Assembly: GCA_017465505.1 (NCBI GenBank)
Contig: JAFTWB010000002.1
Coordinates: forward strand, 263 to 64,262
Direction of reading: 5' to 3'
Length of the DNA: 64,000 nucleotides
Source: Clostridia bacterium
Lineage (GTDB): Bacteria > Bacillota > Clostridia > Oscillospirales > Acutalibacteraceae
The position numbers and the translations under genes are program-made. Shown here one piece after another: positions 1 to 64,000 of this stretch. The stretch's first letter is position 1. The number at the start of each line of letters is the position of its first letter. The notes below the pieces were generated by a model that saw nothing but the letters and a program-made list of their open reading frames with translations, searched no databases and was not told the origin of the DNA.

Positions 1-803
1 CGCATTTTTGAAATCTGAAAGCGGTTTACAACAAAGTAGATTATGGTTTTATCTGTATTTGAGTAACCGCCCTTTGCCTCAATTTTAGTGGTACCGCACT
101 CAAAGGCCGCCATAAGGGCAAGGCTTATTTCTTCTGCTTTATCGGTTATAATCATAACCTCTTTGCTTCTGTCAAAGCCTTCAACCACAAAGTCAACGGT
201 CTTAAGCCCTGCGGCATAGGTGACAATTGAATAAAGAGGAAGAATCCAGCTTTTTAAGATAACACCGCAGATAACGTAAAGAATCACGTTATAAATCATA
301 ACAAATGTACCAACGGTGATGTTGAGTCTCTTGGCGAAAATAACCGCCATAACCTCCACGCCGTCAATAGCCCCTCCGTAGCGGATTGTCAGGCCGCTTC
401 CGATACCTGAGATTATACCGCCGAAAAGAGCACACAAAAGTAAATCTTCACCTGCCAAGGGAGAAGCAATGCTTACATCCACAGGCAGAATATCTGTAAT
501 AAGCCACGAGCCTAAGGAATAAACGCCAACAGTGAAAAGAGAGTAAACCGTAAAGGCCGCACCCTGTTTTTTAAGTCCGATAAGAAAAAGGGGTATGTTC
601 AAAATCAGCAGCCACACTGAGAGAGTCATATACTCTGGGGTAATCTGGGAAAGAAGAATGGACGTGCCTGAAATTCCGCTATCATAAAGCTTAACAGGTG
701 CAAGAAAAGCGGTTACGCCAAAGGCGTTTATACATCCTGCGATAAAAAGTGCAATAAAATTCTGCCACCGCAGATTTTTAAGGTCTGACAAAAAGTTTTT
801 CAT
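1..803 (-). CDS. YitT family membrane protein (3' end runs off the window)
   Basis: Manual translation from ATG at 803 (GGAG RBS): MKNFLSDLK...YDSGISG...LNIPLF...GGAIDGVEVMA...VDFVVEG. Multi-TM N-terminal part plus a soluble DUF2179-like C-terminus. Absent from the ORF track because it has no stop in the window. Confidence 0.85.
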   Translation of the reverse strand, partial: MKNFLSDLKNLRWQNFIALFIAGCINAFGVTAFLAPVKLYDSGISGTSILLSQITPEYMTLSVWLLILNIPLFLIGLKKQGAAFTVYSLFTVGVYSLGSWLITDILPVDVSIASPLAGEDLLLCALFGGIISGIGSGLTIRYGGAIDGVEVMAVIFAKRLNITVGTFVMIYNVILYVICGVILKSWILPLYSIVTYAAGLKTVDFVVEGFDRSKEVMIITDKAEEISLALMAAFECGTTKIEAKGGYSNTDKTIIYFVVNRFQISKM

Positions 804-906
804 ATATTCACTCCTTCTGTTTTAAACAGTATAACATACTTTTAAAATCCAAACAAGGCTCAGTAGCACAAAAAAGCACCCGAGCAAGGCACGGGTGCGG
901 TGGTAA

Positions 907-1575
907 TTATTTCCTTCTTTTTTTGATGTAAAGTAGAAACTCTTCTAATCCAAGGTAAGCCCATAGCCTTATGGTAACAATAGCCTCGGTAAGAATATAC
1001 TCCTGTGCAGAAAACCTTGGGTCAATAAGGCCGCATATTACAGGAATAAGAATCAAAACCGCTGACAAAAGAGCACAGTAAACAAGCTTTACTTTCAAGG
1101 AGATTCTTCCTTTGCCTGAAACCAGAAGCAATAGCAAAGCGGCAAAGCCTGCAAAGGAAAGGAAATTCAAGCAGGAGTCAAGGACTTTCCAAATATCAAT
1201 CAGCTTCCAATGAGCCTGCCACAGAGGCATAAGCTCCTCTGGCATACCGCCTTCAGGCAAGGAGAAAAACAGTTGTGCACTTAAAAACAGTAAGGAAGCC
1301 GTCAAAGCTAAAGCTGCTAAAAGTGCAAAAAGAGCAACGGCGATTATTTTTATCCGACGATTTGCTTTAAGCTCTTTGTCACATCCGTAAATCAGGCTAT
1401 CCAGTTCAATGCCGAAAATTTCGCAGTATTTTATCAAAGTATCAATATCAGGACGAGTTCTGCCTGTTTCAAAGCTGGAAATTGTCTGTCTTGTTACGTT
1501 TAGTTTCTCAGCCACCTGCTCCTGAGTAAGATTACGGCTGAGTCTTAGCTCTCGCAGGCTCTCGTGTATTTTCAT
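907..1575 (-). CDS. XRE-family HTH regulator with C-terminal transmembrane helices
   Basis: LRELRLSRNLTQEQVAEKLNVTRQTISSFETGRTRPD is an HTH_3 motif, followed by about 4 hydrophobic segments. ATG at 1575 with GAGG RBS preferred over 1593. Confidence 0.85.
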   Translation of the reverse strand: MKIHESLRELRLSRNLTQEQVAEKLNVTRQTISSFETGRTRPDIDTLIKYCEIFGIELDSLIYGCDKELKANRRIKIIAVALFALLAALALTASLLFLSAQLFFSLPEGGMPEELMPLWQAHWKLIDIWKVLDSCLNFLSFAGFAALLLLLVSGKGRISLKVKLVYCALLSAVLILIPVICGLIDPRFSAQEYILTEAIVTIRLWAYLGLEEFLLYIKKRRK

Positions 1576-1615
1576 ATTTTCACCTCGGCTCAAGGGTAAA
1601 TCAAAAGCCCTAAAA

Positions 1616-1636
1616 AGTCAAGCAACAATCTGTTGC
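1616..1636 (-). promoter_or_regulatory. Putative XRE autoregulatory operator (GCAACA-N3-TGTTGC) next to a TTGACT -35-like box
   Basis: Palindrome at 1622-1636, immediately upstream (minus strand) of TTGACT at 1616-1621, in front of the XRE gene. Confidence 0.45.
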
Positions 1637-1659
1637 GTCCCGTTCTTAAGCGGTTTTTC

Positions 1660-2526
1660 TTATTTTTCTACCTGAAGCGTAACCAGAACAACCTCGGGGC
1701 GGTTGTTGACTCTGAAAGGAAAAAGGCTGTTGCCCAAGCCTCGGCTGACTATCATATTTGAGCCGTCCTCGGTGTAAAGGCCTGCGTCAAACTTTGGATT
1801 AAAGCCTTGGTTGGGAGCAAAAGCACCGCCTAAAACGGGAAGTCTGAACTGACCGCCGTGAGCGTGGCCGCTGAGGGTTAGAGTGATATTATTCTTTACA
1901 TAAACCTCAAAAAGCTCCGGGCGATGAGAAAGCAAAAGGGTAAACCCGCTTGTATCAGCACCGAGTTCACTAAGCTTTTCATTCATTGCAATGCTTTCCG
2001 AAACAGATAAATCTGTAAAAAACGTGGGGTCGTTTACACCTATAAGGGTTATGGACTCTGTGCCTCTTTCAAGTTCAATGGAAGTATCACGCAAAACTGT
2101 GACACCCACAGTCTCAAGCCCATCAGTAAGCTTTAAAAAGTCCTCTTCAACTCTTGCTTCGTGATTACCTGTAACATAGTAGCAAGGTGCAATTTTCACG
2201 GCTTTTTCGGCAAAGCTGAGAGAAACCTCAACATCTGTACTGTAAGAGTCAATCATATCCCCTGTAATGGCAATGATGTCAGGGTCGCAACTTTTCAGAA
2301 GAGCAAGGAGCTTTTTATTGTCTTTGCCAAATTCGTCGTTATGTAAATCCGAAACGTGAGCCACACGAAAGCCCTCAAAGCTTTTCGGAAGCTTTGGACT
2401 GCTTACGGTAATTTCGTTAAGACTCAGAGCCTTGTTGCCCCAGCAGATAAGCCCTGTGAAAAGAATTATCAGCATAAGCACAGAGCTGAGCAAGATAATC
2501 AAAGCTTTCTTTTTCTTATTTTTCAT
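1660..2526 (-). CDS. Membrane-anchored calcineurin-like metallophosphoesterase (YkuE/YaeI-like)
   Basis: DLH, GD..D, GNHE, LLSH and GHAHGGQ motifs; N-terminal TM anchor. Confidence 0.9.
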   Translation of the reverse strand: MKNKKKKALIILLSSVLMLIILFTGLICWGNKALSLNEITVSSPKLPKSFEGFRVAHVSDLHNDEFGKDNKKLLALLKSCDPDIIAITGDMIDSYSTDVEVSLSFAEKAVKIAPCYYVTGNHEARVEEDFLKLTDGLETVGVTVLRDTSIELERGTESITLIGVNDPTFFTDLSVSESIAMNEKLSELGADTSGFTLLLSHRPELFEVYVKNNITLTLSGHAHGGQFRLPVLGGAFAPNQGFNPKFDAGLYTEDGSNMIVSRGLGNSLFPFRVNNRPEVVLVTLQVEK

Positions 2527-2549
2527 ATACGTCACCAAATTTTATGTCT

Positions 2550-3029
2550 TTATTTCAAAAAAGCTGAGTAGGTGTCTATTTCTTCAGTAGCTTCCATAAG
2601 AAACTGACGGCAAAGGTCATCTTTAACCAAAACTTTGCCTGCTTTTTTCAGGGCTTTGAAAAAGCGTTTGTCAAAAATAATTTCGTCGCTGTGAGTTATA
2701 AGAGGGCAAAGTCTTGCTCCTCTGAAATCTGCCTCTACAAAAACTCTGCCCTTTTCGTCCACTGTGGGAAAGAAAGGAAAAATCCTGCAAGCAAGAGGAC
2801 GGTCATTTCTGTGGCAACTGCCTGAGCAAACCACAAGGCGGACTCCGTTTGGAAGCTCCTTGACAGGGAGAGTGGTTTCTTCAAAAGGAAAAAGCCTCAT
2901 ACCTGTGTTTTCGTCACCTTTGCAACAGGCACAGCCACAGAGCTTTCCGCAGTCGGCTTTCAAGGGGGTCAGGTCCCCTATTATTCTGAAAATTTTCTCG
3001 TACATTTTAGAGTAGTCTGTGTTTTTCAT
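2550..3029 (-). CDS. Cys-rich putative Fe-S/Zn-binding protein (YkgJ-like)
   Basis: CGKLCGCACC, RPLACRIFPF and CP motifs. Confidence 0.6.
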   Translation of the reverse strand: MKNTDYSKMYEKIFRIIGDLTPLKADCGKLCGCACCKGDENTGMRLFPFEETTLPVKELPNGVRLVVCSGSCHRNDRPLACRIFPFFPTVDEKGRVFVEADFRGARLCPLITHSDEIIFDKRFFKALKKAGKVLVKDDLCRQFLMEATEEIDTYSAFLK

Positions 3030-3182
3030 AGCTTTTCCACCTTTTAATTTCTTTTTATAGTATATAATGAGCGAAGAATAATTTCAAGTTTCTCAAAAAC
3101 ATACAAAAAATGAAACTCAGTGTTGTTTTTTTTAGAACAATCTGTTATGATAATTAGAGATAACATTTAAGGTGGTATCACT

Positions 3183-4484
3183 ATGAAACTTAAACGCACA
3201 TTGGCTCTTGCACTGTCCTTTGTTCTGATTCTGGTTTGTTGCACGGTTTCAGCCTTTGCCAAGGACGAAGAAGTTACAAAAACAGTTAAGCTTCTTGCAA
3301 GCTTCAACAACTGGGAAGAAGCAGATATGCAGTCAGAAGACGGCAAAATTTTCACTCTTACTCAGGACGTAGAAGCAGGCAACTATCAGTTTATCATTAA
3401 AGAAGACGGCAAGGTTCTGGGTCACCCCGGCACAGTGAAGGACACCACCGCAAATGTTTGTCTTGACGGTTGGGCTCTTAACCCTCAGATTACCACTAAA
3501 ACAACCTTTATCGCCACAGGCGGTGCTTACACATTTACATACAATACCGAAACAGATATGCTTCAGCTTGTTAAAAAAGGGGCAACCGCTCCAACAGATA
3601 AGGGCGACGACCTTACAATAAGCTTTAGCGGTAAAAAGATAACTGCAAAGGTTGGCGATAAGCTCACTTACACAGTTAATCTTAAGGCTGACAAGGTTTT
3701 TGAGGACGTTCAGACTGCTTTAAGCTATAACAGCAAAAAGCTTGAACTTAAGAAAACTACTCTCACCGAAGCTTGTCCAAACTTAGGCGATGTTACCTTC
3801 AACAACGAGCAAAAGGGTGTTGTTACTGTTAACTCCTCAAGTGTTGCAGGCTTTGACTTTACAAAGGAAAATATGTTCCTTACTCTTGAGTTTGAGGTTC
3901 TTGAAAAAGGCGAAACCGCTCTTGAGTTTACAGTTCAGGATATGACAGTAAAGGGTGCTCAGCAGTCCTACTACTTTTACAGTGTGAAGAAATCCGAAGG
4001 TGCAGTTTTCACTGAGGATATTAAGAATAACTCCGTACAGGAAACCACCGCTCCCACAACGCCCAGCGAGCCTGCTTCCACTCCTGCAAGTGAAAGCACA
4101 GACCCCTCAGAAGCTCCTTCCACCACTCCTTCAAATCCTGCCACCAAGCCCTCTGACTCCACCGACCCAATTGAAACAACAGAGGCAACAACCCCCACAT
4201 CCTCTGCACCTGCTACATCCGCTACAACAGGCACTGAAGGCACAACCACTTCCACCGACCCCTCTGAGACAGGCACAACAGGCGTGGGTTCAACCTATGA
4301 GCTTGGCGACGTAAACCGCGACGGCAAGCTGAATATCCGTGACGCAACCGCTATTCAGAAGCACCTGGCAAAGCTTATTGACTTTGACGACGAGCAGAAG
4401 GCTCTGGCTGATTTTCAGGCTGACGGCAAGCTCAACATCAAGGACGCAACAAGAATCCAGAAAAAACTTGCAAATCTTTTATAA
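3183..4484 (+). CDS. Secreted adaptor-scaffoldin-like protein: signal peptide, CBM48/X25-like domain, cohesin-like domain, P/T/S linker, C-terminal dockerin
   Basis: Signal peptide ending VSAFA; SFNNW...AGNYQF domain; KVGDKLTYTVNL...LSYNSKKLEL...FLTLEFEVL cohesin-like pattern; duplicated GDVNRDGKLNIRDAT / ADFQADGKLNIKDAT Ca-binding loops. Confidence 0.75.
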   Translation: MKLKRTLALALSFVLILVCCTVSAFAKDEEVTKTVKLLASFNNWEEADMQSEDGKIFTLTQDVEAGNYQFIIKEDGKVLGHPGTVKDTTANVCLDGWALNPQITTKTTFIATGGAYTFTYNTETDMLQLVKKGATAPTDKGDDLTISFSGKKITAKVGDKLTYTVNLKADKVFEDVQTALSYNSKKLELKKTTLTEACPNLGDVTFNNEQKGVVTVNSSSVAGFDFTKENMFLTLEFEVLEKGETALEFTVQDMTVKGAQQSYYFYSVKKSEGAVFTEDIKNNSVQETTAPTTPSEPASTPASESTDPSEAPSTTPSNPATKPSDSTDPIETTEATTPTSSAPATSATTGTEGTTTSTDPSETGTTGVGSTYELGDVNRDGKLNIRDATAIQKHLAKLIDFDDEQKALADFQADGKLNIKDATRIQKKLANLL

Positions 4485-4504
4485 TTAAATCCAAGACAAA
4501 CAAG

Positions 4505-4534
4505 AATCCCTGAGCACTGCGCTCAGGGATTTTT
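4505..4534. terminator. Intrinsic terminator between convergent dockerin genes
   Basis: AATCCCTGAGC-actgc-GCTCAGGGATT hairpin followed by a T run. Confidence 0.8.
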
Positions 4535-4537
4535 GCT

Positions 4538-4927
4538 TTACATTGCAGGGATAATGGGTAAAGTGATTATATTATCCTCGTCGTTAGGTGTACCTTGGTG
4601 CATAGCTTTAGGCTCAAAAAGCTGAGGCTCAAGCTTTGCAAGAAACTTCTGCAAAAAGGTCACGTCCTTGATGTTGAGAGCACTCTCACCGTCTACGTTG
4701 GCTCTTCTCTGCTGAGAGTATGAAAACTCAAGAAGATTTGCAAGGTGTTTTTGGGTAAAGGTTGCGTCTTTGATGTTAATGTCTTTATTTGCGTCCACAT
4801 CGCCCTGACGATACACGCCGCCGGGTGCTACTTCTGCCTCTCCATCCTCGGCAAAGGCGGTAATGGAAAAGCAGGATAAAGCAAATAAAACAGCAAACAC
4901 AAAGACTGATAAACGTAGATTTTTCAT
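4538..4927 (-). CDS. Small secreted dockerin-only protein
   Basis: Signal peptide (TAFA); GDVDANKDINIKDAT and ANVDGESALNIKDVT repeats; short tail ending DNIITLPIIPAM. Confidence 0.8.
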   Translation of the reverse strand: MKNLRLSVFVFAVLFALSCFSITAFAEDGEAEVAPGGVYRQGDVDANKDINIKDATFTQKHLANLLEFSYSQQRRANVDGESALNIKDVTFLQKFLAKLEPQLFEPKAMHQGTPNDEDNIITLPIIPAM

Positions 4928-4939
4928 AATTCTGCTCCT

Positions 4940-5101
4940 TTACAGGTTTACGGTAACGCCCATTTCGCCGGCGATACCGTTTTTGCCTGCAAGATCTCCC
5001 TCGTTGTCTTCTTTAGAAATATCGCCGCTTGCCACTAAAACGTCAGCACGGGGAAACAAACACACTTCAATCTCAACGCCCTTATATACTTTTTTATTCA
5101 T
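4940..5101 (-). CDS. 53-aa peptide (paralog of 23901-24032)
   Basis: ATG at 5101 with GGAG RBS; MNKKVYKGVEIEVCLFPRADVLVASGD...; tightly packed between operon neighbours. Confidence 0.75.
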   Translation of the reverse strand: MNKKVYKGVEIEVCLFPRADVLVASGDISKEDNEGDLAGKNGIAGEMGVTVNL

Positions 5102-5120
5102 AAAAAACTCTCCGTTCTTT

Positions 5121-8100
5121 TTACTGTTTTGCTCTGAAAGCCATAGCTTCAGTATAATACGCATACAATGCCTTAACTACATTTTTCATTGTTTCGCTGT
5201 CTGAAGTCTGAAGAATTACATAGCCGTAGCTTAAAGCACTATAATTAAGGGTCAAATCACCAACGCAAACTTCATAAGGCTTATGCAAATTATGAACAGG
5301 TATATCCTCTACCCTGACATAATGGTAGCTTCCGTTTGGAAGAGGCGTTACCTTCTCGCCCTTGACTGTTACGTTGAGAGTTTCCACATCTTTCGGGTTA
5401 TTGAAGTAGAAATAGTGCTTGATATCTGTGCCTGTTTTGAATACAAGGGACGAGCCGTAGTATTCGACCCCTTCCTGATAGCCCGAATAAGTGTACTGAT
5501 AATGACTTAAATCACAGTCCTTTAAAACCTTTTCCTCTTCTGAGATATGCTCTGAAGCATTGGCAAGGTCGTCGGTTCTGTAATCGAAGTGAAGCTGGCA
5601 ATATGCTCCGTAGTTGAGCATTGCTTTTACAACCTCTACTGCGTCGGGGTATGTGTCGGCATTATCCAGAATATAATCCGCATACTGCTTTACGGAATAT
5701 GTGAAAACATCGTTTTCCCCTTCAAGGTCTTTGCTTGTTACAATCTGGCACTTTATTTCACTGGTCATTTCCTTAGCGGCAACTCCGCAGGTGAAAATGT
5801 AAAATTTTCCCTGAGTTTCTGCTTCGCTCACCAGGAACTCCTCAGTATAGGTTGAGCCTGACTGAGGCACTGTAAACACCAGCTTTGCCTCGGGGTCATT
5901 TAAAACCTGCTCATCAAGCACCATATAGTAGGTCACGTTGATTCTGCCGCCAAGTCCCACACGGAAGCTGTGAATACCCGAAAGTTTGCCTTCCTTAAGG
6001 CCGATACACTTCATACAAACATTGTAATTGTTGAAGCTGTGTTCATCAACGATTTTTGTATTGGAGTAACCTGTCAGCTCTCCTGAGCATTTGGTGTTTT
6101 TGTAGACGGTGCCGCCTTCAAAAACGGGATAGATATCAACAGGTTTGCCGTTATCAAGATTCTGATACCACACCTGTGTGCCATCCTCAACTTCTTTATT
6201 AAGAAGTCTGGCAACCTCGCCACTTGCAAACTGTGCTTCGGTACAGGGAGTGCCCATTTTGTCGTGGTTATTATCCCCTGTTTTAAGGGTGTCCAGATAA
6301 TAAACGTTGTCTGTAAAGGAAAAATCGTTTATTATACGTCCCACAACAGGACCAAAGCTGCCTTGAGCGTTGGTGAATTTGCCGTAAACGTGAGAATTAC
6401 TAATGTTGTCATCATCGCTCAAACCGCCGTCGCCCACAATACCGCCTGCACTGATTGAGATATTCAGGGGGTTATCCTTTAAATCCACATAGCAGGAGTC
6501 GATATTAACAGCACCGTGAGGATTACCGAGAATACCGCCGAAGTAATAAACAATAAGGTCATCGTTAAAGGTATAGGTGTTTGAGGACGAGGCTTTTGTG
6601 ATTTTCACCGAATCATAATAGGAATTGACTCCACCCACAACACCTCCGAGAGCATACACAAAGCTTGCCTCTGTCAAATCAAGATTCACTCTTACCTGAA
6701 TGTTGTTAACTTCGCATTGTTTCAGAGCTTTGCCAACCAAAACGCCGATATCAATATTGTGAAGAACTCTTTCATCTCTTGACTCAACCTTAAATTCTCC
6801 ATCAAGGTTAAGGTTTTCAATCTTACCTGAAGAATATCCGAACAAACCGATTCCATAGCCGTAAGAGCCGTAAACCGTAACATTGCTGATGGTGTAGCCC
6901 TGACCGTCAAGCGTGCCTTTAAAGGGGTCTGTCTGCTTATAGCCTATAGGGTCAAGGGGCTTACCTGCTACGTCAAAGCTGTTGATAACAAGATAATCGC
7001 CCTGAGCTAATTCCGGGATACCTCTGTTAACACCCTCAGACATAACACAAAGGTCTTCGTAACAACCGATTAAGAATCTGCCCTCAAAGTCTTTGTCCAA
7101 TTGCTCCTGCAAGGGGTAGTTTGAGCAGGGCTTTGAAGGAAGATTGACGTCATACACATAATTATCATTGTTGCATATAAAGTCGGGGTAATCCTCGGGA
7201 GTTTTGCCGTTATCAATGTTCTGATACCAGTCAACTCCCTCTTCGGTTACATTGCCGTTAAGCGCAAAGGCAACCTCGCCTGATTTAAACTGAGCCTTGG
7301 TCATAGACTTTGCTCCGCTTGAATCTGACAAATTACCCTCTGAGTAATAATAGCAGTTTTGTACAGTGCCGCTGTTTTCGAAAACAAAGCCGTAAGCCAC
7401 GCCGTTTTCGTCTGTAATTTCGTTATTGAAGGCAAAGGTGTTCACAATGATACCCTCATTACGATTTGCCACGGTACTACGTATGGAGTTTACAAAATTA
7501 TTTGCTGCGTAATCCTTGAGGTAACAGTTTACAACAGCACAATTATTCACAACTGCTCCTTCTGTGTTGTAACCTGTAATAAAGGCACCATAATTATAAG
7601 CAGATGTGCCTGAATTTACTATTTCAAGCTGGGAATTCTTAACCATACATTTAGAGATAATTCCCCTGTTAACACCTGCAACAACGCCCACGCTGCCCTC
7701 GTAATTATGAAGTGCTGTATATGCGTTATCCAGATAAAGATTTTTGATTACACCATTTTCCCCAAGAGCAGGTGTAAGTCCGTAAGTGTCCGAGTTAATT
7801 GAGCCAATGTTCTGATGGAGGTTTCTTATGGTATAAAATGCTCCGTCCAGAGTGCCTTCAAAAGCCTTTTCCTTTGAGTTCAAGCCGCCAAAGGGTACGC
7901 CGCTCATATCAATGTCATTTTCCAGCTTGAAATAAGCGCTGAGGTAAGGCACATAGCTTTCGTCGTACCATCTGTACTGAAGAACCTGATCTTTGTTTAC
8001 CTTTTCAATAAACTTAAGCTCCTCGGGGCTTGAGATGAGATAAGGGGACTCTTCTGTACCGTATCCGGGAATAATAAGCACAGTGTCGGCGTAGTGATTG

Positions 8101-11100
8101 CTCAAGGTTACCTGACCTTCGGGCATTGTGAAAACAATTTCGCCGTATCCTTCTGAGTCTGCCTCTTCTCCTGTGGTATATGGAATCTCCATATTATTAT
8201 GAAGGATTCTGAAGTCCACAAGGGATGTATGGGTATAGTAATAAAGAGTTACCTTATCGCCCTCGGAGGCATACTCAGGCAGTCTGGATGTATCCAGAAG
8301 CTTAATCTGATGAGAATCTGTGAAGACGGCTTTATCCTGAGCGTCCACTCCCAGATTGATATAAGATACTTCCCTATTATCTCCCCCTGCTACGAAAGCT
8401 CTGCCCTGTTCATCTCTTCCCCACAATGCATAATCATTATTCTGCTCTGCTCTCTTGGAATATTCGGCAAGAGTTTCATCTGTTACATCTTCGGAGTCTC
8501 TAAAGCTCTCGGTAAAGCTTATTGTAACATAAATAGGGTCAGGACTGAGGGGAGGTCTTTTGCCGATATTATCTTCAGTTGAACAATCTGCAAAAATACA
8601 GGAGGTTACATTCAGAGGTGAACTGATAATTTCAGCTTCTGCTTTACCAAAAATAAAGCCTTGCTTTCCCGCATTGGAGTAAATACTCTCGAAGTAACAA
8701 TTCTCAACTCGGGAGGAAGACACTTCCCTGCTATATTTACCCGAAACACAGCCCATATAGGTGCCGCCGTTTACGGAAATATTTCTGAAGGTTGCGTTCA
8801 TTATAGTTGTGTAACCGCCAAGCTCTGTGGCAATAACAGAAGCATACTGACTTGAGCCTGCATTGATTTCAACGTTTTCTATAATTATGTTTTTCAGTGT
8901 GGAATTTGATATAAACTCAAAAAGAGCCGAGCCGTTTACTGTTATACCTGAAATACTGTGGCCATTACCATCCAAGTCACCATTAAATTCCTTTATGCTG
9001 TCAACCAAGGCACTTGAGCCCTCAATATCACTTCCCAAGGCGAAATGAGCAGCGTAAAAGAATGCCTCTGACTTAACAACACTATCTCCTGAAATGTAGT
9101 AATAGTTATATTTCTCTCGGGAATTGATAGCCTCAACCATAGCCTTAAGCTGGTCAATGTTATTGATTACAAAGGGGTCTTGGTCTGTACCTGAGCCTGC
9201 AAAAGCAGACTTATCCCCTACAGGCACAATGCGGATACTTCTGTCGGGCATTGTGAAGGTAGCACTTGTGCCGTCGGCTGAAAGTGAAATTTCAATATCA
9301 AGCTCATTAGCACCAAGGTCTGTGACACTGATATTTTTTACACCTTCTGAAAGGTTGACGGTAATAAGGCTGCCTGCCTTCTGAAGCTTTGTGTCTGTTG
9401 TGATTTCACCTGCGTTTGAAGAAAGAGGCAAAACAAAATACTCAAGCCCCTGACGTGTGCAAGGTGTAGGACAGGAATCGAAGAAAGCGGTTTTATGCCA
9501 CTGGGAGTCAAAGGAGTATTTGTCGGCATTCTTCTTTAAAGTAGCAAGAAAATCAGAATCTGACTTTACTGTGCTTCTGGGTTTCTGCTGTGTACCGCTG
9601 CCCCAAGAGGGTTTGAAGGCGTCAGATGTTTCGCCGTTTCTTGCACTGCTGTCGTGGTAACAATCCATATACTTAGAATCCTCAGCATATCCTGCAATTG
9701 CACCAACACTCAGATACTCGGGTTTAACAACAGAGTAAGCGGTAATTTCCGACAAGCAGTAGGAGTTAATAAATTTGCTTCTCTGGGCAAAGCCTGCTAT
9801 ACCGCCCACCCAGGCGTGAACATAGTTTGAGGTCAGTTTAACGTCAACTGCACAGTTTGCAACGGCTGAATCGCTTATGTAGCCTGCAAGGCCGCCTATC
9901 TGAGTTGTACCTTCAAGAGTACCGCTGACAGTACAGCCCGAAATAACCGTGTTAATAGCAGTACCTGCCAGAATACCACGCTGAGAGCCTTTGCCGTCTT
10001 CCATAAGCACTTCGGCGTTTATTATGTTAAGGTTTTTGATTATTGCAGGGTTTTCCTTTGTACCCTTAACAAGACCGAAAAAGCCGATGTAGCTTGTAGA
10101 GTCGGAATATTTATAGTTGTAAATTGATTTGAAGTTTCCGTCAAAAACGCCTTCAAATCCCAGATTATATGTGGAATTATAATTGCCTATGGGAGCGAAG
10201 TCGCCCTGAGAAAGAGTAATGTCATTTTTAAGAATGTAATGAGCAGTGGAGTATTTGTGCTCTTTTTTCTGAGAGTCTGTGTAGGTGATTGACTGCTCAA
10301 TATAGTGCCTTAAAACATCAAGGTCATCTTCACCTGTGATTTCAAAGGGAGATTCTTCCGTGCCGCTTCCAAGGAAGTGATATCTGTCAACCTGGTCGTT
10401 TACAGAAACCGAGGAAATTGTAATTTTAGAATTACAGGGAGAAAAAGCAACCTCAGCCTTTGAAGAATGGGTGGAGGTGTTCACCGTTGTGAAAAAGGTT
10501 TTTACTGCATAATTTGTACCTTCATCGGCAAAAACATCCTGCAAGCCTGACATATAGCCGTAAGAAAGCTGGTTAATGACAGATTTGAGAGAGTAGAAAT
10601 TTCTCTTGCAGGTGGCTTCAACGGTAACTGTATTTCGGATATAGCTGCCGTTTTCATCAAAATATCCTACTCTTGTGAGGATTTCCTTAACCTGATTTTT
10701 GTCGTTTTTAAGGCTCAGGGCGTTGGAGTCGGAGCAGGTAAAGGTAACACTTTCAATTTCCTTGCCTGTTTCCTTGGTTGAATAAAAGTTATCGTCAATC
10801 AAAACTTTAATCCACGCCTCTTTGCCGTCAATACTGATTTCAGGCTCGTTATTGCTGTTTAGTTTAAAAAGCAGTGCGTAATCTTCTTTATCCCCTGTGT
10901 GTATGGAGTTTCTTTCCATAAGCTTTGAGTTAAGCTCAACAGCAAGCTCTGCAAAAGTTTTGGTAAAGGCTTCACCATCAAAGGTAAACACCTGTGAATT
11001 TTGCAAGTAATAACAACTCTCCCCCGGGTTACCGTAACCGCACAACGGGTTAAAGGTTATGTTATCTCCAAAAGTAGGGGTAGAATCAACAACTGCGACA

Positions 11101-11846
11101 CACTGGCTTATACCTGAAGAATTGGTGTTTTCCCCGACTATAAGACCAAGGTCAACATAAGCACTTACCTTTTGAGCATTTTCAATTTCAGAAGGTCTGA
11201 GCTTTGAAACCGAGCCGATTATATAGTAGCTGTTTTCGGCGGCAATACCGCCGATTTTTGAATAATCGGAAAGCTTTTCGTTAAGAAGTATACGGCAGGT
11301 GTCTTCTACCGTCACGCTTTTAATTACGCCTTTATTTAAGACAACCGCAAAGCCTGCCTCTGCCTTTGTGCTCGTTGAAAAATCAAGAGTACATAAAGAG
11401 AAGGTGCAGTTTGTGATATTGGTCTGCTTGTTTGTTTCCAGGGCAATTACCGCACCTTTATCTGCGGCGGTGACGGTAATATCCTCAAACTTAATATTTC
11501 TTATGCTTGAGTCTGCAAGGCTTTCAAACATTGCACCGCTGAGCTTAAAGCCCTTTACACTGTGACCCTGACCGTCTATAACAAGGTTTTTTGCAGAAAT
11601 ACCCGAGGGGAAATCCCTGTGTTTAAGGTCAGCTGTAATATCTGCGTTAAGCTTGCAGTAAACCTTGGACTCAGCATTTTTATTTTCGGTTATAAAATTT
11701 ACAAACTCTTCTGCGTTATCAATAAGATACGGAAGATTCTTGGAGCCGTTTTCTCTGATGATGTCATTATCAGCGATTGCAGACACTGGAAGTGCCGAAA
11801 ACGCCAATAAAAACACCAGCACAAAGGCAAGTATTCTTTGTTTCAT
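5121..11846 (-). CDS. Giant secreted GLUG-motif/beta-helix-repeat protein (about 2241 aa) with tandem C-terminal domains
   Basis: ATG at 11846 with AGGAGG RBS; signal peptide; repeated GSGTxxxP(F/Y)xI, F.G.(F/L)DG..xxI and IGGLAG/VGGIAG motifs. No LPxTG, dockerin or TM anchor at the C-terminus. Confidence 0.8.
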   Translation of the reverse strand: MKQRILAFVLVFLLAFSALPVSAIADNDIIRENGSKNLPYLIDNAEEFVNFITENKNAESKVYCKLNADITADLKHRDFPSGISAKNLVIDGQGHSVKGFKLSGAMFESLADSSIRNIKFEDITVTAADKGAVIALETNKQTNITNCTFSLCTLDFSTSTKAEAGFAVVLNKGVIKSVTVEDTCRILLNEKLSDYSKIGGIAAENSYYIIGSVSKLRPSEIENAQKVSAYVDLGLIVGENTNSSGISQCVAVVDSTPTFGDNITFNPLCGYGNPGESCYYLQNSQVFTFDGEAFTKTFAELAVELNSKLMERNSIHTGDKEDYALLFKLNSNNEPEISIDGKEAWIKVLIDDNFYSTKETGKEIESVTFTCSDSNALSLKNDKNQVKEILTRVGYFDENGSYIRNTVTVEATCKRNFYSLKSVINQLSYGYMSGLQDVFADEGTNYAVKTFFTTVNTSTHSSKAEVAFSPCNSKITISSVSVNDQVDRYHFLGSGTEESPFEITGEDDLDVLRHYIEQSITYTDSQKKEHKYSTAHYILKNDITLSQGDFAPIGNYNSTYNLGFEGVFDGNFKSIYNYKYSDSTSYIGFFGLVKGTKENPAIIKNLNIINAEVLMEDGKGSQRGILAGTAINTVISGCTVSGTLEGTTQIGGLAGYISDSAVANCAVDVKLTSNYVHAWVGGIAGFAQRSKFINSYCLSEITAYSVVKPEYLSVGAIAGYAEDSKYMDCYHDSSARNGETSDAFKPSWGSGTQQKPRSTVKSDSDFLATLKKNADKYSFDSQWHKTAFFDSCPTPCTRQGLEYFVLPLSSNAGEITTDTKLQKAGSLITVNLSEGVKNISVTDLGANELDIEISLSADGTSATFTMPDRSIRIVPVGDKSAFAGSGTDQDPFVINNIDQLKAMVEAINSREKYNYYYISGDSVVKSEAFFYAAHFALGSDIEGSSALVDSIKEFNGDLDGNGHSISGITVNGSALFEFISNSTLKNIIIENVEINAGSSQYASVIATELGGYTTIMNATFRNISVNGGTYMGCVSGKYSREVSSSRVENCYFESIYSNAGKQGFIFGKAEAEIISSPLNVTSCIFADCSTEDNIGKRPPLSPDPIYVTISFTESFRDSEDVTDETLAEYSKRAEQNNDYALWGRDEQGRAFVAGGDNREVSYINLGVDAQDKAVFTDSHQIKLLDTSRLPEYASEGDKVTLYYYTHTSLVDFRILHNNMEIPYTTGEEADSEGYGEIVFTMPEGQVTLSNHYADTVLIIPGYGTEESPYLISSPEELKFIEKVNKDQVLQYRWYDESYVPYLSAYFKLENDIDMSGVPFGGLNSKEKAFEGTLDGAFYTIRNLHQNIGSINSDTYGLTPALGENGVIKNLYLDNAYTALHNYEGSVGVVAGVNRGIISKCMVKNSQLEIVNSGTSAYNYGAFITGYNTEGAVVNNCAVVNCYLKDYAANNFVNSIRSTVANRNEGIIVNTFAFNNEITDENGVAYGFVFENSGTVQNCYYYSEGNLSDSSGAKSMTKAQFKSGEVAFALNGNVTEEGVDWYQNIDNGKTPEDYPDFICNNDNYVYDVNLPSKPCSNYPLQEQLDKDFEGRFLIGCYEDLCVMSEGVNRGIPELAQGDYLVINSFDVAGKPLDPIGYKQTDPFKGTLDGQGYTISNVTVYGSYGYGIGLFGYSSGKIENLNLDGEFKVESRDERVLHNIDIGVLVGKALKQCEVNNIQVRVNLDLTEASFVYALGGVVGGVNSYYDSVKITKASSSNTYTFNDDLIVYYFGGILGNPHGAVNIDSCYVDLKDNPLNISISAGGIVGDGGLSDDDNISNSHVYGKFTNAQGSFGPVVGRIINDFSFTDNVYYLDTLKTGDNNHDKMGTPCTEAQFASGEVARLLNKEVEDGTQVWYQNLDNGKPVDIYPVFEGGTVYKNTKCSGELTGYSNTKIVDEHSFNNYNVCMKCIGLKEGKLSGIHSFRVGLGGRINVTYYMVLDEQVLNDPEAKLVFTVPQSGSTYTEEFLVSEAETQGKFYIFTCGVAAKEMTSEIKCQIVTSKDLEGENDVFTYSVKQYADYILDNADTYPDAVEVVKAMLNYGAYCQLHFDYRTDDLANASEHISEEEKVLKDCDLSHYQYTYSGYQEGVEYYGSSLVFKTGTDIKHYFYFNNPKDVETLNVTVKGEKVTPLPNGSYHYVRVEDIPVHNLHKPYEVCVGDLTLNYSALSYGYVILQTSDSETMKNVVKALYAYYTEAMAFRAKQ

Positions 11847-11897
11847 TAAGTTTCCTCCTTTCAGATAAAACACCAACCAGGTGTTTTTCAAGGGGCT

Positions 11898-11925
11898 CTG
11901 CACTGCTCTTTTCAGAGCAGTGCAG
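11898..11925. other. Strong intergenic stem-loop without a U-tract (possible mRNA stabiliser or processing site)
   Basis: CTGCACTGCTCT-tttc-AGAGCAGTGCAG between the two giant genes. Confidence 0.5.
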
Positions 11926-11933
11926 TTTAAGGT

Positions 11934-14900
11934 TTAGTTTTCACGTTTTTTCTTTAAAATAAGAACAATTACAACAGCAGCAGACATAACCATCACCGAT
12001 ACCGCCGCAATAACAAGCTGTCTGCTTTGACCTGTGAGGATTCCCTCAACTTTGGTATCCTCCAAGGCTTCTGAAGAAGTGAGCTGAGCAGACACCTCTG
12101 TGTTTTCAACTGTTGTGGCTTCAGTTATCTTAGGTGATGTAGTCTCTGTTGAAACTGTTGCTTCTTCTGTTGCTGTGGTTTCAACAGGATTTGTAGCAAC
12201 TGAAGTTGTGGGAATCATCAAATCATTTTCAGACTTTATTGCAAAAGCTTCCGATATATCGGCTACCTTGCGGTTAACATCAATACCGCTTGCACCGGCT
12301 GCAATAACAGAGCCTTTTTCAAGCTCCAGCACAGCATTTTCTGTGCTGAGGGTAACTACATTTGCAAGAGTAAGCTCATCTGCATTTTCTGCATAGAACA
12401 CCAAGTGCTTGTCACCGTAGATTTTGTGAGCTCTGAAAATTACCTCTTCGGTGTTCTCGATTCCCTGAGCTTTCACCTTAAGGGTGATACCCTCAATATT
12501 TTCTGTTATTACTTCAACAGGGTAAGAAACCACAATTGCTATATTTGAAAGGGTGTTGATATCGCCCTTTACAAGAGGCAGCATAACAATAGAGCTTGAT
12601 GTTACCCTCTTGGCTTTAAAGCGATTGATATCGTTAAGCTTTTGAGAGAGGGTCAGGGTGCGGTTTTCGCTGTAAAGTCTGCCTGTACCCAAGGGTACGA
12701 TTTCTTCTGTGGGAGTGAGCCAAATCTCTGTAACATCTGAGGAAACGCCCACTACAGCAGAGAACACGGCTGTGTTGCTGTCTTCAAGGCCTTCAAACTC
12801 AAGAGCTTTTTTAACAACACTTACAGTGCCGTCAGAGTTGATTATGTTTACAAAGGCTTCAAGAGTTGCTCCCTCAAAGGAAAGCTCTCGGATAATTTCG
12901 TTGTATTTAACGCTGACAACGGCCTTAACGTTCTCTTTATCAACCTTGTCAAGAGTTACATTTGTGCTGATCACCTGACCCTTAGAGGTGTTATCAATCA
13001 CAAGCTCGTTAACAGAGGAAATTCTTTCGGAAACACCGATACCGTTTTCCGTTGTTACGTAAGATAAGCTGTCTGAGAATCGCTCTGTGGCCTTAAAGGT
13101 TGTAACCACACCGTTTTCAAGGGTAAAGGGAGTTTCGGTTCTGAATCTGAGAACATTTTGCTGGGCAGAATCCAGGTAAAGTGCCAACTGTCTTTCTTCA
13201 TTTCCTTCTGTCATAACAAGAGCCGCAAACACGCCATCCTTTGACTCAACGTTAATGTTTTCGTCAAAGACAAGACTAAGCTCTGCGTGATAACCGCTGT
13301 CGCCGTTTTCTGACAAGGTGATTTCACCGCCCTTAGCCTGTACTCTTGAAATTTCAAGGGATGAAACTGTGAGAACAGAGGGGGTACACTCCTCTCCCCT
13401 TACGTCTGTCAATGTACCCTTAATTCCCAGAACATCAGAAGGAGTAAAGGTCTTGGAAATTTCGTTGTATTCAAGGGTTGCTTCTGAGGGCTCTGAGGAT
13501 TTATAGATAGCAATAGTGCTCTTTTTGTCGCCATTTACAAGCACCTCGCAAGACTCAAAACCGAGAGTTACAAAAGATTCTGCACTTGAGGAATATTTCT
13601 CGGTATTGGTTTTAAGGGTTACATAGGTGTTTTTAAGGCTTTCCTCAGTTAACTCAGAGGCAAATACTGCCTTTGCGTAAAGGGTTTCTGAGCTGTCGCT
13701 GTATGGGGTAATGCTTTCGATGTAAGCATTTGTATTAAAGCTTATCTCATCTGCTCCGATAAAGGGATTAACGGATATTTTTTCATTGCTTGTTACAACA
13801 AAGGTGTTGTTGTACTTATATTTGATTCTGTCACTGATTACAGAATACTGAACTCTGTCAGCCTGCGAAGTGTTGACAGTGATGTTGGTTCTGAACACCA
13901 GAGTTTTGCCGTCTTTAAGAACACTTTCTGCAAAAAGTTCAAGGTCACGGCTCGACTCAACATCATCCTTACAGGTTGTTTCTCTGAGGGTGATATAAGC
14001 ATTATTGGTTGCACCCTGAAGGTCAACAGCTTCGTTAAAGGTAATATAAACAGAGGGTCTGAAAGCAGAATCCGAAACACTCACGCTGATATCGGTTGAA
14101 ACAGCCTTTGCCTTGACGTAGGTAATATCAAGGTCGCTCTTCTCGTAAATGGTGGTGATATCATTGTCAAGATAATCGCCCTGTGCTGTTACGAGAACAT
14201 AATTTTCGCTGTTGAGAACGATACCGCTTTCAAAACTGAAGGTTTTTTCAAGCTCGTTTTCGTCAAGAGTCAGACTGTCTGCACGATAAAGAGCAACTCT
14301 GGGATCGTTGGTTATTCCCACATAATTAAACTCTACCGTCTTTTCTCTGCCCTTATGGTCAAGGGTTTTGTAAAGAAGCTTTGTACCCTCAAGACGTTCT
14401 GTGTCGGGAACGCTCATAAACTTAACCTGTACGCTCTTCTTTACACTGCCCTGACTCATCTGCGAATCATCACAAACAGAAACAGAGAGTATGCCTGACT
14501 CCTTAAGGATGTAAGAAACCAAGTCGTAATCAGGAATCTTTGTATCTGTGGGGTTTTTATTATCGTCCACAATAAAGCCTGAGGGAATCTGCTCATCTTC
14601 AAGGACATATTTCATAACATAGCCGGGGGTACTTTGCAGAGGTGCTGTAAACACAAGGGTGTTGTCTTTAATTTCAGAAGCGGTGAAGGTAACCTCCTGA
14701 CCTGTTGGCTCAAAGGTTTTGCCGTCGCCCTTAAGCTCCGTGAATTTAAGGGTGAGGTCATTAAGCTTCTTACCCTCTGCAAGAGCGATATCTTTGCTGA
14801 AAGTAAGAGTAAAGCTTGCCTGACGCTGACGTCCGTTTACAAGGGGAGCGTCAAGGGTTTCTTTGTAAGAGTTTACACTGATATAGGGTGTTACGTCAGC

Positions 14901-17900
14901 CTTGCTTCTGTCAATGCTGAAATCTGCTCTGTCCAGACTGAGCTTTTCGCCTTTTTCGAGGATAGCACGGATTTTAACGCTATACTCACCAAAGCCGTGG
15001 ATTTTGCCCTTATACAGTACCTTACCGAAATCGTTAAGCTCAGCTTTGGTGGAAACAACGCTCTTCTCCACTTCCTTGCCTGAGGTGTCGGTAAGGGTGA
15101 TTTCAAAGTCACCGCCATTTGTAAGCTTATCACCAATAATTTCAAGAGAATCGCCGTAGAACTTGAAGTTAATCTCACTTCCCTGCTCAGTTGTCTGAGC
15201 GAGAGTGTAGTTAACGGCATAGATATGATTCTGACCTGTAATGCTCCAGCCCTTGTCAACCAGAGTTTCCTTAAACTCTACAAACTCACGGTTGGCAATA
15301 CGGATATACAGGTACTTGTATACAGATGTATCTCTCAGGTGGATAATAGCCTTTATAACACCTGAATTGTCCTCAGGCAGTGAGATTGCCTTAAGCCTGA
15401 TGTTTCCGTCAGCAGGATTTTGGCTGATACTCAAACAGTCCGAGCCAATCTCATAAACACTGAGAAGAGATGTGTCTGCACAGGCACTGACAACGTCTGT
15501 ATTAAGAGAAATTTCATCTCCCAGCCTCATATTAAAGGTCAGTGTATCGCTGTGGGCGTTGCCGTTAAGCCTTAAGCCTTCGTCTGCAAAATCAGAAGAG
15601 TTTACACTGATTTCAGGAGGAACATTTCCTGTGCTTATACTTGTTTTATCATTGTCCGTTGTATACTGTCTGTCCTGTGCTTTCAGCTCAAAGCTGTAGT
15701 AAAGCTTGTTATCAACAAGATAAGAGGATACGTCGGTTTTATTTGTTACAGAAGCGATACTTCCCACCTCAAGCTTGGAGGGGTCAATGGAGTAAGCAAA
15801 AACAGTGCCTAAATACTCTCCGTCTGCCTCACCATCATAAGCCTTGCAGTAAAGCATAACTTCATTCTCAGGAGAAAGTGTACCGTAGCTTTCAACCTCA
15901 GCAGCAAAGGTCATTATACCCTCTGAGTCGATATCGGCTCTTACAGCCGAGAAAGCAAACTCAGTGCTGTTGCTGATTTCGTGATAGGTGATGTTTTCAA
16001 AGCTTTCATCGCTCTGAGCTTTAAGGTAGCTGTCGTTGTAGGAATGATACAGGGTGTCCATTCCGTCGGTAATTCGCACACCCAAAAGCAGATTGCCGCC
16101 TACATAATCTGCTACATCGTAAACCATATTTACGCTCATTCTGTCCCCTGCAAGAAGCATTCCTGTAAACTCCTGATACTTAATGCGGTTTGTTGTGCCT
16201 GTGTCAAGGTCGTAATAAACAAGCTCAATGTTCATTTCCTTAACAGAGGTGTCACCTGCGTTTACAATGTCGAAGGATACATCCACGGTTTCGTCCTTGA
16301 CAAAAACAGGATTAACCACACAGAAGCTGTCTACATCTATTTTTGTCTGAGGATTCTTGAAGGTCAGAGAGAACACATCGCTTCGTGCCGATTCTGAGGA
16401 GGGGTCAAGAGTGGGATAAACAATACCCTGAACCAGATTGCCGTTTTCGTCTACATATTCGTAGTCCGCATTGGCAAAGGCGTCAACAGAGGTGTCACCG
16501 TAAGCGTCAGTTGGCTCTGCACTGTACTTGTAGATGAAAGGCACATAGGAAGACCTTACACTGACGCTGATTTCTCCTCTCTTATTTACAAAGGCGTCAA
16601 AGGAGTCGAAATTAAGAGTTGCGGTGGGTTCAAAATCTTTAAAGGCGTTTTCGTCAAACACGTCAGAATATGTAAGACGAACAGGCTTTGTCCAGATGTT
16701 TTCAGAGCTGTCATAGGAAATATAGTAGAGTGAATCCTGATACTTGTCTGTTTCCTTGGCATACACCAGATTTACAGAGCCGTTTTCAGCAATTGCCACT
16801 ACATAATCTTCAAAATGCTCATCATAAAGAACTCCCACCTGAGCTTTATCCCCGGAAAGTGCCTGTTTGATTTTATCATAAGTAACATAGTTTATGCTTC
16901 TGTTGGTTGCATAGAAGAGGCAGGGCTCTGTCTGAGTATCACCTGCTGAAGCGTCAAGATCGCGGATGTTTGCTTTCTTCATATCCAGATGACCAAGGAT
17001 GATTTCCGAATAGAACTCATAGCTATTGGGGTTATAGTATTCTTCCGTAAGGAATTCATCGCTTAAGGAAGCTTCAAAATCTGCAATACTCTTGTCAAAG
17101 TCCATCACGGAGGCAACCGTAACACGCTTGTCGAAGGTGATACTGCCGTCATTTTCAAGCTTGCCGTTCTGCCAATAGACCTCTTTTAAAGTACCGGGCT
17201 GACCGCACATTACAGAGTAAGGCAGCTCCGCCTTATAGGAGAGGCAAAGGTTATCATCGTCTGCCATAATTGCAGAAATCTCAGTAATCTTATAGCCTGC
17301 CTTAAGCTCAGCCTCAGTGGGATTTGCATTTACAGCAGCACTTTCTGAAAGCACACCGTCCTTTAAGACTGCGTATCTGAGCTCGCTTCTGCCTGAATAA
17401 ATGGTGTCGTAAAGCTCTTTGGTTTTATCAATATCATCTCTGATACCTTCAACCCTTGAGTCGTTGTTGATGTTATAATCTGCATTTACATCTGTCTTCT
17501 TATCCACAACATAGAAAACAACACCGGCTTTCTTTGAGCCTTCAGCAACCGCAGGTATGCTCTCAAGCCTTGAGTTGGATTCAGTTTCGGGAATAACGGT
17601 GATGTTCTCCTTTAAGAATGTACCTGTGCCTTCATCAAAAAGTGCAAGCTTGACACACATACTGTTGAGAAGCACACCCAAATCGTCGGTATCTTCAAGA
17701 GCAAGAGGAGCAGTTGTGTCGGTATAATGAACTGTAACCGCACCGTTTTCTTTGATTTCAAGATGTGAAACCGTGCTGTCAGCGGCAATGAGCTGAGCAT
17801 AAAGTCTGCCCTGATTATCCTCGAAAACACAAAACTCGTTAATATAAGACTCGCTTTCTGTTACAGGCTTTGCCTCTTTACCGTCTACGGAGCAGTAAAT

Positions 17901-20900
17901 TCTGTAGGAACAGTTACCTGTTTCAGACTTTGTTATTGCGGCAAAGAAAGAATAAATCTTGCCGTTGTGATACACAGACTGAACGTTTGCGGTGGAGTCG
18001 ATATCTCCTGCCAGAAGCCTGATTTCCTTTTCACTGCCGTACTGACCCAGAGTGAAGTAATCGGGCTGGGTTAAGGAGGCTTTATTTGTACTGCTTGCAG
18101 TCAGCAGGGGGATATCCTGCTCTTTGCCTTCTTCAAGAGTACGCACACTCTGCCTTTTGTAGTTCCAGGTGTAGCTGTAACCAAGAGTACCCAATGTTAC
18201 GGAGTAATTCTTTTTAGTAACATTAAACTGCATATAGGCAGGGTCAAAACCAATTTTAAAGGGACCCAGAGTGAGCTTTACCGCTAAGGCAAGCTTAAAG
18301 TAAAAGCTTGTAAAGTCAATAACGTCGTAGCTGTCGTTATAGTTTTTGGGATTTGTAATTCTGATACTGTCAAGAATCAGGTATCTTCCCTCGTCAGAGT
18401 TTACGTGGTGCTCAATGGTAATCTTCATATTTACAGGAGAGCAGTTAAGGTAATCTCTCATATTGTAGGTATAAAGAGTTGCACCGTACTTGGTTTTTTC
18501 ACTGTAGGTATTTATATATGAATTATCAAGAATTTCACCTGTATCGCTGTTTTCAACGGTTACTTCCATTACTGCACCCAGCTTTGACGCAACACCTGTC
18601 AGCTGGATTCCCGTTGCAGAGGCTGTAATTACACAGCTCTGCCCTGCTTGAGTTGTTTTTGCAAGAGTTTCGCCGAAGCGATATTTTTCGTAGCCGACAA
18701 CCTCTTTTCCTCCCGGCTGTGAAGCTCCCTGATAGTCAAACTCCCAGCCCTCAGAGTAATTAAGCTTATAAAGCTTAGGATCTGACGAAGTCTTGGCCAA
18801 ATCCACCTCTGACTGAACAGGTTTAAACTTTGAAGTTGCCCAGGTTACTGACAGAGCCGTATCAAAGGAAATACCGCCCTCAATGGCAAGCACACCTGCA
18901 AAGCCCACACCTACAGTGCCGCTTACACCTACAGCTATGTTCATAGGCGCACCTGTGCTCAGTCCCTGATAATGGCTGACACCATTGCGGTCTACATAGT
19001 TGAGCACCTGAGTGTAGCCTGTACCGATAGAGCCTGTAAGCGAAGTGGTAATGCCGAAAAACACCATAGGTATGGTTGTGGGAATTGTGGCAGAAAAGCT
19101 GCCTGTGGCACTGCCTGTAAACATTATTTTTGAAAAAACATATCTGTGAGAAAGGGTATCGTAATTAAGCTGAAGATTCGCCTCACCTGAGAATCCTACA
19201 GTTATTCCCAGATATTTTGAGTTTGCACTTCCCTGCAAAGCTCTCACTGATTCATTGGTTACGCTGGAGCCGTCTGAAAATGCATAAGGAACGGCAGCAA
19301 TTGGTTTGGTTAATTTGTCGGGAGCATAGCTGAGCCTTGCAATAATGTTTATGGAGTCACTGCCCAGCTTTATGGAAACACCCGAGCCTGCACACCTTAT
19401 AAGACGCTTTCTTTCAGTTTCATAATCACTGGCGTTAACGGAGGCCCTTATGATTTTTGCACAGAACATTGTGATATTGGTGCAATCAATAGCGAGATTT
19501 GGCGAGCCCAGCAAAAGGCAGTTTTCACGATATGTGCAGAACTCCTGCTGAACATCCGAATAGGGTGTTTCACCCTCCTGAGCCGCTGACTGTGTGTCAA
19601 AGGCAGGAAGCTGAGGTGCTACATACTGCATATCGTTTGCACCCATAGCGGCAACCAAAGAACCTTTTTTGATTTTGGATAATTCCTCAGAGCTGCCCTC
19701 GGCGATTTCGGAAATTTCAAGGCACACACCGTCTTTGCCATCAAAAACAGTGGGATAGTAAGAGGAGAAGTTATTGCTTCCCTGATAGCAGAAGAAGGTG
19801 GGAATGTACATTCGGTACTTGAAGCCCTCATTGGAAAGCCCCATAAGCTTAACAAAGGGTTTGAAGACCTCTGTACTTACCCCTTGGGGAGTTTCAATAT
19901 TATCATACTTTGTAAATTCGCTGTTAAGATTATAAACCAGAACATCCTCAGCCTTACTTACCGTACGACCTCCTGTAAAGATGTATTCGAAAAGAAGCTG
20001 TTTTTCGGTTTCGTTTGTGGTGTCTTCGTTATAAACAGAAACCACAAAGTCCTTTTTGGCACAATCTGTGGCACCTGCCACATAGATATCGGAAATAGAA
20101 AAATCTACTGTGTAGTATGAAATATCGCTGTTATCGGGGCTGGTGTTGAAGTAAAGAGATTCAAAAGGAACTGTTCTGTCCAGATGGTTTGCAATATACT
20201 CCGTTAAGAACTCATCGTCGTTTTTGGTGCTGACAGAAACAGCTTCCAGACCAAGTGTGGGATGAACGTAAGTAGTTTCTTCGCTTAAAACATTAAACTG
20301 AAGGCGAGAGGAATTCTGTCGGCAGATTTCCTCTGAAATATCTGTGGAAGCAACGATTCTAGTATAATCCACATCGTAAAGATTGCTTGTAACAACCGCT
20401 CCGACGCCCATTGCACTGGGAGTAACACGGATAAAATCAAAGTCTGTAGACGGATACTGCAAGCTGTGATTTGTTCTGTTTATAACAGGCTGAGGTGTAA
20501 CCTCTTCGCCGTTAAGATAAAACTCAAGGACTCCGTCCAGCACATTCATAACTCTGCTTTCGTATTCACTGTCGGTTTCTCTGTTGCCGTTAGCAAGAGT
20601 TGCCTTTGTTGTGAGAGTGGGCACATCCTTGTAGAAAAGGTCCACGCTTTGCTTCAGGGAGTATCTTACGTCAAGATTCAAGCTGCCGCTGTATCTGGAA
20701 GAAATAAGCTTTGCTTCATCCTTGAGAATGCTTACGTGAGCCTCGGCTTCTTCACTGCTCATATAATACTGACTGCATAATGCATTTCTGTCATCGTTGA
20801 GAATAGTTTCCAGCTTGAATGTAAAGTTTGAGCCGTCAACCTTGGCACTTGTGTGTACAACACCGCTGTTGTCTGTAAAGAAAACATACTCGGGCACAGG

Positions 20901-22793
20901 AGTTGCCTGACCCATTGCAGAAACAGCAGAAAAGCTTACAGTAAGCTCACTTCCTGCGTAAAAGCCGTAACCATAGGCAGACTTGTCGCACTTGGTGATT
21001 CCGCCTGCTTTGGGATTTGCCTTGAAGATGTACTTATAGCCGTCTTTTACAAAGGAAACCTCGCCGCCATTTTCTGAAACTTTAAAATCCGAAACTCCCT
21101 CTCCTTTGAGAATTTCAACAGGAACAACATCTCGTTTAAGAACCACATATTGCTGGCTGAAATGGTGGTCGTCCCATCCTGAGTCGTCATAAAGCATAAA
21201 GAAAAGGCTTTGGTTTTTGCCTTCGACTCCCACTGTATTGGGCATACGCTTGCCTGAATAAAGGAAATCGGAGTGCAGGGTGTTTGCAAGGTCAGAGGTG
21301 TTATAGGAGTCTTCGCTCAAAAACGAACCGCCGACTTTGTCTACGTTGCAATTGTTGTAATTTGCAATCACATAGGTGTTACGCTCTTTCATCCAGGCTA
21401 AATCAGAGTTTGAATTTAAAGAGCCCTTGGTGTATGAAAATTTCTTGGAATTAAAATGTGTTCCGTCGTTAACCATATAGCCTACAGCTGTGTTGGGATA
21501 ACCGTTTAACAGAACTCTGTGATTCTGGAAGCTGTAATAAACGTCGGAGAACTGGTTTAAATCATAGCTTTCTTTGCTGACAATCATAAGGTCCTGATTG
21601 CCGTCGTTGTATTGCTCGTCAAAAGCCCAGGGTTCACCATTGTTATAAATTGTCTGAAATTTATTCTGGTCAACGTAGAGGTAATCTGTCCAGTTCTGTG
21701 TTGACGCCGCTCTCATACCCTCTGCCGCAAAGGGCTTTACGTTTTCGCCGCTTAATGAGCCGATTGCTGCCGAAAGCATACTTGTGCGGTCAAAATTATC
21801 GTTGATATTGATTACAGAGTTGGAGCTGTCTGCAAGAGCTTCGCCTGTATTATTCTCAAGGTCAGCCTGAGAGTCAACCTGAGTAAGCTTCTGAGCTTCG
21901 TTTTCCAGCTTGTTTGTAAACTGAACGCTAATGCTGTCTTCGTCGGCAAGTACACAGCCCTTAAGGTCTTTTACAGTCACCGTAAAGTTTTTGGGTGCGG
22001 TAAACTTCTCATCGCTCTGAATAAAAGGAACCGTCACAACCTTTTCGCTTTCACCGGGGTAGAACATAAGCTCCTTTTCAACCTTCTCATAATCCACCCC
22101 TGCCTTGGCAGAGCCGTCAGCGGTAAAGATTGTAAGGCTGGAATATTCGCTGATACTTTTGCTTCTTGTAACAGTAACCTCTGCACCGCCCTTGGATTTG
22201 TCAAGAACAGTGTCAGAAACGGAGATTCTTATTTCGCCATCAATATATGGCTCATCGTCTGTAACGGTAATAAGAGCAGATGAAGAGGGCGACAAAACGC
22301 CTTTGTCTGCATTGGCAAGAGAAAACATAACAACCTGGTCACCTTTTCTCTCGTCGTCGTTGGTGATTCTGATTTTAGCGGTAGCTTTTTCCTGCTTGGG
22401 CTCAAAATGAATTTCACCCAAGCTGTCGGGATAAAGCTCTTCATCAGCAGAAATGCCTGTGAGGTAGTATGTAAGGGTATCTGACTGGTTGTTGCCGCCA
22501 AGGCGGTAAACATCCACACCCAGATAAACATCCTGTGGTTCTTCCTTATCCTCGCCGCCTTCATAAACACCGTAGGAGTCGTACTCTACAATGTAAAGGC
22601 CTTGGGGATATGCCTCTTCCCACTCCTCATTTGTGTAGTAGAAATCTTCAACATTGCTGTCCTCAGCATTTGTGTTCATTTCTGTGGAAAGAATCTTTGC
22701 CTGGTCATCGGTAGACGCAGCTACTGACAGGGTTGAGAAAATCATCAACACACAAAGTAGTAGCGAAATAAAGCTAAAAAATATTTTTTTCAT
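11934..22793 (-). CDS. Giant (3619 aa) surface-anchored protein with N-terminal Calx-beta domains, CBM-like and Ig-like repeats, and a C-terminal sortase-like signal
   Basis: Signal peptide; Calx-beta motifs (ITNDDERKGDQ, TADGSAKAGVDY...LMFYPGE); T/E-rich stalk; ILTG + hydrophobic helix + KKKREN. Confidence 0.8.
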   Translation of the reverse strand: MKKIFFSFISLLLCVLMIFSTLSVAASTDDQAKILSTEMNTNAEDSNVEDFYYTNEEWEEAYPQGLYIVEYDSYGVYEGGEDKEEPQDVYLGVDVYRLGGNNQSDTLTYYLTGISADEELYPDSLGEIHFEPKQEKATAKIRITNDDERKGDQVVMFSLANADKGVLSPSSSALITVTDDEPYIDGEIRISVSDTVLDKSKGGAEVTVTRSKSISEYSSLTIFTADGSAKAGVDYEKVEKELMFYPGESEKVVTVPFIQSDEKFTAPKNFTVTVKDLKGCVLADEDSISVQFTNKLENEAQKLTQVDSQADLENNTGEALADSSNSVININDNFDRTSMLSAAIGSLSGENVKPFAAEGMRAASTQNWTDYLYVDQNKFQTIYNNGEPWAFDEQYNDGNQDLMIVSKESYDLNQFSDVYYSFQNHRVLLNGYPNTAVGYMVNDGTHFNSKKFSYTKGSLNSNSDLAWMKERNTYVIANYNNCNVDKVGGSFLSEDSYNTSDLANTLHSDFLYSGKRMPNTVGVEGKNQSLFFMLYDDSGWDDHHFSQQYVVLKRDVVPVEILKGEGVSDFKVSENGGEVSFVKDGYKYIFKANPKAGGITKCDKSAYGYGFYAGSELTVSFSAVSAMGQATPVPEYVFFTDNSGVVHTSAKVDGSNFTFKLETILNDDRNALCSQYYMSSEEAEAHVSILKDEAKLISSRYSGSLNLDVRYSLKQSVDLFYKDVPTLTTKATLANGNRETDSEYESRVMNVLDGVLEFYLNGEEVTPQPVINRTNHSLQYPSTDFDFIRVTPSAMGVGAVVTSNLYDVDYTRIVASTDISEEICRQNSSRLQFNVLSEETTYVHPTLGLEAVSVSTKNDDEFLTEYIANHLDRTVPFESLYFNTSPDNSDISYYTVDFSISDIYVAGATDCAKKDFVVSVYNEDTTNETEKQLLFEYIFTGGRTVSKAEDVLVYNLNSEFTKYDNIETPQGVSTEVFKPFVKLMGLSNEGFKYRMYIPTFFCYQGSNNFSSYYPTVFDGKDGVCLEISEIAEGSSEELSKIKKGSLVAAMGANDMQYVAPQLPAFDTQSAAQEGETPYSDVQQEFCTYRENCLLLGSPNLAIDCTNITMFCAKIIRASVNASDYETERKRLIRCAGSGVSIKLGSDSINIIARLSYAPDKLTKPIAAVPYAFSDGSSVTNESVRALQGSANSKYLGITVGFSGEANLQLNYDTLSHRYVFSKIMFTGSATGSFSATIPTTIPMVFFGITTSLTGSIGTGYTQVLNYVDRNGVSHYQGLSTGAPMNIAVGVSGTVGVGFAGVLAIEGGISFDTALSVTWATSKFKPVQSEVDLAKTSSDPKLYKLNYSEGWEFDYQGASQPGGKEVVGYEKYRFGETLAKTTQAGQSCVITASATGIQLTGVASKLGAVMEVTVENSDTGEILDNSYINTYSEKTKYGATLYTYNMRDYLNCSPVNMKITIEHHVNSDEGRYLILDSIRITNPKNYNDSYDVIDFTSFYFKLALAVKLTLGPFKIGFDPAYMQFNVTKKNYSVTLGTLGYSYTWNYKRQSVRTLEEGKEQDIPLLTASSTNKASLTQPDYFTLGQYGSEKEIRLLAGDIDSTANVQSVYHNGKIYSFFAAITKSETGNCSYRIYCSVDGKEAKPVTESESYINEFCVFEDNQGRLYAQLIAADSTVSHLEIKENGAVTVHYTDTTAPLALEDTDDLGVLLNSMCVKLALFDEGTGTFLKENITVIPETESNSRLESIPAVAEGSKKAGVVFYVVDKKTDVNADYNINNDSRVEGIRDDIDKTKELYDTIYSGRSELRYAVLKDGVLSESAAVNANPTEAELKAGYKITEISAIMADDDNLCLSYKAELPYSVMCGQPGTLKEVYWQNGKLENDGSITFDKRVTVASVMDFDKSIADFEASLSDEFLTEEYYNPNSYEFYSEIILGHLDMKKANIRDLDASAGDTQTEPCLFYATNRSINYVTYDKIKQALSGDKAQVGVLYDEHFEDYVVAIAENGSVNLVYAKETDKYQDSLYYISYDSSENIWTKPVRLTYSDVFDENAFKDFEPTATLNFDSFDAFVNKRGEISVSVRSSYVPFIYKYSAEPTDAYGDTSVDAFANADYEYVDENGNLVQGIVYPTLDPSSESARSDVFSLTFKNPQTKIDVDSFCVVNPVFVKDETVDVSFDIVNAGDTSVKEMNIELVYYDLDTGTTNRIKYQEFTGMLLAGDRMSVNMVYDVADYVGGNLLLGVRITDGMDTLYHSYNDSYLKAQSDESFENITYHEISNSTEFAFSAVRADIDSEGIMTFAAEVESYGTLSPENEVMLYCKAYDGEADGEYLGTVFAYSIDPSKLEVGSIASVTNKTDVSSYLVDNKLYYSFELKAQDRQYTTDNDKTSISTGNVPPEISVNSSDFADEGLRLNGNAHSDTLTFNMRLGDEISLNTDVVSACADTSLLSVYEIGSDCLSISQNPADGNIRLKAISLPEDNSGVIKAIIHLRDTSVYKYLYIRIANREFVEFKETLVDKGWSITGQNHIYAVNYTLAQTTEQGSEINFKFYGDSLEIIGDKLTNGGDFEITLTDTSGKEVEKSVVSTKAELNDFGKVLYKGKIHGFGEYSVKIRAILEKGEKLSLDRADFSIDRSKADVTPYISVNSYKETLDAPLVNGRQRQASFTLTFSKDIALAEGKKLNDLTLKFTELKGDGKTFEPTGQEVTFTASEIKDNTLVFTAPLQSTPGYVMKYVLEDEQIPSGFIVDDNKNPTDTKIPDYDLVSYILKESGILSVSVCDDSQMSQGSVKKSVQVKFMSVPDTERLEGTKLLYKTLDHKGREKTVEFNYVGITNDPRVALYRADSLTLDENELEKTFSFESGIVLNSENYVLVTAQGDYLDNDITTIYEKSDLDITYVKAKAVSTDISVSVSDSAFRPSVYITFNEAVDLQGATNNAYITLRETTCKDDVESSRDLELFAESVLKDGKTLVFRTNITVNTSQADRVQYSVISDRIKYKYNNTFVVTSNEKISVNPFIGADEISFNTNAYIESITPYSDSSETLYAKAVFASELTEESLKNTYVTLKTNTEKYSSSAESFVTLGFESCEVLVNGDKKSTIAIYKSSEPSEATLEYNEISKTFTPSDVLGIKGTLTDVRGEECTPSVLTVSSLEISRVQAKGGEITLSENGDSGYHAELSLVFDENINVESKDGVFAALVMTEGNEERQLALYLDSAQQNVLRFRTETPFTLENGVVTTFKATERFSDSLSYVTTENGIGVSERISSVNELVIDNTSKGQVISTNVTLDKVDKENVKAVVSVKYNEIIRELSFEGATLEAFVNIINSDGTVSVVKKALEFEGLEDSNTAVFSAVVGVSSDVTEIWLTPTEEIVPLGTGRLYSENRTLTLSQKLNDINRFKAKRVTSSSIVMLPLVKGDINTLSNIAIVVSYPVEVITENIEGITLKVKAQGIENTEEVIFRAHKIYGDKHLVFYAENADELTLANVVTLSTENAVLELEKGSVIAAGASGIDVNRKVADISEAFAIKSENDLMIPTTSVATNPVETTATEEATVSTETTSPKITEATTVENTEVSAQLTSSEALEDTKVEGILTGQSRQLVIAAVSVMVMSAAVVIVLILKKKREN

Positions 22794-22805
22794 TTTACTA
22801 CCTCC

Positions 22806-23627
22806 TTAAAAATCAAAGGGGATATATTCATCCACATCTTCATCTGTAAAATCTTCCACATAAGATATGGTGGAAATAACTGTATATTTAAGCAGCTCAG
22901 AGTTGCTTGCCTTGTATTCTACAGTAAAGGTATAAGTCTGGCTGAGGATTTTATCCTCAAAAATGTTGTACTGAACATAGGCTGCCACAGGATTAAGGTC
23001 TGAGGGCTTGACCTCTTCCTCGGCAAGAGTGCTTATCTCCTGAGCGTAGGATTTAAGCAACTTGTCCTCAACAGAGTCAAGGCTGACTGTAACAGTGGCC
23101 GAGCTTATTTTTTCGTTCTGATTTTTTACAAGCTGCTCGTCTTTAACCTTTGAGGGTGAGTACCGATAAAGAGAAAAGCCGTCCAGAAGCTTTTTAAAAT
23201 CATTATAGCTTATATCGGCAGGCTGTTTTGAACCTGAGGTTACGTCGTAAACCTTGTTATCCTCAGAGTAAAATGTAGCGGTTGCCTTGCCGTTGAGCTC
23301 TTCATTATAGGAATAATAGCTCTCGGTGTTTACCTCAATTGCCACTGTGTCCATATTATCAAAGGACACAAAATGACCGGCGGTGGCGATATCCCTTGTA
23401 GCGTCACCAAAATTAACAATAGTACGTGTTTCATATTCTATGAAAAAGTCATCTAAGCTTTCGCTGTTGTCAATGGCCGAGTTCAACAAACGATACGCCT
23501 CGGTGTCCTTGGGTAAAAGCACAACAGTCAGAATAACCGCTGCAAGAACCAAGGAAAGTGCCGAGATTATACCTGCAATAAGCTTTTTCTTTGAAGGGAT
23601 TTTTTTCTGCTTTTTGGTTTCTTTCAA
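22806..23627 (-). CDS. Hypothetical protein with N-terminal membrane anchor
   Basis: TTG start with AGGAG RBS; basic N-terminus plus one TM helix; co-oriented and adjacent to the 3619-aa gene. Confidence 0.7.
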   Translation of the reverse strand: MKETKKQKKIPSKKKLIAGIISALSLVLAAVILTVVLLPKDTEAYRLLNSAIDNSESLDDFFIEYETRTIVNFGDATRDIATAGHFVSFDNMDTVAIEVNTESYYSYNEELNGKATATFYSEDNKVYDVTSGSKQPADISYNDFKKLLDGFSLYRYSPSKVKDEQLVKNQNEKISSATVTVSLDSVEDKLLKSYAQEISTLAEEEVKPSDLNPVAAYVQYNIFEDKILSQTYTFTVEYKASNSELLKYTVISTISYVEDFTDEDVDEYIPFDF

Positions 23628-23852
23628 GGCCTACACTCCTTTCAGCAGATACAATTATATAATATTATATCACAGTCTTCTCACTACCCCTGAAATTTGG
23701 GATAAAAACTGTATTTTAGGGATAAGTAAAAAGATACACTTTAACTAATAAATTATACTATAAAACTCACTTTGCTTCAACAATATGAAATATAACCCGC
23801 TTATTTTCTCTGTATGTCACAAAAGCACACATAAAATTTTCATAAATCAAAC

Positions 23853-23892
23853 AAAAAGCAGCTATCCTGAAAGCTCAGAACAGCTGCTTTTA
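23853..23892 (-). terminator. Intrinsic terminator after the 43-aa peptide gene
   Basis: AAAAGCAGCT...AGCTGCTTTT inverted repeat. Confidence 0.7.
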
Positions 23893-23900
23893 ATAAATAT

Positions 23901-24032
23901 TTACTTCTCCCAAAAGTTAGAAAACAAAACATACGCGTTCTCAATTTCAGCCTTATCGCCTGAAGCTGCAAGAACATCCTGTTTAGGGAAATTGATTACT
24001 TCAACCACAGGTGTTTCATATTTATTTTTCAC
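23901..24032 (-). CDS. 43-aa peptide missed by the ORF track (paralog of 4940-5101)
   Basis: AAGGAGGT RBS, GTG start, MKNKYETPVVEVINFPKQDVLAASGDKAEIENAYVLFSNFWEK*, followed by a terminator. Confidence 0.8.
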   Translation of the reverse strand: MKNKYETPVVEVINFPKQDVLAASGDKAEIENAYVLFSNFWEK

Positions 24033-24044
24033 TCTTATACCTCC

Positions 24045-24863
24045 TTAGGGTCTGACAACTACGTCATAATAGCCATCTTTGTCAATTGATGGTTTAGTAG
24101 GTTTTGGGGGATTTGTGGGAGCAGGTGTAGTGGGAACAGGAGTGGTTTCCACAGGCTTTGTGGGCTTACTTTCTACAGGGTCTGTCGCCACGGGCTTTGT
24201 GGGTTTACTCTCTACAGGGTCTGTCGCCACGGGCTTTGTGGGTTTAGTCTCCACAGGGTCTGTCACCACAGGCTTTGTGGGCTTGCTCTCTACAGGCTCT
24301 GTCACCACAGGCTTTGTGGGTTTACTCTGTGCAGGGTCTGTCGCCACGGGCTTTGTAGGTTTACTCTGTACAGGCTCTGTCGCCACGGGCTTTGTGGGCT
24401 TACTCTCCACAGGGTCTGTCACCACGGGCTTTGTAGGTTTACTCTGTGCAGGAGTTGTGACAGCCTCTGAACCTTCAAAGCTCGTAGTTTCTGTTTCACT
24501 TGTTGATGTTAACACATCAGTTGTCGCACTTTCATCAGTCGAGGACGGAGAAGTTTCCAAAGGCTTTGTGTCAACAGGCAAGAAGCTCACCAGTTTTGCC
24601 AGAAGCTTCTGGATAAGGGTGGCGTCCTTGACGTTGACCTTACCGTCAACATTTACATCAGAGAGAGTCTTTTCTTCGTCGCCAAATTCAATCAGCTTAG
24701 CGGCATATCGCTGAATATAGGTTGCGTCTTTAATATTCAGTTTGCCGTCTCGGTTGGCGTCGCCATAGCGAAATTCCTGTGCAAAAGCTCCGAAGATACC
24801 CACTGCGGAAATAAGCACAAGACAGGCAATAAGCATTGCCAATACTTTTTTCATATACATCAC
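24045..24863 (-). CDS. Secreted protein with N-terminal dockerin and a Pro/Thr/Lys repeat stalk
   Basis: Signal peptide (start may be ATG at 24854); GDANRDGKLNIKDAT and SDVNVDGKVNVKDAT loops; KPTKPVxTDPVES repeats; tail DKDGYYDVVVRP. Confidence 0.85.
   Translation of the reverse strand: MMYMKKVLAMLIACLVLISAVGIFGAFAQEFRYGDANRDGKLNIKDATYIQRYAAKLIEFGDEEKTLSDVNVDGKVNVKDATLIQKLLAKLVSFLPVDTKPLETSPSSTDESATTDVLTSTSETETTSFEGSEAVTTPAQSKPTKPVVTDPVESKPTKPVATEPVQSKPTKPVATDPAQSKPTKPVVTEPVESKPTKPVVTDPVETKPTKPVATDPVESKPTKPVATDPVESKPTKPVETTPVPTTPAPTNPPKPTKPSIDKDGYYDVVVRP
24152..24450. repeat. 39-bp coding tandem repeat (7 full units + 1 partial) encoding KPTKPV(A/V)T(D/E)PxxS
   Basis: Recurring GGCTTTGTGGG(T/C)TTACTCT...ACAGG(G/C)TCTGTC(G/A)CCAC units, in frame with the dockerin gene. 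Confidence 0.95.
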
Positions 24864-25183
24864 TCTAAATCAGAAAAATTTATAAAGGGCTCGGTGAAAG
24901 TTTCTGAGGCGGTGGTTTCATCTGCCTTCTCAGCAGAGGTTTCTGCCTGTGTGAAAGTTTCAAGGGCACCTGTGCTCTGTGTTATAATTTCGGAAGTTTC
25001 CGCTATTTTGGCAGAGGTTGTTTCAATTACATTTTCCGCAGTCTTATCCGTGCTTTCAGTGGTTGTGGTTTTTTGTGTGGTAACAGGCTGAGTTGGCTTA
25101 ACTTTCTCAGCACTGTTACATCCGAAAAAAACAAAAACACTCAAAAGCAAAAGACCTGATAAAACTATAATTCTGGCTTTCAT
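24860..25183 (-). CDS. Small Thr/Glu-rich lipoprotein
   Basis: MKARIIVLSGLLLLSVFVFFGC lipobox-like signal; low-complexity body; tail EPFINFSDLE. Confidence 0.7.
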   Translation of the reverse strand: MKARIIVLSGLLLLSVFVFFGCNSAEKVKPTQPVTTQKTTTTESTDKTAENVIETTSAKIAETSEIITQSTGALETFTQAETSAEKADETTASETFTEPFINFSDLE

Positions 25184-25184
25184 A

Positions 25185-28100
25185 TCAATCAATCGCAAAG
25201 CTCTCGGCTACCTTTGCAAAGCTTGCACTGCAACCGCCGAAGCTCTGGGTTCCTGTGTAGTTATTGTAGTAGGTTCTCAAAAGGTTGTTGGCGTCGGTAT
25301 AACGCAGATAAGCACGGGCGGTAATAGCGGTGTTGTGAGCTGCTTCAAGCTCTGCACCCTCAAGTCCGTCATAGGTAATAACGGCAGTATAGAAGCGATA
25401 TCCCTCAAAATTTCTGTGGTCGCTGTAACCGCTGCACCTGATACTCTGAACGTATTTGTAGTCGTTTCTTGTATCTGTACCGTTTACATTTTCGCCGTTA
25501 TACTGAATCTTATACTCAGCGTTGCCATTTGCAAATTCCTTGACTGTTTCTGTCTTTGCAAGAGCATAGCCGTATTCCGCTTTATTGGGATTTGTTACTG
25601 TTTTATTTTTGTCGGTAATTTCATTAAGCTGCTCATAAACATTTTCGCTGAGGATACTTACAAATCTGAGACCTGTGCTTTCCTCTCCGTAGTGATTTCC
25701 TGTGTCTTTTACAACATCACGAATCTGAACACCTGCAAGGTCGAACTCGGGGTATTTATCAAGACCGCCGTAAAGCTCTTTCTTGTCGTCTTTATCCTTG
25801 TCAACCTCATTTACATCTATCCAGTGTGCGTAGATGTTGGTGTGGTTTGTGTAGACATCATCCCAGCTTATGGGTGTACCGTCTGCAAGATACCAACCCT
25901 TGAAGATAAACTTATTGTTAAGTTCGTATTCAAGCTGAGGAATATCATAGAAAGACTTAACTTTACCCTCTTTTGTAAGTGTCAATACATCATCAGGGGT
26001 GTTCTCGTCGTTCTGATAATAAACACGGAAGGAAGTTTCGTCGATACCCTTTAAATTGGTGTAGAAGGTAACTGTAAAGAGCTCTTTCCATCTTGCATAG
26101 AGGGTAATATTCTCATGGGTATCTGCAGAAATTGTTGTCACTTTCTCTGCGTCTTCACCTTCACCGTCGTACCAACCGAGAAACTCATAACCCTCTCGCT
26201 GAGGCTCATAGTTAACATCGGTTTCATAGCTCCAGATATGGCTGGTTTCGTGAACTGCATTTTCATTAACAACGACAACGTGCTGATTATTCTCGTCTGT
26301 TGTTTTCAAAACCTTAGGAGTAACTGTAAACTTAAAATCAGTAATATAGTCCTTCTCACTTTCTGTAAAGCCCATATTAAAGATAACCTCGTATCTTTTG
26401 GGAGCTAAGGTAACAGTAAGGAGCTGAGTCTGATGTTCGGGGTTTGCGTCTGCTTTAGCACTGTAACGGGCAGCACCGTTGTAATAAACATAGAAAGGTG
26501 CTTTTACAGGGTCAAAAGCTTTTGTGATGGTTTCATTACCATTCTGATATTTATAGCCGTCAAGGCTTACACCATAATCGTAAAGAGTATGACCGTCGGG
26601 CATATACATCCACACGGGATAGGTCTTAACTTCACTTTTTCCATCTGCACCCACGTCTACATTATCACCTGTGTAAGTGTTGCCGTCATTCATCTGAGTA
26701 ATAACAGGCCAGTTCTGAGGTGTAACACCGCTTTTGCCGTCGTTGCCGTGGATAAGAATTTCTGTTGAAACAGGACGATATCCCTCGTTGATAGATGTCG
26801 CTAAAACCTGATAATGGAGATTAAAGTTCTCAGGTGAAAAACGCATAAATGCGTTTACGTCTGCAACCAAGGGCTCGTTTTCTCCAAACACTGCGGTAAA
26901 GGCGTTGGGGTCATTATACCCTTCTCTGTAATCTTTGATTTTTTCAGGGAGAAGGCTATCGGGTTCGTTCTGATAGGCTACGATATAGTTGGGATTCTGG
27001 ATAAGGATTCTGTACTGATGTCCGTCGTCGGGCACTTCAGTAAAGCAGTAATTGGCAGTACCCATTGGTTTTTCAGCGGAATCATTATAGGTAACATCAA
27101 CCTTAAGAGTTCTTATGGTTTCTGTGTAACTGTTGGGAAGAATCTTCTGAAGATTTACAGTAACTGCGTGAGTACGGGCTGCCTCGTAAATAATTGTGGG
27201 GTCATCAGGGTTTTCTTCGTCAAGATAATAATAACCTGCCACAGAAACAACGCCTTCAACTGTGAGAGGAGCTTTCCAGCTTGCATAAAGGGTGATATCA
27301 CTTTCAAGCTCTGCACCTGATACTACCTTTGTGCCGTTTTCAAGATACCAACCGTCAAACACATATCCCCCATCTTTTGTGGGTACATACTGAGTGAGGT
27401 CGGGTACTTTAATTTGCTTTGTTAGGGTGAAGTTTTCGGTTTCACCGTTAAGTGTGGCACCATCATCCTCAAAGGCAAATGTAACATTATGAGTCTTAAT
27501 GCTGATTTCAGCCACAAGCTCACCCTGCTGAACACCGCTTTCGTCAAAATATGCACCCAATAAATTGGTTTTTTCAATATCGGGACATACACCGCCAGCA
27601 GCAGAAATTTCTGCAAGGTAACGCTCACCCAGGCTCAGATACTGAACGTTTTTCTGATTTTCAACATCATAGGTTTCAAGAACTCTGCCGTTGGCAAGAA
27701 CATAGGAAACAACCTTGATTCTGTAGTAGAAAGGGTTACCTGAATTACTTCTCATCCATACAGGATAAGAACCTGTTGCCTCGGTTAGGTCATCGTTTAA
27801 ATAAAGAGTAACGAAGGTATCGTGGTGCTGGGTTATATGCTCCCAGGTATATGCCTCAACTTCATTTCGTTGGGAGGTATACCAGGAAAGAACCTTAACG
27901 TCTACTGCCACGGGCTTATACTCGGGATGTTCTTTAATAAGCTTTTTTGCGTCCTCATCAAGCTTTACTTTAAACTTAAGGTCGCCGTTTTTAGGCTCGT
28001 ACTGAAGCTTAACGTCAATAATAATTTTATCGTCTTTATCATCATCAACATCAACAGAGATAAGTTCATAACCCGACTTGATAACCTCAACGGAATAATC

Positions 28101-30071
28101 CTTGTTATCAAGAACATTTGTAAGGATTGGTTTTGTGGCGTTATACTTGGTTACAGTTATAACACCATTCTCGTTCTTGTCATATTCAAGAACATAACCC
28201 GGAGTGTCGAAAGTACCTTCTTCACCATCCCAGTTGATATAGGAAGAAGAATCAAAAACGTCAGAATAGTTACCTACGCTGTTCTTAGGTTTACTCATAA
28301 GGTCGAAAACGACATTATGATGATCATCGTCCTCATCATAAGGTACACCTGTGTCAGGGTCACGATGGTCTATAACAAAGTTTACATAAACATTTTTGCC
28401 CTTTTCCCACTGAGCTTCAAGAACATAAGCCTGTGAAATATTATCACTAAGAGTTGCCTCAGCCTGGAATGTAGTGCCGGTACCTCTAATCTGCCAGCCG
28501 GTGAACACATGGCCGTCTTTTGTGGGAGCTTTTCTTGTAGTAACCTTGGAATCTGTTATGTAGTATTCTGTACCAAGGTCAGTTTCGTCGTCAAAATACT
28601 GAACAGAGTTATAGAAGAGGTATCTTGTGCGGTCAGCGTTGTGCATAGTAAGAAGCTGGTCATCAATCTTGGAATCTTCATTGGCTTCATAATAAAGCTT
28701 ATATGAGCCTGTGTCGAGAATTGATGAATAAACGCCTGTTTCGGTATTAACAAGAGGGATAAAATCTCCTGTGCCATCAATATTTTTGGCGTAAAGAGGT
28801 GTACCCTCGGGATAAGAGGTTACATCTTCGATATTTACGAGGGTACCGTCAGCAGTATGCTCCGCTGAGTTATAAGTACCATTTAAATAAACCTTAACCG
28901 TGCCGTTATATACAGGCTTGGTGGTATCGTAAACATAGGCGTAAGCAGTTCTTGCGTTGCCGTTTTCGTCTGTATAGTTTCCTCTTACTTCTACTTCATA
29001 GTCGGTGTTGGGGTTAAGACCTGTGAAAAGAACAATTTCGTTGCCATTTTCGTCTGTCTTCCTCTCTCCCTTCTGACCGCCGATGAAGTAGGTACATCTG
29101 TCGTCAAGATTGCCTGTAAGAGTAAGAGTGTATGCGGTAGTACTTGTTGTAGGTTTTTTGAAAATATAAACCGTTGTGGTAGCAGTAGCAGTGGTGTTCT
29201 CGTGAAATTTACAGGTGTTTTTTCTGATTGTAAGAGTAACCTTTGCATCCCCTTCAGGCCCTGTGCTGCCTTCCTGCTGAAGAGTTTTGGCGGTAATATA
29301 ATAGTCGCCATCCTTGGTAAGCACTATATTATCGTCTCCCGAAACAACCTCGCCATTCTGAACTGTGCTCTCTACACAGGTGATATGAAGAATTGCACTT
29401 TCACCCAGAAGGTCCTTTACGTTTCTTGTGTCACCCTCGAACATACCGATGGTAACATCATCCATATCGGTTGAAAGGCTGGAAGCAACAATACCTGTGT
29501 TCTGATAGTACCATCTCCAGCCGCTTCTGACAAGCTCTCGCTTACCTGTATGGGTATCTCTTGCAAGCAAGGTTTCGCCGTCATAAACTTCAACTGTAAT
29601 AGTACCTACAAAAGCTTTGTCGCTGTCGATACTGCCGCCTGTACCTGATGTAAAAGAGCCGTATACTGCTGCCCAGCAAAAGCCTTTTTCTTTATAAGAG
29701 GTGTTGTAGGTACGCCCTGCCATATTATTGCTTGCAGGGATGTTGCTGTTATAAATCTCAATCTCGCCATCGGTGTTGTTGATGTAGTACATATTATGAG
29801 AATTATACACATAAAGGTATGTACCCAACCCGTTTGTCCATTTGTAGGTCAGGTTCTGTACATTGTCGCTGTACCCTGTCACCCTTGCTTCAAGGAGCTC
29901 ACTGGCACGAAGGTCTTCTTGTGCGCCACGCATAAAGCTGACGATTTCAACATCAACACCTGAATTGTTGACCTCTTCTGCTCCAACAGAAAATGGAATT
30001 GAAGTCAACAAACACATCAGTGCAAGCAGAAAAGCCAGAACTTTTTTGCTTAAATTGATTTTCATTTTCAT
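25185..30071 (-). CDS. Large secreted InlB B-repeat (Flg_new-like) protein, 1628 aa
   Basis: Signal peptide (start 30071 or 30065); repeats PTKDGHVFTGW, PTKDGGYVFDGWY...ITLYASW, PQREGYEFLGWY...ITLYARW; C-terminal GVQIR...GLRF...ITARAY domain. Confidence 0.8.
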   Translation of the reverse strand: MKMKINLSKKVLAFLLALMCLLTSIPFSVGAEEVNNSGVDVEIVSFMRGAQEDLRASELLEARVTGYSDNVQNLTYKWTNGLGTYLYVYNSHNMYYINNTDGEIEIYNSNIPASNNMAGRTYNTSYKEKGFCWAAVYGSFTSGTGGSIDSDKAFVGTITVEVYDGETLLARDTHTGKRELVRSGWRWYYQNTGIVASSLSTDMDDVTIGMFEGDTRNVKDLLGESAILHITCVESTVQNGEVVSGDDNIVLTKDGDYYITAKTLQQEGSTGPEGDAKVTLTIRKNTCKFHENTTATATTTVYIFKKPTTSTTAYTLTLTGNLDDRCTYFIGGQKGERKTDENGNEIVLFTGLNPNTDYEVEVRGNYTDENGNARTAYAYVYDTTKPVYNGTVKVYLNGTYNSAEHTADGTLVNIEDVTSYPEGTPLYAKNIDGTGDFIPLVNTETGVYSSILDTGSYKLYYEANEDSKIDDQLLTMHNADRTRYLFYNSVQYFDDETDLGTEYYITDSKVTTRKAPTKDGHVFTGWQIRGTGTTFQAEATLSDNISQAYVLEAQWEKGKNVYVNFVIDHRDPDTGVPYDEDDDHHNVVFDLMSKPKNSVGNYSDVFDSSSYINWDGEEGTFDTPGYVLEYDKNENGVITVTKYNATKPILTNVLDNKDYSVEVIKSGYELISVDVDDDKDDKIIIDVKLQYEPKNGDLKFKVKLDEDAKKLIKEHPEYKPVAVDVKVLSWYTSQRNEVEAYTWEHITQHHDTFVTLYLNDDLTEATGSYPVWMRSNSGNPFYYRIKVVSYVLANGRVLETYDVENQKNVQYLSLGERYLAEISAAGGVCPDIEKTNLLGAYFDESGVQQGELVAEISIKTHNVTFAFEDDGATLNGETENFTLTKQIKVPDLTQYVPTKDGGYVFDGWYLENGTKVVSGAELESDITLYASWKAPLTVEGVVSVAGYYYLDEENPDDPTIIYEAARTHAVTVNLQKILPNSYTETIRTLKVDVTYNDSAEKPMGTANYCFTEVPDDGHQYRILIQNPNYIVAYQNEPDSLLPEKIKDYREGYNDPNAFTAVFGENEPLVADVNAFMRFSPENFNLHYQVLATSINEGYRPVSTEILIHGNDGKSGVTPQNWPVITQMNDGNTYTGDNVDVGADGKSEVKTYPVWMYMPDGHTLYDYGVSLDGYKYQNGNETITKAFDPVKAPFYVYYNGAARYSAKADANPEHQTQLLTVTLAPKRYEVIFNMGFTESEKDYITDFKFTVTPKVLKTTDENNQHVVVVNENAVHETSHIWSYETDVNYEPQREGYEFLGWYDGEGEDAEKVTTISADTHENITLYARWKELFTVTFYTNLKGIDETSFRVYYQNDENTPDDVLTLTKEGKVKSFYDIPQLEYELNNKFIFKGWYLADGTPISWDDVYTNHTNIYAHWIDVNEVDKDKDDKKELYGGLDKYPEFDLAGVQIRDVVKDTGNHYGEESTGLRFVSILSENVYEQLNEITDKNKTVTNPNKAEYGYALAKTETVKEFANGNAEYKIQYNGENVNGTDTRNDYKYVQSIRCSGYSDHRNFEGYRFYTAVITYDGLEGAELEAAHNTAITARAYLRYTDANNLLRTYYNNYTGTQSFGGCSASFAKVAESFAID

Positions 30072-30230
30072 TCCTCCAAAATTTTACAATAAATACCAAT
30101 AAATTTCATACATTTCCTTATAAAGAATATTATACCACTTACAGTTTTTATTGCAATAAATCCTATTGAGGCAAAATGTAAAATTTTGTATGTATTTTTT
30201 ACCTGTTTTGCACAAAAGCGACATTTACAT

Positions 30231-30272
30231 CAAAAAAATCCCCTTAAAGCTCTGATTTGCTCCAAGGGGATT
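30231..30272 (-). terminator. Terminator after the AcnX operon
   Basis: AATCCCCTT...AAGGGGATT inverted repeat with an A7 run (U-tract on the minus strand). Confidence 0.7.
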
Positions 30273-30280
30273 GATTCTAT

Positions 30281-30724
30281 TTATTGAACCTCTACAACGC
30301 CGTCAGGTTTTACGGTGATTTTCATTCCGTCTTTTACATAATTTAAAAACTCATCGCCAAGAGAATCCACAACAGGCATACTCACACCCTCAACCCACAC
30401 ATCCGCAAGGACTGCACCGGCGGCGGCAAGAGAATCAATATGGCCTGAAAAAAGCATACAGGCAGGATTCTTCTCCATAGCACAGGCACAGTAAAGCACA
30501 AGACCACCTGTGGTAGAGCCGATTGTCTGAGGCAGGCAGAGAGCCTTGCCTATAAGAGGCTTGCCGTGAAGCTCTTTGTTGTTCTGATCTCCGCATTTTA
30601 CCTCTTTGTCGCCAAACTGCAACGCCATCTGAAAAGAGGCAAGGGTATTGAAGCCCTCGTGAGTTACAACTGCCTCGGCAGTAACCTCGCCGGGGGTAAC
30701 AACTCTTCCTTTGAAAACTTTCAT
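30281..30724 (-). CDS. Aconitase X small (swiveling) subunit, DUF126
   Basis: FKGRVVTPG.V.AEAVV start, GK.LCLP.TIGSTTGG motif, DG..ITV ending; overlaps the stop of the large subunit. Confidence 0.85.
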   Translation of the reverse strand: MKVFKGRVVTPGEVTAEAVVTHEGFNTLASFQMALQFGDKEVKCGDQNNKELHGKPLIGKALCLPQTIGSTTGGLVLYCACAMEKNPACMLFSGHIDSLAAAGAVLADVWVEGVSMPVVDSLGDEFLNYVKDGMKITVKPDGVVEVQ

Positions 30725-31998
30725 TACTTTTTACCTCCTGTAATAATGGAGAGGATTTCTCCGTCGGTATAATATCTGGCACTGGTGTATGTACGCAGCT
30801 TGTTGGATGATGTAATTACAGGCATTTTCTTGCACAGAGGATTGTTCATATACATAAGCGGACAGATGTAAGAAATTATAACACCTGTTGCTTTCAGCCT
30901 CTTTGCGTAATCTGTTTTTTCAAATTCACGCAAAACCCCGGGTGCGGCAGTAAGCACTGTGGGAATTGTCACCTTTTTGAGATTATTCTTTGAAAGCTCT
31001 GCTTCAATATTCTCTGTCCAGACTTTAAGCTGCTGCAAAGAAAGATGAGGACAACCTACAAAGCAAAGCTTTGGTGAAGCCTCGGGATTTTTCCAGATTA
31101 CAGGATAGTTTTTCTGCACTCTTTCAAGCTCTGCGTCATCAATTATATATTCCTTTGCACCCTCTGCAATAAGCTTTTCTGAGCTTTCAACTGCTTCGGG
31201 AGTAAGATTTTCAATATGATAAAGACCCACCGCACCGTTGGAAGCGGTAGCCGCTCCGAAGTCCTTGAGATAAGCACAGGCCTCGTCGTTAAGCTCAGTG
31301 CCTATCCACTTATCCAGTCCTTTTACAAAGGGCACATCCTCCATAACCTTCATACCAATAGCCGAGCCCAAAAGCTGAGCCTCGGGCTTTTTGGTGGTGT
31401 TGACTTTAACCACCCAGGTAGCTTTTCTGCCTTCGTCTGTTAGCAAGCCGAAATAAGGCACGAAGCCCACAATAGAGCCCATAATATCGATAATACCCGA
31501 GTTACGGTTACATCTTGCACCCAGCACAGAGTTGGCGTATACAACAGCACTGGACTCAGCCCAGGAAAGGACATCTCCCTTTTTGGGCTTGTTGCCTACC
31601 TCATCCATATAGCAGGTACAGGTAAAGGCGTCTTCATTCATAAGCCCCAGTTTATTAAGCTGGTCCTCATAAAAGCTCTGCTTTGTATACATAAATTTAT
31701 TGAAAACAAAATTCTGCAAAAAGTTCGCAGGCACGTTTTTGTCAATGGGACGAGGGTCTACGGAAAACTTCTGCTCAGACATAACTCCTGAATCAAGCAA
31801 CTGCTGCATTAAATCATAAACCGGGGACATTACCTTAAGACCAAAGGAAGTTACAAGGTGATTATACTTTGAGGTAATGGGCACAAGCTTTTCTGCCTCA
31901 AAGGCGTCACCATACATAACAAGTGTTTTCATAACTTTGGCAAGGGTTTCACCCTTTTCGCCGTTTAAGATTGCTTGTTGTTCTTTAGTAAGTATCAT
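30724..31998 (-). CDS. Aconitase X catalytic large subunit, DUF521
   Basis: M.LT.EQ..IL.GE.G start; TCTCY; WAESSAVVYANSVLGARCNR; GCPH.S; CP; S.K...Y. Confidence 0.9.
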   Translation of the reverse strand: MILTKEQQAILNGEKGETLAKVMKTLVMYGDAFEAEKLVPITSKYNHLVTSFGLKVMSPVYDLMQQLLDSGVMSEQKFSVDPRPIDKNVPANFLQNFVFNKFMYTKQSFYEDQLNKLGLMNEDAFTCTCYMDEVGNKPKKGDVLSWAESSAVVYANSVLGARCNRNSGIIDIMGSIVGFVPYFGLLTDEGRKATWVVKVNTTKKPEAQLLGSAIGMKVMEDVPFVKGLDKWIGTELNDEACAYLKDFGAATASNGAVGLYHIENLTPEAVESSEKLIAEGAKEYIIDDAELERVQKNYPVIWKNPEASPKLCFVGCPHLSLQQLKVWTENIEAELSKNNLKKVTIPTVLTAAPGVLREFEKTDYAKRLKATGVIISYICPLMYMNNPLCKKMPVITSSNKLRTYTSARYYTDGEILSIITGGKK

Positions 31999-32017
31999 AA
32001 CAAATCTCCTTTTAAAA

Positions 32018-34087
32018 TCAGAGTTTCATACAGGTGTCCCAAGCACCCCAGATTACAGTACGCAGGTTACCCACCTCAGCGGCGTCACCGATAAGGTGAA
32101 TATGTCTGCTCTTCTTTGCAAGAGGTGCAGGGTTATAACCCACTGAGAGAATTACGGAATCAACAGAAACTTCAGTAGTCTTGCCGTCTTTATCCTTTAT
32201 AACAACACTGCTGTCCTTAATCTCGGAAAGTGAAGTTTCAAGATACACAGGGACTTTATTCGTCTTGAAAAAGTCACGAAGGTAGCTTGTGTTTGCAAGG
32301 CAGACACCCTTTGTGGTAACAAGGTCGTCCTGCATTTCAACAATAATGGGCTTTTTGCCCTTAAGGTAAAGGTCGTAGGCGATTTCACAGCCTGTAAGAC
32401 CGCCGCCGATTACTGCAACGGTTTCGCCTACTTCCTTTGTGCCAAGGAGATAGTCCACTGCCTCAACGGCTTTTTCACTGCCCTTTACAGGGATATTCTT
32501 AGCAACTGCACCTGTGGCAACAATAACCTCATCAGCACCGAGAGCCTTGACATCTTTTACTTCTGTATTGAGCTTAACCTCAACAGGCTGCTTTGAAAGC
32601 TCGCGGATATACCAGGTAATAAGAGCTCTGTCCTTTTCCTTGAAGGAAGGAGCAGCAGCCGCCACAAACACACCGCCTAAAGAGCCGCTCTTCTCATAAA
32701 GAGTAACCTTATGACCACGCTTTGCACAGAGGATTGCCGCTTCCATACCGCCGATACCGCCGCCGATTACTGCAATATTCTTTTGCTTTTTTGCAGGCTT
32801 TACACTGTATTTTTTAGACTGCATTGTTTCGGGATTAAGCGCACAACGGGAAAGACCCATTGTATCTGTAAGGTCCTGAGTATTGGCGTGACCTTTTGAG
32901 GATGAGAAATTAAAGCAGCCGCTATGGCAACAGATACAGGGCTTGATGTCCTCAAGTCTGTTATCAATAAGCTTGGTTACCCACCGGGGGTCAACCAGAA
33001 ACTGTCGGGCAACACCTACGGCGTCGATTCTTCCCTCAGCTACTGCTTTAGCACCCACCTCGGCGTCCATTCTGCCTGCACAAACTACAGGGATGTCCAC
33101 GAACTTTTTAATATGGGCAACGTCATCAAGGTTGCAGTTTTCAGGCATATACATAGGCGGATGTGCCCAGTACCAGGAGTCGTAAGTGCCGTTATCAGCG
33201 TTAAGCATATCATAGCCTGCGTCCTGAAGATACCTCGCCGCCTTTTCGGATTCTTCCATATTGCGGCCTACTTCGATGTAGTCCTCACCGGGCATAGCAC
33301 CCTCGCAGAAGCCCTTCATCTTGGACTCAACCGAATAACGCAGAGAAACAGGAAAATCCTTGCCGCACTCTTTCTTAATAGCCTTTACAACCTCTGTTGC
33401 AAAGCGATAGCGGTTTTCAAAGCTTCCGCCGTATTCATCCTGACGCTTGTTGAAAAATTCAATAGCAAACTGGTCCAGAAGGTATCCTTCGTGAACTGCG
33501 TGAACCTCAACACCGTCAACCCCTGCCTCTTTGCAGAGCTTTGCGGTTTTGGCAAATGCCTCGATAATTTCAAGAATCTGCTCTTTAGTCATTTCAGGGC
33601 ACTCTATGTCGTGAGCCCAACGGGAAGGCTGAGCAGAAGGAGAAGCCAGCTCGTGAGATGTATCTATAATAGGCTTAACCAAAGCTCGGGTAAATTTGTT
33701 TTTATGTAAGGGAGCAACCAGCTCGGTAATAGCCCAGGAGCGACCCATTCCTGCGGTAAGCTGAATAAAAAGCTTTGCCCCTGTCTTGTGCAGTTCATCC
33801 ATAAACACCTTGAGCTCTTCAAACATTTTAGGATTCTGCCAAAGCCATTTGCCCCAGAATGTATCTTTCAAAGGAGCAATTCCCGGAATAATAAGGCCTA
33901 CATTATTCTTTGCTCTCTCAAGAAAAAGCTTTGCCGCCTCTTTGTCAAAATGACAACCTGTAAGCTCAAACCAGCCAAAAAGAGATGTGCCGCCCATAGG
34001 ACACATTACTATTCGGTTTTTGATTTCTACATTGCCGATTTTCCAGGGAGTAAACAACGCCTTGTATTTTTCGTCAATTTTGTTCAT
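32018..34087 (-). CDS. Old-yellow-enzyme-type FMN/FAD/[4Fe-4S] NADH oxidoreductase (2-enoate reductase-like)
   Basis: IKNRIVMCPM; GVEVHAVHEGYLLDQF; NKRQDEYGGSFENR.RF; CICCHSGC...C cluster; two GGG..G Rossmann motifs. Confidence 0.9.
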   Translation of the reverse strand: MNKIDEKYKALFTPWKIGNVEIKNRIVMCPMGGTSLFGWFELTGCHFDKEAAKLFLERAKNNVGLIIPGIAPLKDTFWGKWLWQNPKMFEELKVFMDELHKTGAKLFIQLTAGMGRSWAITELVAPLHKNKFTRALVKPIIDTSHELASPSAQPSRWAHDIECPEMTKEQILEIIEAFAKTAKLCKEAGVDGVEVHAVHEGYLLDQFAIEFFNKRQDEYGGSFENRYRFATEVVKAIKKECGKDFPVSLRYSVESKMKGFCEGAMPGEDYIEVGRNMEESEKAARYLQDAGYDMLNADNGTYDSWYWAHPPMYMPENCNLDDVAHIKKFVDIPVVCAGRMDAEVGAKAVAEGRIDAVGVARQFLVDPRWVTKLIDNRLEDIKPCICCHSGCFNFSSSKGHANTQDLTDTMGLSRCALNPETMQSKKYSVKPAKKQKNIAVIGGGIGGMEAAILCAKRGHKVTLYEKSGSLGGVFVAAAAPSFKEKDRALITWYIRELSKQPVEVKLNTEVKDVKALGADEVIVATGAVAKNIPVKGSEKAVEAVDYLLGTKEVGETVAVIGGGLTGCEIAYDLYLKGKKPIIVEMQDDLVTTKGVCLANTSYLRDFFKTNKVPVYLETSLSEIKDSSVVIKDKDGKTTEVSVDSVILSVGYNPAPLAKKSRHIHLIGDAAEVGNLRTVIWGAWDTCMKL

Positions 34088-34150
34088 CTCATATCCGCCC
34101 TCTCAAAAATTTTTATATAATATGTCTGATTATAGTATGCCACAACGAGG

Positions 34151-34179
34151 TTGATGTGTCAACGATTTTGACACATCAA
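34151..34179. promoter_or_regulatory. Perfect 12-bp inverted-repeat operator overlapping the -35 of the reductase-AcnX operon
   Basis: TTGATGTGTCAA-cgatt-TTGACACATCAA; contains TTGACA on the minus strand. Confidence 0.65.
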
Positions 34180-34194
34180 TCTACACAAAAATAT

Positions 34195-34228
34195 AAAAAA
34201 GCAGATGTCCTGCACTTTGGACATCTGC
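34195..34228 (-). terminator. Terminator after the sortase genes
   Basis: A6-GCAGATGTCC...GGACATCTGC. Confidence 0.75.
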
Positions 34229-34249
34229 CTGAGAACGAATAGAAAGTAA

Positions 34250-35035
34250 TCATTTAACTCTTTCGCATATTACAAGATAGCGGTGAGTGTTGCTTCCGTA
34301 AGGATAGCAGGTAATAAGAGTCACCAGGTCGCTTCCTTTTTCAATTAGAATTTCATTGGAGCCGTCAGGCTCAATAATTTTTGTTTCTCTTACTTTATAG
34401 CTGAGAGTTTCCCAAAAATTGCGGATAAAAACCTCGTCACCTTTATTGAGCTTGACGATGTTATCAAACATAACTGCGTTAACCATACCTGTGTGCCCTG
34501 CAATAACGCAGTTTGTGCTTTCGCCGCCAATAGGAAGTGAAGTACGGTTAAGGTGAGCCGCACCCAAATGCATATTATACTCCGTTGCACCAAGATAAAC
34601 AGGGAGCTCCATATCAATGGACGGTGCTGAAATTATACCTGCAACAGAAGTGTTCAGTCCGTACTGAGAAAGCGAAATACTTTCGTCCTCAAAAACAAAA
34701 GGGTCGCCATAAGAGGACTGACCGTTTTTAATCAAGTCAGCATTATATGCACAAAAGTCCTTGTAAAGCCTTGCAGACTGCTCAGGGGTAAACTCAACTG
34801 AAGCCTCAGAATCCTCTGAGGGCTCAGTCACATCGGGTGCAGTAACCTGCTCTTGGGGTAAGGTGTTTTCTTCAATTAAAGGAAAGCTTTCATACTGAAA
34901 GGAAGATTTAAAATCCTCAACCACAGAGTTAATCTCTTTGTCGCTGAAAAGTCTTGTAACTGTGGGATAAAGCAAAACACCCAGCCCCACAACCAGAAGA
35001 CAGGCGGCAATACAAATATAAATCTTACCTTTCAT
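34250..35035 (-). CDS. srtC: Class C (pilus) sortase
   Basis: DPF lid-like motif; HL..TSLPIGG...CVIAGHTG; TLITCYPYGSNTHR. Confidence 0.9.
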   Translation of the reverse strand: MKGKIYICIAACLLVVGLGVLLYPTVTRLFSDKEINSVVEDFKSSFQYESFPLIEENTLPQEQVTAPDVTEPSEDSEASVEFTPEQSARLYKDFCAYNADLIKNGQSSYGDPFVFEDESISLSQYGLNTSVAGIISAPSIDMELPVYLGATEYNMHLGAAHLNRTSLPIGGESTNCVIAGHTGMVNAVMFDNIVKLNKGDEVFIRNFWETLSYKVRETKIIEPDGSNEILIEKGSDLVTLITCYPYGSNTHRYLVICERVK

Positions 35036-35978
35036 TTTTCTTACCCTTTTTTCTGAACATAATTATTACAAGAGCAATAACCGCCAATGCAATAAAGGAA
35101 GGCAGAACAATGTATTTTAAGATAAATTCGTCGGAAAGAGAGGATTTTTCAAGTAAAGGATTTACCGCAGGCAAAGTTTCACTGTCTTCAAAAGGCGCAG
35201 ATGTTTCAGCGCTCGCCTCCTGAGTTGTTGAGGGTACGGTTTCTTTAGGAATATCTGAGTCTTCATCTAAGGAGCCGTCATAAGCAATACGGCTGCCACG
35301 CACCAGAAGCCTGTGAGAGTTTACTCCGTAGGGTGTGCAGGTGAAAAGAGTAACCAAATCCCTGCCCTCAATTATTTGCAGGTCGCTGGCGTCGTTGGGT
35401 AAAACCACCTTTATCTGGTCAACCTCATAGCACAGGGTTTCGTCCAGAGCTTTTATATAGAAAACATCCCCCACCTCAAGCTTTTCCAGGTCGGTGAAAA
35501 TCTTTGCACCGGGAAGCCCGGTGTGACCTGTGAGAACGCTGTGGGTGTTTGTGCCGCCTACCGGCAGAGAGGTGTTTTCAAGATGACCTACGCCAACGCT
35601 TAAGACAGCCTCAGTACTGTAATGATAAATAGGAAGGTTTACGCTGATTTCAGGGATAACAACATAACCCATCTGATTACCGCTCACGTTCAAAAGCTCG
35701 CCGTATTCAACCACATCCTGAGACTGGTCAGAATCCGAATCCGACGAGTCCGAATGGGAAACAACGCCTGCCAGACGGTCGTTGTACTCCTGAGCCTGCT
35801 GCTTAAGGGTATCAATATTCGATTGTTCAAGCTCTTGAACCTGACGGTTATACTCATCTACAACCTTATTTTGCTCTGCCACAAAGATAATGTTTACAAC
35901 AGCAGGGTAAAAAAGCACACATACACCTGCCACAAGCAAAACAACAGTCATAATTTTGAAAAATTTGGATTTGCTCAT
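35025..35978 (-). CDS. srtC: Class C (pilus) sortase with C-terminal TM helix
   Basis: GHLENTSLPVGG...HSVLTGHTG; TLFTCTPYGVNSHRLLVRG. Confidence 0.93.
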   Translation of the reverse strand: MSKSKFFKIMTVVLLVAGVCVLFYPAVVNIIFVAEQNKVVDEYNRQVQELEQSNIDTLKQQAQEYNDRLAGVVSHSDSSDSDSDQSQDVVEYGELLNVSGNQMGYVVIPEISVNLPIYHYSTEAVLSVGVGHLENTSLPVGGTNTHSVLTGHTGLPGAKIFTDLEKLEVGDVFYIKALDETLCYEVDQIKVVLPNDASDLQIIEGRDLVTLFTCTPYGVNSHRLLVRGSRIAYDGSLDEDSDIPKETVPSTTQEASAETSAPFEDSETLPAVNPLLEKSSLSDEFILKYIVLPSFIALAVIALVIIMFRKKGKKNER

Positions 35979-36050
35979 AAAACCACCGAAAATATCAAAT
36001 CAGGAAACAGAGCAAAAGCCCTGTTTCCTGACAGTTTAAAAATCAGTTAA

Positions 36051-37727
36051 TCAGTCTTCTTTCTTGGACTTCTTGGAAGCTACAAAGAATACTACAGAGA
36101 GAGTAATAAGACCTAAACCTGCAACTGTAAAGATTACTGTGCCCATACCACCTGTGATGGGAAGCTGAGGAGTTGCCTGGTTAATGATTGCAGTAGCTGC
36201 TGCGTCATAAGAGCCTGCTTTTACTTCAAAAGTAATTCTGTCTGCACGAAGCTCATAGCCCAAAGGTGCCTTTGTTTCAAGAAGGTCGTACTTGCCGTAT
36301 GCAAGACCCTTAATCTCAAATGTACCGTCAGCAGAGGACTTAAGACCTGTTTTAATGGGTGTTGTGCCGCCGTGAACATAAAGGTTGAACTCTGCATTTG
36401 CAAGACCCTGATTTGAAGCGTTTGTCTTAACGAACTTGTAGCCGCCTGTGTATACATAGGGCTTTTGGGTAAGACCTACTTCATACTCGGGAGTATTGCT
36501 GGCCTTGAAGATAAGGTTACAGTCGTTGTAGTACTTTGTTTCGATTACTGCGGAAGAATCCAGGGTTGTGTCGTACTCAACCTTAACTCTTGTTGCATTC
36601 TTAAGAGCAGAGATATCTGTAACATCAACTGCGAAATCGTAATCCTCGGTAGCAGGATTTACGGTATAGTCGGTTTTATCAATCTCTTCAAAACCAGAAG
36701 CAGTTTCAGCATAAACCTTTACGGATGAGTCATCCAAGTGGAGAAGGTCGTCCATATTATCGGTGATTGTGTAATTTGTGTATGTTGTTGTAGCTATATC
36801 AGCAGGAACACCGGCATAGATAATCCAATGCTGCTTTGCTTTGTCAAACTCATTGAAGCTTGTGCAGTCTTCGTAGTTGTCGTCCTTAGTTACAAACTTA
36901 ATAATCTGAGGCTGTGTGGAGTTCTGAACAGGAGTAAGAGTCTGAACACCGATTTTTGTTGCAGAAACTGTGAAGTTGTACTTGTCTGTCTTGAGGATGT
37001 AGCCGTCGAGAGTTTCTGTTTCTAAGAAGTAGTAGTCGCCAACAGGAAGGTTTGAAACCTCAATGTAACCCTTATCGTCTGTTACGAAAGTAGTGATAGC
37101 GTTGCCGAAGTAGTCTGCTGTAACCTTGGAGCCGTCCTTCTTGTAAAGCTCAAACTTAACGCCCTTAAGGGGTGTTTCGCCGTCTAACTTCTGAAGCTTT
37201 GCACCACCGAGGGGGATGTAGTTCTTGGGATAAGCATAAACGTCAGCCATATAGCCGTCATCTGTGGTGTTTGTCATAGGAAGGTATACAAAGAAAGGAA
37301 CAGAAACTGTTGTAACATACTCGGGAGCGCCTGTTTCTACAACATAGTAAAGACCAAACTCATCAGCATTTACTGTAAAGTCTGCCTTACCGCCGTTTGC
37401 AGTTGTAACAGTTGTTACCTTAGTGAAATCGTTAACATCGGGCTGTTTGGGAGCAGCAGTGTTAAGGTCACCAACCTTGTAGATTGTGAAAGCAACGCCG
37501 TCAAGGGTTTCTTTGCCTGTAACTGTCTGCTGAACGCCTGTGGAAGAAGCACTGTTGCCGATAATTGTGTCAAGCTCTACTTCGCCTGTGGAGTCAGTAA
37601 CTTCGTACTTTGTAATGTGAAGAGTAGCAGACTGAGGGAGTGTTGCTGCGGAAGCTGTAGTAGCAAACGCAGTTAAAAGAGTGAGCATTGCCAGAATAAG
37701 GCAAGCCATAGACTTAAACTTTTTCAT
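36051..37727 (-). CDS. Major (backbone) pilin, SpaA/SpaD/SpaH-like
   Basis: Signal peptide; YPKN pilin motif; E-box LLETKAPLGY; LPITGG + TM + basic tail. ATG at 37727 with AGGTG RBS. Confidence 0.92.
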   Translation of the reverse strand: MKKFKSMACLILAMLTLLTAFATTASAATLPQSATLHITKYEVTDSTGEVELDTIIGNSASSTGVQQTVTGKETLDGVAFTIYKVGDLNTAAPKQPDVNDFTKVTTVTTANGGKADFTVNADEFGLYYVVETGAPEYVTTVSVPFFVYLPMTNTTDDGYMADVYAYPKNYIPLGGAKLQKLDGETPLKGVKFELYKKDGSKVTADYFGNAITTFVTDDKGYIEVSNLPVGDYYFLETETLDGYILKTDKYNFTVSATKIGVQTLTPVQNSTQPQIIKFVTKDDNYEDCTSFNEFDKAKQHWIIYAGVPADIATTTYTNYTITDNMDDLLHLDDSSVKVYAETASGFEEIDKTDYTVNPATEDYDFAVDVTDISALKNATRVKVEYDTTLDSSAVIETKYYNDCNLIFKASNTPEYEVGLTQKPYVYTGGYKFVKTNASNQGLANAEFNLYVHGGTTPIKTGLKSSADGTFEIKGLAYGKYDLLETKAPLGYELRADRITFEVKAGSYDAAATAIINQATPQLPITGGMGTVIFTVAGLGLITLSVVFFVASKKSKKED

Positions 37728-37765
37728 TATTAAATCACCTTTCATATTATTTAGGTATAAAATCT

Positions 37766-40700
37766 TTAACGATAGTGAACGCCTTTTTTAGAAGGCTTTT
37801 TGCTTACAAGCCAACAAATTGCCGCTACGCCGAAAATCGAAATTGCCGCTGCTGTGCCAAAGGCAAAACCGCTGCCGCCTGTAAGAGGCAGAGGCTGACT
37901 TTCGTAGTCAATAAAGTCAATATGGACTTCTGCATTGTTTTCGGCAGTTTTTCTTACGTTGACGTAAGGTGTAAGAGGACTGAGCTCATAGCCCACGGGA
38001 GCCTTTGTTTCTACAACAACGTAATCTCCCTGGGGAATATTCTCAAACACCGCCGCAATCACCTTTGTGCCGTCCTCCAGCTCAACCTCTTTGGTTGTCT
38101 GTGGGCCGCTTGTATATGTGCTGTCGGTGTCCTCTATCCAACCGCCTGCTTCATCAGGAGAAGCTGTTCTGAGCTCAAACTCTGCACCCTCTAAAGAGGT
38201 TGTACCGTTGAGGCTGCTCTTTTTGTAAACGTAAACCTTACAAAGAGCACTTTCGTTGGCGATTGTTACGTCATTGGCAGGAGCTGTGAAGGCACTGTCG
38301 GTGTAGTAGCTTACAGAGGCAGAAAGCACACCGTTTTCACCTGCAGTAACACTTACCTTGGCGAAATAAGGTGTTTCGTCGTAGATGTAATCCATATTGT
38401 TTTCATCTTTAACCTCGTAAAGCTTGTAGCAATATGTGCCGGGCTTACTGAACTCAAACATCTTATTATCGGAAGTGTTCTTAAATGTAACCTTACCGTT
38501 TTCAGATGTGTTGACGGTCATAGATGTGTTTGCAGTGTTATCGCTTACACCCTCAGCCTTAAACTCAAATTCAGTACCTGTGTAAGGTGCGGTATCAAGA
38601 GTTTTATTGAGAGTAAGCTCTGCTTCAACAGGCTTGTACTTATTCTTGAACACAACCTCTGCGGAGCTTATCTCGGTTGAGAAGCTTGAGTCGGAATAGT
38701 ACTTTGCCTCGTTCACTGTAAGCACACCGTCATTGTCAGCAGTTACCACAATTTTAGCATAGAATACAGTATCGTCGTAAATATAGCCTGCCTTGCCGTC
38801 GTTAACCTCAGAAATCTTGTAGCAGTAAATACCCTCTTCGCCATAGGTAAAGGGAGAATACTCGGTGGTATTGGCAAAGCCCACAACACCGTTTGCTACT
38901 GAGCTGACCTCTAAGGAAACGTCCTTTGTATCCTTGGTGGTTTCTGAACCAAGGGTCATTTTGTCAAGTCCTTCAAGCTTGAAGGTAAAGTCTGTACCTG
39001 TGTAGCTTTCACCTGCGAGAGTTTTGTTAGCAGAGAGTGCTGTACTTACAGGTTTGTAGATGTTTGTGTAAAGAATATCGTTGATGTCGGCAATGTCTGC
39101 GGATACGCTGTAGCCGCTAACAACGGCATTAGCACCGCCGGCAATAGAGCCGAGCTCATAGCCGCTCTTTACAGCTTCAGTCACCTTGTACTTTGCACCC
39201 TTAGGCATACCGTTGAAGACAGCCTTCTGACCTGCCTGTAATGAGAACTTACCGTTTTCGGCAGTAAGTGTTGCAATATAATTACTGTTCACGTCAAAAA
39301 GGTCATAATCAAGGGAGTACTCGGATTTAAAGCTGCCGCTGCCGTCAACATCCAATGCAATTATGTAATCAAATACTGCTGTAGAGGTATCGGAAATATC
39401 TTTTCCGTCTTCGTCTTCAACAGCCTTAGAAACTGCAATGTTGGTTGTTTTGGGGGTGTTCACATATCCCAGATACAGGCTTGTTCTCAGATTAGAGTCA
39501 CCTGACGCATTGATAAGGTCAAAGATTGACTGCATAGATGTTTCATCGTTGCTCTCGGCAAGAACATCACCTGTGTTATTATCGTAAAGTGTCCAGACAG
39601 TATCATATTCAATACCTGTTAAGGTGTTGTACTCGGTAATTGACATATTAGAGCCTGTTTCGAACTTAGCGTCGAAGAAGGCACTGCCAAGATGAGGAAG
39701 ATTAAAGCCTGTGTCAGCCACAAAGTAAACATCACCGTCAGCGGTAATGTATTCAACGCCGATAACCTGATTATTGTCGTTTGAAATGTTGTAGCCGAAC
39801 TTTTCTGCCTGTAAAACAGCGTCTACAAGACCGGGGTTAAGGTCAGCAGGGTCAATCTCGTTGGCAACTGTAATGTCGTTGTCAAGAGGAGTCATTGTGA
39901 AGTTAATCTTCATATTAGACTCAATAAGACCACGCTCCATATAGAACACTGTCATTGTGTATGTCTTCTGGTCATCTGTATTATCGAAGAAGCTGCTGAA
40001 GTCATACTCTACATTGGTCTTCATCTGAGCAGAAGCCGAAGAGCTGCCGCTTAAGCCGGAATTTTCACCTGCAACAGCCCACTGTGCAACTGTATACTGT
40101 TCAGAATCATCTCCACCGCTGATGTAATATGAACCATTGGTAGAAGTTAAATCAATATTCTCAGTTTGCTTTGTCTCATTTCCGCCACTGAAAACAACTC
40201 CTGTAGCACCACTGGGAATTTCAAAACGATAATTACCGTTACTAAGCTTAGTCATAGCCTTACCGGGCCAAGCTCCGTTTACCGCTCCGCTTGAATTGAA
40301 GAAGTATACATAGGGAGTTGTCCATTTGCCCTTTGCATCAAGGTAAACGTATTGCTTTTCGCTGGTGTTGGTGTCAATGTCAGAAATATTATAAGCCTCG
40401 CTTACGGTAGAAACCATTTCTTTAAAGTCGATTTTACCGTAGCTCTTTTTATGGGCACCGCCCATATCAAGAATAAGTCTGCCGTTATCATCATCGTCAT
40501 CATTATCCTTGATGTAAACCCAAAGGTCGTCGTCACCCTCAAACTCAAAGAGAATGGGCTCATCAGTACCGGGAATTACGCCACCCTCGGGAACACGGAA
40601 GTCAATATCCATACGGATACCGAAGCCGTAGTTAAGGTTTTCGTTAGAGTAGGTCTTAACGCCCTTTGTACCGGAAGCATTGTTAAAGGGGAAAATACCA

Positions 40701-41818
40701 TAACCTGATCTGAAGCCATCATCAGGATTCATAAAGTACTGAATACCGTCTTTGATACCGTAGTAATAGTCCTTGTGTGAGGAAGATACGGTATTTGTAC
40801 CGTAATTTATGAGTGTGGGATAGGTTTCTGTACCCTGAGTATCCCAGGTAAAGTAAATGTTATCCTTTGCGTCGTTAGAGTCAAAGCTATACTTCTTGTA
40901 GCCTTCCTGCTCTTCAATAACAAAGGGGAAGTCAGCAGAAATCACCTTAGCAAGGTCATTCTCCATAAGCCAGCTGTTATTAAAGTAAGGTGCAGGCATA
41001 GAATCTGTTACCATAAGGTCGCCTGTTTCACTGAGAGTAGGACGCATTAAACCCTGAACACTGGCGTTTTCACTTGAAAGTGCGTTTGAGTTATTGGGCA
41101 CATAGTGGAAGTTGTATGCATTCTGTGAGTTGGTTGCATTTGCCCAGCCGCCGCTTCCGTGGTAGCTTGTGTTGTAAGCACCGCTTGTATTACAGAAGTT
41201 ACCGAAATACAAGGGGTAATTCCAGGTAGAGGAATTACTCTTGGCAAGCTTTGAAATCTCCTGGTTAAAAATAAAGAAAGGATACCAGTCGTCAGACGAT
41301 TTATTAAAGCCTGTACCGTGCTGTATGGGATTGAGCCACTGGCCGTTATACTCTTCATCAGAAAGATAATCGTAGTATGTAGCCTTAACGCCCAAGATGT
41401 TGGTTTCGTTGTTGTGGAAGGTATTGCCTACTACGTAATTAGCATTAGCTATTTCAGCGTCAAGCTCATCCCAGCTTCGTGTCACAACGTTGTAACAGGG
41501 CATTGTAAGATGGCCGGGCACTTCAAGCTTACCTGTAGAGCCTGCTGTGTCACCCTCGTTAGGCTTAAACATAAACGTTGAGCCTACAGGAACATAAGCC
41601 ACAAAATAACCTGTCGTTGTGTCTGAATTGAAGCCCTCGTGAGTAACAGCCTGAAGAGGCTTAACCACAGTAAGGGGGTTGTTGGGGTCGTAGGTAACAA
41701 ACGCATTTTTCCAGGCAGGGGCGTAAACGTATGCCACTGTCAGAGCCTCTGACAACGGAGAAGCATATTTACTCCACTTGCAGGAAGTTGAGCCTGTTAC
41801 GTAAATGGTATTATCTGA
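37766..41818 (-). pseudogene. 5'-truncated pilus tip adhesin: fibro-slime/PA14-like domain with inserted CBM26-like module, FctA/Spy0128 and SpaA domains, LPLTG
   Basis: F.GDDDLWVYI...DMGGAH...FYMERG fibro-slime motifs; W..PYVY.F...AWPG..M starch-binding motif; E-box VVETKAPVGY; LPLTGG + TM. The frame is open only up to an in-frame TAA at 41819-41821; no signal peptide or RBS. Confidence 0.7.
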
Positions 41819-41841
41819 TTATTTTTCATATCAGATGTTTT

Positions 41842-41886
41842 AAAAAAAAGCAGATAATCCGTATTATAAAAAACAGATTATCTGCC
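41842..41886 (-). terminator. atp operon terminator
   Basis: A8-GCAGATAATC...GATTATCTGC downstream of atpC. Confidence 0.8.
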
Positions 41887-41898
41887 AAAGTAAGTTTT

Positions 41899-42312
41899 TT
41901 AGTTCAAGCTGTGCTTTTGCTTGATTTTCAGGTTATTTATGGCGTTTTTCAGCATAATTCTTGAAAGCTGATAATCCTTATCGCTTTTGCTTTTTCTCAG
42001 CTCTCTTAAGGCTTCTTCCTCTGCCCTACGCTCTTTTTCCTCGTCTATCTCTTCGGGCAACAAGGCATAGTCGCACAAAAGTGTAACATTGTTATCCACT
42101 GCGTCAAGCATACCGCCGGACACAGAAAACTGCACTTTTTTACCCTCAGGTGTAGTGTAGGACGCCTCGCCATAGGTAACAGAAGCGGTAACAGGCTCTC
42201 TGTAAGCCATTATACCCAACATACCGTCGCTTATGGGAACAACAAGAGAGGTACTCTCCCCAATATAAAAAGCACGCTCAGGTGTGAGAATTTTAAGATT
42301 AAAGCTTTTCAC
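41899..42312 (-). CDS. atpC: F1 ATP synthase epsilon subunit
   Basis: GTG at 42312; F.LKILTPER.FY...P..DG.LGI; C-terminal helical hairpin. Confidence 0.92.
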   Translation of the reverse strand: MKSFNLKILTPERAFYIGESTSLVVPISDGMLGIMAYREPVTASVTYGEASYTTPEGKKVQFSVSGGMLDAVDNNVTLLCDYALLPEEIDEEKERRAEEEALRELRKSKSDKDYQLSRIMLKNAINNLKIKQKHSLN

Positions 42313-42313
42313 C

Positions 42314-44642
<2,329 letters not shown>

Positions 44643-44663
44643 ATAATGTTCCTCCTCTCCTTT

Positions 44664-46439
44664 TTATCTGCTTGCAAGAAACCTTTTAGCCGTTTCGATT
44701 ATTTCATTTTTAAGCTTATCGGAATAAGTCTTCTTGTGCTCGATTTTAACACAAACCGAGCTTCGGTTCTGCTCAAAATACTCCAGGAGCTCCTGCTGGA
44801 CGGCTTTAATATCCTTTTCGGGAATATCAACAAAAAGCCTTTCCTGAGCACAAATCAGAGTAATTACCTGTCTGTGCAAGGTCATAGGCGAATTATTGCT
44901 CTGACGCAAAAGCCTCATAAGCCCTGCACCGTATTTAAGCTGGCGAGCAGTGCCTGCGTCCAGATCACCGCCAAACTGCGAGAAAGCCTGCATTTCCCTG
45001 TACTGAGCAAGGTCAAGCCTTACTGTGCCCACAGATTTTTTCATAATGTTGGTCTGGGCTGCACCTCCTACTCGGGATACCGACAAGCCCACATTTATGG
45101 CAGGTCGCTGACCTGCAAAGAAAAGCTCGCTTTCAAGGAAAATCTGACCGTCTGTTATGGAAATAATATTTGTAGGAATATACGCCGACACATCTCCCGC
45201 CTGAGTTTCTACAATAGGCAGAGCAGTCATACTGCCGCCGCTGAACTTGTCAGAAAGCTGAGCCGACCTCTCAAGAAGTCTTGAGTGAAGATAGAAAACA
45301 TCACCGGGATAAGCCTCTCTGCCGGGAGAACGCTCCAAAAGAAGGCTGAGGGTTCTGTAAGCCACGGCGTGTTTGGAAAGGTCATCGTAAACTATCAATA
45401 CATCTCTGCCGTGATACATAAAGTATTCAGCAACAGCACAGCCTGCGTAGGGTGCAATATACTGCAGGGAGGCAGAATCGCTGGCAGGCGAAGAAACCAC
45501 AACGGTATAATCCATAGCGTCGTGTTTTTTCAGAGTGGCTACCACCTTGGCAATGGAGCTTGCCTTCTGGCCGATTGCAACATAAACACAAACCACGTTT
45601 TTGTCTTTCTGGTTGATAATTGTATCTGTGGCAATGGTGGTTTTGCCTGTCTGCCTGTCGCCGATAATCAGCTCACGCTGACCTCTGCCAATGGGAAACA
45701 TAGAATCAATAGCCAGAATACCTGTTTCCATAGGAGTAGACACGGATTTACGCTCGATAATACCGGGAGCAGGACGCTCTATGGGGAAATATTCTTTAGC
45801 ACCGATTTCGCCGCCGTCATCCACAGGCTTTCCCAGAGGGTCGATAATTCTGCCTAAAATACGGGTGCTTATGGGGATACCTGCTGTTCGCTGAGTTCTC
45901 ACAACACGGCTTCCTTCGAAAATCTCACTGTCGTCACCGAAGAGGATAACACCGTTTGTGCCGTCACTTCGGATATCCTGTACCATACCCTTTACACCAC
46001 AGTCAAAGAGCACGATTTCGCCGTACTCCACCTCGCGAAGTCCGTTAATAAGAGCTATACCGTCACCAACGGAAACTACAAAGCCCACCTGCTGATGACC
46101 TATGTGAAGCTCGAAATTGTCAATTTCTTCTTTAATAAGCGAAACAATGTTTTCTGGGCAATTGCGCTTCTCAACGGACTGGATTGATTTTCTCAGCTGG
46201 CGGATTCTGCCCAGAGTACTCCAGTCGTAGTTTTCGTCACCTACAAAAATACGGAAACCGCCCACAACGCTTAAATCCTTGCGGATTACAAAGTCAATAT
46301 CGTCAGCATTATACTCCGCCAGAAAGAAATCCTTCATTTTAGAAAGCTGCTCCTCAGTTGGTGGAGTAACACACTGGATTTCTACGGTGACGATGTTGCT
46401 TTTTACCTCGGGAGTTTCATCAAAATTACTTTTTATCAT
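44664..46439 (-). CDS. atpA: F1 ATP synthase alpha subunit with N-terminal delta (OSCP C-terminal)-like extension
   Basis: GDRQTGKT; [20 protein letters not shown]; about 90 extra N-terminal residues (..[19 protein letters not shown]..). ATG at 46439 overlaps the atpF end. Confidence 0.95.
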
Positions 46440-46953
46440 TCTTAGCTCTCTCCTCGTTGACAGTATTCTCTGCCAGACGGATAAACTCATCGTAAAGAGC
46501 ACTGTTACGCTGAGGAGTAACGGTATCGCTTAAAAGCTTCTGAGTTGCAGAAACCACAAGCTCGCCTATTTCTGTCTGAACGGATTCCAGTATATGCTCT
46601 TTTCTGTCCTCAGCCTCAAGCTCTGCCGCGGTAATAATAGTTGCGGCTTTTTCTTTTGCGTCTTTAATATATTCAGCTGAAATCTCGGCGTATTCCTTTT
46701 CCAAAAGCTTTTTACGCTCGCTGATTTCTGCGTCTGCAATGCGGATTTTCTTTTCGTATTCTTCCTGAAGTCTTACGTTTTCTTCTGCCTTTGCTTTGTT
46801 GGCAGCTTCTTCGTCGGCAAACTGCTGACGACGCTTCTCCATAAAGTTCACAACCGGCTTATAAAGCAAAAATGTAAGTCCGCCTGCCAGAATAACAAAA
46901 TTCAGCATATGCAGAAGAATCTGTAAAATGTCTATATTAAGGGGAATATTCAT
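46426..46953 (-). CDS. atpF: Fo subunit b
   Basis: NFVIL...LLYKPV..FMEKR followed by a coiled coil. Confidence 0.9.
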
Positions 46954-46964
46954 TATGATACCTC

Positions 46965-47348
46965 TTAAAGTACAAAGATAACAAGGATAGCAACAATCAA
47001 TGCGTAAATAATTGCTGTTTCAATAAACACAAGACCGAGCATCATTGTAGAGTTGATTTTGTCAGAAATCTCAGGCTGACGAGCCATACTCTCAGCACTT
47101 TTTGAAATAGCCATTGCCATACCAAGAGCACCTGCGGCACAAGCAAGACCAACAGCAATAGCGGCACCAATGGCCTTTGCAGATTTAACAGAGCTTTCGC
47201 CCTCTGCATTTTCTTCACCTGTATCAGCCTGTGTAATCTGAGCTGCTTCTGTTTCGGGCTGAGCAGAAACACTTAATGTAAATACGCCTGCAATAGAGAG
47301 TGTCAGGACAACTGCAAATATCATAGCAATAAGTTTAATTGTTTTCAT
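46965..47348 (-). CDS. atpE: Fo subunit c with N-terminal signal-peptide-like extension
   Basis: ARQPE loop and FIETAIIY carboxylate helix; about 55-aa extra N-terminus. Confidence 0.93.
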   Translation of the reverse strand: MKTIKLIAMIFAVVLTLSIAGVFTLSVSAQPETEAAQITQADTGEENAEGESSVKSAKAIGAAIAVGLACAAGALGMAMAISKSAESMARQPEISDKINSTMMLGLVFIETAIIYALIVAILVIFVL

Positions 47349-47350
47349 AG

Positions 47351-48193
47351 TTAGTTTACCTTCTTTTTCTTATTTTTTATTTTTTTAGGTTTTGGTTCAA
47401 TGGCTTCGCCGTAGAAAACAGAAACCAGTGTTGCAAGAACATAGGTCTGGATTATGGCGTGAAGCAATGTGAACAAAACGCCTACAATAACGGGTAACAC
47501 AAAGCTGAGGCTTACATAATAATACACAAGCTCAGTTACCAGAAGACCGCTTAAAAGTGCACCAAAAAGACGAAAGCTCATTGAAATAGGAAGGGAAAAA
47601 TCCTTCAGCACACTTAAGCCGCCCTTAACTCCTCTGAAGCGGATACCGCCACCCAGAATAATTCCATAGGACATAACGCCCAAAGCAATGGCGGCGTTTA
47701 TATCCGAAATGGGAGCAGGCAGAGAAAGAGCCGCACCGTGAGTATTTATCCACTGAACACCAAAAAGCTCAAAGAGGGTGCTCACAAAAATATACACGCC
47801 TGCACTGAAAATATACGCACCTATAAACTTAGGCTTATGAGGGCTGTTTTTTCCTGCCATACCCGAGAAAAGCCCGACAATAGTTTCAATGGCACATTGA
47901 AATTTTCCGGGTACTGTTTTAAATTTCGGAATGGCGAAAATCCTTATAAGGGCGGCAGCCAAAAGCAACACCGCCGTTACAATGTAAGCAGACACCACCG
48001 CCGGGTTTACAACAAGGGAGAAAAATTCAACCTTATTGGTTTCGTGCAGAACACTGTCCTGCATAGCCTGCTGAATACTTTCGTGCTTCGCCGCCGGCGG
48101 CCAAAGCACAATAATGCCTGCAAGGATCAACGCAATTACCAAAAGCCAAACAGCAAGAAAAATCGCTTTTTTCTTAGTTAGTCTGGTTTTCAC
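47351..48193 (-). CDS. atpB: Fo subunit a
   Basis: VPGKFQ..IE; AP..DIN; PISMSFRLFG; IIQTYV...L. Confidence 0.92.
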   Translation of the reverse strand: MKTRLTKKKAIFLAVWLLVIALILAGIIVLWPPAAKHESIQQAMQDSVLHETNKVEFFSLVVNPAVVSAYIVTAVLLLAAALIRIFAIPKFKTVPGKFQCAIETIVGLFSGMAGKNSPHKPKFIGAYIFSAGVYIFVSTLFELFGVQWINTHGAALSLPAPISDINAAIALGVMSYGIILGGGIRFRGVKGGLSVLKDFSLPISMSFRLFGALLSGLLVTELVYYYVSLSFVLPVIVGVLFTLLHAIIQTYVLATLVSVFYGEAIEPKPKKIKNKKKKVN

Positions 48194-48452
48194 TTTATCC
48201 TCTCCTTACCTAATCTGATGTTTATTATTCTAAAGACAACACCATTATACAACTTTAAATTCTTAATACAATATTTCTGAGAAAGCTTTATGCAATTTTC
48301 TTAATAAATTCTGAAAATAAACCCGGCTTATGCAGATTTTGCCTAATTTTAACAAAAATATGACTGACACACTTTCCTTACAAAAACACAGCAGCCGCCT
48401 TCGGCACAACCACATAAGGCAGTATTTTGAAAAATGCACATAGCGTGCCGAA

Positions 48453-48626
48453 ACTAAGTTTGCCCTGACGGGCAAGTGAAGTTGCCTTGCGACAGTGAAG
48501 TTACTTCGTAGTGAAGTTAGCTTCGCCGGTGTTTTTGGGCAAACTTAACTTCACATTTGCCGAAAAGCAAATACTTCACTGTGATTCATTACAACTTCAC
48601 TTCAAACAGCAGGTTTGAAACTACAC
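48453..48626. repeat. Branched palindromic element A (AGTGAAGTT/AACTTCACT cores separated by mini-hairpins)
   Basis: AGTGAAGTT at 48475, 48494 and 48510, plus a degenerate copy at 48453; inverse cores at 48547, 48572 and 48593, plus a degenerate copy at 48619. Confidence 0.85.
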
Positions 48627-48909
48627 AAAAAAGATACCACCCGAAAAAATTTTCATTCTTCGGGCGGTTTGGTCTTATACCTTAACAAGCAGGGAATTTG
48701 TACGGCAAATTCCAAAGTTTTATCGGAATAGCGGAAAAGTAAAAAGGGGCTGCCTCACTTAGTTAGTGAGACAGCCTCCTTTTTCTTTGATAAAAAACCT
48801 CGTATCAAATGATACGAGGGTGGGAGGCTGCGAACTCTTTAAATGCCAACTTAAAGTTGGTCTTTTCCAAGGTCAATAAGCCGCAAAATACCATATTGAC
48901 CTAAATTTT

Positions 48910-49081
48910 AGTGATATTGTGCCTACGGCACAGTGATATTTTCGCTACGCAAAAGTGATATTGAAACCTGCGGTTTCAGTGATATTATATTCGCCATAAA
49001 ACTGGGCGAAGCCCAATATCACTCGGCTTTAGACGAATATCACTGCGTAGCAATATCACTCGCCCCAAGGCGAATATAACT
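48910..49081. repeat. Branched palindromic element B (AGTGATATT/AATATCACT cores separated by mini-hairpins)
   Basis: AGTGATATT at 48910, 48932, 48954 and 48978; AATATCACT at 49015, 49036 and 49052; AATATAACT at 49073. Confidence 0.9.
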
Positions 49082-49115
49082 GAAAAAGACGATTGCTTTC
49101 GCAATCGTCTTTTTC
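49082..49115 (-). terminator. Terminator hairpin 3' of tRNA-Tyr
   Basis: GAAAAAGACGATTGC-tttc-GCAATCGTCTTTTTC perfect 15-bp stem. Confidence 0.8.
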
Positions 49116-49200
49116 TGGTGGGAGAAGGTGGATTCGAACCACCGAAGTCGTCGACAACAGATTTACAGTCTGCCCCCTTTGGCCGCTCGGGAATTCTCCC
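49116..49200 (-). tRNA. tRNA-Tyr(GTA)
   Basis: Reverse complement GGGAGAATTCCCGAGCGGCCAAAGGGGGCAGACTGTAAATCTG...GGTTCGAATCC...CCCACCA; 85 nt with a long variable arm and CCA. Confidence 0.97.
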
Positions 49201-49237
49201 ATATGAAAACCTGCTTTAAATTAAAGCAGGTTTTGTT

Positions 49238-49313
49238 TGGAGCTGGTGGACGGACTTGAACCCCCGACCTGCTGATTACAAATCAGCTGCTCTACCAACT
49301 GAGCTACACCAGC
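49238..49313 (-). tRNA. tRNA-Thr(TGT)
   Basis: Reverse complement GCTGGTGTAGCTCAGTTGGTAGAGCAGCTGATTTGTAATCAGC...GGTTCAAGTCC...CTCCA; 76 nt. Confidence 0.97.
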
Positions 49314-49354
49314 GTGTTTCGCTGTGGCGTCTCGTGTATCGCCAACAGTTAGAG

Positions 49355-49383
49355 ATTATAGCAGAAGCTACTTGAAATGTCAA
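49355..49383 (-). promoter_or_regulatory. Sigma-A promoter of the tRNA pair
   Basis: TTGACA-17 bp-TATAAT on the minus strand. Confidence 0.85.
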
Positions 49384-49514
49384 TACTTTTTTGAAAAGTT
49401 TTTTGAAAAAATTTATATTTCTTTTCAATCCCCCTTTATCCCCTGTTTTTGTGTATTCATTATATACATATTATTGAGTAAAAGCCCTTTGTTTCTCGGC
49501 TTTCCTACAAAACT

Positions 49515-49555
49515 TTACAGATAACTTGACAGTTGTAAACGTCAAAATGTATAAT
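49515..49555 (+). promoter_or_regulatory. nad operon promoter with an overlapping putative NiaR operator
   Basis: TTGACA (49526)-18 bp-TATAAT (49550). TTACAGATAACTTGACAGTTGTAA (49515-49538) resembles the NiaR palindrome TACA..TGTCTTGACA..TGTA as I recall it; niaR is in the operon. Confidence 0.7.
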
Positions 49556-49628
49556 ATTGAAGGTTTGGATTTAGGACAAATAAATATATGTTTAGATAAT
49601 TATCACAAAAAGAATAAGGACGATTTGT

Positions 49629-50528
49629 ATGAAAAAGAAAATTGAGATTCTTAAGAAAGAAAAAAACGCCTGCATTATGGCTCACTACTATGCACCTGCT
49701 GAGGTTCAGGAAATTGCAGATTATGTGGGCGACTCTTTTTATCTTGCAAAGGTGGCAAAGGAAAGCAAGGCTGATGTTATTGTTTTCTGCGGTGTAGGTT
49801 TTATGGGAGAAAGTGCAAAGATTCTTTGTCCTGACAAGACTGTGCTTATGCCCGACCTTACTGCCGACTGTCCTATGGCACATATGGTTAAAGAGGGTAA
49901 AATCGCTCAAATGCGTGAGCAGTATTCAGACATTGCCGTTGTGTGCTACATAAACTCCACTGCTGAGCTTAAGTGCCAGAGCGACGTTTGCGTTACTTCT
50001 TCAAATGCTGTTAAGATTGTCAAGGCTCTTCCCAATCAGAACATCTTCTTTATTCCCGACAGAAACTTAGGCCGCTTTGTTGCCTCACAGGTGCCTGAGA
50101 AAAATATTATCTTAAATGATGGTTGCTGTCCCATTCACGCAGATATTACTTCTGCGTCGGTAAAGGCAGTTATGGAAAAGCACAAAGAGGCTTTGGTGCT
50201 TTGTCATCCCGAGTGTGAGCCCGAGGTTCTTGAGCTTGCTGATTTTTCAGGCAGCACCGCTGAGATTATTGATTATGCAAAAGCAAGCACAGCTTCTGAA
50301 TTTATTATCTGCACAGAGGACGGCGTAGGCTTTAAGCTTATGAGCGACAACCCTGAGAAGAAGTTTTACTTCCCCACTCCTTGTCCTGTCTGCAAGGATA
50401 TGAAGCTGAATACTCTTGAGAATGTTCTCAGAGTTCTTGAAAATGAAGAAAACAAGGTTGAAGTTGATGAAAAAGTCCGCGAAAGAGCACTTCTTCCTTT
50501 AAATAAAATGCTGGAGCTTGGTAAGTAA
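49629..50528 (+). CDS. nadA: Quinolinate synthase A
   Basis: AHYY; GDS..LA; FCGV.FMGE; CPMA; YINS; CPIH; HPEC; C.DMK. Confidence 0.97.
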   Translation: MKKKIEILKKEKNACIMAHYYAPAEVQEIADYVGDSFYLAKVAKESKADVIVFCGVGFMGESAKILCPDKTVLMPDLTADCPMAHMVKEGKIAQMREQYSDIAVVCYINSTAELKCQSDVCVTSSNAVKIVKALPNQNIFFIPDRNLGRFVASQVPEKNIILNDGCCPIHADITSASVKAVMEKHKEALVLCHPECEPEVLELADFSGSTAEIIDYAKASTASEFIICTEDGVGFKLMSDNPEKKFYFPTPCPVCKDMKLNTLENVLRVLENEENKVEVDEKVRERALLPLNKMLELGK

Positions 50529-50530
50529 TT

Positions 50531-51805
50531 ATGAATACTGACATTATTATTGTAGGTTGCGGTGTAGCAGGGCTTTACTGTGCACTTAATCTGCCCAAGG
50601 ACAAAAAAATAGTTATTGTAACAAAAAACAAGGCTCGACGCAGCGACTCCTATCTCGCTCAGGGCGGTATCTGTGTGCTGAGGGACGAAGAGGACTTTTC
50701 ATCCTTTTACGAGGACACAATGCGAGCAGGCCACTATGAAAACGACCCTGACTCTGTTGAGATTATGATTCGCTCCTCTCAGGAAGTTATAAGCGACCTT
50801 GTTTCCTTTGGTGTTCATTTTGAAAAAAACGGCAAGGAGTTTGTTTATACCCGTGAGGGTGCTCATTCCGCTCCCAGAATCCTTTTTCACGAGGACGAAA
50901 CAGGCAAAGAGATTACTTCAAATCTTCTTCAGACTGCCCGTGAGAAGGAAAATATCACCTTAATCGAAAACTTCACAATGGTTGACCTTATTGTAGAAAA
51001 CAACCTTTGTAAAGGTATTGTAGGCCATTACAACGAAGGCGAATACATAAGCATTACCGCAGACTACACAGTGCTGGCAACAGGGGGTATCGGCGGACTT
51101 TTCAAGCACTCCACAAACTATCCTCACCTTACAGGAGATTCCTTGGCTCTTGCTCTTAAATACGGCATTAAGCTTCAGGATATTGATTACATCCAGATTC
51201 ACCCCACCACACTGTTTTCCAACAAGCACGGCAGAGAGTTTCTTATCTCCGAGTCTGTAAGAGGCGAAGGTGCGGTGCTTCTTAACTCCAAGGGTGAAAG
51301 ATTTGTTGACGAGCTTTTGCCCAGAGATGTGGTAGCGAATGCAATTTTTGAGGAAATGAAGAAAGAAGGAAGCAACCACGTCTGGCTTTCTTTAGAGGCT
51401 ATTGACAAAGAAGAAATCAAAAGCCACTTCCCCAATATTTATCAGCACTGCTTGGAAGAAGGCTACGATATCACCAAAGAGCCTATCCCTGTTGTACCCA
51501 GCCAGCATTACTTTATGGGCGGTATTGAGGTTGACAAATCCAGCCTTACTTCTATGGAAAGGCTTTACGCTGTGGGAGAAACCGCCTGCAACGGTGTTCA
51601 CGGTAAAAACCGACTCGCCAGCAACTCACTTCTTGAAAGTCTTGTTTTTGCCAAGCGAGCCGCTGAGCATATTACCAAAAACTACACAGGGCTTGAAGCT
51701 AACGAAAGCTTTGAGGTAAACGAAGATACATACGCAAATTATCAGGAAGAATACAAAAGAATGGTTTTAGAGGCCATAGAAAAGGAGAAGAAAAGCCGTG
51801 AATAA
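50531..51805 (+). CDS. nadB: L-aspartate oxidase
   Basis: GCGVAG; S.LAQGGI; EGAHS..RI; QIHPT; HYFMGG; GVHGKNRLASNSLLE. Confidence 0.97.
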   Translation: MNTDIIIVGCGVAGLYCALNLPKDKKIVIVTKNKARRSDSYLAQGGICVLRDEEDFSSFYEDTMRAGHYENDPDSVEIMIRSSQEVISDLVSFGVHFEKNGKEFVYTREGAHSAPRILFHEDETGKEITSNLLQTAREKENITLIENFTMVDLIVENNLCKGIVGHYNEGEYISITADYTVLATGGIGGLFKHSTNYPHLTGDSLALALKYGIKLQDIDYIQIHPTTLFSNKHGREFLISESVRGEGAVLLNSKGERFVDELLPRDVVANAIFEEMKKEGSNHVWLSLEAIDKEEIKSHFPNIYQHCLEEGYDITKEPIPVVPSQHYFMGGIEVDKSSLTSMERLYAVGETACNGVHGKNRLASNSLLESLVFAKRAAEHITKNYTGLEANESFEVNEDTYANYQEEYKRMVLEAIEKEKKSRE

Positions 51806-52649
51806 TATTACAATGTTAATGAATGCAGACGAAATGATTTTAAGCGCTCTGAGAGAGGACATCACCTCTGAGGATATTACAACAAACTCTGTTATGCCTG
51901 ATTTCTGCTTAGGTGAGGTTGACCTTATCTGCAAGCAGGACGGTATTGTTGCAGGCCTTGGCGTTTTCAAGAGAGTTTTTGAGCTTCTGGACAAAGAAAC
52001 AGAGGTTACTTTCTTTGCAAAAGACGGCGACGAGGTTAAATCAGGTCAGCTCTTAGGCAAGGTAAAGGGTGACATCCGTGTTCTTCTCTCCGGAGAAAGA
52101 ACCGCTCTTAACTACCTTCAGAGAATGAGCGGTATTGCTACTTACACAAAGAGCATTTCTGTGCTTTTTGAGGGTACTTCTACAAAGCTTCTGGACACAA
52201 GAAAGACTACTCCCAATATGAGAGTTTTCGAAAAATACGCTGTTAAGGTTGGCGGCGGTTATAATCACCGCTTCAACTTAAGCGACGGTGTACTTCTCAA
52301 GGACAACCACATCGGTGCCGCAGGCTCTGTTAAAGAAGCAGTAAGGCTTGCCAAGGAGTACGCTCCCTTTGTACGCAAAATCGAGGTTGAGGTTGAAAAC
52401 CTCACAATGCTCAAGGAAGCCCTTGAGGCAGGTGCAGACATCATTATGCTTGACAATATGAGCGTTGAAGATATGAAAGAAGCAGTTAAGCTCTGCAAGG
52501 GCAAGGCTGAAACCGAGTGCAGCGGCAACGTTACAAGAGAAAACGTTGCAAGGCTTACAGACATCGGCGTTGACTATATTTCCAGCGGTGCTCTCACCCA
52601 CTCTGCTCCCATTCTTGACCTTTCTCTTAAGAATCTTCACGCAATTTAA
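51798..52649 (+). CDS. nadC: Nicotinate-nucleotide diphosphorylase (carboxylating)
   Basis: ERTALN.LQRMSGIAT; DTRKTTP; NHR..LSD.VLLKDNH; IIMLDN. Confidence 0.97.
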   Translation: MNNITMLMNADEMILSALREDITSEDITTNSVMPDFCLGEVDLICKQDGIVAGLGVFKRVFELLDKETEVTFFAKDGDEVKSGQLLGKVKGDIRVLLSGERTALNYLQRMSGIATYTKSISVLFEGTSTKLLDTRKTTPNMRVFEKYAVKVGGGYNHRFNLSDGVLLKDNHIGAAGSVKEAVRLAKEYAPFVRKIEVEVENLTMLKEALEAGADIIMLDNMSVEDMKEAVKLCKGKAETECSGNVTRENVARLTDIGVDYISSGALTHSAPILDLSLKNLHAI

Positions 52650-52652
52650 GGT

Positions 52653-53171
52653 GTGCCTATGAAAGCGATTGACAGACGAAAGGAAATCGCCGCTGTGCTT
52701 GTGTCCTCTGATACTCCCGTTTCAGGAAGTGCTCTTTCCGAAAAGTTCGGTGTGTCACGGCAGATTATTGTTCAGGACATTTCCTTACTAAAAGCCGCAG
52801 GGTATGAAATTCTCTCTACTCATCACGGCTACATTGTGCAGAGCACTCCTTTGAAAGAAAGGGTTTTCAAGCTCAAGCATACCCGTGACGACACAGAAAC
52901 AGAGCTTACCACCATTGTGGATTTAGGCGGCACTGTGGCCGATGTTTTTGTGTGGCACAAGGTTTACGGCAAGGTAGAGGCGAAGCTCAATATTTTTTCC
53001 CGTATGCACGTCAGCCAGTTTATCGAAGGCGTAAGAAGCGGAAAATCCACAGAGCTTATGGATATTACAGGCGGCTATCATTACCACACAATCAGAGCAG
53101 AAAGCGAAGAGATTCTCGACGAAATTGAGAAAGCTCTGGACTCAAAGGGTTTTATTGTCCCTGAAATCTGA
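52653..53171 (+). CDS. niaR: Niacin-responsive repressor NiaR (HTH + 3H domain)
   Basis: GVSRQIIVQDI HTH; H..YG and G.HYH 3H motifs. Confidence 0.93.
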   Translation: MPMKAIDRRKEIAAVLVSSDTPVSGSALSEKFGVSRQIIVQDISLLKAAGYEILSTHHGYIVQSTPLKERVFKLKHTRDDTETELTTIVDLGGTVADVFVWHKVYGKVEAKLNIFSRMHVSQFIEGVRSGKSTELMDITGGYHYHTIRAESEEILDEIEKALDSKGFIVPEI

Positions 53172-53200
53172 TTGACAAATACAAAGCAACGCTATATAAT
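53172..53200 (+). promoter_or_regulatory. Sigma-A promoter for pnuC
   Basis: TTGACA (53172)-17 bp-TATAAT (53195). Confidence 0.85.
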
Positions 53201-53204
53201 GAAT

Positions 53205-53300
53205 TAAACTGCCACCGGGTAGTGAATGTTTTTTTGAACTAAACATTCGTTTACGTTTCGTTAGGTCTGAGAAGAAACGTATGCGAATGTTTATTTTTTT
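53205..53300 (+). promoter_or_regulatory. Structured pnuC 5' leader with terminator/antiterminator (candidate riboswitch or attenuator)
   Basis: About 19-bp hairpin at 53240-53293 followed by T7 just before the RBS. The upstream segment AGTGAATGTTT can pair with the 5' strand of that hairpin. Confidence 0.6.
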
Positions 53301-53310
53301 AGGAGTATTT

Positions 53311-54000
53311 ATGAGCAAGCTAAAAAAATATTTTTCCAAATTCGAAATATGTTTATGGGGAATTTCGGTAGTGCTTATTACCCTGTCCTATGTGATTTTT
53401 GACAGAAGCAACGTACTGACCCTTATCGCCTCTATTATAGGTGTTACAGCGATTTTATTCAACGCCAAGGGCAATCCCATAGGCCAGGGCTTAATGGTTA
53501 TTTTCAGCCTTATTTACGGCTACATTTCTTTCGGCTTCAGCTATTACGGCGAAATGATTACCTATGTAGGAATGTCTATGCCTATGGCGGTTATCGCTCT
53601 TATTGCCTGGCTTAAAAATCCTTTTAAGGGAAACCGCTCTCAGGTTACGGTAAACAGAATCTCAAGAAAAGAAACCCTTTTTATGATTATACTCACTATT
53701 CTGGTTACGGTGGTGTTTTTCTTTATTCTGAAAGCCTTCGGCACTGCAAACCTTCTGCCTTCCACATTTTCGGTAACCACCAGCTTTGCGGCAGTTTACC
53801 TTACCTTCAGACGCAGCCCCTATTTCTCACTTTTGTATGCGGCAAATGATATTGTGCTTATTGTTCTCTGGGTTCTTGCCTGCTTTTCTGATTTCAGCTA
53901 CATATCCGTTGTGGTGTGCTTTCTTATGTTTCTGGCAAATGATATGTATGCTTTTATAAGCTGGCGTAAAATGGAAATCCGCCAGAGAATAGTTGACTAA
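53311..54000 (+). CDS. pnuC: PnuC-family nucleoside/vitamin transporter
   Basis: ATG at 53311 after AGGAG; IFNAKG..IGQ, YYGEM..Y and ANDIVLIVLW motifs; next to nad genes. Confidence 0.85.
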   Translation: MSKLKKYFSKFEICLWGISVVLITLSYVIFDRSNVLTLIASIIGVTAILFNAKGNPIGQGLMVIFSLIYGYISFGFSYYGEMITYVGMSMPMAVIALIAWLKNPFKGNRSQVTVNRISRKETLFMIILTILVTVVFFFILKAFGTANLLPSTFSVTTSFAAVYLTFRRSPYFSLLYAANDIVLIVLWVLACFSDFSYISVVVCFLMFLANDMYAFISWRKMEIRQRIVD

Positions 54001-54043
54001 GATAGAAATCTATGTTATAATGTACAAAACAGAAGGAAAGGAC

Positions 54044-54457
54044 TTGTGCAAAATAGCAAGTAATAGTTTCAGAGTTAAGTGCAACTGCGGTCTTGTTCAG
54101 GACGCATTTGCAAACGGCGTATGTCCTCAGTGCAAGCAGCCCATCAACTTTCCCCAGGGCGGTATGATTCACCTTTATCGCAAAGGCTCACCTATGGGTA
54201 TTGCAGGCGGCTTCGGTATTTACATCAACAATGTGCCTCTTGGTCACATTGGCAACAAGCAGACAGTTAATATTCCTGTAAGCTTTGGTACATACACCCT
54301 TCACGTTGCAGTAGGTATGAACCGCAAGTGCAAGGACCTTGTAATTGAAATCACCCCTGAAAACCCTATCGGCTACGCAAAGGTTTATATGAAGCCCGGT
54401 TTCTGGACAAACTCCTTTGTTGTAGAGCCTTCCACAAAAGAAGAAATGCCCCTGTAA
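54044..54457 (+). CDS. Hypothetical protein with N-terminal Zn-ribbon-like Cys pairs and a beta-sandwich domain
   Basis: CNC...CPQC; biased codon usage; start uncertain (TTG at 54044 after AAGGA). Confidence 0.6.
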   Translation: MCKIASNSFRVKCNCGLVQDAFANGVCPQCKQPINFPQGGMIHLYRKGSPMGIAGGFGIYINNVPLGHIGNKQTVNIPVSFGTYTLHVAVGMNRKCKDLVIEITPENPIGYAKVYMKPGFWTNSFVVEPSTKEEMPL

Positions 54458-54559
54458 GCCCGTTAGCCACGGGCAGGGCAATTCCGCCGTTTGATAAAAT
54501 GATTTATGAGTAAACTAACATTTACGGCGGAGAAAAAAAGTCTTATTTATACAGATATT

Positions 54560-54602
54560 AAAAAGAGCAAACATCAGAAGATTTTGATGTTTGCTCTTTT
54601 TT
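54560..54602. terminator. Bidirectional terminator
   Basis: AAAAAGAGCAAACATCA...TGATGTTTGCTCTTTTT between convergent genes. Confidence 0.85.
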
Positions 54603-54615
54603 GCATATTTAATTA

Positions 54616-56058
54616 TCAGTTCCAATAATCAAGTTTTTCTTCGATACCGATATTCTTTGCAACAAAGACAGGCTCTTTGCCTTCTTTTCGCTGTTTGGTG
54701 TAATCCTTAAGGGCACGGTAAACGTATCTGCCCAGAATAAGGATAACAGGGATATTTATAAGGGTCATACCACCCATAAGAACGTCGGAAATGTTCCACA
54801 GAAGGTCAGCACTTAAGCCTGCACCCACGAAAATCAGCAGTGCCGCAATAATGTGATAAATTGTCATAAACACTTTACCGGGCTCTTTGCCGAAAATAAA
54901 CTTAATAGCCTTATCAACATAGAAGAGGTTGCCGATAAGGGTTGTGAAGGCAAAGAGTGCCATAGCAACGGTAATAAAGATAGGGCCAAAATCTCCAAGA
55001 GTCGCCTTAAGAGAAAGCTGAACATACTGTGCACCTGAAATCTCAGCGGTAGGCTCAACGCCTGAGCACATACACATAAAAGCAGTAGCTGTGCAGATAA
55101 GGAGTGTGTCAATAAACACGGAAAGAATCTGAACAAGACCCTGCTTTACAGGATGGCTTACATCGGCAGAGGCAGAAGCATTGGGGGCAGAGCCCACGCC
55201 TGCTTCGTTGGAGAAAAGACCTCTCTTAATACCGTACATTACGCAGGAGCCGCTGAAACCGCCGAAAATAGCCTGCAAATCAAAGGCTTCGCTGAAAATT
55301 CTGCCGAAAACAGAAGGAAGCTGAGGGATGTTCAAAAGAGTGATAATAACAGCAACCAGAATGTAAGAAACGCCCATAATGGGAACGATAAATGTAGTTG
55401 CGTTTATAATTCTCTTACCGCCGCCAAAAAGGCAGAATGCAACCAAGGCAGCTATAACAAGACCGATAATCCAGGGCATTGCGTTAAAAGCAACCGCATT
55501 GCCAAAGAGGTTGAAGCTTACGTTCATATTGTAAAATTCATAGGCAGAGAAGGTGGACTGCAAATTATAGGAAGCAAGCATATTAAAGCCTACGCCATAG
55601 GTAAGGATAAGGAAAATTGAGAAAACAACTGCAAGCCATCTGCTCTTTAAAGCGGAGCTTATGTAGTAGGCAGGGCCGCCGTAGCTTTCGCCGTCACTGC
55701 CCTTTTTCTTGAAAATCTGAGCCAGAGTGCTTTCCACAAAAGCAGAGGCACTGCCCACGATTGCTATAATCCACATCCAGAAAACAGAGCCGAAGCCGCC
55801 AAGGCAGATAGCCGTGGAAACACCGATGATGTTACCTGTGCCAACTCGTGAGGCGGTGGAAACCATCAAAGCCTGAAAAGAAGAAACCGCACCTTTTTTG
55901 CTGGGCTTTTCTGTAACGCACCGAATCTGCTCTTTAAAAAGCCTGAACTGAACGCCTTTTGTTCTTATGGTGAAGAATATACCGCCAAGAACAAGAATGA
56001 TAATCAGAATGTAGCTGTACAAAGCGTCATTCATCATACCGATAATTTTATCTAACAT
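54616..56058 (-). CDS. alsT: Alanine/glycine:cation symporter (AGCS family)
   Basis: RVGTGNI.GV..AI..GG.GSVFWMW; GGPAYYI; GIKRGLFSNEAG.GSAP. Confidence 0.93.
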   Translation of the reverse strand: MLDKIIGMMNDALYSYILIIILVLGGIFFTIRTKGVQFRLFKEQIRCVTEKPSKKGAVSSFQALMVSTASRVGTGNIIGVSTAICLGGFGSVFWMWIIAIVGSASAFVESTLAQIFKKKGSDGESYGGPAYYISSALKSRWLAVVFSIFLILTYGVGFNMLASYNLQSTFSAYEFYNMNVSFNLFGNAVAFNAMPWIIGLVIAALVAFCLFGGGKRIINATTFIVPIMGVSYILVAVIITLLNIPQLPSVFGRIFSEAFDLQAIFGGFSGSCVMYGIKRGLFSNEAGVGSAPNASASADVSHPVKQGLVQILSVFIDTLLICTATAFMCMCSGVEPTAEISGAQYVQLSLKATLGDFGPIFITVAMALFAFTTLIGNLFYVDKAIKFIFGKEPGKVFMTIYHIIAALLIFVGAGLSADLLWNISDVLMGGMTLINIPVILILGRYVYRALKDYTKQRKEGKEPVFVAKNIGIEEKLDYWN

Positions 56059-56174
56059 TCTATCCCCTCTAACTTAGTATAATATAGGTTTATTATAGTC
56101 TATAATGGAAAACCTGTCAAATTCTGACAAAAAAATATACCTCACAAAAAACTGTGAGGTGTATTTTGAAAATC

Positions 56175-57161
56175 TTATAAAAGATGAGCTCTCAGCTCTT
56201 CAGCACTCTGTATACTTAAAAGTGCAGGGGGAATATCAAAAACAGTTTTGCAGCCTGTTTCGCCCTTATTTGCCAGTCTTACCGCCGCTCTTGCAAAAGC
56301 AACAATAACAGAAGCGGTAAACTCGGGGTTAGAGTCAAGCTTTAAGCTGTACTCAATAACGTGAGTATTCTCTTTATTTGCACCTGTTTTGCCTGTGCGA
56401 ATAACAAAGCCACCGTGAGGGATTGAGCTGTGCTCTCTCTTAAATTCTTCCATAGAAATAAAGTGCACAGTGGTATCATAATCTGCAAAGTAGTTGGGCA
56501 TTTCCTTGATTTCTTTCTCGATTCTCTCTTTGTCAGCGTTCTCATCAGCTACAACAAAGCACTCTCTTGTGTGCTTTTCTCTTGTGGTAAGAGTGGGTGC
56601 AGAGCCGCTTCTTACTGCCTCAAGAGCAGATTCAACGGGAATTGTGTACTGCTTTGCGTCCAGCACACCTTCAATTCTGCGGACAGCGTCACTATGCCCC
56701 TGGCTTACGCCTTTGCCCCAGAATGTGTAGTCCTCACCCTCAGGCAGAACTGCACTTGCATAAAGACGGTTAAGGGAGAACATACCGGGGTCCCAACCGC
56801 AGGAAATAACTGCAACGTTTCCGCCTTCTTTAGCGGCAGAATCTACATTATCGAAATGCTCGGGGATTCTTGCGTGGGTATCAAAGCTGTCAACAACTGT
56901 AAACATCTTTGCAAGCTCGGGAGTCTGCACAGGCAAGTCTGTGGCAGAGCCACCGCAAAGAATCATAACATCAATTTTATTCTTATAGCTCTCAGCCGCA
57001 CTGACGTGCTCTACCTTAACGCCCTCAGTACCGATTTTAAGAGTTTCCGGAGCTCGACGTGTGAAAACTGCCACCAGCTCCATATCGGGATTCTGACGGA
57101 TGGCGTTTTCAATACCTCTGCCGAGATTTCCGTAACCGTAAATTCCTACTTTTATGCTCAT
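56175..57161 (-). CDS. ddh: meso-diaminopimelate D-dehydrogenase
   Basis: GYGNLG; CGGSATD; DSFDTH; GWDPG.FS..R; TFWG.GVSQGHSDA; HGG. Confidence 0.96.
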   Translation of the reverse strand: MSIKVGIYGYGNLGRGIENAIRQNPDMELVAVFTRRAPETLKIGTEGVKVEHVSAAESYKNKIDVMILCGGSATDLPVQTPELAKMFTVVDSFDTHARIPEHFDNVDSAAKEGGNVAVISCGWDPGMFSLNRLYASAVLPEGEDYTFWGKGVSQGHSDAVRRIEGVLDAKQYTIPVESALEAVRSGSAPTLTTREKHTRECFVVADENADKERIEKEIKEMPNYFADYDTTVHFISMEEFKREHSSIPHGGFVIRTGKTGANKENTHVIEYSLKLDSNPEFTASVIVAFARAAVRLANKGETGCKTVFDIPPALLSIQSAEELRAHLL

Positions 57162-57357
57162 TTAACATCAATCCTTTCAGGATACAAAAATAAATATGTG
57201 CTTATTTTACTCCAAAACACCCCGAATTGTAAATAGTATGAGAAGAAAAAAATGAATTTTTTCGAAAAAATTTATGTTTGATATAATCATATCCTATGTC
57301 TTGTTATAACAGATAAAGTATGATATCATATCTTTATCAATAATTTCCGGAGGAATT

Positions 57358-58686
57358 ATGAAAATCTCCTTATCCGACCATTTTAGTTACAGCAAGCTTA
57401 TTCGATTCACTCTGCCATCCATTGCAATGATGATTTTTACATCCATTTATGGTGTGGTGGACGGCTTTTTTGTTTCAAATTTTGTTGGCAAGACCCCTTT
57501 TGCCGCTGTTAACATTATCTATCCATTTTTAATGATTTTAGGTTCAGTAGGCTTTATGTTCGGCACAGGCGGCTCCGCTCTTATCGCCCGATATATGGGT
57601 GAAGGCGACTCAAAAAGAGCTAACCGAACCTTCTCGCTGATTATTTACTTTTCCATAGGGCTGGGTGTGCTGCTTTCTGTTCTGGGAATAATCTTTATCC
57701 GTCCCATTGCCGCCTTACTGGGAGCACAGGGTCAGCTTCTTGAAGATGCGGTTATATACGGCAGAATAATTCTGCTGGCAAACCCTGCCTTTATATTGCA
57801 AATGCAGTTTCAGTCCTTTTTCATCACCGCCGAAAAGCCTCAGCTTGGTCTTGCGGTAACCTTGGCGGCAGGTGTTACAAATATGGTTTTAGACGCTCTT
57901 CTGGTGGGCGTTTTGCCCTTTGGGCTGTGTGGTGCGGCAATTGCCACCGCTCTGAGTCAGGTTGTAGGCGGTATTATCCCCCTTATTTACTTTATTTCAC
58001 CCAACAAAAGCCTGCTGAGAATCGGCAAAACAAGCTTTGACGGCAAGTCCCTTCTGAGAACCTGCACCAACGGCTCCTCTGAGCTTATGAGTCAGATTTC
58101 TATGTCCTTTGTAAGTATGCTGTATAACAAACAGCTTTTGAAATACGCAGGAGAAAACGGTGTTGCGGCTTATGGTGTGCTTATGTATGTATGCTTCATT
58201 TTCCTTGCCATTTTCATCGGCTACTCCATCGGCACTGCCCCTGTGGTGAGTTATCATTTCGGAGCTCAGAATCACAAGGAGCTCAAAAGCCTGCTTCGTA
58301 AAAGTGCAGTAATAATCGGCGTTGTGTCTGTTTGTATGGTAGTGCTTGCCGAATGCCTCGCCACTCCCTTTTCGCAACTTTTTGTAGGTTATGACAAGGA
58401 GCTTCTTGCTCTTACCTCAAGAGCCTTCGTAATAAGCTCTTTCTCATTTTTATTCTCAGGCTTTGCCATTTATTTTTCAGGGTTTTTCACATCTCTTAAC
58501 GATGGCCTTACCTCGGCTATTATCTCATTTATGCGAACTCTGGTTTTCCAGGTTGGAGCAGTTCTGATTCTCCCTGCTTTCTTTGAAATTGACGGTATCT
58601 GGATGTCTTTTATCGTTTCTGACGGACTTGCCGTTATTGTGGGACTTTCTTTTATTATAGGCAAAAGAAATAAATATCATTACTAA
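57358..58686 (+). CDS. MATE family efflux transporter
   Basis: IYGVVDGFFVSNFVG; NMVLD; GAAIATALSQ; about 12 TM segments. Confidence 0.92.
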   Translation: MKISLSDHFSYSKLIRFTLPSIAMMIFTSIYGVVDGFFVSNFVGKTPFAAVNIIYPFLMILGSVGFMFGTGGSALIARYMGEGDSKRANRTFSLIIYFSIGLGVLLSVLGIIFIRPIAALLGAQGQLLEDAVIYGRIILLANPAFILQMQFQSFFITAEKPQLGLAVTLAAGVTNMVLDALLVGVLPFGLCGAAIATALSQVVGGIIPLIYFISPNKSLLRIGKTSFDGKSLLRTCTNGSSELMSQISMSFVSMLYNKQLLKYAGENGVAAYGVLMYVCFIFLAIFIGYSIGTAPVVSYHFGAQNHKELKSLLRKSAVIIGVVSVCMVVLAECLATPFSQLFVGYDKELLALTSRAFVISSFSFLFSGFAIYFSGFFTSLNDGLTSAIISFMRTLVFQVGAVLILPAFFEIDGIWMSFIVSDGLAVIVGLSFIIGKRNKYHY

Positions 58687-58736
58687 AAACAAAAGGACTT
58701 GAGCGAAAAACTCAAGTCCTGATTTTTAGTTTGAAA

Positions 58737-59294
58737 TCACATAGAACCTAAAAGGACAACGAAGATAAGAAAGTAGATACCCCAGAAAACAGTGAAACCG
58801 ATACCGAAGCCGAAACCGATTCTGCCGAGGATAGAGCCAATCTTAGCCTTACCGAAAACCTGACCGTTGTTAGCAGCCATAAACTGAGCAGCAAGCTTCT
58901 TAGCCATTGAGCCGAGGATAATGCCGGGGATACCGAGCTCGCAAAGTGCAAGTGCAAGGATACCCTTGATTAAAAGGCTGTTTGCGTCAACATTTGCTAC
59001 GGGTGCAGCGTTTGTGGGTGCAGAATATGTGGGCTGTGTGTAAGTGGGTGCAGGTGCATAAACATTCTGAGCTTCCTGAACAGGAGCTGCAACAGGAGCA
59101 GCCTCTTCAACAACGGGAGCTGCTACAGGAGCGGCTACAGGAATAGCCTCTTCAACAACAGGAGCTGCAACGGGAACAGCCTCTTCAACAACAGGAGTTT
59201 CAGCAACAGGAGCTGCTGCCTTCACTGCTGTGCCACAGTTAGCACAGAAAGAAGCGTTATCGGGAATTTGTGTGCCGCAATTACTACAAAACAT
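58737..59294 (-). CDS. Zinc-ribbon membrane protein with Ala/Pro/Val repeat linker (DUF4190-like C-terminus)
   Basis: MFCSNCG...FCANCG; three VVEEAxPVAAP repeats; two C-terminal TM segments. Confidence 0.8.
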   Translation of the reverse strand: MFCSNCGTQIPDNASFCANCGTAVKAAAPVAETPVVEEAVPVAAPVVEEAIPVAAPVAAPVVEEAAPVAAPVQEAQNVYAPAPTYTQPTYSAPTNAAPVANVDANSLLIKGILALALCELGIPGIILGSMAKKLAAQFMAANNGQVFGKAKIGSILGRIGFGFGIGFTVFWGIYFLIFVVLLGSM

Positions 59295-59454
59295 AAAAAA
59301 TTCTCCTCATCTGTAATTTAATAAAAATATATTTATATTCTTACGGGAATATGTTACCATATAGTTAAGTTAAGTTCAACACTTTGGAATTAAGTTTATC
59401 ACTTACGCACAAATAGTCGTTTTTTGTTTGTAAATTTTAAGGAGAAATGTGTAT

Positions 59455-59970
59455 ATGAAGCTTCCCTATTCTTTCTTTTACAGAGATTGTCTTGAGGTTG
59501 CAAGAGATTTGGTGGGTAAAGTTCTGGTACGAAAAACCGAAGATGGTATTATTAAACTTCGCATTACAGAAACAGAAAGCTACATCGGCGAAGCCGACAC
59601 CGCCTGCCACGCCCACAAAGGCAGAACAAAACGCACTGAAGTAATGTACGGCAAAGCAGGAACAATTTACGTTTACCTCTGCTACGGTATGCATTGGTTA
59701 CTGAACATTGTCACAGGAAAAGTCGATGACCCTCAGGCGGTTTTAATACGAGCCTGTGAGGATTACCAAGGCCCCGGAAAGTTAACCAAAAAGCTTAAGA
59801 TTAACAAAGATTTCAACGGAAAAAGTATTATTGAATGTGAAGATTTTTACATTGAGGACGACGGCTTTGTTTGTGAAGTCGTTACAGACAAAAGAGTAGG
59901 AATCGGCTACGCCAGCGAAGAAGACCAGAATAAGCTCTGGCGGTTTATAATGAAAAAAGCATCGGACTGA
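59455..59970 (+). CDS. mpg: 3-methyladenine DNA glycosylase (AAG/MPG family)
   Basis: ARDLVGKVL; ITETESY; YVYLCYGMH..LN; AVLIRA; GPGKL; RVGI. Confidence 0.93.
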   Translation: MKLPYSFFYRDCLEVARDLVGKVLVRKTEDGIIKLRITETESYIGEADTACHAHKGRTKRTEVMYGKAGTIYVYLCYGMHWLLNIVTGKVDDPQAVLIRACEDYQGPGKLTKKLKINKDFNGKSIIECEDFYIEDDGFVCEVVTDKRVGIGYASEEDQNKLWRFIMKKASD

Positions 59971-59984
59971 GCCGATGCTTTTGC

Positions 59985-61022
59985 TTATTTTTTGAGCCAT
60001 TTTGTAATTGGATTAAGCCACTTGTCACATCTTGTACAGGGATAAAGAACATAGTCAAAGGGCTTTAAGGAAAGCACAAAGGTCAGAACAAGAGAAACAA
60101 GGAAAAGTGCAGGCAGAGCCCAATTCTCAGGTATTGACCGGAGCATTAAAGTCATAACAGTATACTGAAAAGCATAAAGGGCCGGTCTGTGCAAGGCGTA
60201 AACATTTAAGGTTTTTGAGCCTGTTTTTGTAAGAACAGGGATTTTCCCTGTGGGAATAATGCTTAAAAAAGCAAAGCTGATAGTTGTGCTGAGAATATAG
60301 CAAAAAGTTCTGATTAAAACACCAAAGGGTGCCCAGTCCTTGCCAAATTCCGAGTAGGGGTTGTTACCTGTCATTGCATATCTGAGGCTGAACAAATCCT
60401 TACAGAAAAGGAAAATCACGGCAGTGAAGGCAATAATTATAACAGCAGAGAGAATCTTAACCCAGATTTTATTGAGAAAGGCAAGGAGCTTTTCCCTGTC
60501 CAGCATATATCCCAGAAAAAAGTAGGGATAGTAAACAAAAATTCTGGAAAGCATAAATCCGTCGCCGATTTCGCTTATATAGCCTACTGCAAGGGAAAGC
60601 GCAAAGGTTAACACCAACACCTTTTGGGGGTTGAAATTCTTCAAAAGATAGGTAACACTCATAAAAACCGCCGTTACAAATATGTACCAGGGTGTGCCGC
60701 CTTCACTTGTCCAGCGAAAATGACCAAAGCTTCGAACCAAACCCAGTGTAAGGTAAATCAGCAGTTTCATAAAAAAATACAAAAGAATGTAGGAAGCGAT
60801 TTTTGTGTAGTTGAATTTTTCAGCTTTTACAAAGCTTTTGGAAAAAAGCCCCGTCAGTAGCATAAACATTGGCATATGAAAAGCCGTAATCCACAGAAAA
60901 ACGCTTCGTATAACCTCACTGTCGTTAAGAACTGAGGTTATAGCGTGACCAAAAACCACAAGAAATATAAGTATAGCTTTTGCGTTGTCCCACTTGGCTA
61001 CACGCGGCTTTAAAGAACTCAT
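59985..61022 (-). CDS. Acyltransferase-3 family membrane O-acyltransferase
   Basis: WDNAK..LIFLVVFGH; FHMP.F..L.G.F; PWY; TL.VY.LH. Confidence 0.88.
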   Translation of the reverse strand: MSSLKPRVAKWDNAKAILIFLVVFGHAITSVLNDSEVIRSVFLWITAFHMPMFMLLTGLFSKSFVKAEKFNYTKIASYILLYFFMKLLIYLTLGLVRSFGHFRWTSEGGTPWYIFVTAVFMSVTYLLKNFNPQKVLVLTFALSLAVGYISEIGDGFMLSRIFVYYPYFFLGYMLDREKLLAFLNKIWVKILSAVIIIAFTAVIFLFCKDLFSLRYAMTGNNPYSEFGKDWAPFGVLIRTFCYILSTTISFAFLSIIPTGKIPVLTKTGSKTLNVYALHRPALYAFQYTVMTLMLRSIPENWALPALFLVSLVLTFVLSLKPFDYVLYPCTRCDKWLNPITKWLKK

Positions 61023-61151
61023 ATCATCACTCCTCGAGGTGTATTATAGCTTAATTTTTTACAATATGCAACCTAATTGTGATTATTTAAGGGACTAAAG
61101 GGAATACTACAAAAGACATTAAGTCGCAAAATCATTTTAAGGAGAAATCTT

Positions 61152-61430
61152 ATGAAAAGAATAACTGCACTTTTACTGCTGGTTGTACTTGCCTTTTCAC
61201 TTGTAGCCTGCTCAATGAGCAAAGACAAGGGTGAATCGGAAAAGGTTACAAAGCCCGATGATTCAATCACAACACCTGCAAACAACAACTCAGACAATAA
61301 CTCTGGCAACAACAACTCAGGCAATAATAACAATAATAATTCCAACAATTCTACAAAACCAACAGAAAATATGCTGGAAAGTATGATTCCTGACATCAGT
61401 ACAAACGTAAGCACAGAGGGTCAGCGATAA
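61152..61430 (+). CDS. Small Asn-rich lipoprotein
   Basis: LVAC lipobox; NNNS(G/D) repeats; GGAG RBS; terminator at 61446-61478. Confidence 0.75.
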   Translation: MKRITALLLLVVLAFSLVACSMSKDKGESEKVTKPDDSITTPANNNSDNNSGNNNSGNNNNNNSNNSTKPTENMLESMIPDISTNVSTEGQR

Positions 61431-61571
61431 AAAAGCCCGATACTCAGGGAAGTGAAAAACATCACTTCCCTGTTTTTATTTCTTTAAATGTATTGTAAAT
61501 TATATTAAAAGGTGTATAATATGAGGCGGAATACGGGTGTCACACACACTGTGAAAAAAGAGGATTATTTT

Positions 61572-62930
61572 ATGAAGATTATTGTTGTAGGCTGCGGTAA
61601 AATCGGTCAGTCTATTATTGCAAGTCTTATAAGTGAAGGTCACGACGTTGTCGCCATTGACAAAGACCCTGAGGTTCTTGGAGAGGTTACCAACGTTTAC
61701 GATGTATTCAGCATTTGCGGTATCGGCACAGACTGCGAGGTTCTCACAGAGGCAGATACAGCCAAGGCGGATATTTTTATCGCTGTTACAGGCTCCGATG
61801 AGCTTAATATGCTCAGCTGTTACCTTGCAAAAACTCTGGGCGCTCAGAACACAATTGCACGTATCCGCAATCGTGAGTATAACGAAAAGAGTCTGGGCTT
61901 TTTACAGCACGAGCTTAACCTCTCTATGTCTATCAACCCCGAATTTTTCGCCGCTCACGATATTTACAATGTTCTCAAGCTGCCCTCAGCCGCTCACATT
62001 GAAACCTTCTCCACAAGAAATTTTGAAATTGTTGAGCTTATCCTCAGAGAAAACTCTCCCCTTTCGGGAGTTAAAATTATGGATTTAAGACGCCAGCACA
62101 AGGCAAAGTTCCTTATTTGTGCAGTTTGCAGAGATGAAAAGGTGTTCATCCCTGACGGTAATTTTGTACTCCAAAGCGGCGACAGAATCGCACTCACTGC
62201 TGTTCCCTCTGAAATTATCAAGCTGCTTAAATCTCTGAAGATTACTCAGCGTTCTGCAAAAAAGGTTATGATTTTAGGTGCCAGCCGCACAGGCTACTAC
62301 CTTGCCAGAATGCTTGTGCTTTCAGGTGTTTCTGTTATTATTATCGACAAAGACCAGAAGGTCTGCGAAGAAATCGCCGAGGCTCTGCCCGGTGCCACTG
62401 TTATTCTTGGCGACGGTGCTCAGCAGGAGCTTTTAAGAGAAGAAGGCTTGGGAGAAGTTGACGCCTTTATCTCTCTTACCGGTATGGATGAGCAGAATAT
62501 TCTCATCTCCTACTACGCTCATAGCCAGAACGTGCCCAAAGTTATTACCAAGGTAAACCGAAATGAGTTTATCCCTCTTGCTACAGGTCTGGGGCTTGAC
62601 ACTATAGTTTCTCCCAGAAGAACGATTTCCGATGTTGTTTTGAGATATGTAAGAGCTCTGAAAAACTCTGTGGGAAGCAACGTTGAAAAGCTTTACAAGA
62701 TTATGGACGGTAAGGCTGAGGCACTTAAGTTTAACGTCCGTGAAGATTTCAAATACATTGATATTCCTTTAAAGGATATCAACTTTATATCCAATATCCT
62801 TATTGCAGGCATACTCAGAAACCGCAAGGCAATGGTGCCCACAGGTGACACGGTTATTCTTCCCGGAGATAAGGTTATTGTTATCAGTGCCGAGCACAGA
62901 CTTTACGACTTGGCGGATATTATTAAGTAA
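61572..62930 (+). CDS. trkA: Trk K+ uptake regulatory subunit
   Basis: MKIIVVGCGKIG; tandem RCK_N/RCK_C domains; ATG at 61572 after GAGG. Confidence 0.95.
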   Translation: MKIIVVGCGKIGQSIIASLISEGHDVVAIDKDPEVLGEVTNVYDVFSICGIGTDCEVLTEADTAKADIFIAVTGSDELNMLSCYLAKTLGAQNTIARIRNREYNEKSLGFLQHELNLSMSINPEFFAAHDIYNVLKLPSAAHIETFSTRNFEIVELILRENSPLSGVKIMDLRRQHKAKFLICAVCRDEKVFIPDGNFVLQSGDRIALTAVPSEIIKLLKSLKITQRSAKKVMILGASRTGYYLARMLVLSGVSVIIIDKDQKVCEEIAEALPGATVILGDGAQQELLREEGLGEVDAFISLTGMDEQNILISYYAHSQNVPKVITKVNRNEFIPLATGLGLDTIVSPRRTISDVVLRYVRALKNSVGSNVEKLYKIMDGKAEALKFNVREDFKYIDIPLKDINFISNILIAGILRNRKAMVPTGDTVILPGDKVIVISAEHRLYDLADIIK

Positions 62931-62939
62931 GAGGTAATT

Positions 62940-64000
62940 ATGAATCGCAGAATGGTACTTAACACTGTGGGTCATATTATTCTGGCAGAAGCTGCTCTTC
63001 TGCTTCTGCCTGCCATAGTGTCTGTTATTTATATGGAAAAATGCCTCTGGGCATTTCTTATTACAATCGGCATTGCTCTCTCCTTGGGGCTTTTGCTGAA
63101 GTTCACCACTAAGCCCGACAGCAAGGTTATCTACGCAAAAGAAGGCTTTGTAATTGTTACATACGCCTGGTTGCTAATGTCGGCAATCGGTGCTCTGCCC
63201 TTTGTTATCAGCGGTGAAATCCCTCATTTTATTGACGCCTTTTTCGAAACTGTTTCGGGATTTACCACCACGGGTGCCTCAATCCTTACAGACGTGGAAA
63301 GTATGAGCCACGGGATTCTTTTCTGGCGAAGCTTTACTCACTGGATTGGCGGTATGGGTGTTATTGTTTTTGTTATGGCCATTATCCCCAATATTACAGA
63401 CCGCTCTATGAACATTATGAAAGCGGAAGTACCCGGCCCGACTGTAGGCAAGCTTGTGCCCAAGGCAAGAGATACCGCAAAAATTCTTTATCTCATTTAC
63501 ATTGCACTCACTCTTGTTATGATAGTAATGTTACTTTTCGGTGGTATGCCTCTTTTTGACAGTATTGTACACACTTTCGGCACCGCAGGCACAGGCGGTT
63601 TTGGTATCAAATCAACAAGTATCGGCGGGTACACACCATATTGCCAATGGGTTATTACCGTATTTATGCTGGTTTTCTCAGTTAATTTCAACATTTATTA
63701 TCTCGTTTTACTGGGCAAATTCAAATCTGTACTCAAAAGTACGGAGCTTTGGTTTTTCATTGGCTTAGTTATTATAAGTATCGCTGTCATAACTACCAAT
63801 ATACGAGTCAGCTATACTACGTTTGAAGAAACTTTAAGATATTCTTCTTTCCAGGTGGCTACGATTATTTCAACTACAGGTTATGCTACTACAAATTTCA
63901 ACACTTGGCCCGGACTGAGCAAGGCTATTCTCTTTATGCTGATGTTTATCGGCGGATGTGCAGGCTCTACCGCAGGCGGACTAAAAAACGCCAGAGTTGT
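62940..64000 (+). CDS. trkH: Trk K+ uptake membrane subunit (3' end runs off the window)
   Basis: Manual translation from ATG at 62940: FFETVSGFTTTGAS; WIGGMG; GTGGFG; STTGY; FIGGCAGSTAGG. Confidence 0.95.
   Translation, partial: MNRRMVLNTVGHIILAEAALLLLPAIVSVIYMEKCLWAFLITIGIALSLGLLLKFTTKPDSKVIYAKEGFVIVTYAWLLMSAIGALPFVISGEIPHFIDAFFETVSGFTTTGASILTDVESMSHGILFWRSFTHWIGGMGVIVFVMAIIPNITDRSMNIMKAEVPGPTVGKLVPKARDTAKILYLIYIALTLVMIVMLLFGGMPLFDSIVHTFGTAGTGGFGIKSTSIGGYTPYCQWVITVFMLVFSVNFNIYYLVLLGKFKSVLKSTELWFFIGLVIISIAVITTNIRVSYTTFEETLRYSSFQVATIISTTGYATTNFNTWPGLSKAILFMLMFIGGCAGSTAGGLKNARV

Follow-up and report, generated by a model that had tools for sequence, protein, structure and literature searches.

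Elements A and B, two mirror-symmetric repeats that lie downstream of a tRNA operon, belong to the Gut-1 family of Rfam, and arrays of this family are linked to genes for PF05635 proteins; both results are well supported. PF05635 is the family of the 23S-rRNA-intervening-sequence and Avd-like four-helix bundles. With moderate confidence, we propose that A and B, both orphans, serve as docking arrays of a pentameric PF05635 protein and would probably act as folded DNA; the binding, its stoichiometry, the choice of DNA over RNA and any role in spreading are what we infer from the sequences. Throughout, the window denotes the whole stretch of 64,000 nt that was analysed, G000 is the genome to which it belongs, C-numbers refer to contigs, and L- and G-labels to relatives. 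Taken by itself, the window yields a modest result: it adds two orphans to the family, at a tRNA site of the canonical type. From the overall reading given in a first-pass annotation of this DNA, a structured, non-autonomous, tRNA-associated element with two subfamilies and DNA-type loops has held up; the novelty of its kind and a partner of the HUH class have not.

Architecture of the two elements

A and B are oriented alike, in the same direction as the tRNA operon. The features of the locus, from the operon promoter downwards, are as follows:

49355..49383, minus strand: sigma-70 promoter of the tRNA-Thr/tRNA-Tyr operon, TTGACA-17-TATAAT, matching the consensus at 12/12 positions
49238..49313, minus strand: tRNA-Thr (tgt)
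49116..49200, minus strand: tRNA-Tyr (gta)
49082..49115, minus strand: terminator hairpin of 15 bp, flush with the first core of B
48910-49081: element B, with four AGTGATATT cores and three exact plus two degenerate inverted cores
49011..49082, minus strand: tRNA-side ('distal') arm of B, in the Gut-1 orientation; Rfam Gut-1 score 52.9 bits
49073-49081: degenerate inverted end core of B, AATATAACT
49015, 49036 and 49052: exact inverted cores of B, AATATCACT
48987..49014: centre of B, with the hairpin ttcgcc/ggcgaa, ATAAAACT and the mini-hairpin gggcGAAgccc
48996-49003: fifth inverted core of B, degenerate, ATAAAACT, in the centre of the element
48909..48990, plus strand: second arm of B, with the four AGTGATATT cores; Gut-1 score 45.1 bits
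48910, 48932, 48954 and 48978, plus strand: AGTGATATT cores of B
48601..48890: variable filler between A and B, with three minus-strand terminator-like hairpins
48798-48819, 48748-48776 and 48636-48668, minus strand: terminator-like hairpins of the filler
48451-48622: element A, with the core pair AGTGAAGTT/AACTTCACT, 3+3 exact or near-exact
48547..48622, minus strand: tRNA-side arm of A, with AGTGAAGTT-type cores on the minus strand, preceded by the terminator hairpin 48636-48668
48547, 48572 and 48593: inverted cores of A, AACTTCACA, TACTTCACT and AACTTCACT, respectively
48451..48522, plus strand: second arm of A, with three AGTGAAGTT cores; Gut-1 score 38.5 bits, under the cut-off
48475, 48494 and 48510: AGTGAAGTT cores of A, with a degenerate ACTAAGTT at 48454

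The first-pass annotation had described two palindromic elements, about 280 bp apart, each with about four cores and four inverted cores. The two elements are confirmed, with coordinates and counts nearly as claimed and a gap of ~288 bp; B has four cores with three exact and two degenerate inverted ones, and A has three plus three in place of the four plus four described. The difference of AG to TA between the cores of A and B is indeed mirrored in both arms, and every one of the c-GNA-g loops that had been listed is present, on the strand named. Mini-hairpins with C(GNA)G loops stand between the cores of both elements; those in the second arm of B have the loops GTA, GTA and GCA on the minus strand. 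The core counts are far above expectation, so that the pattern is not due to chance: AGTGATATT occurs nine times in the window against 0.66 expected, with seven of the nine occurrences inside B, and five of the 11 matches to GTGAAGTT are clustered within 125 bp, in A. As single-stranded DNA, B has a predicted fold of -43.7 kcal/mol (z = -9.7) and A of -36 kcal/mol (z = -5.3). Both predicted folds are branched rods, in which core 1 pairs with the last core, and so on inwards, and the mini-hairpins branch off, in agreement with the rod that had been proposed for each strand.

A long hairpin, differing in sequence from copy to copy, is found at the terminator end of every B-type copy in the genome, and the hairpin at 49082..49115 is therefore probably part of the element. 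The region as a whole contains 13 terminator-like hairpins against 1.0 expected, and a 55-nt piece of the filler (48662-48716) is conserved in other genomes.

Gut-1 membership and copies in the genome

The arms were compared with the Rfam covariance model of Gut-1 (RF01706), which has a gathering cut-off of 50 bits. In the Rfam scan, the tRNA-side arm of B (49011-49082, minus strand) exceeds this cut-off with 52.9 bits. Two arms with divergent linker variants fall below it, the second arm of B, which matches on the opposite strand with 45.1 bits, and the arm of A with 38.5 bits. Sequence and covariance alignment both contain the feature that defines Gut-1, at least three hairpins separated by a GUGAAAU-type linker. 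The family is not new: each arm matches Rfam Gut-1, and a match to a described Rfam family had been named beforehand as a refuting result. The kind to which A and B belong is already catalogued, and what the Rfam record lacks is that the motif here forms half of a DNA element with mirror symmetry. Weinberg et al. described Gut-1 in 2010 from human-gut metagenomes as a presumed small RNA, with no function assigned (PMC2864571), and our search of the literature found no paper on its function after that year.

The assembly of G000 (1.9 Mb, 84% complete) contains 56 Gut-1 matches at E <= 1, of which 10 exceed the cut-off; its arms number more than 50 and fall into at least seven core families. A model-free census recovered the linkers GTGATAT, GTGAAGT, GTGGTAT, ATGATGT, ATGAAGT, CGATATA and ATGAAAT, and many arms in this census form parts of mosaic intergenic repeats. 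B-type copies number ~12 and are discrete units of ~175 bp with the long hairpin at their end, and A-type copies number six, in accordance with the suggestion that the cores of A and B define two subfamilies within a single non-autonomous family of many copies. The linker of B also co-occurs with GTGGTAT within single elements.

Linkers are identical inside one element and specific to a clade, whereas the hairpins between them vary in sequence and keep their pairing, in support of the earlier reading: of 217 spacers, 141 are distinct and 57% fold at <= -2 kcal/mol as opposed to 5% of shuffled spacers, and two copies in G000 differ by one compensatory pair. The fixed linker set against the free hairpin sequence argues for sequence-specific recognition of the linkers and for a purely structural role of the hairpins.

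Other array-like systems were considered and rejected. A CRISPR array has repeats of at least 23 nt and unique, non-palindromic spacers, whereas the repeats here are 9 nt long and the 'spacers' are palindromes of 7-17 nt. Integron attC sites and transposon ends of the multi-site Tn7/Mu type were set aside on architecture alone.

Linkage to PF05635 genes

All three PF05635 genes of G000 (on C1, C5 and C11) have a two-armed array directly 5' of them. The window itself carries no partner gene, as had already been stated, and A and B, having no adjoining PF05635 gene, are orphan copies. The linkage extends to other genomes: among relatives with at least 55% identity and at least 250 nt of upstream sequence, an array precedes the gene in 74 of 89 cases, most frequently with five units in the proximal arm. 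Distant PF05635 paralogs in the genus are accompanied by tandem heptamers that lack hairpins, repeat every 7 bp and are often arranged as two inverted arms, which makes the repeated heptamer the common feature. The closest solved structure is 2RLD (E = 1e-29), a PDB entry with five chains, and homologs are pentamers.

Five genus-mates without PF05635, all at least 99% complete, have 0, 1, 0, 0 and 0 Gut-1 matches, and every genome in which the matches have expanded to eight or more has array-type genes. Orphan arrays with no detected gene are present in G014, G041, G044 and G047, and in G073, G067 and G017 the match between orphan cores and resident genes is good but imperfect.

For B, the protein clade can be named. 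The array at G000's own C5 gene is 83% identical to B, and exact AATATCACT arrays lie immediately 5' of C5-clade genes in six other genomes (G433, G363, G339, G138, L198 and L215). In the order, the exact triple AATATCACT pattern is present in 58 of 400 genomes, with 0 for the reversed control, and a C5-clade protein (at least 66% identity) in 34 of the 400 (8.5%). The pattern occurs in 22 of the 34 protein-bearing genomes and in 36 of the 366 others; of the 15 genomes in which it matches eight times or more, 12 carry the protein, and the co-occurrence has the same direction in all 12 families having both; these counts cover related genomes, hence are non-independent, and are given without a p-value. 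Nearly identical arrays are also found in different families (for example, G000:C9/C25, G407:C2, G154:C30 and G363:C9). Judged by these sequence comparisons, the core of B is cognate to the clade that includes G000's C5 protein. A-type arrays (ACTTCAC) precede PF05635 genes in L079, L121, L123 and L151; the cognate genes for the A-type and the CGATATA-type arrays are absent from the 84%-complete assembly of G000.

Among the array-linked proteins, base 3 of the linker (A or T) tracks residue 64 (E versus Q/H) in 68 of 68 and residue 110 (K/R versus N/T) in 67 of 68, an association that reduces to only 1-4 independent changes on the tree, which is not significant and too few for a sign test. No residue was found to match linker position 7 (C or T) in these proteins. 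The gene and its own array are physically linked, and co-divergence of the two is expected even without interaction.

Position relative to tRNA genes, terminators and promoters

In 53 of 96 gene-linked loci, a co-oriented tRNA gene ends just before the array, and the identities of these tRNAs vary widely. The same pair of tRNA-Thr(tgt) and tRNA-Tyr(gta) as in the window is followed by an array and a PF05635 gene in L014, L029, L057, L070, L071 and L090. Of the 29 B-type loci sampled in other genomes, 27 are orphans. All 10 sampled tRNA-adjacent B-type orphan loci have the polarity of the window. The preference for the 3' side of tRNA genes that had been suspected is thus borne out by both the gene-linked and the tRNA-adjacent loci. 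The order in the window, in which tRNA-Tyr is followed by the terminator and then by B with its Gut-1-oriented arm first, is that of the gene-linked arrangement; the locus is the canonical tRNA site minus the gene.

On the other side of the array, a near-consensus sigma-70 promoter stands flush with the last linker in 51 of 74 gene-linked loci and ends ~22 nt before the start codon. Being placed after a terminator and before a promoter, the array in such loci is outside the predicted transcripts. In ~14 of the 74, however, the array ends 4-26 nt before the start codon and leaves no room for a promoter, so that it must be transcribed there. The orientation of arrays showed no pattern relative to proxies for flanking ORFs. 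A weak lead from G000 is that the strand with GNA loops is the one of negative GC skew in 41 of 60 'solo' arms, a count in which arms are clustered, contigs are short and many of the 'solo' arms have degenerate partners. The two relatives with a complete genome in one contig, G002 and G033, have no Gut-1 match to set beside it.

Variation and spread

In G014, the closest relative, the orthologous B keeps its linkers and flanks, whereas hairpins 2 and 3 are wholly replaced; in the comparison of the two genomes, Gut-1 matches number 31 in G000 and one in G014. Strain variation was followed in contigs from four metagenomic DNA runs. One robust structural variant emerged, seen in two other studies, in which 48599/48600 is joined to 48891, and thereby A to B without the ~290-bp filler; in one such filler-skipping set (X4) 49 other letters stand in its place. 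Further joints, on which we do not rely, were seen from 48919 to 49112 and from 48474 to 48510 (nine shared letters, low depth), with short sides.

The site after tRNA-Thr/Tyr is empty, array-only, or occupied by array and gene, depending on the lineage. In genus-mates, the DNA after tRNA-Tyr is unrelated, such that insertion boundaries are undefinable there, and the T-box-like tandem repeat that replaces B in these genomes has no Rfam match. A MITE would have terminal inverted repeats and a target-site duplication. The arms here are inverted; inspection by eye of 14 aligned copies revealed no consistent flanking direct repeat, and no clean empty site was found in genus-mates or metagenome contigs. 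It is the dispersal of the arrays that suggests their mobility.

Loops, spacing and a probable folded state

C-G-closed triloops make up 72% of the loops. On the strand with ..TCAY they are C(GAA)G, C(GCA)G or C(GTA)G, and on the opposite strand C(TTC)G. GNRA tetraloops, a hallmark of RNA, account for ~15%. C(GNA)G is an extraordinarily stable DNA mini-hairpin, the RNA counterpart of which is far less stable (PMC13037366, PMC3201870). The loops had been called GNA triloops of the DNA type, and the predominance of C(GNA)G, the DNA mini-hairpin type (PMC13037366), upholds that description. In a side count, wobble pairs favour the GNA strand, with 18 G-T against 6 A-C, the counts being small and from related loci.

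The spacing from core to core covers the range of 16-26 bp without a break, and even values (a triloop plus a stem of 2k bases) are preferred. There is no helical phasing, so that duplex sites in phase are excluded, whereas extruded hairpins would give such a distribution. The arms mirror each other, and each DNA strand looks alike. Together, the position between terminator and promoter, the DNA-type loops, the spacing and the mirrored arms favour a folded DNA state, which appears to be the most likely one.

Proposed role and alternative explanations

The full unit runs from a tRNA operon through a terminator hairpin into an arm with four to five 'RTGRnnT' linkers, and on through the centre and an arm of about five inverted linkers to the promoter and the gene of a small PF05635 protein. 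In the proposed mechanism, the protein would recognise each linker of 7-9 nt by its sequence and dock there, probably with one linker for every ring subunit, and the mini-hairpins would be collapsible spacers in which only the pairing and the C(GNA)G loop matter. The array would work in a folded, single-stranded form, most likely of DNA, either extruded or exposed in replication. Where a gene follows, the contact of the last linker with the -35 box points to autoregulation. A, B and other orphans would be dispersed copies still able to bind the resident protein, the putative one for B being the product of G000:C5:24514-24876.

The arrays might instead act as a structured non-coding RNA, in line with the Gut-1 sRNA of Rfam, transcribed either behind the tRNA operon, as its 3' trailer or a read-through product, or in front of the PF05635 gene as its 5' leader, with a processing stem or a protein-binding leader as examples of the role; we think this possible but unlikely. 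The arms fit the covariance model of Rfam, the hairpins vary in a compensatory manner, GNRA tetraloops are found among the loops, and in the ~14 loci with no promoter room the array reaches the ribosome-binding site. PF05635 genes in 23S rRNA intervening sequences sit within RNA stems, and the co-orientation with an upstream tRNA (10/10 orphan and 53/96 gene-linked loci), invariant among the orphans, is compatible with an RNA role as well. An RNA, however, would not explain why the motif occurs on both strands as a mirror pair, one transcript of which would combine a GNA-loop arm with a UNC-loop arm, why arrays follow a terminator and mostly precede a promoter, or why more than 50 copies are dispersed in one 1.9-Mb genome; the prevailing C-G-closed triloops, moreover, are highly stable as DNA but only weakly so as RNA (PMC13037366). 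Quite unlikely, in our estimate, is that A and B are relics of a selfish, IVS-like mini-cassette of arms and PF05635 gene that inserts after stable-RNA genes, with no present function save perhaps termination. The large share of orphans among B-type loci (27/29), the disparity in copy number between the close relatives G000 and G014 (31 vs 1), the three states of the tRNA-Thr/Tyr site, the replaced hairpins of the G014 orthologue, the joining of A to B without filler in other strains and the excess of terminator-like hairpins would all agree with such an origin. Neutral decay, on the other hand, would erase the identical linkers, the hairpin pairing and the GNA loops that orphans keep, and the relic reading has also to contend with nearly identical arrays in different families and with the fact that no recombinase, target duplication or insertion mechanism is known.

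A plain double-stranded operator or iteron array, recognised by a DNA-binding protein with no folding involved, would account for the sequence-specific, repeated linkers, for the two-armed symmetry typical of operators and for the contact with the -35 box. We consider it highly unlikely, given that a spacing of 16-26 bp puts successive sites on different faces of B-DNA, that heptamers of the paralogs repeat at 7 bp, and that palindromic spacers, compensatory changes and strand-specific loops are left unexplained by a site that is only duplex. For a REP/REPIN-like single-stranded substrate of an HUH transposase (RAYT or IS200-type), to which the first-pass annotation had looked for a partner, we see hardly any chance. 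Inverted pairs of hairpin-bearing repeats dispersed between genes, with loops of the ssDNA type, do resemble such substrates, and G000 has two Y1_Tnp (PF01797) genes (C11:169187 and C21:48065), but neither has an array within 15 kb, so that the association proposed with HUH/RAYT (Y1) enzymes failed this test. REPs, furthermore, are single hairpins with a conserved 5' tetranucleotide rather than linker arrays, and the arrays co-occur with PF05635 instead. The partner of the arrays is likely a PF05635 protein rather than an HUH transposase.

Beyond the docking arrays that we favour, it is tentatively conceivable, though again unlikely, that the arrays and the PF05635 ring make up an unrecognised element, in which a sequence-specific pentamer would dock on the DNA strand folded into mini-hairpins and drive the proliferation of its own array after stable-RNA genes with no known transposase, recombinase or reverse transcriptase; a search of the G000 assembly (84% complete) found no reverse transcriptase. 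If this were true, a single system would comprise the 'Gut-1 RNA', the rRNA-IVS proteins and the heptamer repeats known from many phyla. Since its description in 2010, Gut-1 has stood as an orphan motif, and PF05635/IVS proteins outside retroelements have lacked an explanation from the 1990s onwards. The mirror-symmetric repeat, its position between terminator and promoter and the tracking of one PF05635 clade across many families of gut Clostridia bring the two together as a protein and a nucleic acid whose pairing is open to direct test. A further caution is that what Rfam lists as an sRNA may be an element at the level of DNA.

Comparison with known systems

The ORF-bearing intervening sequences of 23S rRNA (Leptospira, Coxiella; S23p/PF05635) share with the arrays the protein family, the association with stable-RNA genes and complementary arms. 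In those sequences, the ORF stands within the rRNA between the two arms, which are cleaved as RNA, whereas here both arms lie 5' of the gene, after tRNA operons, and most copies have no ORF. An assignment of A and B to the 23S rRNA intervening sequences themselves was rejected, the elements being intergenic, after tRNA genes, with both gene-linked arms on one side of the gene.

With REP, BIME and REPIN elements and their RAYTs, the arrays have in common dispersed intergenic palindromes, inverted doublets and a mosaic of modules. They differ in having no RAYT linkage, in being multi-unit arrays of linkers and hairpins, and in that the associated gene encodes a non-enzymatic four-helix bundle. 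The Avd protein of diversity-generating retroelements is a pentameric barrel that binds the reverse transcriptase and nucleic acid (PMC10053308), and thus a nucleic-acid-binding ring of homologous fold and family; unlike in these retroelements, no reverse transcriptase was found in G000, and there are no template or variable repeats. Rings of the TRAP type, which wrap single-strand repeats, offer an analogy only, that of identical short motifs matched in number to the ring subunits: there is no homology, and TRAP binds RNA triplets, whereas binding is only proposed here.

A parallel to the individual hairpins is provided by the DNA mini-hairpins d(GCGNAGC) of the phage G4 origin, RSF1010 ssiA and the N4 promoters, the same C(GNA)G triloops being the dominant ones in the arrays (PMC13037366). 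The known cases are single hairpins at phage or plasmid origins, whereas those described here form chromosomal arrays of 8-10 hairpins on a repeated linker. Gut-1, finally, is alike in that a conserved GUGAAAU-like linker connects its small hairpins, of which there are at least three, and in its occurrence in gut bacteria. Rfam lists it as an sRNA on a single strand, from organisms that are not named; here, the motif makes up half of a ~175-bp DNA repeat with mirror symmetry, present in more than 50 arms per genome with at least seven linker variants, most of them under the cut-off, placed after terminators and tied to a PF05635 gene.

Variation around the arrays downstream of tRNA-Tyr

The two-armed arrays A and B downstream of the minus-strand tRNA-Thr/tRNA-Tyr operon are accompanied by the following features of the window:

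48662-48716: 55-nt piece between A and B, containing the hairpin ggaatttg/caaattcc
48636-49115, minus strand: four successive terminator-like hairpins 3' of the single tRNA operon

The 55-nt piece shares 86-94% identity with counterparts from further members of the genus and from a different family of the order, and these counterparts likewise adjoin B-type arrays (G026:C32 and G017:C41, in two other genomes). In DNA contigs from two other metagenome studies (X4 and X7), position 48599/48600 is joined to 48891, with 49 other letters in between in X4; in these strains, the 290-bp filler is absent as a separator of A and B. Terminator-like sites are concentrated in this region, with 13 observed in 48150-49450 versus 1.0 expected from shuffles. 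At four loci of genus-mates (L094, L097, L098, and L099), the place of B downstream of tRNA-Tyr is taken by a ~190-nt repeat, present singly or as a tandem pair; the repeat contains a T-box-like 'gggtggtacccg', ends in a terminator, and has no match in Rfam at E<=0.001.

Modules and orientation of arrays in the same genome

Outside the window, the genome (G000) carries 'GTGGCTAACGG..GCCCTG'-type repeats of 27-33 nt, arranged in tandem, together with the recurrent motif CCACCGTTGATG:

G000:C23:16064-16208
G000:C23:39765-39947
G000:C16:408-546

Both adjoin arrays with the GTGGTAT and CGATATA linkers and are additional modules of the array-bearing intergenic mosaic. The strand bearing the GNA loops is the one with negative GC skew in 41 of the 60 single arms of this genome; this possible tie between arm orientation and the direction of replication is a weak one, given the clustering of the arms and the short length of the contigs.

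Arrays in other families and upstream of PF05635 genes

A single B-type element is nearly identical across three families of the order (G000:C9:16838-17013, G000:C25:178195-178371, G407:C2, G154:C30, and G363:C9), with the hairpins tcccGAAAggga, ctgtgc..gcacag, and gaaatc..gatttc. Such near-identity suggests either that the hairpin sequences are strongly constrained or that the element has spread horizontally.

Genes of the PF05635 family (23S-rRNA-IVS/Avd-like four-helix bundle) are associated with further array forms, including a repeated unit in the same genome:

G000:C1:55580-56400 (L010:580-1400): 310-bp unit repeated three times in tandem, with a tRNA gene on one side and the C1 PF05635 gene on the other

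Every copy includes one two-armed ATGATGT element, and a consensus promoter follows the last copy only. Paralogs at 40-54% identity (L125, L127, L135, L153, L156, L160, L165, L167, and L168) are preceded by tandem heptamer arrays that lack hairpins and often form two inverted arms, with an extended -10 box (TGTATAAT) between the arms in the L165-type array.
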